Positions 1 through 64,000 of a stretch of DNA of 64,000 nt are shown piece after piece (positions within the stretch are counted from its first letter, which is position 1; every line of letters begins with the position of its first letter). The position numbers and the translations under genes were made by a program. A model generated the notes under the pieces. The model did not search any database and was not told where the DNA came from. It saw only the letters and a list, made by a program, of their open reading frames with translations. This DNA is from Chiloscyllium plagiosum (taxonomy: Eukaryota): positions 24,045,933 through 24,109,932 of the forward strand of contig NC_057719.1 in NCBI RefSeq assembly GCF_004010195.1. The letters are read 5' to 3'.

Positions 1-130
1 ATTCCTGAAGAAGGGCTTATGCCCGAAACGTCGATTCTCCTGTTCCCTGGATGCTGCCTGACCTGCTGCGTTTTTCCAGCAACACATTTCCAGCTCTGAT
101 CTCCAGCATCTGCAGACCTCACTTTCTCCT
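1..130 (+). mobile_element. Penelope-related short repeat carrying a hammerhead motif (cut by window edge)
   Basis: Near-identical to the right halves of the copies at 21107-21280 and 41309-41493. Confidence 0.8.
5..32 (+). ncRNA. minimal type I hammerhead ribozyme motif, intact core
   Basis: CUGAAGA-A-GGGC(UUAU)GCCC-GAAA-CG-UC. Core boxes intact, 4-bp stem II, palindromic ACGU in place of stem III, GUC cleavage triplet. Confidence 0.75.
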
Positions 131-619
131 CTCATATATCAGTTTGGCTTAGAATTCAGAGTGAAGTCCATGGATTTCAGACTACACTCTAAACTTGAGC
201 AGATAGTTTAAATTGGTGCTTGAGTTTAGGAAAGGGCTGTCTTTCAAATAAGATGCTGAGAGGACACCTCAGTTTCCAATCTCTAAAAACTGAGAAGAAA
301 CTACATAACTATTCTTAAAAAAAAATTGCCTGGCACCCTGACCAACATCCTTCCCTCAATCTGTTCAACTTATTCACTGACGACCCTTCTATATGGTCAG
401 AGAAAACAGAACCACACAAATCTCTGCCTAGCAATAAAGTTCCAGGAGTGAGACTATCCTAGCTGAGGTCACCAAGGCTGGAAGTAAATACCTGGTGAAG
501 AAGCTCATTGAACTGTTTCAGTTTAAAGGAGAGCAAGGAACCATATAGCACGAATAAAGATGTCTATACCTGTACAAGCAAAAATGAACTTGTCAAATAT
601 GTAAAGGAAGATATTCAAC

Positions 620-900
620 CTCAGACAACTCTCTGGGCAATGGCCAAGTTCTCTAAGGACATAGTTCACAATTTCCTGTTTGCTGATGATCATGCAGGAC
701 ATGCAATGTCACATGAATTTGTTCCCCAGTGCATATATCAATTTCAATCTTCTTATAGCACCAAAAATACAGAAGTAACATACAGGCCTAATTCAGAAAA
801 TCCTTAATTAAATCATTGCAAGGTCATTGATCTATGCAACATTTCATCAATGAAGAGCCACATGCAAGAATTGTCAAAACAAAAATCCAGCCTTATTGAC
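620..900 (+). mobile_element. degenerate RTE-clade LINE reverse transcriptase fragment
   Basis: ORF 508..807 contains FLFADD...STKNTEVTYRP, like the RTE motif LLFADD...ISTKKTEVMYQP. Confidence 0.6.
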
Positions 901-2001
901 AGACTTCAAATATCTGAGAGTCTGCCTAATGAACTAGAATTTCCTAGCAATGGTTTCCAACCTTTTCAATATCTTGCACACTTGAGTAAGACACCAATTT
1001 CTTTGGCACACCCACTTTTCCAGCTGAATTGACTCCTCATACACATCACTTTTACTGTGGTTGCAGGCTCATGAGACAGGTTTGCAATAAAGCACAAACA
1101 ACAAACTATATAAGGGTCAAATGCATTAATCTTTCAAATTTATTTAACATTGATTTTCATTATCTTTGTACAAAATTTTGTGGCATACTTGGACAGTTCT
1201 CACATCACACCAGTGTGCTGCAGCAGTCCACTACTGAGGGCTGAGGACTATGGTACACTCTCATGGCAGTCAAAGGAAGTGGTTCAAGATATTTGAAAAG
1301 GCTCTGCTTAAGAGTTTTAATTTCAACTGAGAGTTGTGGGAGAAGCTCACACATCTGATGAAAAAAAGTGCAACCTGAGCCTCCTTTGAAAGAAGTGCAG
1401 GGAATGAGAAAAAGCAAGGGGAGAAAATATCGAGTAGCAACTTGTTCAAAATCTAATTGTCTGCAGAGTCCTATCCTATTCGCAGCAGTACCTTCCAGCT
1501 GCAGCTTGGCCACTGCCATCACCTACATACCCACTGGGATTCTACTGAACACCCCAAATGGTAAAGATGGCTATTTTCACCTCAAAAGGACAAACAAGAC
1601 AATGAAAATAAATTACCTGATCATTTACCTCACTTACTATTCATGTCATTTTATTTGCACAAATTAATAGTTTCATTTGCTTACCAAACAATAGCAAGAT
1701 ATACATCACAAACGCAAGATTTTTGTACATTAACAATTATATATCTGCTTGCACAATGTTCAATCTTTCTGATAATCATGGTTTTCCTCCAGGACAATGA
1801 CACATTTATACTTATTATTAAAATCTGATTAATCATTTCTTCTATTTGATTTTTTTATACACAAAATATAGTGTCAGACAACATGGGAGGCAGTCATTTG
1901 GTCCTTCAAGCTCATGCTGGAAATGCATTCTTCAATCGTCTTTTTGAAGTGTACACAAATGATTGTGATGCTGCAAAAAAAAACGCGAATTATCTACTTA
2001 C

Positions 2002-2069
2002 CAAATGACAGTAGAGCATTTTTTGTAGTTGTAGCAATTTGAGAATTTGATGCTGCTGAAGTAAGTTTC
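2002..2069 (-). CDS. PPP4R4: PPP4R4 coding exon, 68 nt, phase 2-1 (last found in window)
   Basis: (M)KLTSAASNSQIATTTKNALLSF plus 1 nt, resembling human ...GKTSVLSL. AAG acceptor, GTAAGT donor, phase matches the previous exon. Confidence 0.72.
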
Positions 2070-2453
2070 CTTGAATACAAACATTGCAAACATGTGTGAT
2101 TAGGAATGTGAGATGCTCTATTTACATTTCAATTAAAATAATTTGACTTATAATATACATAAGAAGCGAGGATTTATGCAAATGATGAATCTCACTGCTC
2201 ACCATCCATTAATCTTACCCATTTCTGTGAGCTTTTAATTTAAATGTTAAAGCACTACAAGTGGCATATTGTGTTGTGCCCTTTAAAGCAGCAAGAAACT
2301 GAAAAGGGCAAGCCCCTCAATTAACCAGAATGAACAGTTCAGGAACAACAGAGAATCTGAACTAATAAGTATCAGTTAAACTAGTGAATTCAGTATTAGG
2401 TCAGATAATAAAAGAAGAGAAAAAAAATGGGAAGAAAGATTGGATGAGAAGAC

Positions 2454-5400
2454 TGTTGGACAGTGTTACGGGGTGGGGGTGGGGGGGGGGGGGACCTGCC
2501 AGGGGAAAGCCTCAGCAACCAGGTCTCTGTGGCTGAGAAGGGAAGGGGGGAGAATAGGAGAGCGATGGTGATAGGTGATTCAATTATGAGAGGAACAGGC
2601 AAGAGATTCTGTGGTCACGAATGAAAACCCTGGATGGTATACTGCCTCCTGGTTGCCAGGATTAGGGATGTCTTGGATCGAGTCTACAGGATTCTTAAGG
2701 GGATGGTGAGCAGCCAGAAGTCGTAGTATCCATTGGTACAAATGACAGTGCTACGAAAAGGGATGAGGACCTGAAAAGGGAATATAGGGAGTTAGGTTGA
2801 AAGCTAAAGGCAGGACGAGCAGAATAGTAATCTCAGGATTGCTACTGGTGCCAAGGGCTAGTGAGGCTAGGAACAGAGAGAGAGTGCAGATGAACATGTG
2901 GCTGCAGGGCTGGTGTAGGAGGGAGGGCTTCAGATATCTTTGGAATACCTTCTGGGGAAGGTGGGACCTGCACAAGAAGGATGGGTTGCACCTGAACTGA
3001 AGGAGTAATAATATCCTGGGTGGGAGGTTTGCATGAGCTCTTCGGGAGAGTTCAAACTAGTTTGGCGGGGACGGCGGGTGGGGGAGGGTGTGGGGGTTGG
3101 GAACCGGAGCTGCAGATCTGAGGATGGAGTAGCTAGTGTATAGCCAAATACAGCGTGCAGAGAGTCCGTGAGGAGGGACAGACTGTTGGCAAATTTTCAA
3201 TCAGTGTGATGGGGTGAAATGTGTCTATTTTAACTCAAGTAACAACAAGAATAAGGGTGATAAACATAGAGCATGGATCAGTACTTTGAACTATGATGTT
3301 GTGGCCGCTTGAGGGAGTGGCATTGCTAATTAAGGATAGTATCATAGTTACAGAAAGGGAGGTCATCGAGAAGGGTTTGTCTACAAAGTGAGTATGGGTT
3401 CAAGTCACAAACAGGAAGGAGCAGTTACTTTACTGGGCGTTTTCTACAGTCACCCCAATAGCAGCAGAGACAGGGAGGAGTAGATTGGGAGACAGGTTTT
3501 GGAAAGGTGCAGAAACAACAGGGATGTTGTCATGGGTAATTTTAACTTCCCTAATAATGATTGGAACCTCCTTAGTTCCAATAGTTTGGATGGAGCAGTT
3601 TTTGTCAGGTGTGTCCAGGAAGGATTCTTGACTCAATATGTAGATCGGTTGATGAAAGGGGAGGCCACACTGGATTTTGTAGTTGGCAACGAACCAAGCT
3701 AGGTGTCAGATCTCTCAGTAGGAGTGTATTTCAGTAATAGTGATCACAACTTCCTGACCTTTACTATAGTCATGGAGAGGGATAGCAGCAGATGGTATGG
3801 GAAAGTATTTAATTGGGGGAGGGGGGGAAACTACAATGCTATTAGACAGGAACTGGGGTGCCTAAACTGGAAACAGACATTCTCAGGAAAATGCACAACA
3901 GAAATGTGGAGGTTGTTTAGGGAGCACTTGCTGATAGTGCTGGATAGCTTTGTCACACTTAGGCAAGGAAAGGATGGTAAGGCGAAGGAACCTTAGGTGA
4001 CAAGGGATGTGGAACAGTTAGTCAAGAGGAAGAAGAAAGCTTACTTACAGCTGAGGAGGCAAGGATCAGACAGGGCTCTAAAGGATTACTGGGTGGCCAG
4101 GAAGGAACTGAAGAATGGACTTAGGAGAGCTAGAAGGGAGCAAGAAAAAGCTTCAGCGGGTAGAATTAAGAAAACCCTAAGGCACTTATGTGAGGAGCAA
4201 GAGGATGGCCAGAGTGAGGGTAGGAACAATCAGGGATAGTGGAGGAAACTTATGCCTGGAGTTGGAGGAGGTAGGGGAGGTCCTTACTAAATACTTTGCT
4301 TCAGTATTCACTACTGAGCGGGACCTTGAAGTTTCTGAGGACAGCGTGATATGCTCAAACAGATTAATGTTAAGAAGAGGATGTGCTGAAAATTTTGAAA
4401 AACATAAGGATAGATAAGTCCCCTGGGCCATACGGGATATACCCTAGGTTACTACAGGAGGTGAGGGAAAAGATTGCTACGCCTTAGGCGATGATCTTTA
4501 CGTCCTCACTGTGCACTGGAGTAGTGCCAGATGATCAGAGAGTGACAAAAGTTACTCCCCTGTTCAAGAAAGGGAATAGGGATAATCCTGGGAATTACAG
4601 ACCAGTCAGTCTTACATCTATGGTGGGCAAATTATTGGAGGGGATTCTGAAAGACAGGATTTATGATTACTGGGAAAACCACAGTTTGATTCGAGATAGT
4701 CAGCATGCCTTTGTGAGGGGCAGGTCATGTCTCATAAGCCTTATTGAATTCTTTGAGAATGTGACAAAATACATTGATGAAGGTAGAGTAGTGGATATGG
4801 TATACGTGGATTTTAGCAAGGCATTTGATAAGGTTCCCCATGGTAGGCTCATTCAGAAAGTAAGAAGGCATGGGATACAGGGAAATTCTGGATACAGAAT
4901 TGGCTAGCTCAGAGAAGACAGAGGGTGGTGGGAGATGGACATATTCAGCTTGGAGCTCAATGACCAGTGGTGTTCCGCAGGGATCTGTTCTGGGTCCTCT
5001 GCTCTTTGTGATTTTTATTAGTGACTTGGATGAGGAAGCGGAAAGGTTGGTTAGTAAGTTTGCTGATGACACAAGCATTGGTGAGTGGTGGATAGTGTGG
5101 AGGGCTGTTGTAGGTTGTAATGGGACATTAACAGGATGCAGAACTGGGCTGATATCTGGCAGATGGAGTTCATTCTGGAAAAGTGTGAAGTGATTCATTT
5201 TAGAAGGTCAAATTTGAATGCACAATACAGGGTTAAAGGCAGGATTCTTGGCAGTGTGGAGGAACAGAGGGATCTTGGGGTCCATGTCCATAGATCCCTC
5301 AAAGTTGCCACCCAAGTTGATAGGTTAAGAAGGTGTATGTGTGTTGTCTTTCATTAGCAGAGGGATTGAGTTTAAGAGCTGTGAGGTTATGCTGCAGCTC

Positions 5401-6558
5401 TACAATGCCCTGGTTAGATCATTCTTGGAATACTGTGTTCAGTTCTGGTAACCTCATTATGGGAATGTTGTGGAAGCTTTAAAGAAGATGCAGAGGAGAT
5501 TTATCAAGCTGCTGCCTGGACTGGAAGGCAGGTCTTATGAAGAAAGGTTGAGGGAGCTAGAGCTTTTCTCATTGGAGCGAAGAAGGATAGAGGTGACTTG
5601 ATAGAGGCTTACAAGATGATGAGGGGGATAGGTAGAATGAATAGTCAAAGACTTTTACCCAGGGCAGAAACAGCTATGACAAAGGGACATAATTTTAAGC
5701 TGATTGTTGTAGGTTGTAATGGGACATTAACAGGATGCAGAACTGGGCTGATAACTGGCAGATGGAGTTCATTCTGGAAAAGTGTGAAGTGATTCATTTT
5801 AGAAGGTCAAATTTGAATGCACAATACAGGGTTAAAGGCAGGATTCTTGGCAGTGTGGAGGAACAGAGGGATCTTGGGGTCCATGTCCATAGATCCCTCA
5901 AAGTTGCCACCCAAGTTGATAGGTTAAGAAGGTGTATGTGTGTTGTCTTTCATTAGCAGAGGGATTGAGTTTAAGAGCTGTGAGGTTATGCTGCAGCTCT
6001 ACAATGCCCTGGTTAGACCATTCTTGGAATACTGTGTTCAGTTCTGGTAACCTCATTATGGGAATGTTGTGGAAGCTTTAAAGAAGATGCAGAGGAGATT
6101 TATCAAGCTGCTGCCTGGACTGAAGGGCAGGTCTTATGAAGAAAGGTTGAGGGAGCTAGAGCTTTTCTCATTGGAGCGAAGAAGGATGAGAGGTGACTTG
6201 ATAGAGGCTTACAAGATGATGAGGGGGCTAGGTAGAATGAATAGTCAAAGACTTTTACCCAGGGCAGAAACAGCTATGACAAAGGGACATAATTTTAAGC
6301 TGATTGGAGGAAGGTTCAGAGCGGATGTCAGGGGTTGGTTCTTTACACAGAGTGGTGGGTGCATGGAATGCACTATCAGCACTGGTAGCAGAGTCAGATA
6401 GATTAGAGACATTTAAGTGATTCTTGGGTAGGCACATGGAATATAGTAAATTGAAGGTTATGTAGGTTAGTTTGATCTTAGAGTAGGATAAAAGGTTGAC
6501 ACAACATCAAGGGCCCAAGGACCTGTACTATGCTATATTGTTCTATGCTCTATGTTTT
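2454..6558 (+). mobile_element. near full-length degenerate CR1 (HER1-like) LINE with ORF1 esterase, APE endonuclease and RT
   Basis: Motifs GDSI..GTND..LHLN (SGNH), [42 protein letters not shown] and KFADDT. (TTCTATG)-like tail. AAGAC flanks at 2449-2453 and 6559-6563. Many stops and frameshifts. Confidence 0.93.
5106..6304 (+). repeat. direct tandem duplication, 2 x ~599 bp, inside the CR1
   Basis: 5106-5704 is repeated at 5705-6304 with only a few differences. ORFs 5136..5357 and 5735..5956 differ by one residue. Confidence 0.95.
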
Positions 6559-7785
6559 AAGACAGCTAAAAGAGGTTTAGAAAATGTTTAAACATGTCTT
6601 TTTTTTTTAAAAGATTTCCAGAAACAATTAAAAGCTGACGGAATGGATTCAATTCTTGGAGAATGTTCAATTTCAGTGTCAAAAAAATTGCTTGGCAATA
6701 GCAAAACTTATGCTCTTAGATTGAAATAGACAAGCAATAATTTTCTTTGAAAAATTCAGTCCATAATTACAACCCTGTTCAGTAAAATTAGAAGGGAAGT
6801 CAGATGAGGAGGTGAATTTTTGCACAGAAAAAGGCAGAATAGTACATCTTGTAAAGTAGGTCCAGATATTTTGCATTGAATTTTACATTTGCACATGCCT
6901 GAGGTTGCAATCTGATTTGCATATAAATGACAATGGAAGTTGTTAGCATCACTGTTATACTTAGATTAAAATCTGATCCATTATTTAAATGCTCAGCTTC
7001 ACAGACAGCCACTCGGGTGCCAGGACGGCAAGGTGTCCAGTAAGTAACATGCCGGATAAGTAGCGCAAAGTAGGAAAGAGATTGGTTAAGTGATGAAGGC
7101 AGTCAAAATGGGTGGGGATATTTGGCCTGCTGGGCAGTCAAGTGCCTGTGGTGGTGGTGGTACTTTTTTTTCCTTTGGGTGGGGGAGAGGGGGCCTTTGC
7201 AGGGTCAGAGTCTAGTGGTGACTATAAGGGTTTTCTAGGAATTCTGTAGGGTCTCAATGCACAACTCCCAGCTATACTGCAGAAGTGACTATCTGGCTTT
7301 TGGGAAACCTGGACGATAGTATGTACAATGTATGCACTAAAGTCAAATCAGTACCTAGTTGAAACTATCTATTAGTGATTGTAAATTACCTGGCCACAAG
7401 GTCACGAGTAATCTGCCTAACGTTGTGATGCTATCAGTAGAAATGATTAAGAGCCACAACGAAATGTATCATAGACACAACTGATTTTGTAGAGGACTAA
7501 GAACTCTCCAAAAATAAACCAGAAATTTTTATTGCTAAATTAACTCAAAATACAAAATTATTTATATTTACACAAAGAAATATTTCTGTGTTATATACCT
7601 GCTAAATACAATTTTTGCTTTGAGAACTAGGTGGTGCTATTGTTTAGATTAACAAGTCTGATTTCTCAAATCAAATCAAATTATTTGTGTTGATATAATT
7701 TTTGTGGATAGAAAGAAACATGAACAAGTGATGTTTACAACTTGCCCCTAGCTTTAAGGCATTTGCCTAATTTGACCTTACTTAC

Positions 7786-7891
7786 ATCGTGGATTTATCA
7801 GTGGTGATTTTTGGAGGAGCTACCCGACCACCAAGTGAACGACTACGACCTAACTTAGTCTTCCTCTTCCCATCTTTGTTAAAAGATGAAA
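7786..7891 (-). CDS. PPP4R4: PPP4R4 coding exon, 106 nt, phase 1-2
   Basis: SSFNKDGKRKTKLGRSRSLGGRVAPPKITTDKST, resembling human KEIKKSKLIRSQSF. Polypyrimidine tract plus CAG acceptor, GTAAGT donor. Confidence 0.85.
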
Positions 7892-8007
7892 CTGGCAAAG
7901 AAAAACAAATTATTTAATTTTGATCTTTAATGCAAGAGTGAAAAAGAACAAGTAACAGAAGAAATCAGTTGCATCAGTTTGAGAAAAAGTACACTGTAAT
8001 ACAGACC

Positions 8008-8312
8008 TCATTCCCCCTCCCCCCACCTTACCCCAGCTCCAACCTTCCAGCTCAGTACCATCCTCATGACCTGGTCCTACTTGTCAATCTTCCTTCCCAC
8101 CTATCCGCTCCACTCTCCTTTCTGACCTATCACCTACATCCCACTTACATCCACCTATTGTACTCTTGGCTACCTTCTCCCCAGCCCCATCCCACCTCCC
8201 ATTTATCTCTCCAACCCGGAGGGTCCCTGCCTCATTCCTGATAAAGGGCTTTTGCCCAAAATGTTGATTTTTCCTGCTGCCTGACCTGTTGTGCTTTTCC
8301 AGCACCACTCTA
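8008..8312 (+). mobile_element. Penelope-related 3' fragment (C-rich tract plus decayed hammerhead repeat)
   Basis: ctgataaagggcttttgcccaaaatgtt...gcctgacctgttgtgcttttccagca is a diverged relative of the repeat at 1-130. Confidence 0.65.
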
Positions 8313-9254
8313 ATCCCGACTGCAATCAGTCCGGCCAATTCAGCTCTTATCTGTTGTTTTGGTGAAGTAATGCCAGCAGATTAAACACAGTTCAAGAAAA
8401 CACCCGATAATGATGTTGCTGTGTTTTTGGCTTCAGCTAGTCTGTGGCTTCTGCCTTTACATATCACCCACAGAACCTCAAGCATCTCTGCTCTTCTACC
8501 ATTATGTAGTAACATAATGGCATGCCAATTAAAAAAGTAATTCCAGTTGCTGTCATTGTGAACATATGACAGGGAGAGACTCCTAAAAACTTTAATTGCA
8601 CTTCAAGGGACAGTACTGCAATCAAATACAATGCTGGATTCAATAAGAAGAACTCAAAGAAAATTGCTATAAGATACCAGAAACTGCTGTTACAGAGATG
8701 TCAGTATAATACAAACTACACTGGACCAAATTGTAGATCCAAAATCCACACCAGTGCATTATTTGTGTAACTCAAGATAACTTGCATGAGTTGATTTTTC
8801 ACATGGGTGGAACTTTGCAAATGAGTATGAGGTTTTTGATGACAATATCTGAGAGAGGACACAAAATATCGAAGAAGCTTGTAAACATCATGTTTTAACA
8901 TACATTGGATATATTCAAATTCCCTCTGAGAAAACAGTGGAATTTCCATAATCATGCTAACAATTCTCTGCAAATTCTGAGCCATCTTAACAGTTAAGCT
9001 GATGCAAGTTAGAACTTGGTTAAGATAACTGATGGATATCATGATTGGGGACAATTACCAGCCTGTGTGGCTGCTTTGTTTATCTTATACATCCCAATAC
9101 CTTGTTAGCTTTCTTTTGTTTACCATTTTTTGTCTCCCCAGTTATCTCCACAGGATGGCATTAATACCATAAGGGGAATTTACCCATACTGTTTAGCAAC
9201 AGTAAAGCTCTCTCCACTAATACAAAATACATTGCTTTACTGGAGTTATGTTTT

Positions 9255-9720
9255 TTTCATATTCATTCTGGGATGTGAACCTTAAAGACAAACCTGCCAC
9301 CTGTTGTCTGTCTATGTGCCCTTGAAAAGACTGTAGTGATTTAACTTTATGAACCACTGTAGTCTGTGAGATATAGTTACACCAACAATGCTGTTAAGAA
9401 GTTCAGGATTTTGACCCAGCAATAGTGAAGGAATAGTAATATAGTTGCAAGTCAGGATGTGTGTTACTTGGAAGGGAACTGACAGTGATGATATTCCCAC
9501 TTGCCTGCTGCCCTTGTTCTCCTAGATAACAGAGGTCATATGTTTCAAAAGTGATATTTGAGGAAACCTGATGGTTGCTGCAGTGCATCTTAAAGATGGC
9601 TCATACTGCTGCCATTGTGCACTGGTGGTTGCAGAGGGAGAGAATAGTTAAGGTGGTGTATGGGGTGCTGCCTAAGTGAAGGACAGTGATGGGCGTCTTA
9701 AATGTTTTTGGAATTGCAGG
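9255..9720 (-). mobile_element. 3' end of a second CR1/L2-group LINE family
   Basis: Similar in reverse to 43200-43660 and to 61080-61400. Confidence 0.55.
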
Positions 9721-9848
9721 GATGAATGATCTGGCTTTGAAGAGTTAGGTGGTGAGTCAGTATATAAACTTGACAGAATATAATACTTCTTTCATAATAG
9801 TGCTGCTTTCAGCAAAATAATGTTTATAAATTTTGAGCAAAAACTCAC

Positions 9849-9900
9849 GCAATTTCTTTTCATTCATTAACTTGCTTTCTCCTCGTTTTTCCATGTCTTC
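9849..9900 (-). CDS. PPP4R4: PPP4R4 coding exon, 52 nt, phase 0-1
   Basis: EDMEKRGESKLMNEKKL plus 1 nt. CAG acceptor, GTGAGT donor. Weak similarity to human EQLEKEKQQNDGRPMSDKMFEKK; phase fits. Confidence 0.8.
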
Positions 9901-11529
9901 CTGTTAAATGAAATATTAGCATGCATCTTTTAAAATTCTTAAGAGTATAAAAATAATATGAAGAAAAGGTTTACACATAAAAATATAAAATATGTCATGA
10001 CAAAGACATTCAAGTTATTCCTATCATATGTTCTTTGCCATCTTAAAATAATGCTTGCAGTATTAATCCCTCACATCAAAAGTGATTAAGCAAAACTCTA
10101 AGCAATCTCTTTCTACTACTTAACCTTGGAAAGCTGTTCTCGAAAGACAAAGCAGATGTTTGTGGAGCTTTACAACTCTGTAACAGGAACAGCTTTTCTC
10201 ATTTACCATTAGCTCTTACTTCTGTTGTTCCAGATCTGCTCAGTAATTTATTGGTCCAAACCGTACAATGAAAATAATGATAAAAGCAATCAGCTCTCAA
10301 CAGTTAGGGTGCAGGAAATCTAACAGCAACCTCTGGTCTCCATATGCACAACTATACATGCAAATCCAGATACCACTTTAAATGGCACCACCCACCACAA
10401 AGTATGTCATTGCTGCTCTTGACCATAGATGCAGCATTCAATAAATAAATACAATGGTGTGAACCTATTAGATCCGTCCACTAGTTCCCTACTAAAAAAT
10501 ACCTAAAGTTAGAGCTTGTGTATTCAGGAATGATTTTTGAACAGTGTGATAAGTGTGCAGTTTTGGTGAACTAACCAAAGGAAGGAACATACATGCACAA
10601 TGGTAAGTACAACATAAGTTCAATAATGTAACTCACAGGGTGAGGGAATTGTCCGATGAAGACAGATTAAATAAATTAGGCTTATATTTCATTTTGGGGA
10701 TTTATGAAAAAAGAGGGGTGAATTAATGTTCCTGAAGAACTTTATAGATACTAAGAAAAAGTTTGCTTTGGCTGGAGAATCCAGCACAGTGTCACAGCAT
10801 CAGAATAACATGTCAGTCATTAAGTGTGACGATGAGCAGAAATGTCTTCAGTTAAAGAACTCTGAACATTTGGAATTTCTGGTGCTCACTGAAAACAGCC
10901 AAGACAAAAGTTAACACATGTTATGGGTATTAAGAGAATTAAGGAAGACAAAGATAGTGAGAGGAAGTGGAAATAAGTTAGAAAATAGTTCATTTCACCT
11001 CCAATTTCCTATATTCTTATATATAATTATGGTTGAATAATAGCTTTGGCTAAGAAATTTGAATTTTAAACATAAAAGCCTTTTCTCTCAAAGAAAACTA
11101 CTGTCTATTTTAGCCTTTTCTGTTTTTTTCTCCCTTAATCCCATCCATACTTCCCAATCTTTATTTCACCTTCTTGAATTAAGTTCCTGGTTTGAACTTC
11201 CTGACTTAGACTTCTTGCATCACAATAAATATTCTTCAATCTGATTAGTTGAAGAGCTTTCTCATTTCTTTTGCTGTGTATAGGTGACCAAGCTCATTGA
11301 GTACGGTGGCTTGAAAAGTTGCTGGATTAGAGAAAGTCTCCATTTACAGGCTCAAACAGATTGTAGGCAGCTATCAGTCAGGGGCATGGCAGGCACAATC
11401 CTTTCACCAGTGAGAGCAAACACCAGGACTATATTAATACTATGAGTTTTTACCCATTTTAAACATGTAATTGTGGCACATTATCAAATATGTGGGGAAA
11501 TAAATAGCACAATTTTGAAAAAAGTGTCC

Positions 11530-13104
11530 ATTTAACAGACAAGATGATGTTAGGTGTCTTAAAAAGCATGAAAGTGGATAAATCCCCAGGAACTGATCAG
11601 GTGTACCCTAGAACTCTGTGGTAAGCTAGGGAAGTGATTGCTGGGCCCCTTGCTGACATATTTGTACCATCAATAGCCACAGATGAGGTGCCAGAAGAGT
11701 CGCAATTGGCTAATGCGGTGTCACTATTTAAGAAAGGTGGTAAGGAAAAGCCAGGGAACTATGTAGACTGATGAGCCCAACATCAGTGGTGAGAACGTCG
11801 TTGGAGGGAATCCTAAAGGACAGGATTTACGTGTATTTGGAAAGGCAAGGACTGGTTAGGGATTGTCAACATGGCTTTGTGCGTGAGAAATCATGTCTCA
11901 CTAACCTGATTGAGATTTTTGAAGAAGTAACAAAGAGGATTGATGAGGGCAGAGCAATGGATGTGATCTATATGGACTTCAGTAAGGTGTTTGACAAGGT
12001 TCCTCGTGATAGACTGGTTGGCAAGGATAGATCACATGAAATACAGGGAGAATTAGCTTGAAGGTAAAAGACAGAAGATGGTGATGGAGTATTGCTTTTC
12101 GGATTGGAGGCCTGTGACCAGTGCTGTGCCAAAAGGATTGGTGCTGGGTCCACTTCTTTTTGTCATTTATATAAATGGTTTGGATATGAACATAGAAGGT
12201 ACATGACATCAAAATAGGAGGTGCAGCGAACAGCAAAGAAGGCTATCTCAGGTTACAATGGGATCGTGATCAGATGAGCCAATGGCCCGAGGTGTGGCAG
12301 ATGGAGTTTAACTTGGATAAATGTGAGGTGATAAATATTGGAAAGGCAAACCAGGTCAGGACGCATACACTTAATGTTTAGGTTCTGAGAGTGTTGCTGA
12401 ACAAAGAGACCTTGGAGTGTAGGTTCATAGTTCCTTGAAAGTGGAGTTACAGGTATATAGGACAGTGAAGAAGGCATCTGGTATGCTTTCCTTTAGTGGT
12501 CAGTGCATCAAGTATAGGAATTGGGAGGTCATGTTGCGACTGTATAGGACATTGGTTAGGTTGTTATTGGAAAACTGCATATAATTCTGGTCACCCTGCA
12601 TTAGGAAGGATGTTGTGAAACTTGAAAGGGTTCAGAAAAGATTTACAAGGATGTTGCCAGGGTTAGAGGGTTTGAAATACCTGGAGAGTATGAATAGGCT
12701 GGGCCTATTTTCCCTCAAGTGTCACAGGCTGAGAGGTGACCTTCGAGATTTATAAAATCCTGAGGGACAGGGCTATGTGAATACCCAAGGTCTTTCTCCA
12801 GAGGGGTGGAGGAGTCCAAAACTAGACAGCATAGATTTAAAGTGAGAGGCAAAGATTTAAAAGGGACCTAAGGGGCAACCTTTTCACACAGAGACTGGTG
12901 TGTGCATGGAATGAGCTGCCAGAGGAAATGGTGGAGGCTGGTACAATGGCACCAGTTAAAAGACAACTGGATGGGTGTATGAATAGCATGTGTTTAAACT
13001 GGCCAAATGCTGGCAAATGGCACTAGATTTATTTAGGATAGCTGGTTGGCATGGACAAGTTGGACCAGAGGGACTATTTCCACGCTGTATGTCTCTATGA
13101 CTCT
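11530..13104 (+). mobile_element. 5'-truncated CR1 LINE
   Basis: RT motifs QHGFVREKSCLTNLIE and MDFSKVFDKVP. 3' tail ctgtatgtctctatgactct. Confidence 0.92.
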
Positions 13105-13915
13105 TGGATTCTGAAATCCAAATACATTCCAAATATCTCATACTGCAACTTTCAGTTCATCAGAGAGGCATAATGCATTGCTTAGAAATCCATTAAGGCT
13201 TTGAGTAGCAGGCTGTTGAGGTAAGTGACTGTATACAGCATCGTGTACTACACCTGAGAATTTTCCTAATGACAACTGTTAGATCCATTGATTGAAAAAC
13301 CATTATAGTTTACTGCCAAAATCCACATATCCTAAATGCATTATGATGGATTGCTCCACAATCTGAAATATGTAATGTTAATTTATATCAATGTAAGAAT
13401 GTTACACTCTCTAAATCTGGCTATGAGAAAAGTGTGAGAGGATTGTAAAAAGTAATGATAATATCTTGGAGTCCAATGAGCCAGAACATGTTATAGCAGG
13501 TCCCCCAACTTTATCTATCATCAGTTAGATTTGTCCTACATTCTTCTGCTCAAAATATTTTCCTAAAATAAAGTTATCAAAAGTGAAAGGTGTTAAACAC
13601 ATAGGGGGGCAAGTCGGACCTGAATAAAGAAGGGAAACAGGATTTCTCCTTGACCATGGAGAATAACACTATTCCCCAAGAGGGAACATTCTGCTCAAGT
13701 AACCATCACATATGGATAAGGCAAGAAAGTGGAGGTGACAATGATCAGATCAGCTATGATCTCACTGAATTCAACTATTCAATTTTTAATATTCACAACT
13801 CCTGTTACTTTTGCATTCTGAAAAATCATACAAGATTAAAAGATATATTTACAGATAGCATGAAACATAATGTAAATCTTTAACGAACAGGTACAAACAT
13901 TTCAGCAGACATTAC

Positions 13916-13990
13916 CATTTCTAGGAGCAAATTTTCTTCTTTTTCCTTCTTGTGATCCAGTAAGTCTTTTTCTTGTAACCTTTTGGGAAA
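13916..13990 (-). CDS. PPP4R4: PPP4R4 coding exon, 75 nt, phase 0-0
   Basis: FPKRLQEKDLLDHKKEKEENLLLEM. CAG acceptor, GTAATG donor, 109-nt upstream intron. Confidence 0.94.
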
Positions 13991-14099
13991 CTGGAGGAAG
14001 AAAAAAGTCAAATACTCCTTCATTAGTAACTGAATTGCTTAATTTATTTCTGGAATAATCATTTGTCTGGAGAAAAGCTATAGCAAAATGCTAACTTAC

Positions 14100-14141
14100 A
14101 GATTCCGTACTCGTTTCCATTCGATCTAATTCCAACGTAAT
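14100..14141 (-). CDS. PPP4R4: PPP4R4 coding exon, 42 nt, phase 0-0
   Basis: ITLELDRMETSTES (human TVLELDRMEMSMDA, recalled). TAG acceptor, GTAAGT donor. Confidence 0.93.
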
Positions 14142-15281
14142 CTAAAAGTAACAGCAAGAGAGTGTTGGTAGAATTTGAAAGGAGACAATAGACAAAAAAG
14201 TGATTCAGTTCTAGAATGTTATCGGGAAATTCTTGGTTTTTTCCATTCAGATTAAGACATGCTAAATAACCTAACCATTAAATTTCTTGAGGATGAAGTA
14301 ATGCTGGTAAAATAGCATTCGAAAGGAGATTACTTTTAGAAAGAATATCTTTAGATCACAGCAAATATGCCATTCTTTAAGTGTCCAAAAATCCTTTAAA
14401 AATGGGATCGACTTATATGTTCAGTCTAAAAGATGAACTGCAATTGTGTTGTAGTCACTATTTGAAATATGAAAATAAACATAACAACTGTCATTCACAT
14501 TAATGAGACAGTTTATTGAAATAATTAATTATATAAAAATACCTGTAACCACAATCAGAGCATTTTAACACAGTTAAATTCACTATCTTCAGCATCGGAT
14601 ATAAAGATTTCATCCAAATCACTTTGGCTATGTCATCATCTTAAGGATCTCACTCAAAATCAGATTTGAGGTTTGGCTTTCATTTCCATTTCTCCACAAA
14701 TCAATTTATCCTTCATCTGAATTGAATATTGCAGAATTGGATATTCTGCACTGACAGAACAATCTGATGACACTTTCTGCATTAATAGCACCCCTTATTT
14801 TGATAACCAAACCACACAAAAGGCATTAAATGGGGCTGATGCATTTTTCCATTCTTTGTTATTTTTGTTTCTCCAAAAATTCCATTCAGCACCCTCATAA
14901 TCCTCGAATAGCTTGTCGATTTAAAGGATCAAACTATGGATGTTAGAATCCTGAGTAATAATTGTAATCTGGACATTATTTCTTTGCAGGCACCACTTGA
15001 TCTCATCCATTATATGATATGAGCATGTTGCACGCTAGCAAGCTGCATATATTAATAACCATGACATTTATTCCACACATTATCCATCCATAACTTTACT
15101 CATCATCAACATACACAAAAAAAAGTGCAGGGAATTTGATGTTTAGCATGGTTGTATGTTTGAAAGTCATCACCGGTTTCATTTTGTTCAGGTGGTCATG
15201 CAGACCAGTATCACTATCAATGTAGTCTTCTCATTTCTTGTAATTTTCACTCAAACTGTTTCAAATCTTGACTTTTTGATT

Positions 15282-15690
15282 ATGATTTATTATTGTCAAA
15301 TGTACTGAGATACAGTAAAAAGTAATTTTTGCATGTTACACAGGCAAATCATATTTTACATAAGTACATCAGAGTAATAGAACAGAATGCAGAACACAGT
15401 GTTATAGGTAGAGAAGGTGCCGAAAGATCAACATAAGAGGGGTCCATTCAAAATTCTGATAACAGTGGGGAAGAAGCTGCTCTTGAATCTGTTGATAAGT
15501 GTTTTCAAAGTTTTGTATCTTCTGCCTGATGGAAGAGAGTATAACTCAGTGGGAGGTGTCCTTGATTATGTTGGCTGCTTTGACCAGGCAGCGAGAAATA
15601 CAGACAGTCAATGGATGGAAGGCTAGTTTGCGTGACGGACAGGGCTGCATTCACAGCTCAGTAATTTCTTATGGACTTGGGCTGAGCAGT
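15282..15690 (-). mobile_element. LINE 3' fragment (Rex1/L2-like)
   Basis: Recognisable fish LINE 3' region (gaagaagctgctcttgaatctg...tatcttctgcctgatggaag). Abuts a CR1. Confidence 0.45.
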
Positions 15691-15691
15691 C

Positions 15692-16470
15692 ATACAGTCA
15701 TAGAATCATACAGCTCAGAAACAAATCCTTCAGCCCAACTCATCTGCGCCAACGGACATCTCAATATGACTAGTCCCATTTGCCAGCACTTCACCAATAT
15801 GCCTTGCTATTCATGTACTCATTCAGATGCCTTTTAAATGTTATAATTGTACCCATCTCCAACACTTCCTCTGGCAATTCATTCCACACACACATCAATC
15901 TCTGCATGAAAAAGTTACCTATCAGGTCCTTTTAAAAGTTTTCCCTTCTCACCTTAAACCTACGCCCTCTAGCTTTGGATTCCCCCACCCTAGGAAAAAG
16001 ACCCTATCCATGTCTGTCATGAATTTATAAACCTCTATAAGGTCATCCCTCAGCCAGGAAAAAAAGCCCCAGCCTAATCAGCCTCTCCCTGTAACTCAAA
16101 CCCTCCAGTCCAAGCAACATCCTTGTAAACCTTTTCTACACCCTCTCAAGTTTAATATCCTTCCTATAGAAGGCAACCATAATTGTTTGCAATATTCTAA
16201 AAGTGGCTTCACCAATGTCCTGTATAACTGTAACATGTCATCCTAACTTCTATACTCAATGTTCTGACCAATGAAGGCAATTGTGCCAAATAACTTCTTC
16301 ACCACCTTGTCTACTTGCAACTCCACTTTCTAGGAACTGGGCTCCTGCATCCCAAGGTATTTTTGTTTGCCAACACTCCTCAGGACCCTATCATTAATTG
16401 TATAAGTCCTATCCTGGTTTGCCCTACCAAATGCAACCTCTCACATTTATCTAAACTGAACTCCATCATT
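15692..16470 (-). mobile_element. CR1 LINE 3' fragment
   Basis: Reverse-oriented tail (catacagtcatagaatcata) and ORF2 C-terminus similar to 12300-13100. Confidence 0.88.
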
Positions 16471-17452
16471 CCATCTTAGCAATTTTGGTCTTCTGTCACA
16501 ACATTGAGCTGTTTTGTCTCATAAAATGCCAACACCAACTAGCTGGTTGAAATCTTAATTGGTCTGAGGGCTTCATATGGGTCACATATTAGTTCATATC
16601 GATATCTTTTTAAAAGCAATGTGAACTTCCAAATAATGATTGCAAGGATAGTACTCCAAAATTTTGTGGTTCAAGATGTTTACTATAATGACATGAATAA
16701 AGGCCTAAGTAATTAAACACTATTATTGTTGGCAATTTACACTTTAAATTACAGAAAGTATTACCTGTTTTGTTTTAAACACAATTGCAAAAACACTCGA
16801 CTAGTACATGTAATACTGTCTTTTAAGTGAATATTGAAACTTCTGCTCTTCTTGTTTTTATCTAAGTGATAATATCTAGCTTGAGAACTGTGCTTTGTAG
16901 TGAGAGTGTTACTGGAGATCTTCCTTCTGGCATGAGCTAGTTAAATCTTGCAACTTCATTTTAACTCTTTTGAATTTGTGTTTTTTTTAAATGCAAGCTT
17001 GAGCTTCCACACACATTCTGGTAGGTTGAACCACAGAGCCTTGAGACTTGTAGATGCTCTCCCTCTAGGTGTCTGGCAAACTAAACTGTTTCTGATAATC
17101 ATTGATGTTTTAGGAAAACCTTATAAACTTCGTAATTGTACCACATTTAAATGATTGTAGGATGATGATGATTCTGACGATTTTGAAGACCCATTCTAAT
17201 GCATGTTTCTCAATATCAGGCCACAGGCTGGTCCCTGTTCTGATGTGCATTTGGTCTCAGACATTGACTACTATTTCCTCCTATTCTAACATCAGTTCTT
17301 CATCGAATTCCTTTGCTACAGTATGGTTATTTGACAAGCTAGTAAATGTTATGACTTCTAGTTTGAAAACAGCGTCATACTTCAATACTTTTAGTGAAGG
17401 AGCCATTTCTGTTTCTCACTCACTACTACCATATTAAGTTTGCTCTTTTAAT

Positions 17453-17577
17453 AAAAGCAAAATACTGCTGTTGCTGGAAATTTGAAACAAACACAGAAGA
17501 AGCTGGAGAAACTCAAATGGTCTGGTACCAATTGTGAAGAGTTAACATTGAGTCCAACATGATTCTTCTTCAGAAAG
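17453..17577 (-). mobile_element. Penelope-related short repeat with decayed hammerhead
   Basis: Minus strand reads ctgaagaagaatcatgttggactcaatgttaac...gagtttctccagc. GAAA box lost. Confidence 0.6.
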
Positions 17578-18526
17578 TTCCTTTGCAACAAAGCCTGTAT
17601 CATCTGCTTGATCCCATGTGCAACTTACAGCATAAATCAAGTGAAATATGATTTGATATGAAAACTTTAGGTAGACTATAAATGTGAGTATAGCATTTTG
17701 CAGTTGAAAATAAATAGTCAACCAGAATTTAATTCTGAAGTATATGCAAAAGTATGATATTGATAAAATGGAACTATCTCATAGGTGGGGCCGACCTAAA
17801 CACAGCAATCTACAGTAAAGTGCATTCTAAACTTAGAAGCTAACAATTTCCAGAAAAAAAATATAAATTTTCAAAAAGATCTTTTTTACTTAATTTTAGG
17901 ATAAATTGTTTCTATTATATACTGGTGTGAACAGATTGCAACAGGAAAATAGTTTTGTGACCACAAACATATGGTATAATAGGCAAAATTCTGCTGAGAC
18001 AGGGTATTTCATGGTGTGTTCATCATTCTGACTTGTTCCAGCATATGTAGGTTTTAAACATCTTGCCAACAAAGCTGCTGGATGTATATGCTGCCAATTG
18101 TGTAATGGATGGAACAAGGCATTTCAGACACAAATGTTTGTGAATCTCCTTAACCAACATGATTACAAGGTTAAGGATAGTGAAGTAAACAAAGAAAGCA
18201 TTGAGTTGGTTGGTGAACTAAAATAGCTGAATTCTATGTTAAATCAGGAATAGAAGGGCCAAGTGAGAAAAAAAAAAGACTGGATTACGGGAGAAAGGTT
18301 AAAAAAGAAAAGCCAAAGGAAAAGAAAGATTAAAGAAATGATAAATTTGATAATTTTAACATTTCTTAAAACAATTCACAACCTGAGGAATGAGGTGTTA
18401 CATTGTCAATCTTCAGTTTTTGGGCAAGAGTAATGGATGGTCATTATCAAAAACGATTACGTTAAAAGGTTACTTACAGTGATGATTTCAAAACTTGTTT
18501 ATTTCTGGTGAATTTAATTGAATACT

Positions 18527-18750
18527 AGTCTGTTAGCTCAGTTGGCTGGACAGTTGGCTTGTGATGCAGAGTGATACCACCAGCATGGGTTCAATTCCCA
18601 CACCGGTTGGGTTACCATGAAGGATTCTGCTTCCCAACCTCTCCCCTCACCTAAAGCATGGTGACTCTCAGGTTAAACTACAATCAGTCCACTGCCTTGA
18701 ATGAGGGAGCAGCCCTATGGTCTTGTGAGACTATGGTGGCTTTACCTTTA
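18527..18750 (+). mobile_element. tRNA-derived SINE
   Basis: A box TAGCTCAGTTGG, B box GGTTCAATTCC, followed by a non-tRNA body ending ctttaccttta. Confidence 0.75.
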
Positions 18751-19145
18751 ATCGATAATTAATGTGCAAACGCTAGAACTTCATGAAAACCAAGGCCAAA
18801 GTTCGTGGCGAATCTTGTAGCTATTCATAATTCATAGGACACCTCTACCTCTACACAAGTTGCCGGCCAACTTTTGTATTAATAACAGAATGCTTAGATT
18901 CTATCATTTTTTACAGCAAAATATGCCCACTAATAGCTAATTCCAATATCTTATATATTTTTTAAATATTAAAGAATTTAGAAGCGAGTTTTGAAATATA
19001 TTGGACATCTAAAATCAGATTCACTTTTCTTTCAAATGATCCATTGATTTAGTCAAATAGAGAAAGTTACCTAATCTCAATAGTAAAGCTTTAACACTGA
19101 CTGCAGAATTATCAATTACAAAAATGATATAAGAAATAAACATAC

Positions 19146-19290
19146 AATTCTCACTATTGCTGTGACATCTTTGTCCTTTTCCTGACAAAGTAATTTCCTA
19201 ACACAAAGCTCTAGCTGTTGAAGCAGGTGTTTGTCGGCAGGCAGTTTCAATGCAGACTTCAATTTTGGCAGCATGTAACAGAATTTAATC
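19146..19290 (-). CDS. PPP4R4: PPP4R4 coding exon, 145 nt, phase 2-0
   Basis: (R)IKFCYMLPKLKSALKLPADKHLLQQLELCVRKLLCQEKDKDVTAIVRI. CAG acceptor, GTATGT donor. Confidence 0.97.
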
Positions 19291-21106
19291 CTGAAAAAGT
19301 AAAAATAAAACAATAAATTGAGAGTTACAGTACAATATTATCGTGAGTTCTTGTCTTAAAAAAATGAATTTTCAAAACACTGAAATCTATTAAAATGCTA
19401 GCTCCACAATACAAATAACTCCTACTTTTTTTCTATTTATCAGTTAAGCCATCAAATGGACATTTTCTTAAGAGATATGGTCAAGGTATGTTGAGATCTA
19501 CCATCATACATTTTTCAAAATATAGTTGTGCATTTGGTTTAGGGAAGGGGTTGAGGATGATGAAGGCGATCGGATAGAATAGAATGGGCACAGGAAGTTG
19601 AAATGATTACACAGACTTTGCTGCTGATTTAGATTAGGGTTAATGCATAAGAACATCAGTGGGAGGGCATCTGCACTAAGCTGCTAAAACAGATAATTCA
19701 TGATTCTTTTTAAATACTCAAACCTGTGATATGTAATTAATGGTGTGCAATTTATCATCATTAGATGTCAAACCAGAAATTGGAGTTGGGGAATTTATTC
19801 AGGATCTACAACTGTATTTACACGGAGTGGATGATGCATTCTAATGAGTCTGTCCAGGCACCCACATTCACAGCTGCATCAGCCACAAACCTAGAATTAG
19901 CGCAGCACTTCATTTTTTAAGTTGGCTGCCTGTAAGACACATATTCAAGTCCATTACCATACTTAATCCACGGCTCACTAAACTGTCAAAAATGGTACCA
20001 AATTGAATTGTTATTCATCTGAAATGGAGCAGATATTCTGTCTCAATCAGGAGATTTGTATTTGCAGAAGCCAGGGAAGCCTTGAGGAACCCCAATCTGT
20101 GCTGCAGATTAATGTGTAAAGGCCATAAAATTTGCCAGTCAATTCCCAAGCTTAAAGCACATAATTATGCAAAGATGGATAGTGGATCATAAGATTGGAC
20201 AGAACATAAAGAACTGCAAAGAATGGCTAAAAGATAAGAGTGCAAGGGAAGTAAGTTAGCGATATAAAATAGATATTCATTGTTTTAATAAATATTTCAA
20301 AGGAAAAGTTAACACAGTCAGCTTTGGCTCTATAGAAAGTGAGTTTGGAGAATTAATAATGGAAAATAAAGATATGGTAGATGCAATGAACAAATATTTT
20401 GCACTGGTCTTCAATATAGAGGATTTAGTAACACCCCAGAAATAGCTGTAAAACATCAGGAAATGGATGGGAATGAGGAATGCAAGAAAATTACAATCAC
20501 AAGGGAAGTAGGTAGTTGAAACTGCAGGTTCAGAAGTCTATTAGGACCAGAGGACTTCATTTTGGGACCTTAAAAGACATTGCTAGTGAATCAGTTGATG
20601 CATTGGTTTTTATTTTCAAAAGTTCTTTCGATTCAAAGAAGGTTCCATTACATTTGAAAATAACACATTTAATTCCTTTACTCAAAAATGGAGACAGAAG
20701 TCAGGAAACTACAGGTTTGTTAGGTTACCACTTGTCATCAAGGAGATTTCAGAAACTGCTTCTCGTAATTTTATCACAGGGCACTTAGAGAAATCTAAGG
20801 TAATCAGGCAAAGTCAAATAGTTTTGAAAAAGGGAAATCATGTTTACTGAAGTTTGTTGAAGTAAGATGTACACTGAATAAAGTGAAACCAGAAGGTGTA
20901 CCATCCTCAGATTTCCATAAAGATCTGGCAAGATGAAACATTAAAGGTTTTTGAAGAAAGGAAAAGCTCACGATATAAGGATTAACATGTTGGTTTGAAA
21001 AGATTAGCTACCAGGAAACAGAGTGGACATAAATGGGCAATTTTCAGGGTGGAAAGATCTTATGAATGGTGTGCCATAATATCTGTGCTTGGACCAAATT
21101 TTTATA

Positions 21107-21280
21107 GCTGGAAATGTGTTGCTGGAAAAGCGCAGCAGGTCAGGCAGCATCCAGGGAACAGGAGAATCGACGTTTCGGGCATAAGCCTGTTCCCTGGATG
21201 CTGCCTGACCTGCTGCGCTTTTCCAGCAACACATTTCCAGCTCTGATCTCCAGCATCTGCAGACCTCACTTTCTCCTCCT
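21107..21280. mobile_element. palindromic Penelope-related short element with 11-bp TSD
   Basis: Inverted arms 21107-21162 and 21186-21241. AAATTTTTATA at 21096-21106 and 21281-21291. Confidence 0.88.
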
Positions 21281-21649
21281 AAATTTTTATAATTTGTATT
21301 ACTTGTGAAAGGTCCAAAGATATGGTTACCAAATTTGCTAATGATACAAAAACAGGTAGGAAAATAAGCTATGAAGAGGAAATAACAAAGCTATAAAGTT
21401 ATAAAGATAGTTAAGTGAACGAGCAGATGGATTCTAAGCTAGTAAAGTGCGGAATTGACAATTTTTGCAAGGAAGAATAAAAGGAAGCAAATTGGCTAAG
21501 TGTTGAAAGGTACAGTGCTATGAGATGCAGAGGGATCTGGATGTCTGAGAACCTGATTTACAAAAGGTTGATATGCAGGTACAGCAGGTAATTAAGAAAG
21601 GTAATAGAAAGCTATTACTTATTGTGAGTGGAAGTAAATACAAAAGTCA

Positions 21650-23635
21650 ACAATAATCTCTCAGTCCAACTCATGCAAGCCAATCAAGTTGCTGAAACTG
21701 AGCTATTCCTACTGAGCTGCATTTGGCCCATGTCCCTCTAAACTTTCCCATTCATATGCCTGTCCAAATGTCTTTTAAATGTTGTAACTAGCCATGCATC
21801 TATCACTTCTTCTGGAAGTTCATTCCACCTATGAACCAGCCTCTGTGTGAATCCCTTTAGTTTTGAAGTCCCCAACCCTAGAGAAAAGACCTTTGCTATT
21901 CACATTACGTATGCCCCATATGATTTTACAAACATCTGTAAGGTCATCCCTATGCTCTAGAGAAAAAAGTCCCAGCCAATCAAACCAGATCTGGACACAA
22001 CACTCCAAAAGAGGCCTCAACAACATTCTGTACAACCTCAACATGATGATCCACCTCCTATACTCAATGTCTAATCAATGAAGGTAAGTGTGCTAAATGC
22101 CTGCTAACCACCCTCTCTATATGTGATGCAAACTTCAAAGAATTATTAACTTACCCCTAGATCTCTTGTTCTACAACATACCCAATTCCCTACTTTTAAA
22201 TGTATAATTGCTGCTCTTGCTTGCTTTAGCAAAATGCTATAGCTAACATTTATCTAAATTAAACTCCATCTGCCATTACTCCACCCATTGAACAATATCA
22301 CTTTGTAATCTTAGATAACTTTCTTCATTGCCCATTATATCACCAATTTTGACATCATCCGCAAATTTACTAACCTTGCCTTCTATATTTTGGTCTAAAT
22401 ATTTCAAATAAATGACAAACAAAAGTGGACCCAGCACCGATCCCTGTGGAACACTGCTGATAACAGGCCTCCAGTTGGAAAAACAAGCCTCCACCATCAC
22501 TCTGTCTCCTGCCATTAAGCCAGTTTTGTATCCAATTGGCAAACTCACCCTGAATCCCATGTGATCTAACTTTATTAATTAAATCTATCATGTAGAGTCT
22601 TGTCAAAGGCTTTACTAAAGTCCAAATAAACTTGGGCAGCACAATGGCTCAGTGGTTAGCACTGCTGCCTCACCGCGCCAGGGACCCAGGTTCGATACCC
22701 ACCTTAGGTGACTGCCTGTGTGGAGTTTGCACATTCTCCCTGTGTTTGCTCTGGGTGCTCCGGTTTCCTCCCACATTCCAAAGATGTGCAGTTCAGGTGA
22801 ACTGGCCATGCTAAATTGCCCATAGTGTTAGGTGCATTGTTTAAGGGTAAATATAGGGTAGGGGATTGGATTCTCTTCGTAGGGTCGGTGTGGACGTGTT
22901 GGGCTGAAGGGCCTGTTTCCATACTGTAGGGAATCTAATCTAAACAACTTCTACCACTCTGCCCTCATTAATTTTCTTGGTTATTTCCTAAAAAAAACTC
23001 AATCAAGTTTTTGAGACATGATTTCCCTCACACAAAACCATGCTAACTATCCTTTATCATTCCTTACCTCTTCAAATGTATATAAATTCTATCTTTCAGA
23101 ATCAATTTCAACAACTTACCGACCACTGAAATCTGACTCACAAGTCTATAGTTCTCAAGCTTCTCCTTACATCTTTTCTTGAACAAAGGCACAACATTAA
23201 CCAGTCTCCAGTCATCTGGCACCTCACCTACAATTACAGACGATGCAAATATTTCTGCAAGATTAACAAACCCTCCAGTCCTGGTAACATCCTTGTAAAC
23301 CTTTTTATAATTCCTCTCCAATTTAGCCATATCCTTCCTACAGCAGGGTGACCAGATCTGTAAACAGTACACCAAAAGTGGCCTCACCAACATCCTGTAC
23401 AACCATAACATGATTTTCCAACTTTTACATCAGTGGTCTGAGCAATGAAGGTAAGCATGTCAAATGTCTTCTTTACCAATCTGTCTACCTGTGATACAAC
23501 TTTCAATGAACTACATACCTGAACCCCTATGTCTCTTTGTTCTACAACACTTTTCAGGGCCCTACCCTGTGTAAAACCTACCCTTATTCATCATACCAAA
23601 ATGCAAAACCTCATATTTTGCTAAATTAAACTCTA
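21650..23635 (-). mobile_element. CR1 LINE fragments, rearranged, nested in the older CR1
   Basis: [20 protein letters not shown] and NYRLVS motifs on the minus strand. A second ORF2 C-terminal segment is joined at ~23265. Confidence 0.88.
22634..22942 (+). mobile_element. HE1-type tRNA-derived SINE
   Basis: GGCTCAGTGGTTAGC A box, GGTTCGATACC B box, conserved central core, CR1-like tail with AATCT repeats, TAAAC on both sides. Confidence 0.9.
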
Positions 23636-24997
23636 TATGCTTCAGTTACAAAGGACATTAGTAAGATTCCATCTGAAGTGTATCAATCTCATACTGCAGG
23701 AAAGGATATAAATGTATTGAGAGTACCTTAGAGAAGGTTTAGAAAATTAATACCGGGAATAAAGGGTTGTCAAATGGAGCAAGTTTGGACAGCCAAGACT
23801 TGTACCTTCTACAGTTGAGAGAGTAAGTAAATTGATTGAAACTGAATATCCTGATGGGCCTTGATGCGGCGGATATCGAAAGGATGATTTCTCTTGTAGG
23901 TAAACTTAGAACTAGGCCCACTGTTTAAAAATTAGGGGTTGCTCATTTAAGATAGAGAGAAGGAGCTTTTTCCTTCCATGCAGAGAATGACTTTTTGGAA
24001 TTCTCATCCTCAAAATGCAATGGAAGCACAGATTTGAATATTTTTCAGGTACTGGTAGACAGATTCTTAATAAATAAGGTGGTGAGTGATCATCAAAAGG
24101 AGGCAAGCATGTGGATTAATGACGTCACTGATTGGCACAGCAGGGTCAAGGAGCCAAGTGGTCTATTGCTGATCCTAATTCTTGCATGCTCATATATGTA
24201 CTGGCAATCATCTCTAAAGAAATGAACACATTCTTAGAAAAACATTTCCACTTGGGTAAAGGAGAACCCAACTGTTTTCAATATTTAAAAGGTTTTCTTG
24301 GTTGTCAACTGCTTAGTCTTGTCAATTCCCACCATTCTCTCAGCTCACTTTACGTGGTCAGCTCCAGGAAACTCAAAGCATTGAGAGCTAAAGGTGAAAT
24401 CTAGGGTTGAAAGTCAATCCAATTGCCTTTAACACAATCAAATGTCAGCCCATTGGTGTTTCTCTTGCACCAATGAACCTACTTAAATTATGTAAGGCAT
24501 TCAGTGGGATCCTGCTGGCTACGTGATCACATCAGCAATTCTAGCTATGTAGCAGGCTGATTAAAACTCCCCTCAATGGTTCTGTAAGTCCTAAGCCTCA
24601 CTGCCCAGCATCATTAAACATGTAGGCGGCTACCCCAAAATGTTTTGAACCAAGTACTAGTCATTACATCAAATTTGTTTTTGGCCGTTGCAATATTAAC
24701 CTGAACGATGTGAAATTTTGTGCAACACTTTAACGACTCCAAAAGGTTGAAACAACATAAGTTTCACTTCTCACAATCTCAAAGACCAGTTATGAAAAAT
24801 AAACTTCACAATGATGCAGAAGGGAATGTGGAGAAGATAGTTATTTCTGCCACTGAAAGAAATTCTGACAGTATCAGGTTGTATCACACATTGTAACATG
24901 TGCTTTTCACTTTTGCAGTTACAGAAAAAAACCCATTAAAACCTGATACCAAGCAACAAGCATACAACATGTAGTGTTATATTGATAATTTACTCAC

Positions 24998-25145
24998 CTT
25001 ACATTTGGAACAGGATCATTTGAAAGTTCAAGTACAGGCAGGAAAAAGTATTTACAGAAGAAAGCTTTTGAAAACAGATCCATGATGCATTCACAAGTGT
25101 CAAGAAACCTTAACCTGTTCCAACAACTTTTTCCTTGACCAAGCT
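24998..25145 (-). CDS. PPP4R4: PPP4R4 coding exon, 148 nt, phase 1-2
   Basis: (Q)LGQGKSCWNRLRFLDTCECIMDLFSKAFFCKYFFLPVLELSNDPVPNV(R). CAG acceptor, GTGAGT donor. Confidence 0.97.
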
Positions 25146-26087
25146 CTGGAAAACAAAAGTATAACGCCTAATAATCAAATAAATGTTTTTTTCTTTTTAA
25201 GAAGTACAATATATTTTGTGGTTTCATTACAGTCTCTCCTTTTGTTAGAAAATATCCACATTACAAGTAAGCAATCATGTGTTAAATATGTGGGAAATTT
25301 GAAATGAAAATAGAAAATTGTGGAACAATACAGCAAGACAAGTAAAGAAAACAAAATACTAGTTTAAAAATGCTTCAGGGTTATTCACCCAAAATACCAA
25401 TAACTTGTCTCTTCTCTTTATAGATGTTAACTCAGCTACTGCATATTTCCAAAACTAGAAGACATACTTCAGACTTACACGTGGCAAATTTTAGCAATGG
25501 TACATGATAGAATATAGGCAAAATAATGCCTGTCTGAATGAAATAAATCTTCGAATTAGCTGGTACACCGTAGGAACATCTGCACCATTCAAGCTTTTTT
25601 GGATGGGTATTAAATATAGCCCCAAAGTTTTATTCTCCAATTTTTCTGTGATAGATGCAGGTATGAATGTTTAATAATTTTTCAAAATATCAATTAAGGA
25701 AAATGTTCTGTCGAAGCCTTTACTAATAATTTTACTATGCCTCTTTCAATAATGATTAAAAATAACAAAGTCATAACACATTCTACAGCAAATTTTGTGA
25801 ATTTATAATTAGAATAATTGCCTCTTAAGGTGTTAGTCTACCACAGGAGTAGAAAGTAAAATTTGTGCTGAAGGTTCATAAGAGACAAAAGAATGAGGGG
25901 GTGAATTTACTAGCATGTGATAAACATTGAACAGCAAAATGACTCTGTCAAAGTCCATCTCCAAAGAATAATGCATTTTTAAAATGCAGTCACTGCTACT
26001 ATGTAGGATCCGTGGCCACCAATTTGTGCACAGTAAGTTTGCAGGAATGGCACTAAGATAATGACCATAAAATCTATTTTTGTAATA

Positions 26088-26428
26088 CAGTTACACAGTC
26101 CTTTTTCCGAAATCCTCAGGGTCAGTTGTTTTTCGGGATTCATAATTTTATATTTTGGAATAATGGCATTTTCACGGTGAAATTTTAAAAATGACTGAAC
26201 AGCAAACCCACGTGTGACTAGTACGAGCACTGAGACACAATTGATGCCTGCCAGTGCTGGGCCACGCTGCCACGTCGCATCTGAGTGACATGGGTCAAAT
26301 AGGTGCGGAGTTGGGTCACCTGTTCGTACGCCAAACAATCTCGTTATGCAGAAAAAACCTTCATGAGAGAACTTTGGATTTTGGAGCTTTCCGGATTTCA
26401 GAATTTCGGATAAAAGATTGTGCGCCTG
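26088..26428. mobile_element. Tc1/mariner (pogo/Tigger-like) MITE
   Basis: Imperfect ~26-bp terminal inverted repeats (TIRs): cagttacacagtcctttttccgaaat and atttcggataaaagattgtgcgcctg. Flanked by TA on both sides. Confidence 0.8.
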
Positions 26429-26533
26429 TATTATTTGACAAATACCTAATGGCCAGGAACTGGGGAAAAGTCCTATGCTCTGCTGCAAAGTAGTGGCATG
26501 GAATCTCTTGCGATTCTGAGAAGGAAAATGGGG

Positions 26534-26850
26534 CCACACAATGGTTCAGTGGTTAACACTGCTGCTTCACAGTGCCAGGCACCCCAGTTCAATTCCAGTC
26601 AATCCTGTGGAGTTTGCACATTCTCCCAGTGTCTTTGTAGGTTTCTTCCCACAGCTCAAAGATGCGCTGGCTAGTTGGATTGGCAATGTTAAATTTCCCT
26701 TAGTGTCCATCGATGTACATGCTAGGTTGATCAGCCATGGGAATGCAGGGTTACATGGATATGGTGAGGGGTTGGGTCTGGATGCTCTTCAGAGAGTCAG
26801 TGTGAACTTGATGGGCTGAATGGCCTGATTCCACAATGATGGAATTCTAT
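26534..26850 (+). mobile_element. HE1-type SINE, diverged
   Basis: Same head, core and tail as 22634-22942. Confidence 0.85.
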
Positions 26851-27179
26851 CTCTGGAGCAAGCGTTTAGTTTCTCATTATAAAATGTCACATCTCGCAGT
26901 GCAGCAATGATGCCTCACTCCCTGAGCACAAGAGTGTCAGCCCTAATTTTAATGTTTGAGTACTGTATTGGGCCTTGAGTCCAGCAACTCAGAACTAGGA
27001 AGTAAAGCCAATAATGCAACTAATGACCCACAGCAAGAGTTAGGCTAAACAGAAGCATTAGGTTATCTGCTCAACCCTCAGTTTTAACTGATTGATGGGG
27101 AAAAATCTTCTGATGCCCATTTAACACTAATGCAAATAGCACTTCTGGCATAATAATAACAATATAAGAAGAGGTAGCA

Positions 27180-27490
27180 TTTCCTCTCCACCCCTAATTT
27201 CCCAGAGGGCAATTTAAGAATCAACATTGGCTTTTTGGGTCTAAAATCACGTGTAGGCCAGACCAGGAAAGAATGGCAGTTTCCTTCCCTAAACGGCATT
27301 AGTGAACCAAATAGATTTTCCCAACAATCAACAATGGATTCATGGCTCTCTTTTGATTCTTAATTCCATATTTTTATTGAATTCAAATTGCACCATCTGC
27401 TGTGGCAGGATTTGAACTCAGGTCCCCAGGACGTCATCTGGGTATCTGGAGTAACAGTTTAGCAATAATACCACTATGCCATCACCTCTC
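27180..27490 (-). mobile_element. tRNA-derived SINE, different family
   Basis: Minus strand has GGCATAGTGGTA A box and GAGTTCAAATCC B box. Tail resembles the second LINE family. Confidence 0.7.
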
Positions 27491-28938
27491 TAAAGTCAAA
27501 TATCAAACACCTAAGATGAGATGAATTCCTGCACCTACTTCACATAAAACAGAATTTTTCAGGTAAGGAGTTTCACATTAATTTGAGAGAGACATAAAGA
27601 GTCACTTGTATATTCAATAATAAATTAAAAGGTACACATTATAATCATGCACTAAATGTGCTCAAATGTATAGAGTAATGGATTAATCAGCTGCAGAATA
27701 TACCTCTAATCTACAAAATAAATGTCATTTAGATATGCAAAAAACAAAAAGTGAAGTTAATAATTACATAGCAACAAAAGCAGTGAAGGCTAAATATAAT
27801 AAATCAGTACTAAAACAGTATTGGGACTATCAGACGAAGAATGGACGCACAAAAATGCAGGTGTAATCAAAGCTTTGGAATACGTTTCTTTTAATCCTAA
27901 CAATTGCTTCCTCCAATGTTTTCACAAAAGTAAGCTTGAGTGATAATCGTCAACTCACCCAAAATAGATATTCCACAAGTAAAATCACTGAATGAGATGG
28001 GAGCCCTGCATGCAGGCTGAGAGGGCACACAACAAAGAATGTGAAGGCATCCAAAAGATTATCACTATGAAAAAACTTCCAAAAAGCATTGTTGGTCAAA
28101 TCCAAACCTGATCATTGTGAAGAGGTAAGATACTAGTGGAAGGGTAGGAAAGAATAATTACTCATTACGGAGTTTCACTGAAGTGGGAGACAGTGACAAG
28201 CATGAGGAAATGCCAATAGCTTGCTATTGGGATTAGTGAAAGTTCTCACTTGTACATATAATTTGGGCTCAGAAACTCAATACGAAGTGGTCAAGTTATC
28301 TGATGATACTAAACTAGTATCATCAGATACCAGCAATGAAATCAGTAAAATAGTTGAGAACTGAATGAATGAGTTGGACAAAGTAGGTACATGAGTAGAT
28401 TAATAACTAACAAAATTTAATGGGGACAAGTTAAATATACTTCCCATTGGTGGATAAAGAATGCCATACACACTATCAGTGAATGGCATTTAAATAGCAA
28501 GGGATAAGCTAAGAGAGACCTAGCAATGTTAGTTGACTAGATGATAGATACTTTTATTCAATGTGAGACAATAAAAAGCCAACTAATTGATAGATAAATT
28601 CCAAACTGGAATGCAAGTCAGAGATTACAATTAAACTGTACAGTGTGCTGGACATGTACTATGTCTAAATGTGGTTTTTAAAAGACAAAAGAGACATTGA
28701 AAGTGTTGGTGGTCACGAAATTGACCTCCAATAGAAAAGGTCAGATTTGAGGAAAGCTGCAAGAAACTTATGCTTTACTTCCTACAATGCATTGCCGATG
28801 CTACTTATTACATAAAATTGTTTTTCACCATGTTGCTTTTTGTTCTTTTTCCAATCACCTAATCTAATTCTTGACCCAGGAATCAAAGGGAACTGTTTCT
28901 ATCTACTCTGGTTAGGTACCCATTCCATGTTTTTTGAA

Positions 28939-29090
28939 GTTAAAAAATCACGCAACACCAGGTTATAGTCCAATAGATACATTTGGAAGTACAGGCTTTC
29001 GGAGCGCCGATCCTTCATCAGGTAGCTGGGAGTAGCCTGGTGTTCTGTGATTTTTAACTTTGTCCACTCCAGTCCAACACCAGCAGCTCC
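28939..29090 (-). mobile_element. Penelope-related short element with inverted arms and a hammerhead motif
   Basis: Arms gttaaaaaatcacgcaacaccagg and cctggtgttctgtgatttttaac. Minus strand has CUGAUGA-A-GGA..UCC-GAAA-GCC at 28994-29021. Confidence 0.7.
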
Positions 29091-29404
29091 ATATCAAACA
29101 AATTACTCAATCTTCTCTAAGGGGAACACATCAGCTTCTCTAATCTATCTACATAACTGAATTTACTCATCCTGAGCATCCTTGAACCGCTTCCCCAAAA
29201 CCTTCACATCCTTCTTGAAGTGCAGGGTCCAGAATTGAACACAATATTTCAGTTGATGCCAAACTGAAACTTTCATAAGGATGCATCATAATTTTTGTTT
29301 TCAGTAGGTTAACAAGATCGGCAGAGATTATTTAGCCCAAGCAGGCGTTCTCACGCTATCATCTCAAGTGTCCCTCATTACCAGGCACCATGGCCCTATG
29401 ACCA

Positions 29405-30560
29405 AGACCATAAGATATAGGTGCAGACATGGCCATTCATGCCCATCGAGTCTGCTCCAGTCAACAAGATCATGGCTGATTTAATTATTGTCAACTCCAC
29501 TTTTCTTCTTTTTCCACATAACTCTTGAATCCCTTACCAATTATAAAAAATGTCCCTTTCAGCCATGCAATCAGCCTCAGTTAGAGACAAAAAAAAAACA
29601 GCTGTAATTCAAGGTAGACATGCAGGAGGCTGGAAGAACACAGCAAGCCAGGCAACCAGTCCTTTGCCCTGAAGAAGGGTTACACCTGAAACGGTGACTT
29701 CTTCACCTCTTGATGGTGCCTGGCTTGCTGTGTTCTTAAAGGATCCTGCTTGTCAACTACGAAATCAGCCTCATTAACCCTCTGTGGTAAGGATCTCGAC
29801 AGATACACAACCCTGTAAAAGAAATGATATGAAGGGGTATAGGCCAAGAATATGGAGGTAGGTCACATTGAATGGTGGGGTTTGAGGGGCTGAATGGCCT
29901 ACTCCTGCTTCTTAAAGCATCTGTCATAAATGACAACATTCTTATTGAGATTATGCCCTCAGGTTCTAGACACTCCCACGAGGGAAAACAACCCTTCTGT
30001 GTCTACCATGTGAAGTTCATGAAGACTCTTGTACTTTTCAGTCATTCTTATATGGTCAAATGCGTACAGGCCAAATCTACTCAATTTCTTCTCAAAAGAC
30101 AGTCCCACCATACCTCGTATCGGTTGACTGCAACTTATCTGGATCACCTCCATAAACAACATATCTTTCCTTGGAGAAGAAGCCCAAAACTCTTCTCAGT
30201 ATTTCAGCTGTGATCTGACTAGTCGCTTGTATAATTTTAGCAAAATCTATCTACTTTTATACTCCGTTTTCTTTGAAATCAAGGTCAACATTCCATTTGC
30301 CTTCCCTATTTTGGATGCTAGCTTTTATCATTTGTAGACAACAGCTTCCAAATCCTTCTGTTGTTCAGCTTTCTGGAGTGTTTCTACATTTGAATTATAA
30401 TCAGTTCCTCTGTAAAGTACATATCCTCACATTTTACCACATTATATTCCATCTGCTAAACTTTAGTCCACCCATTTAACTGTCTATATTCTTTTACTCT
30501 TTGGTTTATTCTTCCCACTTGCTTTCCCACCTGTTTTTGTGTCAATTGCAAATTTGGCAA
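29405..30560 (-). mobile_element. CR1 LINE 3' fragment with internal insertions
   Basis: Reverse tail (accataagatatagg) and decayed ORF2 C-terminus. Confidence 0.75.
29585..29760 (+). mobile_element. Penelope-related short element with inverted arms and decayed hammerhead
   Basis: Arms aagaacacagcaagccaggca and tgcctggcttgctgtgttctt flank CUGAAGA-A-GGGU(UAC)ACCU-GAAA-CGG at 29669-29695. Confidence 0.7.
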
Positions 30561-31257
30561 TGGAATTCTACTCATCCTATTGTCTCACTCGTCACAGTCA
30601 GAAGTACTGGCCACAGCAAGCCTTCTGCGATTCTTGGCACCAGCACCATTTTTGAAGCCTGCCATGCATCCGGTTAAGCACTGGCAGCCTGCAGCTGCCC
30701 TGCACAATTCCTGACAATTGCTTTTGATACGTCAGATAGCGGGAAATTGGTACCTTGCTTTGCTAATGGGAACTTAGATGGCCTGGAGGACACTGTGTGT
30801 GTGCAGTCGCAGTCCATGGAACATGCCCTGAGATGTTGGTGCCTAGTATCCAAGGAGAGGGGTACCTGAAGAATCAGCAGCAAACTGGAACCACTTAGAC
30901 ATTCATGTCAGGAATTGTTGCTTTCTAATTTCTAACCAATTAGTAGGAGAATGGGAAACTACATATCAATAAGGAAAGATTATACAATAATTAGGATGCT
31001 AATGCACGCAAATAAACCTCTTACCACTCACGAGCAAGAATCTTACCTTGCCTTTCAACATCTTATTGTAAAATGGGACTTTTTACATTTGCAGTAAGGA
31101 GATTCCCAATCTCTCACAATGATCCTAACTTTCTTGCCAATGTCCAGACATTCAGTGGCTGGGAAAACTTAGTCCTATGCCTCCATTTATAAAACCCAAA
31201 TTTCCAAATGTCTTTTGCAGCACTTTCTCAACTTGCTTTGGCTCCTTCAGTTTGCTG

Positions 31258-31350
31258 ATTCCTGATGACGGGCTTATGCCCAAAATGTCGATTCTCCTGC
31301 TTTTCAGATGCTGCCTGACCTGCTGTGCTTTTCCAGCACTACACTCTCAA
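31258..31350 (+). mobile_element. decayed copy of the hammerhead repeat inside an old CR1 fragment
   Basis: ctgatgacgggcttatgcccaaaatgtcgattctcc...ctgacctgctgtgcttttccagc. GAAAC is mutated at CpG sites. Confidence 0.75.
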
Positions 31351-32889
31351 CTCTTGGCACCTTCAATGATTTGTACACCTCTATACAATCGCAACATGTA
31401 TTTTATATTGCCTCTCTTCATACTTCTGACCAAAATATATCACCTCACACAGTCAAATGTCCTCTCAACATTCTTTCTCCTCTCAGTTCAAAACACATCA
31501 AAACTCTTTCATTATCTGCAATTTTGAAATTAAGCTCTGTATTCTCAAGAGGACGTTGTCTCACGATGCAGTGGGAGCATCCCTATGCTTGAGTCAGAAA
31601 CTTCAGGCTTGACACTCCAGGACTTGATAGTCAACCATGACGTGTTCACAACTTGGCCAAACTGGTTGACTGTCAACCTATAAACCCTTCCAATATATGC
31701 CAATGACAGCTAATAAGATAAGGAGAATTCTTGGTTAGCCATGTGACAGAAAGAAATTGGAGCCTCTACCACCTTTATTGGTTGGTCTGGATTACAGCAT
31801 GCTTTAAAAACATACATTGTCATTGCAACCTAGCCTCCCTGGGGAGTTGATCAGATGATGCAGATTAAATTGGTGCCAACAACACGTGATTCCATCCCTG
31901 TTCTGGCTGGGGTGGATTCAAGACGCCCTTCCTACCTTAACCATTCTGGAGATAGTGGCATTCAGACTTACATCTGCCTTTGGGCAGTTAACTTAAGAAG
32001 ACACCTAAATCTAAAAAATATATTTATTATAATCATACAGACGAATCCTCAGGACAACCCAAAACATCTCACAACTGATTAATGGCAACTAATAATTTCA
32101 CAGCTTATTAATCACTTTTCAACTGTATACACAGCCAATTAGTGCAAAGCAAATTCCCATGAAGAAAATGATTACTAATGTGCTTTTTTGAGTAACGTAT
32201 AAATGATTGGCAAGGAAAAAAAGTGAACAGTCCTGTTCTTTCACCATTTGGTCTATTATGTTCCATCGATTAAGTCAATAATTGACCTGATACAAAAGTT
32301 CACTCTCATTTATTATAGTTCAATGCCAGTATAGAAATGCAGTTGGGCTTGAAACCATAATGCTATGATTCAGAAACCATAATCTAGCTAGAGTAGCAAA
32401 CTTGAAGACTTTGGAATATACTGGAGTACACATTTAAAAGCTGAAACGGAGAACCACATTGTACTTCTGGATAGATGAACTAAAACAGGCTGAGATATTT
32501 TCAACCAATTGTCAATAGCACAGGAATTCCCTTTTTTAATTACTGATGCAGGGCCTTTTTTGTGTGCTGCTGCAAATTGCTAAAAAATGTGTTGTTAACA
32601 GTAACCTGTAGTCATCATAACTGACAGGCATACCTTCTCTTCCTTGTTTTGTTGAGGTAAGATGCTAGAATTCACAATAACTTATTCTCGACACAAGTGA
32701 AGAATGGCTGTGGGGGGGATAAGAAGGGATGAGTATTCTAAGATGGATGGCAAAAATGATGAGAAAACAGAAAATAGACAGAAGTGAGAAATAAGAAAAA
32801 ATAAATATTAGACAAATTATTAATCAGATTGATGATTGGAAAGATTGCAGACAACAATATTGTTGGTAGTTGAATGATACTTGCAAGGT

Positions 32890-33720
32890 TTGTGAAGGTT
32901 TGTAGCTCAGGTTGAGGTTTAGGGTGTAGGTTTGCTCACTGAGCTGTAGGTTTGATATCCAGATGTTTCATTATCTGGCAAGGTAACATCATCAGTGGCA
33001 ACCTCCAAGTGAAGCGAAGCTGTTGTCTCCTGCTTTCTATTTATATCTTTCTCCTGGGTGGGGTTCCTGGGCTTTTTGTGGTGATGTCATTTCCTGTTTG
33101 TTTTCTGAGGGGTTGATAGATGGCATCTAGATCTATGCGTTTGTTTATGGCGTTGTGGTTGGAGTGCCAGGCCTCTAGGAATTCTCTGGCATGTCTTTGC
33201 TTAGCCTGTCCCAGGATAGATGTGTTGTCCCAGTCGAAATGGTGGATTTTTTTCATCCGTGTGTAGGGCTACGAGGGAAAGAGGGTTGTGTCTTTTTGTG
33301 GCTAGCTGGTGTTCGTGTATCCTGGTAGCTAACTTTCTTCCTGTTTGTCCTGCATAGTGTTTGTGGCAGTCCTTGCATGGAATTTTGTAGATGACATTGG
33401 TTTTGTCCACTGGGTCTTTTAAGTTTGTTAGTTTTTGTTTGAGAGTGTTGGTGGGTTTGTGTGTTACTAGGATTCCGAGGGGTCTTAGTAGTCTGGCTGT
33501 CATTTCTGAAACTTCTTTGATGTATGGTAAGGTGTTTAGGGTTTCTGGCTGTGTTTGGTCTGCTTGTCGTGGTTTGTTCTTGAGGAATCTGCGCACTATT
33601 ATTTACAGCCAGACTACTAAGACCCCTCAGAATCCTAGTAGCACACAAACCCACCAACACTCTCAAACAAAAACTAACAAACTTCAAAGACCCAGTACAA
33701 CCCATGGACAAAACCAATGT
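32890..33720 (-). mobile_element. 5'-truncated Penelope-like element (PLE): GIY-YIG endonuclease, 3' region with hammerhead, inverted 5' segment
   Basis: NVIYKIPCKDCHKHYAGQTGRKLATRIHEH and ...REFLEAWH..NAINKRIDL (ORFs 33201..33596 and 33041..33256, frameshifted). 33605-33720 is an inverted copy of 33394-33500. Confidence 0.92.
32959..32998 (-). ncRNA. minimal hammerhead motif in the Penelope 3' region
   Basis: CCA-CUGAUGA-U-GUUACCU(UGCC)AGAUAAU-GAAA-CA-UC-UGG. Stem I is CCA/UGG. The stem III palindrome is broken (ACAU). Confidence 0.65.
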
Positions 33721-34327
33721 TGAATGATAGTTATATGAATTCACAAAACAGCCAAAGCAATAGTGAAGGCCAAGAGGCATTAATAATTATCAACAGATAT
33801 TGCAACATGAAGGTTTAGATGACTTAACATTTCTGGTTAAAACATTTGTAGGAGAACACAAGATGATACAAGGTTCATTGCAATGACAATTTCAATCAGT
33901 TTTAGAATGTAAGATTTTTCTAAAAATTGTATTAAAAACAAAACTCATGCAGGCAAAGATGAGAAAGGACATGGCAAATGTTTATTAAAGACTACTAAAC
34001 ATTGGAGATAAATCTTAACAGCAGGGGTAGAAAGAATGGGTAATTGTAAGTATCTCAAGATATACTTAGATAAAAATAATTTAAGGTACAGAAATCTTTC
34101 TTTGGATGTTTAAAATTAGTTAGTAGAAGATGTTTCATTTCCAACATGGAAGCATTGAATTGCTGTAGCATAGAAGGAGGCAATTCAGCTCATCGTGGCT
34201 GCACTGGTTCTCTGTCCATGAGAAGGAAGCACTGTTTGATGTTATGTTAAGAAGTGAAGTGCAATGATTTCTTATTTACAATAAGCCTGGGTTAACTGAG
34301 GCAAACAGTCAAAGATAAGGATATTTA

Positions 34328-36612
34328 GAGTCATAGAGATGTACAGCATGGAAACAGACCCTTCGGTCCAACTTGTCCATGCCGACAAGATGTCCCAACC
34401 TAATCTAGTCCCACCTGCCAACACCCGGCCCACATCCCTCCAAATCCTTCCTATTCATATATCCATCCAGATGCCTTTTAAATGTTGTAATTGTACCAGC
34501 CTCCACCACTTCCTCTGGCAGCTCATTCCATATACACACCACCCTCTGCATTAAAAAGTTGCCTCTTAGGTCTCTTTTATATCTTTCCCCTCTCACCTTA
34601 AACCTATGCCCTCCAGTTCTGGACTCCCCCACCCCATGGAAATGACTTTGTCTATTTATCCTATCCATGCCCCTCACAATTCTATAAACCTCTATAAGGT
34701 CACTCCTCAGCCCCCGACCCTCCAGGGAAAATAGCCCCAGCCTATTCTGCCTCTCCCTATAGCTAAACCCTCCAACCCTAGCAACATCCTTGTAAATCTT
34801 TTCTGGACCCTTTTAAGTTTCACAACATCCTTCCTACATCTGGGAGATCAGAATTGCGCACAACATTCCAAAAATGGCCTAACTAATGTCCTGTACAGCT
34901 GCAACATGACCTCCTGACTCCTATTCTCTATGCACTGACCAGTAAAGGAAAGCATACCAAACACCTTCTTCACTATCCTATCTACATGCGATTCTACTTT
35001 CAAGGTACTATGTACCTGCTCTTTAAGGTCTCTTTATTCAGCAACACACCTAAGGACCATACCATTAAGTGTATAAGTCCTGTCCTGATTTGGCTTTCCA
35101 AAGTGCAGCACCTCACATTTATCTAAATTAAACTCCAATTGTCACTCCTCAGCCAATTGGTCTAACTGATGAAGATCCCACTGTACACTGAGGTAACCTT
35201 CTTCACTGACCACTACACTTCCTATTTTGGTATCATCTGCAAATGTACTAACCATTCCTTCTATATTCACATCCAAATCATTTATATGAATGATGAAAAG
35301 TAGTGGACCCAGCACCGATCCTTGTGGCATACCACTGGTCACAGGCCTCCAGTCTGAAAAGCAACCCTCCACCACCAGCTTCTGTCTCCTGCCTTTGAGC
35401 CAGTTTTGTATCCAAATGGCTAGTTTTAGATTAGATTAGATTAGATTACTTTACAGTGTGGAAACAGGCCCTTCGGCCCAACAAATCCACACCGACCCGC
35501 CGAAGCGTAACCCACCCATACCCCTACATTTACCCCTTACCTAACACTACGGGCAATTTAGCATGGCCAATTCACCTGACCTGCACATCTTTGGACTGTG
35601 GGAGGAAACCGGAGCACCCGGAGACACGGGGAGAACGTGCAAACTCCACACAGTCAGTCGCCTGAGGCGGGAATTGAACCCGGGTCTCTGGCGCTGCGAG
35701 GCAGCAGTGCTAACCACTGTGCCACCGTGCCGCCCACAAGTTCTCCCTGTATTCCATGTGATCTAACCTTGCGAACCACTCAACCATGAGGAACCAATGT
35801 GAACGCCTTTGGGGAAGTCCATACAGATCATGACCACCCCTCTGCTGTCATCAATCCTCTTTGTTACTTCTTCAGAAAACTCAATCAAGTTAGTAAGACA
35901 TGGTTTCCCACACAAAAAGTCATGCTGACTATCCTTACTCAGTCCTTGCCTATCTAAATTTGTAAATGCTGTGCCTCAAGATTCTCTCCAACAACTTGCT
36001 CACCACCAATGTCAGGCTCACCATTCTGCAGTTCCCTGGTTCTCCTTACCACCTTTCTTAAATAGTGGCACTGCGTTCGCCAATCCCCAGTCTTCCAGCA
36101 GATCACCTGTGACTGCCGATGATCCATATATGTCAGCAAGGGGTCCAGCAATCACTTCCCTCGCTTCCCACAGAGTTCTAGGGTACATCTGATCAGGTCT
36201 TGGGGATTTATTCACCTTAATATGCTTTAAGACACCATCTCCTCAGTAATACGGCCATTTTTTAAGATGTCACCATCTATTTTCCCTACATTCTATATCT
36301 TCCATGTCCTTCTCCACAATAAACACTGATGCAAAATACTCATTTATTATCTCCCCCATCTCCTGCGGTTCCATACACATGCTGTCTTGCTGATCTCTGA
36401 AGGGCCCTATTCTCTCCCTAGTTACCCTTTTGTCCTTACAGTATTTACAAAATCCCTTTTGATTCTCCTTAACCCTATTTACCAAAGCAATCTCATGGCC
36501 CCTTTCTTCCCTTCTGATTTCCCTCTTAAATTTACTCCCACTGCCTTTACACTCTTCTACGGATTCACTCGATCTCTGCTGTATATACCTGACATATGCT
36601 ACCTTCTTTTGA
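34328..36612 (-). mobile_element. 5'-truncated CR1 LINE interrupted by a SINE
   Basis: [20 protein letters not shown] and KSPRPDQMYPRTL motifs. Tail gagtcatagagatgtacagc in reverse. Confidence 0.92.
35426..35735 (-). mobile_element. young HE1-type SINE
   Basis: Highly similar to 56141-56468. (AATCT)n tail, CpGs retained. Confidence 0.93.
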
Positions 36613-36728
36613 TATAACTAAATTATTTAGAAAAACGAGTTTGATTCTGAAAAAAATTAACAGAACAAAATAAATAAAAGCATATTTTGACTTTCAGAAT
36701 CAAGTCTGAAAAGGAGTTAGCAGTAGTT

Positions 36729-36849
36729 AGAACATAGAACATAGAAGAATACAGCGCAGTACACTCCCCAATCTCTTCCGCCTCCACACGCAACTTCCCC
36801 CTACTATCCTTGACTGGACCTATTCCTACCCTAGTCATTCTTTTATTCC
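36729..36849 (-). mobile_element. 121-bp internally deleted CR1 (ORF2 linker fused to 3' tail)
   Basis: RNKRMTRVGIGPVKDSRGKLRVEAEEIGE joined to tgtactgcgctgtattcttctatgttctatgttct. TAGTT on both sides. Confidence 0.75.
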
Positions 36850-37574
36850 TAGTTCTGGTAACAATATTTCCTAATACCCTTTAGATTACAAATTACTTGA
36901 GGAGACTGAAGCGTAGTCAATGCAACATCTTTGTTTAAGAGGTGGGAAGAATAAATAGTGTAAGTACAGGTCATTAATCTAATGTCAGCTACAGGCAAAC
37001 CTTTATTCAGAAAATAATGAAAGGTATGGATTTGTTAATCATAATTATCATTTGCTATTTCAACAACTTTGATTTTTTTTAAGTTACAGCTTGTGAAGAA
37101 GTAATCTCTTATCAAATCAGCACTGAGTGTTTGTGTACTGATGACAGACAAAACAAATTTTGGACACACAACCTGTTCAAACCAACCTTGCAGAAATAAT
37201 ATGTGTGGTCTATCATGTTAATGCACCCAGAACCTTGGCCTCGAGTTCTGGATTACTAGTCCAGTGACATTACCACTACACTACTGCATTTCTTATCCTA
37301 ACATTGCAAGATATGTTAGATATTTAGTACGTCTTTAAATCATTTAATCCATTCATTACTGTTTTGGTGTTTGGATTGCAGTTCAAAGTTGAAAAGGATT
37401 TGAAAATGTTGTTTTTCTTAAGTCTGACTAGAACAATGCAACTGGACCTTCCAATTATGCCCTAATTGCAGTTAATTTGCAACACTTGACAAAGTGTTAT
37501 GCAATCAATCTTACTATTTGAAGGCAATGATCAATTACTTTATTCAAAAGGCAGGTTCATGTTTTTATCTAGGA

Positions 37575-37760
37575 GTACAAAGATGTGCAGGTGAGGTGGA
37601 TTGGCCATGCTAAATTGCCCATAGTGTCCAGGCTAGATGGATTAGTCATGGGAAATGCAGGGTTACAGGGATAAGGTAGGGGAAAGGGTCTGGGTGGGGT
37701 GCTTTTCAGAGGGTGGACTGGATGTGCCAAATAGCCTGTTTCCACACTACAGGGATTCTA
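37575..37760 (+). mobile_element. HE1-type SINE, 3' half
   Basis: aaagatgtgcagg..ggattggccatgctaaattgccc..cctgtttccacact. Confidence 0.8.
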
Positions 37761-38739
37761 GGAAAGATAATTAACAGGGCATACTGCCTTTCATTATATA
37801 GTGAAGTGCACTGAATGGAATGCCCCGTAGTGCCGAAAGCCAGATGCCGATTACAGAAACACAAGATCTTGGGCTAAATTTTATGGCTGTGCAAAATTCT
37901 TGATACCTGGTCTGAATGCAGAGGGAACCATCCCCCACCCTGGATTTGGCTGGTGATGGGACTTACTCTGATGAGCTGCTAGTTGGTCATGGCTGAAGCT
38001 GAATTTACAGCTTCAGAGAAAGGTCTCAGTGGCCAGATGTCCTCAAAAAAAGTATTGGTACTATAGACAAGACCCAGCAATCAGGTGGTGGTGGTACTGA
38101 AAGGGGAGGGAAGTGTTGGGAATTGTTTGAAGATTGTCAATTTATCTGAGGTGCATTTGGCACGGGAATAACCATTGCCACCAGAGACTCATCTGTATCC
38201 AAAAAGGAGAGTTATCTCATGCCAGATTTCACAGGGTTTTATCCCAGCATAGCGGGAAGAAGTGGCTCACATCTCCGAGGGAACTAATTTGATATATTTC
38301 CTAACCACTTATAAAATGGTATGGCAACAGGGAAATATCAGGCAATCCTTGATGCCTTCCCATGTTATTTCACCAGTCTCCCCAGCATGTCACATTTGCT
38401 GGCCTTTATCTCTCTTTGTTTAGTTATGAATGTTACTGATGTGATGATTAAGCTAATAGGAGTTGAAAAGATACCATATCATCCAAATGAATTTTTAACC
38501 CAATTGCACTATGCAACCGATCAGGTTTCTCATCAGCAAACAAGAACTACTTTTGCACATCAATAAAAATACTGGGACTGGAGTTTATTTCAACTGTTCT
38601 GTAGTTCTGGTTCCCTAACAATGAATACAGAAGTTAACCTGTAAGTAATTTTCACTGTGTTTATGCTATTCACTTGCACTATGCAACTTTTGTTCAGCAT
38701 TTATAGCAAGTCTAATGGTTTAAAAGATTTTACATCATT

Positions 38740-39168
38740 AAAAATGTGTCAGTGCTAGCAGTCATTGCTTTTGGGTTAAAAGGTTCTGAATTCAAGTCCC
38801 ACTCTAGAAATTTTAATGCATAATCTAGCTGACAATTCTCACCAATATTGAGGAAGATGTTGTTTTTCAGAAAAAAGTTAAAAGGAAGCCCAGCCAGCCC
38901 CTTGGATGATAATAAAATAAATCAATAGCACTACTTAAAGAAAAGCAGAAGGACTACTGGTTTTTCTATGATATTTATCCATCAGTGAAACAGATTGATC
39001 GATTATTAATTCACTCCAGTCTGTAATAGATTGCCATGCAAACACTGGCTGCCATATTTCCTACATTATAATTACAGATACACTTCAGAGTTCCTTGATT
39101 GACTGTAAAGGGCTTTGAAACACTTCAAGATCGTCAAGATGTTATATAAATACAGAATCTTTGTTCTT
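38740..39168 (+). mobile_element. old Deu-domain (SacSINE1/AmnSINE1-like) SINE
   Basis: ttcaagtcccactc head, tggctgccatatttcctacatta and ctgtaaagggctttg..tatataaatac tail. Recognised from memory. Confidence 0.55.
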
Positions 39169-39309
39169 TTTTACTGAGATAGTGCATTGGAATAGAAAGA
39201 TTTGTAGTTTGCGGTGCATTACACTGGGATGTATATACTTAGTTTTGTGGGAGCAAGCCCACAGAGACTACAATTTACATTACAACTTTGCTTTTTGAAG
39301 AATACTTAC

Positions 39310-39415
39310 GTTCAACGAGTTTACTGCATATTTCCTGTCTTTGCTCCTGTTTACGATTGTAACGAACAAATACACAAAGGGTTCTGGCTGAGGCTCTTTG
39401 GACTGGGAGGACATT
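39310..39415 (-). CDS. PPP4R4: PPP4R4 coding exon, 106 nt, phase 0-1
   Basis: NVLPVQRASARTLCVFVRYNRKQEQRQEICSKLVE plus 1 nt. TAG acceptor, GTAAGT donor. Confidence 0.96.
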
Positions 39416-41030
39416 CTAAATAATAATAATAAATCCCAACTTGAACTTTAGTGTTATCAGAATTAGAATTATCTTCAAAACAGTCATTTAACAATCTATT
39501 GACATCAAAGGCACATAGACACTCTTTAATAAAGTTTGCTACTGATGGGGAGAGCACACTCGCTTTTCACAGCAGTCAGCTGCTGTATTCTGAAATTTAA
39601 AAGTCCAGAATCGCAGACAACCACTTTGATGGCTGTTGTCAAATGGCAAGTACAAAAGGAAGGTGAGAGATTAGGGTGCCAGGAGGGTAGGGTTACAGAT
39701 GAGTAAGGGGACAGAGTGCCAGGTTTTGGATGGGGGTTGAGAGAAGAATAGTGGACAGGAAACCATATGGGTAGGGGCAGGATGCCAAGTGAGTGGGGTA
39801 TGGGTAGCCAAGTAAGTGATGCATTATTATGGGAGATCAGAGTAGGTGGGAGAAACAGGCCCATCAGGGGTCAGAGGAGGAGTGGACAAGGGCATATTCC
39901 ACAGGGTAAAGGAAATTTGGGACCTGATGGGTGAACAGCAGGTGGTCAAGTGTAGTGAGAGTGAAAAAGGGTGAATTTAGGGTCTTGAGGGGGTGAATGG
40001 GAACAAGTGCAAAACAGGAACGGAGGATCAGATCCAGTAGCGGAAATGTTGGGTCAGGTAATGGGAAGTGGTGGAGGTATGTAAATGGTTGAGGGGTGTG
40101 TGTCATAAAGTCATAGAGATGTACAACTCAAAGTCAGTTTCATGGTAGACCAAGTATTTAATAGTCTAACTTTTCCTGACCAACTATTTACTTAGTTTCA
40201 TTGGACTCTCTGAATTGTCAGATTTAAAAAGGATACTTCCGGAAGGATCCAGACATAGCAGAATTACCCAGATAATCTTCAATTTCCTGGGCAATTTCTG
40301 AGTCTGTTACAATGACAACGATGCAGGGACTCCATGTGTAACTCCCATCAATACTGAAATAACAACTAGTCTTTGGAAATTCCAAGCCAATAATTTCAGT
40401 GGTCACACCAATGACATGTTTTAAGAATGGTCTAATATCTTCATATATAAATGAAGCAAGCTAAAAATAGTAAATATAAATATCGCAGACATAAATAGAG
40501 AAGACAACAGGAATGCATGCTGTTTTTACACTCCAAATCATAGAATTGATGCCAGAGCCTAGACTTAGACAACAGAAAAAAATAGAAATAATTTGATACC
40601 TCATTTCAAATTAGATATGTGAAGTATATATTGGAGATTTAAATGATATTTGCAGGCAGGAATAATTAATCTACTTGTTAAAATAATTACAGACTCTATA
40701 AAGTAAAATGTGAATCTAATTTTCAGAATGGGATATAAAAGTTATGTTAGCTTTTTATACATTAAGTTGGAGGCTACATGTAAATTTGTAACAATATGTA
40801 TCAGTAACATGATTTGACTGGATAATTTCAAAAACTGAATGCTTTGCTGATTTAAACAAGATAGAATGAATTGTACACTACTTAGGAATTATGCTTCATG
40901 TATAGTTACAAAACAAACTCAAGCAAATTGGAAGAATATTACTCTTCAAATAGGCATATTAATACATCTAGTTACTCAGCTTGCACATAATTTTAAAATG
41001 CTTAAAAATTAAACTAGAGATAGATCTTAC

Positions 41031-41210
41031 ATTTGTTGTCATTATTCTAAACATTATTGGTAAGAACTTGTAGTATATCTGATCGCTTGAAATGACTTGT
41101 GGCAGACAGGAAAACGTCAACAATAGCTTTTCATGTATTCTCCATTTTAAAGAAGTGGCAGCTCTCTGTTCAGCTATTGAAAGTGCTGGAATCAGGTCAG
41201 GAACATGTAC
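41031..41210 (-). CDS. PPP4R4: PPP4R4 coding exon, 180 nt, phase 0-0
   Basis: VHVPDLIPALSIAEQRAATSLKWRIHEKLLLTFSCLPQVISSDQIYYKFLPIMFRIMTTN (within ORF 40968..41249). CAG acceptor, GTAAGA donor. Confidence 0.97.
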
Positions 41211-41308
41211 CTGGTAACAGAATTTCCAATTAAAATAAGATGGATACAAACACTTGAAAAAGCCAAAACGTTAAATGTGTACATTTAAAATGTCATTAAT
41301 TTGATACC

Positions 41309-41493
41309 GCTGGAAATGTGTTGCTGGAAAAGCGCAGCAGGTCAGGCAGCATCCAGGGAACAGGAGAATCGACGTTTCGGGCATAAGCCCTTCCTGAAGA
41401 AGGGCTTATTGCCCGAAACGTCGATTCTCCTGTTCCCTGGATGCTGCCTGACCTGCTGCGCTTTTCCAGCAACACATTTCCAGCTCTGATCTC
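41309..41493. mobile_element. palindromic Penelope-related short element with 15-bp TSD
   Basis: Arms 41309-41393 and 41399-41484, with one extra T. CATTAATTTGATACC at 41294-41308 and 41494-41508. Confidence 0.92.
41394..41422 (+). ncRNA. minimal type I hammerhead ribozyme motif, intact core
   Basis: CUGAAGA-A-GGGC(UUAUU)GCCC-GAAA-CG-UC. Confidence 0.75.
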
Positions 41494-41779
41494 CATTAAT
41501 TTGATACCTTCTATCTTGCCTAAGCGATTAATTTATTACACATACAATGATGTAGTACTTAATTTAGAAGCAAGACTGCCATTATAGCCAAGATAAACTC
41601 TGCAAACATACTTCAAAAATGCAATAATTTACTTTGTTTATATAGTGTCATGCTAGAATAGTAGTGAAGACTGAATTGTCACATTTTTCTAGTTAGTTCT
41701 AAATGGAATAGATTCAGAACAGATTTAACAGTTCAAAATCTGATATCCATGAGGCACAATGCGACATCAACAACAGCAG

Positions 41780-43680
41780 AATTCTATTTGACTGCAATTT
41801 TTAAATTAAGAATCCAGGGGATCCCTCACTCTATCATTACCACAATGCCAGAGGATCAACACTTGCTCAGTGAGGAGAGCAAAACCATATGCCTAAAAAT
41901 GAGGTGCTAAACTGGTAAACTGATAGGGCTACATGCATGCAACTCAGAAGTAGCATGCAAAAGCAGAGCAAACCAACCAAAAATTCATTAACCTGATTAA
42001 CGTTTTGGAACCCTGCTACATCCAGCTGTGAATAATGGTGAACAATTAAACAACTAACAGAAAAGGCAGTTCCACAAATATCTCTATCCTCCTCAATGAC
42101 AGGGGAGCCCGGCAGGTCAGTACAAAGGACAGCTGAAACATTTGCAACCATCTGCAGCCAGAGTTGTCAAATGGGTGATCGTTCTTATTCTCAGCCTGAG
42201 TTCCCCATCATCAGATTTGTCAATCTTTAGCAAATTCAATTTTCTTCCTTGAGACATCAAGAAATGATTGAAAGCACCAAAAACAGCAAAGCATAGGAAG
42301 CCTGACAATATTCCAGCAGGAGTACTGAAAACCTCTTGTCCAAAACCAGCAGCAACCGGAGACAAACTGTTCCTGTATAGCAACAACACTGGCAGCTACC
42401 TAGCATTGTGAGAATTGTCTAGACATTCCCATCCACAAAATGAAGGCAAATCCAACTATGACCAATTCACACCCCAACAATCTATTCCCAATTATTGGCA
42501 AATATTAGGCAACAGTGCTATCAAATGGCTCTTAAACAATTTGCTTATTGGTGCTCAGATTGGGTTCCTTCAGACAACTCAGCACTTGACCTCATCATAG
42601 CCTTGATCCTAACATAGACAATCTAGATTAATTCAAGAGTTGAGGTGAAAGTGACTGTCCTTGACAGCACTTGATTGAGTGTAGTGTCAAAGTCAAGCAA
42701 ATGCCAAATGGGAATCTGGAAAAAGTTCTTCATTGATTGGAGGCATACCTACCACAAAAGAAAATGGTTGTAAATATTGGAAGTGAATCAATCCAGTTGT
42801 AGGACATGGCTGCAGGTGCTCCTCAGCATAATGTCCTAGGCTCTTCCCTCCATCCTTGAGTCAGATGTGGGGATGTTTATTAGGGATTGCAGTGTTCAGT
42901 ACTCTGAATGACACTTCAGATATTGAAGCAGACAGTGTCCATCTGCAGCAAGGTTTGGACAACATTCACATTTTGATTTATGAGATGCAAGTAACATGCG
43001 AGAGACACAAGTATAATATCATCTCCAAGAAAACCTAACTATTTCTCCCCTGTTTCCCCCTCAATAGCGTTAGCATTGCTGAATCCATCCACATCATTCT
43101 GGAATTGATCATTAATCAGAAACTAACTGAACCATCAGTATAAATACTACAGCTACAAGAACATGTCAGAGGCTAGGAATTCTAACACACCTCCTGGCTC
43201 CAAAGTCTGTCCATAAGGCATAACTTATGTCTATGATGGAATATTTTCACTTGCATCATCCAGGATAAAGTTGCTTGCTTGATTGATACACAACTAGTGC
43301 ACAATGGCAACCATGTGTCCTTTGTATAGGACATGCTGCAACAACTAACCAAGCCTCCTCAAAAGTGTTCTGAGGAAGGGTCATTTGACCTAAAACCTTA
43401 ACTCTGATTTCTCTCCAAAGATGCTGCCAGCTGAGATCTTCCAGCAACTTCTGTTTTTGATTCTTCCTTCAAAAGCACTTTCCAAATTCACGACATTAAG
43501 CAGCATTCACAAGAACCCCCTCAAGTCACACATCACCCTGGCATGGAACTACATTGCTCTTATTTCACTGTTGCTTGGCACTCCCTCTCTTAACATAGTA
43601 GAATGTACCTACACCAGGTAGACTGTAGCAATTTAAGAAGAAAGCTCATCACCAACATCTAATGGATAATATCCACTGGC
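41780..43680 (+). mobile_element. degenerate LINE of the second CR1/L2-group family
   Basis: Remnants KA..PDNIPA.VLK, P.NY.PI and Q.GF. 3' end aagaagaaagctcatcaccaaca. Confidence 0.65.
43366..43462 (+). mobile_element. short repeat with decayed hammerhead inserted in a LINE
   Basis: ctgaggaagggtcatttgacctaaaaccttaactctg...gatgctgcc..ccagcaac. Confidence 0.65.
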
Positions 43681-44044
43681 TGCATATGTAAATTAGATTA
43701 TGTCAGAATTTTCTTTACATTATGGAAATGTTGCAACATTCTTATGAACTAACAATGTAATATTTTCAGTTTTACCCTGTTCGCTGCTTATTTACAGTAA
43801 ATAGCAGTAGATAAGCAGTTTTTCTACATTACTAATCTGTGCAAAAAGAATAATATTGAAAAATCAAAATTTAGGTGCAAGAACAAACAAAATCATTTTT
43901 ATGATTACACAAGTATTGTTTAGAAGCAAATTACTGTACTAAGTCACTGCACAGTAAATAATGTCCTAGACACATGAATTATTAACCTTGACAATCTTTG
44001 CATGTAATTGTAATATTGCTTTACAGGCAATAAGTGGATGATGA

Positions 44045-45425
44045 CTCAGAATCACAGTATTAGGGCAGGAGGAGATCATTCGGCCCATCACATCTGCAAC
44101 GGTTCTCCAAATGAGCATCAGTGACATTCTCTTGCCTTTTTTGCATGTCCTCGCATATTATTTCCATTTAAATGATGATCCAATGTCTCTTGAATGTACA
44201 ACTGAATTGCCTTCTAACATACTTCCAAGGCAGTGCATTCAGAACAAATCATTGAGCACAAAAGGTTTTTGCCCACATCATATTTGCTTTTTTTTGCAAA
44301 TGGCTTTAAATCTGTGACCTCTTGCTCTTGATTCTTTTCCAATGAGGAGCAAATTTGTGCTATGCTGTCCAGATTTTGAAAGCATTAAGCAGGTCCCCTC
44401 TTTGCCTCCTTCCTTCTAAGGGGAATGGTCCTAACCTTTCCAATATGTCCTCATAACTGAAATTTTGTATCCCTGGAAACATTCTTGCAAATCTCTTATG
44501 TACTCTCTCTCTAATGCTGTGGCACTCAAATGCACACAACTCTCCATCTAAGGTCTAACTAGTGCTGCGTACAAGTCCAGCACAATTTCTTTGCACTTAT
44601 ACTCTATGCTATTGTACTCTGATAAACCCCAGGATACACTTTATAAACTGCTCTCTGCACTTATCCTATCATCTTTATATATTCAGGTCCTCCTTCTTGC
44701 CTTTTAGAATCATTCCCCTTTTTATAAAATTGACATCCTATGTTATTCCTATCAAAATGCATCACCTTACAGTTCTCTGTATTGTATTTAGACCATATGA
44801 CATAGGACCAGAGGTAGGCCATTCAGCCCAGTGAGTCTGCTTCACAATTCAATGGGATCATGGTTTATCTGAAAATCCTCAACTTCACTTTCCTGCCTTT
44901 TCTCCCATAATCCTGGATTCCCTTACAGATTAAAAATCTGAATATCTTAGTTTTAAGTAACTTAAAGACCCTATCTCCATAGCCCTCTGGGGTAAAGAAT
45001 TCTCCAAATACACTATCCACAGAGAAGACGTTTCTTCTATTTTCTGTTTTCTGTTTTATATAGACCCTTACTCTGAAGTTATTGGACCCTATGGTGCTAG
45101 ACTCTCTCACAAAGGAAAACAATCTTTCTGCATCTTACCCTGTCAAGTCCGACAAGAATCGTGTAAATTTCAATAAGGTCACCTCTCATTCTTTAAAACT
45201 TCAATGATTAAAGATCCATGCTACTCAACTCCACCCACAGGATAGATTCTATCAGCATAGTAAATCTACTCCAGACTGCCAATATATCGTTTCTTAAAGA
45301 AGGGAACCAAACTCGTTCACAGTATTGCAGCTATGGTTGAGCACTGCCTTCTATAATTTAAGGGAAACCTCCCCTCCTTCTGAAATCAAGGTTAATGTTC
45401 CATTTGTCTTCCCTATTGCCCTGTC
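44045..45425 (-). mobile_element. two adjacent CR1 3' fragments
   Basis: Two reverse tails, at ~44050 and ~44790, each followed by decayed ORF2 C-terminus. Confidence 0.7.
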
Positions 45426-45430
45426 TTGCA

Positions 45431-48400
45431 GGCAACACGGTGGCTCAGTGGTTAGCACTGCTGCCCCACAGCACTAGAGACCCTGGTTCAATTCCACCCT
45501 TGGGTGACTGTGTGGAGTTTGCATATTCTCCCTGTCCCTGATGGGTTTCCTCTGGGTGCTCCAGCTTCCAGAGGGGGTTATTGAGAGGGGGGTAGTTACT
45601 CCACAGCCACATGAAGAAGGTGGATGGGTTACCATCAGGGGTAGGAAAGGGAACCGGCAGGAGGCGCAGGGATCTCCTGTAGTGGTTTCCCTCAACAACA
45701 AGTATACCACTGTTGGGGGATGACTTATCAGGGGTAAGCAATGGGACACAGGTCTCTGGCGTAGAGTCCGTCCCTGTTGTTCAGAGGAGAAGGGGGAAGA
45801 GGAGCAGAACTTCATTCATTGGGAACTCCACAGTTAGGGGGACAGATAGGTGGTTTTCTGGGAAGGAGAGAGACTCACGATTGGTGTGTTGACTCCCAGG
45901 TGCCAGGGTTCATGATGTCTCTGATCGTACTTTTGGGATCCTTGACAGGGAGGGGAAGCAGCCCCAAGTCATGGTCCACATTGGCACCAACGACATAGGT
46001 AAGAAGCAAGGTGGGGATCTCAGGCAGAAATTCCAGGAGCTAGGGTGGAAGCTTAGAGCGAGAACAAACCGAGTTGTTATCTCTGGTTTGTTGCCTGTGC
46101 CACGTGCTAGTGAAGCGAGGATCAGGGAGAGTGTGGAGCTGAACATGTGGCTGCAGGGATGGTGCAGGAGGGAGGGTTTTGGATTCTTGGATATTTGGAG
46201 CTCTTTCTGGGGAAGGTGGGATCTCTAAAAACAGGATTGTTTTCACCTGAACCAAAAGGGTACCAATATCCTGGGGGGTAAATTTGCTAATGGGGGGGGG
46301 GGGGTTTAAACTCATGCTGCAGGGGGATGCGAGAATGCCCGGCGTTCAGGATGTTGGTTTGAAATGTGTGTACTTCAATGCCAGGAGAATCTGGAATAAG
46401 GTGGGTGAACTTGCAATTTCAATGTTGTGGCCATTTCAGAGACATGGCTAGGGGAGAGACAGGACTGGTTGTTGCAGATTCTATCATTCAAATAGTTTAG
46501 ATGGGTCAGTTTTGTCAATGTGTGCAGGAGGGTTTTCTGACACAATATGTAGACAGGCCAACAAGGGCACTGCCATATTGGATTTGGTACGGGGGAATGA
46601 ACCCGGCCAGGTGTTAGTTTTGGAGGTAGGTGAGGACTGTGGCGATAGTGACCACAATTTGGTTATGTTTACATCAGCAATGGGCAGGGATAGGTATATA
46701 CCACAGAGAAAGAGGTATAACTGGGGGAAAGGCAATTATGATGCAATTAGGCAAGATTTAGGTTGCATAGGATGGGGAAGGAAACTGCAGGGGATGGATG
46801 CACTTGAAATGTAGAGCTTATTGAAATATCAGCTACTGCAGGTCCTGGATAAAAATATACCTATCAGGCAGAGAGGTAGTTATTGAGAGAGGGAGCCATG
46901 GTTTACTAAAGAAGTTCAAGCTCTTGTCAAGAGTAAGACAAAGGATTATGCGAGGATGAGGTGTGAAGGCTCAGTTAGAGGGCTTTGGAGTTATAAGTTA
47001 GCCAGAAAAGATCTAAACAGAGGGCTAAGAAGAGCCAAGCGAGGACATGAGAAGTTGTTGGTGGATAGGATCAAGGGAAATCCTAAGGCCTTCTATAGGT
47101 ATATCAGGAATAAAAGAATGACTAGAGTAAGATTAGGGCCAATCAAGGACAGTAGTGGGAAATTGTGTGTGGAATCTGAGGACATAGGGGAAGCGCTTAA
47201 TGAATATTTTTCATCAGTATTCACACTGGAAGAGGGCAATGTTAGTGAGAATACGGAGATACAGGCTACTAGATTAGATGGGATTGCGGTTGACAATTTT
47301 GGAAGATCTGAAAATAGATAAGACCCCTGAGCCAGATGGGATTTATCCTTGGATTCTCTGGGAATCCAGGAAAGAGATCACAGAACATTTGGTTTTGATC
47401 TTTATGTCATCATTGTCAACAGGAGTAGTGCCAGAAGACTGGAGGATAACAAATGTTGTTCCCTTATTTAAGAAGGCAAGTTAGGTCAACCTTGGTAATT
47501 ATAGGCCAGTGAGCCTTTCTTCGGTTGTGGGTAAGGTGTTGGAAAAGGTTATAAGAGATAGGATTTATAATCATTTGGAAAGGAATAATTTGGTTAGGGA
47601 TAGTCAACTTTGTTTTGTGAAGGATGGGTCGTGCCTCACAAACCTTATTGAGTTCTTCGAGATGGCGACAAAACAGGTGGATGAAGATAAAGCTGTTGAT
47701 GTGCTGTATATGGAATTCAATAAGGTATTTGATAAGGTTCCATATGGTCGGCTATTGCACAAAATACGGAGTTTCAGGATTGAAAGTGATAAAGCAGTTT
47801 GAATCAGAAATTGGCTAGGTGGTGGTTGATGGAAAATGTTCATCCTGGAGCTCAGTTACCAGTGTGCCATAAGGATCTGTTTTGGGATCACTGCTGTTTG
47901 TCATTTTTATAAATGATCTGGATGTGGGCGTAGAAGGATGGGTTAGTAAATCTGTGGATGACACTATGGTAGGCAGAGTTGTGGATAGTGCTGAAGCATG
48001 TTGTCGGTTACAGAGGAACATAGATAAGATGCAGAGCTGGGCTGAGTAGTTGCAAATAGTGTTTAACGTGGAAAAGTGTGAGGTAGTTCACTTCAGAAGA
48101 AGTAACAGGAATGCAGAGCACTGGGCTAATGGTAAAATTCTTGGCAGTGTAGATGAACAAAGAGACCTCAGTGTCCAGGTACATAAATCCCTGCAAGTTG
48201 CCACCCAGGTTGATAGGGTTGTTCAGAAGGCATATGGTGTGTTGGCGTTTATTGGTAGGGGGATTGTGTTTCAGAGCCACGAGGTCATGCTTCAGCTGTA
48301 CCAGACACTGGTAAGGCCATAAATGGTGTATTGCATACAGTTCTGGTCACTGCTTTATAGGAAGGATGTGGAAGCTTTGGAAAGGGTTCAGAGGAGGAGA

Positions 48401-49040
48401 TTTGGCTGGTATGGAAGGCAGGTCTTACGAGGAAAGGCTGAGGGAACCGAGGCTGTTTTTATTGGAGAAAAGAAGGTTGAGAGGTGACTTAATCAAAATG
48501 TATAAGATAATCAGAGGGTTAGATAGGGTGAACAGTCAGAGCCTTTTTCCTCGGATGATGATGGCTAACATGAAGGGACATAGCATTAAATTGAGAGGTA
48601 ATAGATTTAGGACAGACATCAGGGATAGTTTCTTTACTCAGACAGTATTGGGGGCGTGGAACAGCCTGCCTGCTACAGTAGTAGACTCGTTGCCGTTAAG
48701 AGCATTTAACTGGGCATTGGACATACATATGAATAATAATGGAACGGTGTAGGTTAGAGAGCATCAGATTAATTTCACAGGTTGGCGCAACATCGAGGGC
48801 CAAAGGGCCTGTACTGCGCTATAACGTTCTATGTTCTAAGTTCCTTCAATAACACAAAGATGTGCAGGTCATGTGGACTGAACTTGCTAAATTGTCCATA
48901 GTGTCCAAGGATAAGCAGGCGAGATGAGTTAGCCATTGGAAATGGAGGGTTACATGGATAGGGTGGGGAGGGTGGGTCTGGTTGGGATGCTCTTTGGAGG
49001 ATTGGTGTGGATTTGATGGGATGGAATGGCTAGAGTCCAC
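45431..49040 (+). mobile_element. HE1-type SINE split by a CR1 (halves 45431-45569 and ~48839-49040)
   Basis: Head ends gggtgctccagcttcc and the body resumes agttcc..caaagatgtgcagg, colinear with intact copies. Confidence 0.8.
45570..48838 (+). mobile_element. near full-length degenerate CR1 LINE with ORF1 esterase and internal deletions
   Basis: VHIGTNDIG, SDHN and EFNKVFDKVPYG motifs. Tail ttctatgttcta. Most of the endonuclease is missing at ~46483. Confidence 0.92.
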
Positions 49041-49772
49041 ATGTCGAGATTCTATTACCTGCTCAGCTTCAGTGAAGGCTGTGTGTGATTTATGCACAAG
49101 GACTCCTAGTTTCCAGCAATCATTTGTCATAGAAACATTCAGCTCCACTATTGTTCCCACCAAAGTGCACAAGCTCACACTTTCCCAAATTATTTTCCAT
49201 CTTTCAAACTTCTGTCCAGTCCCTTAGCCTATCCATTTCCCTCTGAAGAGTTTTGGTGTCGTTCACACCACTTGCTGTCCCACATATCATCTGCAAACTC
49301 GATGATAGTTCATTCATTTTCTTCCTAACTTTTGAGAATTAAAGTCAGATTCAGAGAATAACCTTTCAATCAGTTAAAATAGAACTTTTAAAGGAAGTAT
49401 CTGCCAGATGTCGCAGTTAGAATTTAAATACCTGAATTCCTTTGTTTGAATTAATTTTTGATCCCTGTATCTAAGTAGTGGCTCTAGGCATATCCATATA
49501 AGAAAGATTGTTGCTTTGCACAAAGCACAATTAGTGTGCAGATAAATTCAGCACAGTGAGACGAAAGTCGAGTGAGTATACTGCTGGAAATTCAACTAGG
49601 AAAATTTCATCGGCCATCTGTATGCCCACTCTGCCCAAAGTTTCAATGATCTTTTGCAGTTCTACACTGACCTCTGAAGGTTACAACCTTTCTAAGTATC
49701 ATTTCATCTGCAAACTTTGAAATTGTTCTTTATACACTATGATCTAGACCACTAATATACATTGCCCATAGT

Positions 49773-50090
49773 GGGCGGCATGATGGCTCAGTGGTTCGCA
49801 TTACTGGCTCACAGCGCCAGGGACCCGGGTTCGATTCCAGCCTCAGGTGACTGTCTGTGTGGAGTTTGCACATTCTTCCAGTGTCTGCATAGGTTTCCCA
49901 GAGTGCTCTAGTTTCTTCCCATAATCCGAAGATGTGCAGGTCAGGTGGATTGGCCAGGCTAATTTTTCCATAGTGTTAGGAGCATTAGTCAGAGGGAGAT
50001 GAGTCTGGGTGGGTTGCTCTTTGGTGGGTTGGTGTGGATTTGTTGGGCTGAAGGGCTTGTTCCCACACTGTAGGGAATCTAATCTAATCT
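49773..50090 (+). mobile_element. HE1-type SINE
   Basis: A and B boxes, core and (AATCT)3 tail. Confidence 0.9.
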
Positions 50091-50167
50091 AAATTAGTTT
50101 AAACATCATTTCTCCTTTTGAAATCCATGCTGGTCTTTCTAATCAACCCAATGTTTCCATATGACCA

Positions 50168-50343
50168 CAGAGGAACCTCGATTATCCAGTATTCGATTAT
50201 CCAAATTTTGGATATTCCGAACAAGATCGCAAGGTCCCGATGCTTGGCTAAACTGTGTTATCCAGCATTTGATTATCCGAATATTCAATTATCCGAACAA
50301 AATACTCCCTACCCAAGTCATTCGGATAATCAAGGTTCCTCTG
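50168..50343. mobile_element. pogo/Tigger-like MITE
   Basis: 20-bp TIRs cagaggaacctcgattatcc and ggataatcaaggttcctctg. Internal repeated GATTATCC motifs. Flanked by CA/CA rather than TA. Confidence 0.8.
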
Positions 50344-50434
50344 CACTAACTTTATTTAATTGTTTCAAGAATCTTCTCCACCACTGAAGTTAAAGTGACC
50401 AGTTTTTTTATTATTGGGCTTTTTCCTGCAATTT

Positions 50435-53400
50435 TCTTTCCTTTTACATGTATTTTTATTGAAAAGTAGATTTTTAAAATATTACAACAAATATAATACA
50501 ATTCAAAACAATACAAAAAAAACAAAAAAATTTTAAAAACCCAAACCACCCTCACGTACAAATATATATAAAAAATATAAGAAAAACTCCAACTAACTAC
50601 TTAACTAAATAAATAATACCTAACAACAAACTAATAAATAATAATAACGTGCAGCAAAACAAAACACTAACTCTCGAATATCAAGAGCATTAATTTTCAC
50701 ATATTCATCCGTTCGCAGTTCACCCTCTCTGGATATTGGACTTGTAAAGCGCAATCGTTGTGGCAGACAAATCTGTGTCCAGGTATTCCAAAAAGGGCTG
50801 CCATGTCTTATAGAAATTCTCAGTTTTGTGGTGTACCATACTTTTAAGAAAATCCAACGGGATATGTTCCATAACAATCTTACGCAAACCCGACAGGCCC
50901 CGGGGGGGGTTTTTGGACACTCAACCTAACGAGATATTCTTTCTTGCATAGAAAGTGAGGATGTTGAAAAGGTTTTTCTACAGGAAATACACTGGGCAGG
51001 CCAAGAAGAGAAGAGAAGAGATCGGGTTCTTCTCCACCCTTACACTTCAAATCCCCTCCATTGCACCTGCCACAGCACTCCCATATGTTTGAAACCTGCC
51101 ATAGGACCAGAAACAATGGGTAAGAGTGTCCGTACTAACTTTGCACTTGGGCATGTTGAAGATTCTCATGGTTTAAATTTTGACAAACGATCTGGAGCCA
51201 AGCGGACTCTGTGGAGAATCTTCAACTGTAAAGCAAGTGTCCTATTGTAAAGTGATATCTTTCTTACATTTTCCCATATATCTTCCCATGCCTCTGAGGA
51301 GACCTCAACGTCTCGTTCTCTCTCCCAAACCCTGCAAAGCTGATCAAACTCATCTGAGGGCCTGCACCCTCCCCCACCCCCCAAGTTGATGATATAGAGT
51401 GCTGACAGAAAGTGTACTCTTAGCACTTATGTCACCTTCTTCTCTATGTCAGATTTGTAGGGATCAGTCTGGAGTGTAATGTTTTTTTGAATAAAATCCC
51501 TAACTTGAAAAAATCGAAAGAGGTCCCTCCAAGATAGCTTGTATTTCCATGCCAACTGATCAAAAGACATCATTGTATCTCCCTCAAATAATCCTGAATC
51601 CATCATCCTTGGTTGAAAGCCTGGCATACCCACTATAGATGTAAGAAAAGATGTTTTGCCAATATTGCCTTCCATCTGCCAAATTGCCCTCCATGCTTTA
51701 ACAGTATTGATAACTATTTGGTTATGGCAATATTCATTAACTGTCTTAATTTTGTCCAAAAACAGCAAGCTCGTAAGGGGGCACTTTGCCTGAGAGGTTT
51801 CAATACCTAAACATATTCAAAGAGGGTCCCCACAAGCCCAACCACTCATGTAAAATAAAAGCAAGCTTAGTTGATAGTTTTAATGTCTGGGAGATCCACT
51901 CCCCCATTCTGTCAGACAACTGCAGTTTAGCTAATTTAATAAGGGGCTGCTTACAATGCCAAATAAAAGAGCCGAACCAGCTGTTCAGTCTCCTGAACAT
52001 TTGCTTATTGAAACTGGTAGGAGCATTCATATCGGTCATAACAAACGGACGGGGGAGAATATTCATCTTAATAAGAGCTATCCGACCTAACCATGAGACC
52101 GGAAGCGCCTCCCATTTTTGAAGGTCTTGTTTGATTTTGTTGACTAATTGAACAAAATTAGCTTTAAACAACCGATCAAAAACTGGAGTAATGAATATGC
52201 CCAAATACATAAAACCCCCACGTGACCACTTAAATGGGAATTGAGATTTGCTCTCAGGACCTAACACCTTCCTAAGACCACCCATAGGCTTGGCCTCTGA
52301 TTTTACAAAATTAATCTTGCACCCTGAAAAGGTGCCAAACGAGCTGATGCATTGTATCAGGAGAGGTCTTGAAACTGCTGGATTTGACAAAAAAATGACG
52401 ACATTGTCGACGTACAACAAAATCTTATGTAATTTTGACCCCACCTCTGGAGCCGATATATTGGGATCCCTGCGAATGGCCTTTGCCAACAGCTCAATCA
52501 CCAACGTAAAAAGCAATGGTGAAAGGGACAGCCCCCATAAAAATGTTAAAATTGCTTGATCGCGCCCCATTGGTGATAACCACAGTGAGATGGTCACTGT
52601 AGAGAACCTTGATCCATCTTGTGAAGGCTTTGCCCAAGCCAAACTGCTCTAGACTATAAAAAAGGTACAGCCACTCAACTTGGTCAAATGCCTTCTCTGC
52701 ATCTAAAGAAATCACCAATCCCTGTACTGACTGTTTTTGACATGCTTGAATTACATTAAGCAGCTTCCCAACATTATTGGAGGATCTGCAGCTCTTTATG
52801 AAGCCTGTCTGGTCCTCTTTAACAATAGATGGTAACACAGTTTCCAGCCTTAACACAAGACTCTTAGGCAGGATTTTAAAGTCAACACTTAAGAGTGAAA
52901 TGGGCACGTAAGAAACACAGTCCTCCAGGACCTTCCTTTTTTTAAGAACGAGCGAAATATTGGCAGAGGTAGACTGCATGAATCATTAAACATGTTGAGC
53001 ATCAGGCTAACAATATGCTTATAAATTCCTTATAGAATTCACTAGGGAGTCCATCAGGACCAGGTGCCTTTCCACCCTGAAGCTGCTTCACAGCCTCCTG
53101 CATCTCATGCTCTGATAAGAGGCATTCAAAAAAGACTCTTGTTCGGGGATTACACCCGAAAGCTCCAGATCCCTGATAAAGGGTTTCATCTTGGCCCGTC
53201 CCTCCTCACAACCCTCAGATTGGTATAATGCAGAATAAAATCTCTGAAATGCTGCATTAATCTTTTTAGAATCACATGTCAGGTTCCCAACACCTTCCCT
53301 ACTCGACATAATGGCTTGAGGGGCACTCTTTTTCCTGGTGAGATATGCTAGGTACTTGCCTGGTTTGTCACCATGCTCATACAACATTTGTTTTGCGAAA

Positions 53401-55985
53401 GTAAGCTCCTTCTTTGCTGTCTGCGTGAGCACGGAATTCAATGCAAACCACAGTGCCATAATCCTCTGTAGCTTGGCCAACACGGGCTTGTCAAAGTAAG
53501 CCTTCTCGGCTGCCTTCAACCGTGCTTCGAGGAGATGTTGCTGCTCACCCCTCTGCTGCTTCCTACTGGTGGAGTAGGAAATAACTAACCCCATAGCATA
53601 GGCTTTGGCAGTTTTCCAAAGGAAATACTGGCTACTAGCAAAGCCTGAATTAATGTCTAGGAAAGCCCAAATTCCTTAAAGAAGTACTCCACAAACTTAT
53701 TATCCTTAAGGGTAAAGGGATCCATTCATCAGTGCTTAGGGTCCACTATAGCATCCCTAATCTTAACCAACGGATACAGTGGAGCATGATGGGAAATGGT
53801 AATATTACCAATCGTACAAGGTACCACCAAGTCCAGGGTTGCCACGGGGGTCAGAAAAAATAAAATCAATCCTAGTGTGACATCTGCGTGAATTGAAAAA
53901 AAAACAAAATCCATGCCTGCAAGGTGCAGATGCCTCCAGACCTCCTCATCCCTAACTCCATACACAGATCCACTAATTGTTTAGTTTGTACAGAGAATAT
54001 CGGGGGGTTTTGGGGAACCTGTCTACTGTGGGGTCCGTAAGACAATTAAAATCTCCCCCTATGATGATACGCCGAGATTCGAGACTGATCAATTTAGAGA
54101 ACGTATCTACCAGAAACTTGGGGGGATGGGCCGGAGGGCAGTAAACATTTCAAACATGACATTCTTCCCCGATTATCAGGGCTTTGAGGATTGCAAACTC
54201 TCTGTGTGTGACTTTAACAAATGGGAGATTCCTCCTAACCAACGTAGCCACTCCTCTACTTCTGGTAATAAAAGATGAAAAGTAAACCCGATCAAAGCCA
54301 TTCTGCTGTAGTTTCAAATGCTCCTTTATCATTCAAGTGTGTCTCCTGTAATAAAGAAATATCCACCTTTTCCTTTCTAAGACTCGAGAGTACCTTCTTC
54401 CCTTTAATTGGTGAGTGACTTCCCTTGATGTTCCAGGTACACCATTTAATCAAATCATTAGCCATACCTTCTACATTAACATTTAGATTCCAGAGAGTTG
54501 GAACTCAAATTATAAATCGTCAAGCACAGTGTCACAATGTCTATCAAACATAAAAACTACATAAACTAAAACCATTGCAGTTAACAAACCTACAAAGCTA
54601 TAAAAGATTATATATAACAAAAACCAAAAAACAAACCAAATGTAAAGCGTCAATGGCACTGAATAGGGGAAGTCACCCCCTGCTCAAAGGGGGCATCTAC
54701 ATATCCCAAACCCAACTTCCCATCCCGCTGTCAATATAGCAGCAAGGGCATTTAAATACCTGAACCAGGCATAAATTGCCTTTGAGTAGGCATCTAACCA
54801 TCCCAACCATTTTCTCTCCAAGCTAGAGCTGCACCACAAACATAAGCAGCAAAGAAAGAAAATACACCATGGAATAACAATGTGAACAAAGACATTTTGA
54901 AAGAAAAGTTAGTATCCCACCCATGCTTTGGTATAACTTAACTTAGAAATTGAAAGTAAAGATCCCAGCCACCTCTGAGCACAGTTTAGACCAAGTTATT
55001 ACCAATAAAAAAAAGAAAGCCACAACCGGACTTCTTTTTTTTAAAGAAACATAGAGACGTACCTAAACAACACTACTATTTGTACAGATTAAATTAATTT
55101 GTCCACAAAGTCTCTTGCCTCCTCCAGCCAGATACCTCAGAGTATTGGTTCCTGAGTTCCCTCAGTCTTTTCTTGATGCCATCATAGAATTTTCTTTTCC
55201 AGATCATCGCTGCTGAGAAGTCCTGGAAGAACATGATCTTAGAGCCCTTGTAAAGTAGGGCCTTCAGATCCTTTCCCTGAATTCTGGAAGCTTCCACGAT
55301 TCCCTCCTTATCTCTGTAGTGATGAAACTGCACCAAGATAGGACAAGGACATTGGTCCAGACCTGACCTCCACATTGTGACCCGGTGAGCTCTCTCAATC
55401 TTCAAGCTTCCCATTCTAGCTGCCAAGTTAAGAAATTTCGGCAACCAGTCCGCAATAAATTCCACTGGTCACGCACCTTCCTTACCCTCCGGCAGACCAA
55501 CGGTTCAAATATTTTTCTCCTGCCCCTGTTCTTGAGGTCATCAACTTGGTCAAGCAAAGTATGGACCTGCGTCTTCAGGACCTGAAACCTATACTTGGAC
55601 GACTCGGAATCAGCATTCTACCTCACTGGACTTGTTCTCAAGGCCTCCCAGCTGCTGTTCATGCTTCTGCAGCATGATAGAGATCAGGGGCAGCTTCTCC
55701 TCTATCTGCTTACCCAGCATCTTGCAAGATTTCACAAACTCCGTTACTAGGACCTGGTAGGAAATTGAGCCCGAGAATCCTGCAGGCTGGGCTCCCTTCT
55801 TCGGCATCCCTGGATGGTGAAAACCAAGGTAAGTTATTCATTAACAGTTTCCTGGGACTCCACAACCTTTCCAGAGTCCCAGGGTATCGTGGTGATCCAG
55901 GTAGGGTGGCTTAGGACGCCGTCCCACTAGCGATGTGGTGCAGAGCTCTGCAACATGATCTTTCTTGATCGCTGTGATCTTCGAT
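50435..55985 (-). mobile_element. near full-length degenerate L1-clade LINE
   Basis: ORF1 remnants (IERAHRV, ILVQFHHYRDKE, IMFFQDFS) at 55094-55807. ORF2 starts at ATG 54465 (MANDLIKWCTWNIKG) and includes DQTGFI, SLDAEKAFDQV, LSPLLF, YVDN and YLGI. AATAAA near 50455. Confidence 0.93.
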
Positions 55986-55991
55986 TTCCCC

Positions 55992-56650
55992 GTAATTTTG
56001 TTTTTAAGTAGGGAATAATGCTAACAATTCTTCAGTTTTCTGGCACCTCACACAAATCTATAGAACACTGAATGATTATGGCTAGTGCCCCTACAATTTC
56101 TAATCACACTTCCTTCAATATCCTCAGATGCATCTCATGTGGGCGGCACGGTGGCACAGTGGTTAGCACTGCTGCCTCACAGCGCCAGAGACCTGGGTTC
56201 AATTCCTGATTCAGGCGACTGACTGTGTGGAGTTTGCACATTCTCCCCGTGTCTGGGTGGGTTTCCTCCGGGTGCTCCGGTTTCCTCCCACAGTCCAAAG
56301 ATGTGCAGGTCAGGTGAATTGGCCATGCTAAAGTGTTAGGTAAAAGGGGTAAATGTAGGGGAATGGGTGGGTTGCGCTTCGGCGGGTCGGTGTGGACTTG
56401 TTGGGCCGAAGGGCCTGTTTCCACACTGTAAGTAATCCAATCTAATCTAATCTAATCTAATCTAATCTAGTTCCAGTGCCTTGCCACATATCAATAGTTT
56501 ATCTAACACTTCTTTCTTGTCAATTTTGACCCCTTATAGGTAACAGAATTTCCTACTCTGTCACCATGTCCTGGGTAGCATCCATGTCTTTGGTAAAGAC
56601 AGATTCAAACTATTCATAAGCTTTTTCACCTCCCCTCAGTATTTCTTGGT
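55992..56650 (-). mobile_element. old CR1 fragment, continuation of 49560-50435
   Basis: Decayed pre-RT region, colinear with the fragment left of the L1. Confidence 0.6.
56141..56468 (+). mobile_element. young HE1-type SINE
   Basis: GGCACAGTGGTTAGC and GGTTCAATTCC boxes, long (AATCT)n tail. Confidence 0.93.
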
Positions 56651-56764
56651 TCCTCTCAAATGTATTGTTGATTTTTGCATTACTCGCAGTAGGAAGAGAT
56701 ATCTTAGTGACAAAGGATTTTAATTACTGCAAGTTCTAAAATATCAGCATATTTGATATCTTAC

Positions 56765-56848
56765 CTTAGTCTCTGATCCTGGATGGTCTCCTCCTGTAAT
56801 GACGCATCTTAGAATTTCTGGAAGGTGGTCTAGAAGTGCATCCAATAC
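56765..56848 (-). CDS. PPP4R4: PPP4R4 coding exon, 84 nt, phase 0-0
   Basis: VLDALLDHLPEILRCVITGGDHPGSETK. TAG acceptor, GTAAGA donor, in frame with neighbours. Confidence 0.95.
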
Positions 56849-59803
56849 CTAGATATGCAAAACAATGAACCATGCTGTTACAAAATATAACAACATTGAG
56901 TAAATTAAGGCAAAATTGTGAAAGGGATTATTCTACACATATGATGTTCAGTGTAGAAATATAATTTGGTATTAGCACAGGTTATCCATTTTTAAAAATA
57001 GAGGTCATCATTGCTCAAAACAAGATTAAGTTGCATCGACCATAATGATGTAAATTATTTAATATTGTCAGTAACGCAATTTATAAAAAAAATTCAACTT
57101 GAGACATCAAATCTTCTCTTTTCTATGGTCTTCCCAGCATTTAGCTGGAAGATATGCCTGCTCATCCAGTTCTGGACATTGGACAAGCTGTTTGATAATT
57201 ATAAGACATAGATCAGTTTTTCATTATACAGTATATTCTTATGTACTGAATACTATTTACTAATAGCTAGTTAAATTATCTGGAGTGTCTCTAAATAAGT
57301 TAAACAAATTGTTTTGGCAGTTGTCAACGTTAAATAGTAGAAGAAGGTAGTGAATTTATAAAAGAAGTGAAGACTTCAGTGTCTGGTACTCTTGAGGAAG
57401 ATATGTAACATGAACTTAAAGTTAAGCCTTTAAGAGATTTCTCTAAGCTACATCACCACTAGACTTCACTGTTTGCATTATTATTGCTTTTATATAAATA
57501 TATATTATAAATATTATATAAATATTATTTGTTATTAACTCCCAAAGTCTTTTATAACTGATACGTTATGCATCTACTGATCAGACAGGAAAAGGTTTCA
57601 TTCAAAAACTTTGATGACCTACAGAAAATCTTTAAAACAAACAAAGACTTTGGACACTCTTCATCTCTCAGAACAGCAGGACAAAGTTTGTTTGAATAAT
57701 CTGGCTGACAAGAAGAAATTAAAGCTGGATTCTTGACAGATAGGAAGAGTGTAAAGCTAATTTCAGTTCTTTTAGTTAAATACTTTACCTTGCCAGAGCC
57801 TTTGGGCATAATCAAATGCATAACATAACTGTAGCATTAACCTTAGATTTTAAAAAATCAAGAAGGTTACTTGGAACATTAAGTTGACCCTACAAGAATG
57901 CAATGTCCTTGAACCATCTTTAATAATTAATTTTAAAGGTATCTGGACAAGTGTGCTTTCAATAGAATGTCATCAATAACTCTGATGTTTTATTTTTCAT
58001 ACAAGTCAATATACTCTCACAAGATAATCATCACAATCTAATCACTAGGGTGGTCTACCATGTAATAGTTACTGTGATTTAAAATAATCCTTTCAACAGT
58101 CTTTCTTAATGCAAGAAGAAAGTTTCTAATTAGGATAGTCTTGTCTAGATTCATTTTATATGGAATTCTCAAGATATATATAGTTCAAACTACATTTTGG
58201 TAAGAAAGAAATTGCTGTGAGAATTTTCAGGACCACAACATAGCAAATCACAATACAATTTAGGAATAGCTGATGGGAATATCCAGAATTTTAGGTCTTT
58301 TCATTATTTTGAAAAATGCTTTGGTTGAGGCTTGGTTTATCATGTTCCTAGTAAAATCTGAAGTGATGCAGTAATAGTCACCTAGTAATGAAAACCAAGA
58401 CTGAAATGGAGAGATACAGTTATTCTGTATGACAATGTAAATTATCTTCAGTAAAAGAGAAAATCAATGATTAAGACTTTCTTCTTAAAATGAACATTTC
58501 AAGCTTATTACGTTGATGCTTTTTGAATTATCAGTCAGATTATATTTCAAGCCATGCTGAAGCATCCTGCATTGTAGAAAGAGGTAGACAAACAGGCTGA
58601 TTAAAGATATGATCATTTTCTGTGCAACTTGTGATTTCAGATAGGCAATTTTTGTAATGGAGAAAATCAATCTCTTCAGAGATCACTTTTGATATCTGAA
58701 CATTGACGATGAAGCACCATTCTAACCCTCGCAATACAACCCACTGTTCAATATTCTAGTCAAGATCCTTATTTAACATGCATATTTACCCAGATATAAG
58801 CCCATTTATAAAAAGGTTCCACATCTATTTGTATTTCTTCCTTGTCCATTTCAACCCTTCCCACATTTATTTCTTCTTTAGCAATACATGACTCTGACTC
58901 CATTCTTAATTGTTTTTTCATAGCTCCTTTGCAGCCAGGTTTCTGTTAAGGCTGACAAACTTCAATCTTCCTGTCAAATAGTTGTTTGCAGTTCACTTAG
59001 TTTGTTTGCACAATGCACCCACTTTAATCCATTTGCTTGCTTTTTAAAAAAAAAACAGCCATACACCTTCCATTTCTCCACCGTTGCTACTGATTATGCC
59101 TTTATATAGTGCACAACATTTTTATGCTAGTAATCCAACAGTGAGCTGATTTCCAGTCAATGTGGTGCACCCCAGAGACTCTCTTCGACCTTCTTTATAT
59201 CCTTTTATCAGTTGCAGGTGCTGATCCAGACCATTGATCAACTGATACATCAAAATATCATGCTCAATTCTCCATAATTTCCTGTGATTGAAAGTTGACT
59301 TGTGCTGAAGTGACCTATAAACTAGCATGGAGAGGAAAACAGAAATTGGACTGGGATATTATTACCACCTTTCAGTAATAAGTCTGTTTTGTCTGCACTC
59401 CTATAATGTAACAATAACTCCATTTCTAAAGTTCTTTATTTGTGTTATACTTTTGAAACAACCAAAAGTGAGAAAGGTGCTCCAAAATGCAAGTCTTTTT
59501 ATTTTCAATTTATACAACACAATTTAGAAAAATAAACATTTGTGAATGTTGTGAAAGAAAAGTCAAAGAACTGAACACAAATTTTAATGCATGAGTTGGC
59601 AAATGCCAATGAATTTCTTGTTATACAAATGGGTTTTTCAATCAAGAGAGGCCACAAATGAAATATGGGATGTGTAGTAATTCTGGAAGAAAAGTGTAGA
59701 TTAGAAATGGAAAGAAAACCTGAATTTCAAAACCAAAAAAAAAATTTGCAAAGCGGTTAAGAAACAATTCTTTATTAAATTGACAACATGCTATTTCCCT
59801 TAC

Positions 59804-59881
59804 CTCTAATGATTCATCTTGCAAAAGCGCAATCAATTCTTTGTGAACTGTGTGAACACTGGAGCCTAGCAGCTTAATGAC
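59804..59881 (-). CDS. PPP4R4: PPP4R4 internal coding exon (first found in window), 78 nt, phase 0-0
   Basis: Translates VIKLLGSSVHTVHKELIALLQDESLE, resembling human VSKLLNSGVYLIHKELITLLQDESLE (recalled). TAG acceptor and GTAAGG donor. Confidence 0.95.
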
Positions 59882-60036
59882 CTACAAGTACAAGTTTGCA
59901 AAACATTACACATTGACCCAGTTGAAGCATATTTCAATCTCATAACAAATTAACCAATTTAAAGAATTTATAGAAAGTTAAACAGCACAAATTTTTTAAC
60001 AGAAAATGCAAACATTTTTAAAATCACCGGAACCAC

Positions 60037-60593
60037 TGTTATGGACCAGACTAAACCCCCTCAAAATATATTAAGATAGCCGAGACCCAACGTTTTCTTA
60101 TTTTAAAGGTGTGTAAGGCATTGTGTTCCAGATACAATTTGATTGGTCAAATTACTCTAAACAAAACACATTTCTGCTCTACATTTAAAAAAACAGTCAA
60201 AATAAAAGAATTAACTGTAACTCTATCAAAATGCTTAACAAAATAATGTGTGTATTTGCTACTAATTAACTGTTCTGTATAGTAACATCCCAGAAGCACA
60301 CCCTTGGCAGAAGCAAATTCAAAACAGCAGATTGTCTCATATGCAATCCTAGCAGCAGGATTCCACATCCAGCTTCAGGACCCCAGCAACTGCTACTGAA
60401 AGCTAAACTAAAAATCTGGGTTCTGTAGGAGCTTGACCCCACCCATTCAGGCTGCTTTTATTGTTCCAACTTTAAAAAAAAGTCTCACAAGCTGTTAACT
60501 TTATTATCTTTGAGCTCAACACCTCTATCTCAACTTTCCTTCACAAAATAAACCAGAACAATATACACCTCTTAAAGCCATAGTATCATCACA
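60037..60593. mobile_element. probable solo LTR, 557 bp
   Basis: Termini TGTTATG...CATCACA form an imperfect inverted pair (TG..CA). Flanks are ACCAC and ACCAT. Confidence 0.65.
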
Positions 60594-61659
60594 ACCATCT
60601 ATTGAACGTTAGTAACTTACAAAAAATTACTTATTAAACCTTGTCCACCTATCTCTAAATTTCAATCCTCTATCCCTCTATTCCCAAAATCTGGCCAATG
60701 GGCATCTTTTCCCTCTGAGCATTCAATCATTCGGATCTTGAGCTCTGGTATTTCCTCAAATACGTCTCCAAGTTCCTACCTCCAAATGTGCAGGCAAACA
60801 CAACATACAAACTTCCAGTAGGAATCATAGATAAGATTATCACAGGTATGAACTGGATACATTGGGGTTCAAATCTTGCACATTTCTGGGGCTGAAAATT
60901 AGTGCTGTCAAAGAGCCATCAGAAGCAAATTTGAGAGTCTGATAACATCTAAATGTGACAGAAATATCTTAAAATGTTTAGCCAAATATTTTATAGCCAT
61001 TATTTTCATTTCTCTATAACACAAATAAAGAAAACTAACATATGATGACCTTATGGCTATAGTGAATATAGAATCTACTTATTCATTTATATAGGATGTG
61101 GGCATCGCTAACTAGGCCAGTATTTATCGCCTATCCTCTTTGCCCATGAGAAAGTGATGGTGAGCCATCTTCGTGGACTCGTACAGTCCTGTCTTAAAGA
61201 TATTCACATAAGAGAGTTCTGTGATTTTGACCTAACGACAGTGAATGACATTTTAAAGTTAGAATAGTGTGTGAAATTGAGAACTTGAAGTTCCCATGTG
61301 TTTGTTATCTTTACTTTTCTATATGGTGGAGATTATAGGCTTGGAATATGCTGCCAAAGTAACCTTGGTGACTTGCTGAAGTGCATTTTGTACACTGTTA
61401 ACCTCTCTCTCCATTAGCACGGTCTTATGCTGGCTCAGAGCTGCTCTTCCACTAGTTCCACTTAATCCTCCAGCTTATTCAACATACTAAACAGAAACAT
61501 TTTCTTTTCCTTTCAGGCATTAAAGAACATGAGATGCAATTCCTCAAAATACCCACACCTCTCTGGAGCCGTCCTCCCCTCCCCTTCCCTCTGACTCCAT
61601 CCCCTTTCCTGACTCCACATCCGGTTGAGTATTTACTATTTCTTCTGATGCTGAAGATT

Positions 61660-62475
61660 TTGCACTCAGCAAATATCTCAGTTTGATGCCTCTGCATCCC
61701 CACCTCAATGAATTTCAGACACGACATGATGTTAAATTCTTCTTCTGTCACCTTCGCCTCTGTGCTCACTTCTTTGTGCAAGAGTCCTGTCCCCATCCCA
61801 CAGAGACCTTCATCCACCTTCAACACTCTCCCTCCAGTCATTTATCTGCATTCAACCTTTTAATCGAGAACTGTCAACGTGACAATGGTTGCTTTAATTT
61901 CTCTGCCATCCCTTACCCATTCAATCTATCCCCCTCTGAACTGACTGCATTCCATGCTCTCAGATCAAACCCTGATTTTGTAAACAAGTCAGCAAGAGTT
62001 GTGATGTAGTTGTCTGATGTACTGACATTGCAGAGGTTAAGCGCCAACTCTCAGACACCTCCTGTATCCCCCAGATTATGACACCACCATCAAATCTCAG
62101 GCCATTGTGTCCACAAGTGACTAATCTCATTTTCCCCCACAGCCTCCAAGCTCAGATTCACCCAATCTTATACAGTCTGCATTTCCCTCCTTCCCAAAGT
62201 CCACAAACAGGACTGCCTGGGCAGATCCATTGTTTTTGCTTGCATTTGCCTCACAGAATGCATCTCTTCCCACCTTGACTCGACTTATTTTCTCCTCTTG
62301 TCCAGTCCCTTCTCACTTACATTGAAATTCATCTAATGTTTTGTCAGTTTCATGAATTTCTAGTTTGTGGGGTCCAGCTGCCTCCTCCTTCACCATGGAT
62401 GTGCAACCCCTTAACATGTCCATTCCCATCAGGATGGTCTCAGGGCTCTTCACTTCTTCCTGGAAGAAAAGTCTG
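61660..62475 (+). mobile_element. degenerate Penelope-like reverse transcriptase fragment
   Basis: FFCHLRLCAHFF, NLSPSELTAFHALRSNPDFVNKSA, PKVHKQDCLGRSIV, FTMDVQPL and DGLRAL motifs across frames. Confidence 0.8.
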
Positions 62476-62534
62476 AATCATCCCCATCTGTCACTTTCCT
62501 TTACCAGGCCTAGCTCATCCTCAGTTTGAATAAT

Positions 62535-62875
62535 TTCTCCCAAAGTGGCTACAAAAAGAATGTTTCCTCTTGTAGGTGAATTTAGAACTAGGGGATTGTG
62601 TTTTAAATTTAGGAATGACCCTTTTAGGACAGAGATGAGAACTGTTTCGTCACAAAGGGTTGTGAGACTTTGAAAACCTCTACCTCTGAAGACAGTAGAG
62701 ATGGTGTAATTAAATATCTTTAAGGCAGAAGTGAAAAGATTCTTGATAGGATGAGGAAGCAAGGGTTATCGCTTAGATAAGAATATGCAGTTTAAAACAC
62801 AAACACAGCAGCCATGATCTTTTTGAATAGCAAAGCAGCCTTGAGAGAGTGAACAATCTAATTTTGCTCCTATTT
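62535..62875 (+). mobile_element. CR1 3' fragment
   Basis: Similar to 23880-24180. Confidence 0.7.
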
Positions 62876-62889
62876 TGCAGGCATATATT

Positions 62890-63350
62890 TCATCTCTGGA
62901 ATTCAGGTCTATTGTTTTGTGTTTGAATCAATTGTTGAATGGGATCTGGAGCCCAGTGACCTTGATAGACCCTACTCTCAGCAGTGAGCAAATAATTGGT
63001 ATGTAAGTGCCACAATATAGAATTGTTAATGATACGGTCCACTACCTTGTTGATGATTAAAAGTAGGCAACTGAGGCAGTAATTTTTGCTTTGGGTTTGC
63101 CCTGCTTTTTCGCAAAAGGGATATATCTTGGCGATTTTCACTTTGCCAGGTAGATGCTAACTTGTGGCTATACAAGAGCACCATGACTACTGATGCAGTC
63201 GAGTTTGGAGAATATCCTCTGCGCTTTCACTGGGATGTTGTCAATCCATAGCATTTTGCTATGTGGAATACACTCAGCTGTTTCTTTATATCATGTGAAA
63301 TGAATTGTATTAGGCAAAGTCTGGCATCTGTGATAAGGGGACATCACGAG
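62890..63350 (-). mobile_element. LINE RT fragment, second family
   Basis: ORF 62890..63141 (KIAKIYP..K..QS.NYC.SCLL.II.KV). Similar to 42250-42650. Confidence 0.6.
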
Positions 63351-64000
63351 GATGCTGGGCACACCACCTGAGCACAGAATAAAACAATTTTGAGTTCTGT
63401 CAACAAGTCAGGGAGACTAAAAAAGACAGTAATACTTGGAAATGAACATGTTAGTGCACAATTTAAAGGTATACAAGACAAATTGGATAAATATGTCTCA
63501 TTTGTAAGTTTTACTTTTTTTAATCTATGTCAGTTAGGGTTGAAAAGGGAACCTTACCAGTATGCCACATTCAAGTGCCCTCCTGCCAACAAATACACTA
63601 ATATAGACTTGCCTGAAGTTAAATTCCATGCTCCAAATGAGAAACTGCTGTTGTTCACCTTACTATAGCTATCGCATACTAGTGAAAGGAATACTCATAC
63701 AACCAAGAGTGGAGCAGCTCACCGGTAAAAGGTTTTTCACAGAAAAGGAGAAAAGGAAACTGAGAAATTAAGCATAATGAAACATTCAAATTCCCAACTT
63801 CCCATATAGCCCTGCAGTCAATCCACAATAACTCAATTAGTTTTGTATCAGTCAGATTTGCTGCATCTTTGGTGCCAGGGATATGCTATAATTATGAAAT
63901 TTTCAGTCTCAAGTCACTGTACTCCATTGAGTGTTTCTAAGCAACTACATTTGGATGCCTGAATCGTTCACTTTGAGATTGAATGTTTTATCTTCCCTTT

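Follow-up and report, generated by a model that had tools for sequence, protein, structure and literature searches.

The question raised by this locus is whether a hairpin with a hammerhead ribozyme core at its tip is an element in its own right, with a ribozyme that its structure turns on and off, or the product of the way in which the end of a retroelement was integrated. Within the window, the 64,000-nt stretch of DNA analyzed here, the insert occupies 185 nt (41309-41493) and is framed by perfect 15-nt direct repeats on the plus strand (41294-41308 and 41494-41508), which were rejected as a chance match at a probability of about 1e-6 with 400 boundary choices allowed. One arm spans 41309-41393 (85 nt) and the other 41399-41484 (86 nt); when one is inverted, they match at every letter save for one extra T (41409/41410), and they close a loop of CTGAA (41394-41398). 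It is clear that the hairpin insertion with inverted arms, CUGAA loop, and core described in a first-pass annotation of this DNA is real, as its coordinates were reproduced in the letters. Its description as a 185-bp palindrome holds for the 85- and 86-nt arms but not for the whole insert, since the last 9 nt (41485-41493, plus strand) are unpaired and constitute a stub, 9-11 nt long by comparison with full-tail copies, of a tail found in other copies of the family. Similarly, the 15-bp target-site duplication (TSD) that it reported is a perfect direct repeat with one copy at an empty site, but its true length is 13-15 nt, because the right repeat begins with two letters that match the tail as well. 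The region 41294-41508 folds into a single hairpin of -183 kcal/mol (z = -27), and none of 200 shuffles folded equally well. Rfam returned no hits at the gathering score across the whole window and, at the locus, no hammerhead among 18 E-value matches, which were mostly miRNA-hairpin models below the cut-off; a miRNA precursor was rejected, as these generic hairpin matches fall far under the cut-off.

The insertion itself is proven because organism B, a related species, has an empty orthologous site. A 2811-nt contig from this species joins 41293 straight onto 41494 and is short of exactly 200 nt, the length of the insert plus one repeat, leaving a single copy of the target, which is AT-rich (27% GC) and contains ATT. 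The insertion had been proposed to be young, and this is supported both by the empty site in organism B, where 43 of 1403 flank letters differ from the window, and by the identity of the arms to a sister copy at 21107 over 56 of 56 common letters. The letters of the insert at 41356 and 41437 account for about 40% of the depth in both organism A runs and for 2.4% and 1.4% in organism B, which suggests that the subfamily of the insert expanded after the split of the two species. Contigs of run X3, possibly the source sample and thus not independent, connect each flank to the expected arm. At 40693, the orthologous contig of organism B carries about 90 extra letters, another indel between the species. 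Judging by repeats of this kind, the host of the window looks shark-like.

Other copies of the repeat in the window, recognized by letter comparison, allow the insert to be read against a common scale. As a ruler, we used the copy at 1-131 (plus strand), a sense copy of the same subfamily that has a full core and tail and is cut by the window edge, with CUGA at 5, the predicted cut after 32, and the tail at 95-131. On this scale, the insert consists of an inverted, tail-less copy of the end module (41309-41393, minus strand) that runs antisense from family position 94 to 10 and stops inside the core, followed by sense positions 2 to 103/105, of which the end module proper, positions 2 to 94, lies at 41391-41484 (plus strand) and carries the extra T in loop II. 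The two are joined via a common TTC, a 3-nt microhomology at 41391-41393 revealed by comparing the arms. A sister palindrome of the same subfamily at 21107-21280 (plus strand, 11-nt TSD) has a full tail and no sense hammerhead, and is composed of antisense 94 to 14 and sense 39 to 131, joined via a common CC (2 nt). The inverted arm has an identical outer start in both, and the centre is different; the loop letters belong to the tail-bearing arm in the insert and to the tail-less arm at 21107. Taken together, these two layouts show an inverted arm with a constant outer start, a tail confined to the opposite arm, and a centre that varies. The family tail is 37 nt long and is full at 95-131, at 21242-21278, and in the loose contig ends behind 41495, while in the insert it is absent from the inverted arm, with 9-11 nt kept on the sense arm. 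Two older plus-strand copies lack a long inverted arm. One, at 31258-31354, is 81% identical, has no tail and a decayed GAAA, and starts 4 nt before CUGA, compared to 3 nt before it for the sense arm of the insert; the other, at 8234-8308, is about 76% identical and starts further upstream, where its letters are those of the family upstream consensus from the loose ends.

The variability of the centre extends beyond the window. When sequencing runs were matched to 40600-42200, the three non-RNA (DNA) runs from which counts were taken placed 41,212, 21,316, and 29,854 contigs on this interval, and the depth peaks over the element. A raw RNA run contributed 0 reads out of 8.3 million, a count that carries no weight either way. 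The copy number of the family is thus very high, although summed contig depth was not used as its measure. The contigs of these runs contain 238 reported joints, and the 15 listed ones have 14 different second-arm inner ends, spread over family positions 21-83. The junctions are not random, because 10 of the 15 have one arm reaching the core, an excess that is partly reference bias because the left arm of the reference ends at the core. Per run, 237, 172, and 209 contigs pass 41393 into the family upstream sequence instead of turning, and behind 41495, 187, 127, and 123 enter the tail. A stop or RNA start at the hammerhead edge is likely.

These data bear most directly on the proposal of the first-pass annotation that the insert is a palindromic, non-autonomous element mobilized as one intact hairpin RNA, its loop ribozyme masked until a second fold forms. 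The near-perfect arms and TSD would be expected of such an element, the 10 listed joints with an arm at the core are compatible with it, and there are joints common to two or three runs. In addition, two organism B contigs, among 24 shown of 93,638 pieces, cross 41393/41394 without a joint, one of 76 nt at a depth of 32.6 and the other of 69 nt with 2 gaps at 112.6, both above the single-copy depth of 13.4. As organism B is without the insertion, the same or nearly the same centre appears to be present at other organism B loci. Such repeated centres can be explained by recurrent joining at TTC or by limited re-transposition. On the other hand, the inversion points differ between copies, both at 21107, which has another centre and no sense core, and in the joints, and most listed loose ends at 41393 run on upstream. 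Although two contigs do cross the centre of the insert, the single common centre of a fixed palindromic non-autonomous family was not found, and the idea of a defined palindromic element with a ribozyme in its loop fails on the variation of centres between 21107 and the 238 joints. The tail, which is the start of reverse transcription (RT) in an anole element, is also mostly missing from the insert. Together with the folding results below, this leaves the movement of a whole hairpin RNA improbable.

Long DNA hairpins are prone to deletion, and a later loss of the hairpin tip could also give variable centres. According to this explanation, the inserted palindrome was originally fixed and longer, and different loci subsequently lost different lengths of its tip; the junction microhomologies of 3 and 2 nt would fit deletions too. 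It is difficult to reconcile with the youth of both palindromes, which have identical arms and perfect TSDs, with the two older copies that show no long inverted arm, and with published Penelope-like element (PLE) insertions that vary likewise (PMC3846280 and PMC8557442, both in excerpt), and we regard it as quite improbable. The long inverted arms might also suggest a MITE, a DNA transposon with terminal inverted repeats, yet the ends are asymmetric with the tail on one side only, the TSDs measure 13-15 nt in one case and 11 nt in the other, and there are many copies with a single arm or with an upstream continuation. Lacking both symmetric terminal inverted repeats and a fixed TSD length, a MITE was rejected as a candidate. 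Since the centre is spanned by none of the listed organism A contigs, the exact junction and the extra T come from the window assembly alone, which would be consistent with an assembly artefact; against this, the run X3 contigs join the flanks to the expected arms and the site is empty in organism B. A MITE or an artefact thus seems extremely improbable. Elsewhere in the window, a 176-nt MITE-like element with 20-nt terminal inverted repeats (95%) is present at 50168-50343.

The core lies at 41394-41422 on the plus strand and was identified by a pattern scan as CTGAAGA-A-GGGC-TTATT-GCCC-GAAA-CGTC. This pattern occurs at 2 places in the window (41394 and 5) and in none of 100 shuffles; a looser scan found 4 perfect cores compared to 0 in each of 10 shuffles, and one with mismatches allowed found 12 compared to 1-6. 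It comprises CUGAAGA, an extra A, a 4-bp stem II, GAAA, and a self-complementary ACGU, with a predicted cut after C41422. All features of the minimal type I descriptor (PMC4209133, in excerpt) are present, namely CUGANGA, GAAA, NUH, an extra base before G10.1, stem II, and a palindromic 15.2-16.2, and the identification of a PLE-type minimal hammerhead is therefore upheld. Stem II letters are invariant in the 4 family copies with a sense core, where variation is confined to the loop, and stem II still pairs, with other letters, in two further repeats of the window. Loop II of the family is 4 nt, the 5-nt loop being a variant of the sense arm of the insert. Stem I has just 2 consecutive bp here (in sister copies, 2 bp, a U-U mismatch, and 1 bp), so that the insert copy is without a helix I of several base pairs; this helix is 4-5 bp in Schistosoma motifs and 2 bp in an atypical D. 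virilis motif (PMC4209133, in excerpt). The minus strand has no CUGANGA, since the inverted arm stops within the core.

Folding calculations place the ribozyme far from the favored structure. A structure constrained to form stem II with a free core lies 28.7 kcal/mol above the ensemble, and one that must also have stem I and a free ACGU lies 38.1 kcal/mol above it. The probability of the ribozyme fold is about 6e-21, which, along with the 2-bp stem I, argues against a hairpin RNA that moves as a whole and is later unmasked. The sense arm alone forms stem II with a probability of 0.98, while in transcripts of the insert the outer pair of stem II stays at or below 7e-7 at each of 5 lengths tested, because on the plus strand the antisense arm is transcribed first. 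The two mutually exclusive folds envisaged earlier are thus not borne out. Any read-through transcript is predicted to fold so that the ribozyme is buried within the hairpin, the insert copy is likely inert as a ribozyme, and as modeled the relation between the folds is one of masking rather than a switch.

It is our view, held with good confidence, that the insert represents two head-to-head copies of the hammerhead end of an abundant repeat, likely a PLE pseudo-LTR (pLTR), and that the palindromic layout likely arose as the end integrated and was not already present in the template RNA. On its architecture, the family likely belongs to the PLEs. What is observed is an AT-rich site, a 13-15-nt duplication, a tail-less arm from a fixed start, another arm ending in the tail, and a 3-nt microhomology at the join, with different centres in other copies. 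To account for these, a PLE RT/GIY-YIG protein acting in trans would nick both strands 13-15 nt apart, and two cDNAs would be primed from two reverse-transcription start regions that bracket the tail, one at the tail-less start and the other inside the tail, the latter aided by a 2-nt match to the target. Both cDNAs would stop near the 5' edge of the hammerhead and anneal through 3 nt (TTC/GAA), and a further 8 nt of synthesis in the sense cDNA would account for the position of CUGAA in the loop.

A PLE origin is also compatible with a palindrome made by fold-back self-priming, in which the 3' GAA of a strand pairs with TTC five bases back and the strand then copies itself. The junction shows exactly such a 3-bp pairing around a 5-nt loop, and palindromic PLE junctions have been read as self-priming on an antisense template (PMC3846280, in excerpt). 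However, the longer arm is the tail-bearing one in the insert and the tail-less one at 21107, and because the arm that contributes the loop differs between them, fold-back of a tail-primed cDNA alone is insufficient. The extra T occurs in one arm only, a single base that could be a later mutation, and several listed joints have 0 letters in common or added letters. Fold-back is accordingly a possible but lesser account, and within the reading of the insert as a PLE end, we favor two primers as about twice as likely, because of this difference in the loop arm. The two-primer step has been shown for no PLE insertion in the literature consulted for this analysis, which, beyond the cited papers, contained no account of this repeat family or of a two-primer model, subscription papers and Repbase/Dfam being mostly uncovered.

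There is also an unlikely but more far-reaching version, in which a short, ORF-less RNA of about 130 nt, begun at the upstream edge of the hammerhead rather than at the cut site, would drive the family. A dimer of the PLE protein would copy it twice, once per target strand, the insert would be a near full-length double product, and a minority of hairpins with the same centre may re-transpose as a unit. If this were true, the copy number and the empty sites in a close relative would let junction statistics separate two-primer from fold-back synthesis.

Several further observations weigh on the preferred explanation, that of a PLE end made palindromic on landing. Counting for it are two other head-to-head repeats in the window, a perfect core adjoining a GIY-YIG fragment at 33 kb, and the published range of 30-40 nt for one-end tails, which includes 37 nt. 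Counting against it are the absence of an RT-EN ORF linked to the family, the organism B contigs that cross the centre, and the recurring joints. The 33 kb repeat is a different family from the insert. It is a PLE remnant on the minus strand (32962-33720) in which the GIY-YIG fragment is followed by the perfect minimal core (32995-32962), with a 92-nt inverted duplication (33409-33500/33605-33696) at its truncated end. The fragment has 5584 relatives at E <=0.001, and among 8 long relatives chosen, 7 have RVT_1 and 4 also have GIY-YIG. Head-to-head units of older repeats are present at 28943-29100 and 29614-29757; the latter has an intact core at 29669, and the former has a tail-like right extension and a decayed core-like motif on the minus strand that was seen by eye and missed by the scan. 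At 43366-43460 lies a decayed solo hammerhead-headed copy of a related repeat, which starts about 4 nt before CUGA and is bracketed by a short imperfect direct repeat, also seen by eye.

The search for a coding partner gave at most a lead rather than a link. A tblastn search of 150 proteins against the family end tied no RT-EN ORF to the family, a PDB search with the 33 kb fragment gave no tie to a PLE protein, and word-index searches, which are weak, found no PLE protein link to the family or to a remnant at 61.5-62.5 kb; an Atlas search for such a link gave a best score of 0.86, a lead only. Scans with the core pattern found 0 copies in metagenome contigs, viral contigs, and prokaryote genomes. 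The remnant (61500-62530) is decayed and RT-like, and we take it to resemble a Neptune-type PLE, for which the Pfam, word-index, and Atlas searches gave no support. Other RT-related sequence in the window includes a fragmented minus-strand LINE at 51400-55500, with an RVT_1 match at 52494-52979, and a LINE-like RT region containing a 602-nt tandem duplication (5106-5706/5705-6306, 99% identity) that is either a recent duplication or an assembly repeat.

As one young copy of a described insertion pattern, the locus is of little weight by itself. The value of the family lies in its data, as very many young junctions, together with empty sites in a close relative, bear on how PLEs make inverted ends and on what PLE hammerheads do. 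If transcribed, such hairpins would also give 85-bp dsRNA.

Set against known systems, the insert shares with non-LTR retrozymes a non-coding nature, a type I hammerhead, and a relation to PLE pLTRs, but by definition these have a full hammerhead in every one of at least 2 tandem units (Li, Clavereau and Pollet 2026, bioRxiv 10.64898/2026.07.22.740005, in excerpt), whereas the insert has one core in an inverted arrangement. No tandem array was found at the locus among the 4 TRF rows in the window, and the insert is thus no non-LTR retrozyme under that definition; with one core and a minus strand devoid of CUGANGA, the earlier label of retrozyme-like does not stand. The likeness to the minimal hammerhead defined in PMC4209133 (in excerpt) encompasses the core letters, the extra base between A9 and G10.1, the G10.1-C11.1 pair, the palindromic 15.2-16.2, and the lack of a loop III, while the 2-bp stem I and the burial of the motif in a long hairpin set the insert apart. 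Such motifs are described there as mostly solo motifs from truncated PLEs, with opposite-strand pairs 100-700 bp apart, and as inactive as monomers and of low activity as dimers. The mechanism considered here leans on Poseidon of Anolis carolinensis (Frangieh et al. 2024, PMC11167929, in excerpt), whose protein, a dimer by prediction, prefers ATT and both nicks and extends the two strands of its target, with RT starting at two internal sites that define and bracket the tail. In that system, the hammerhead needs the protein in order to cleave, and insertion in vitro does not depend on cleavage. The insert resembles Poseidon in its AT-rich target with ATT, and its fixed tail-less end and its tail end would fit two RT start sites with both strands extended; it differs in the family tail, which is pyrimidine-rich rather than AC-rich and of which 9-11 nt remain.

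The nearest counterparts are the insertion units of EN+ PLEs (Arkhipova et al. 2013, PMC3846280; Craig et al. 2021, PMC8557442; both in excerpt), which likewise have an inverted, truncated head-to-head copy, an overlap at the junction, a tail at one end, and a short TSD. In the first of these papers, an inverted pLTR overlaps a direct one, the TSDs measure 8-10 bp, and a 31-bp tail may be present; the second reports as general for PLEs that the inverted copy is 5'-truncated and that one end has a tail of 30-40 bp, and a list for curators gives the same features (PMC8969392, in excerpt). By contrast, both arms of the insert are shorter than 100 nt, so that the whole unit is one hairpin, and its family is very high-copy. 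The insert belongs with the EN+ PLE units by 4 of the 5 features compared, namely a hammerhead in the terminal repeat, an inverted 5'-truncated head-to-head copy, a one-end tail, and a short TSD at an AT-rich site; the fifth, a link to an RT and GIY-YIG ORF, was found only for the 33 kb repeat. The earlier suggestion that the inversion is typical of PLEs agrees with the head-to-head inverted truncated copy of the published units, and the insert is a further example of this described pattern of PLE insertion rather than a new kind.
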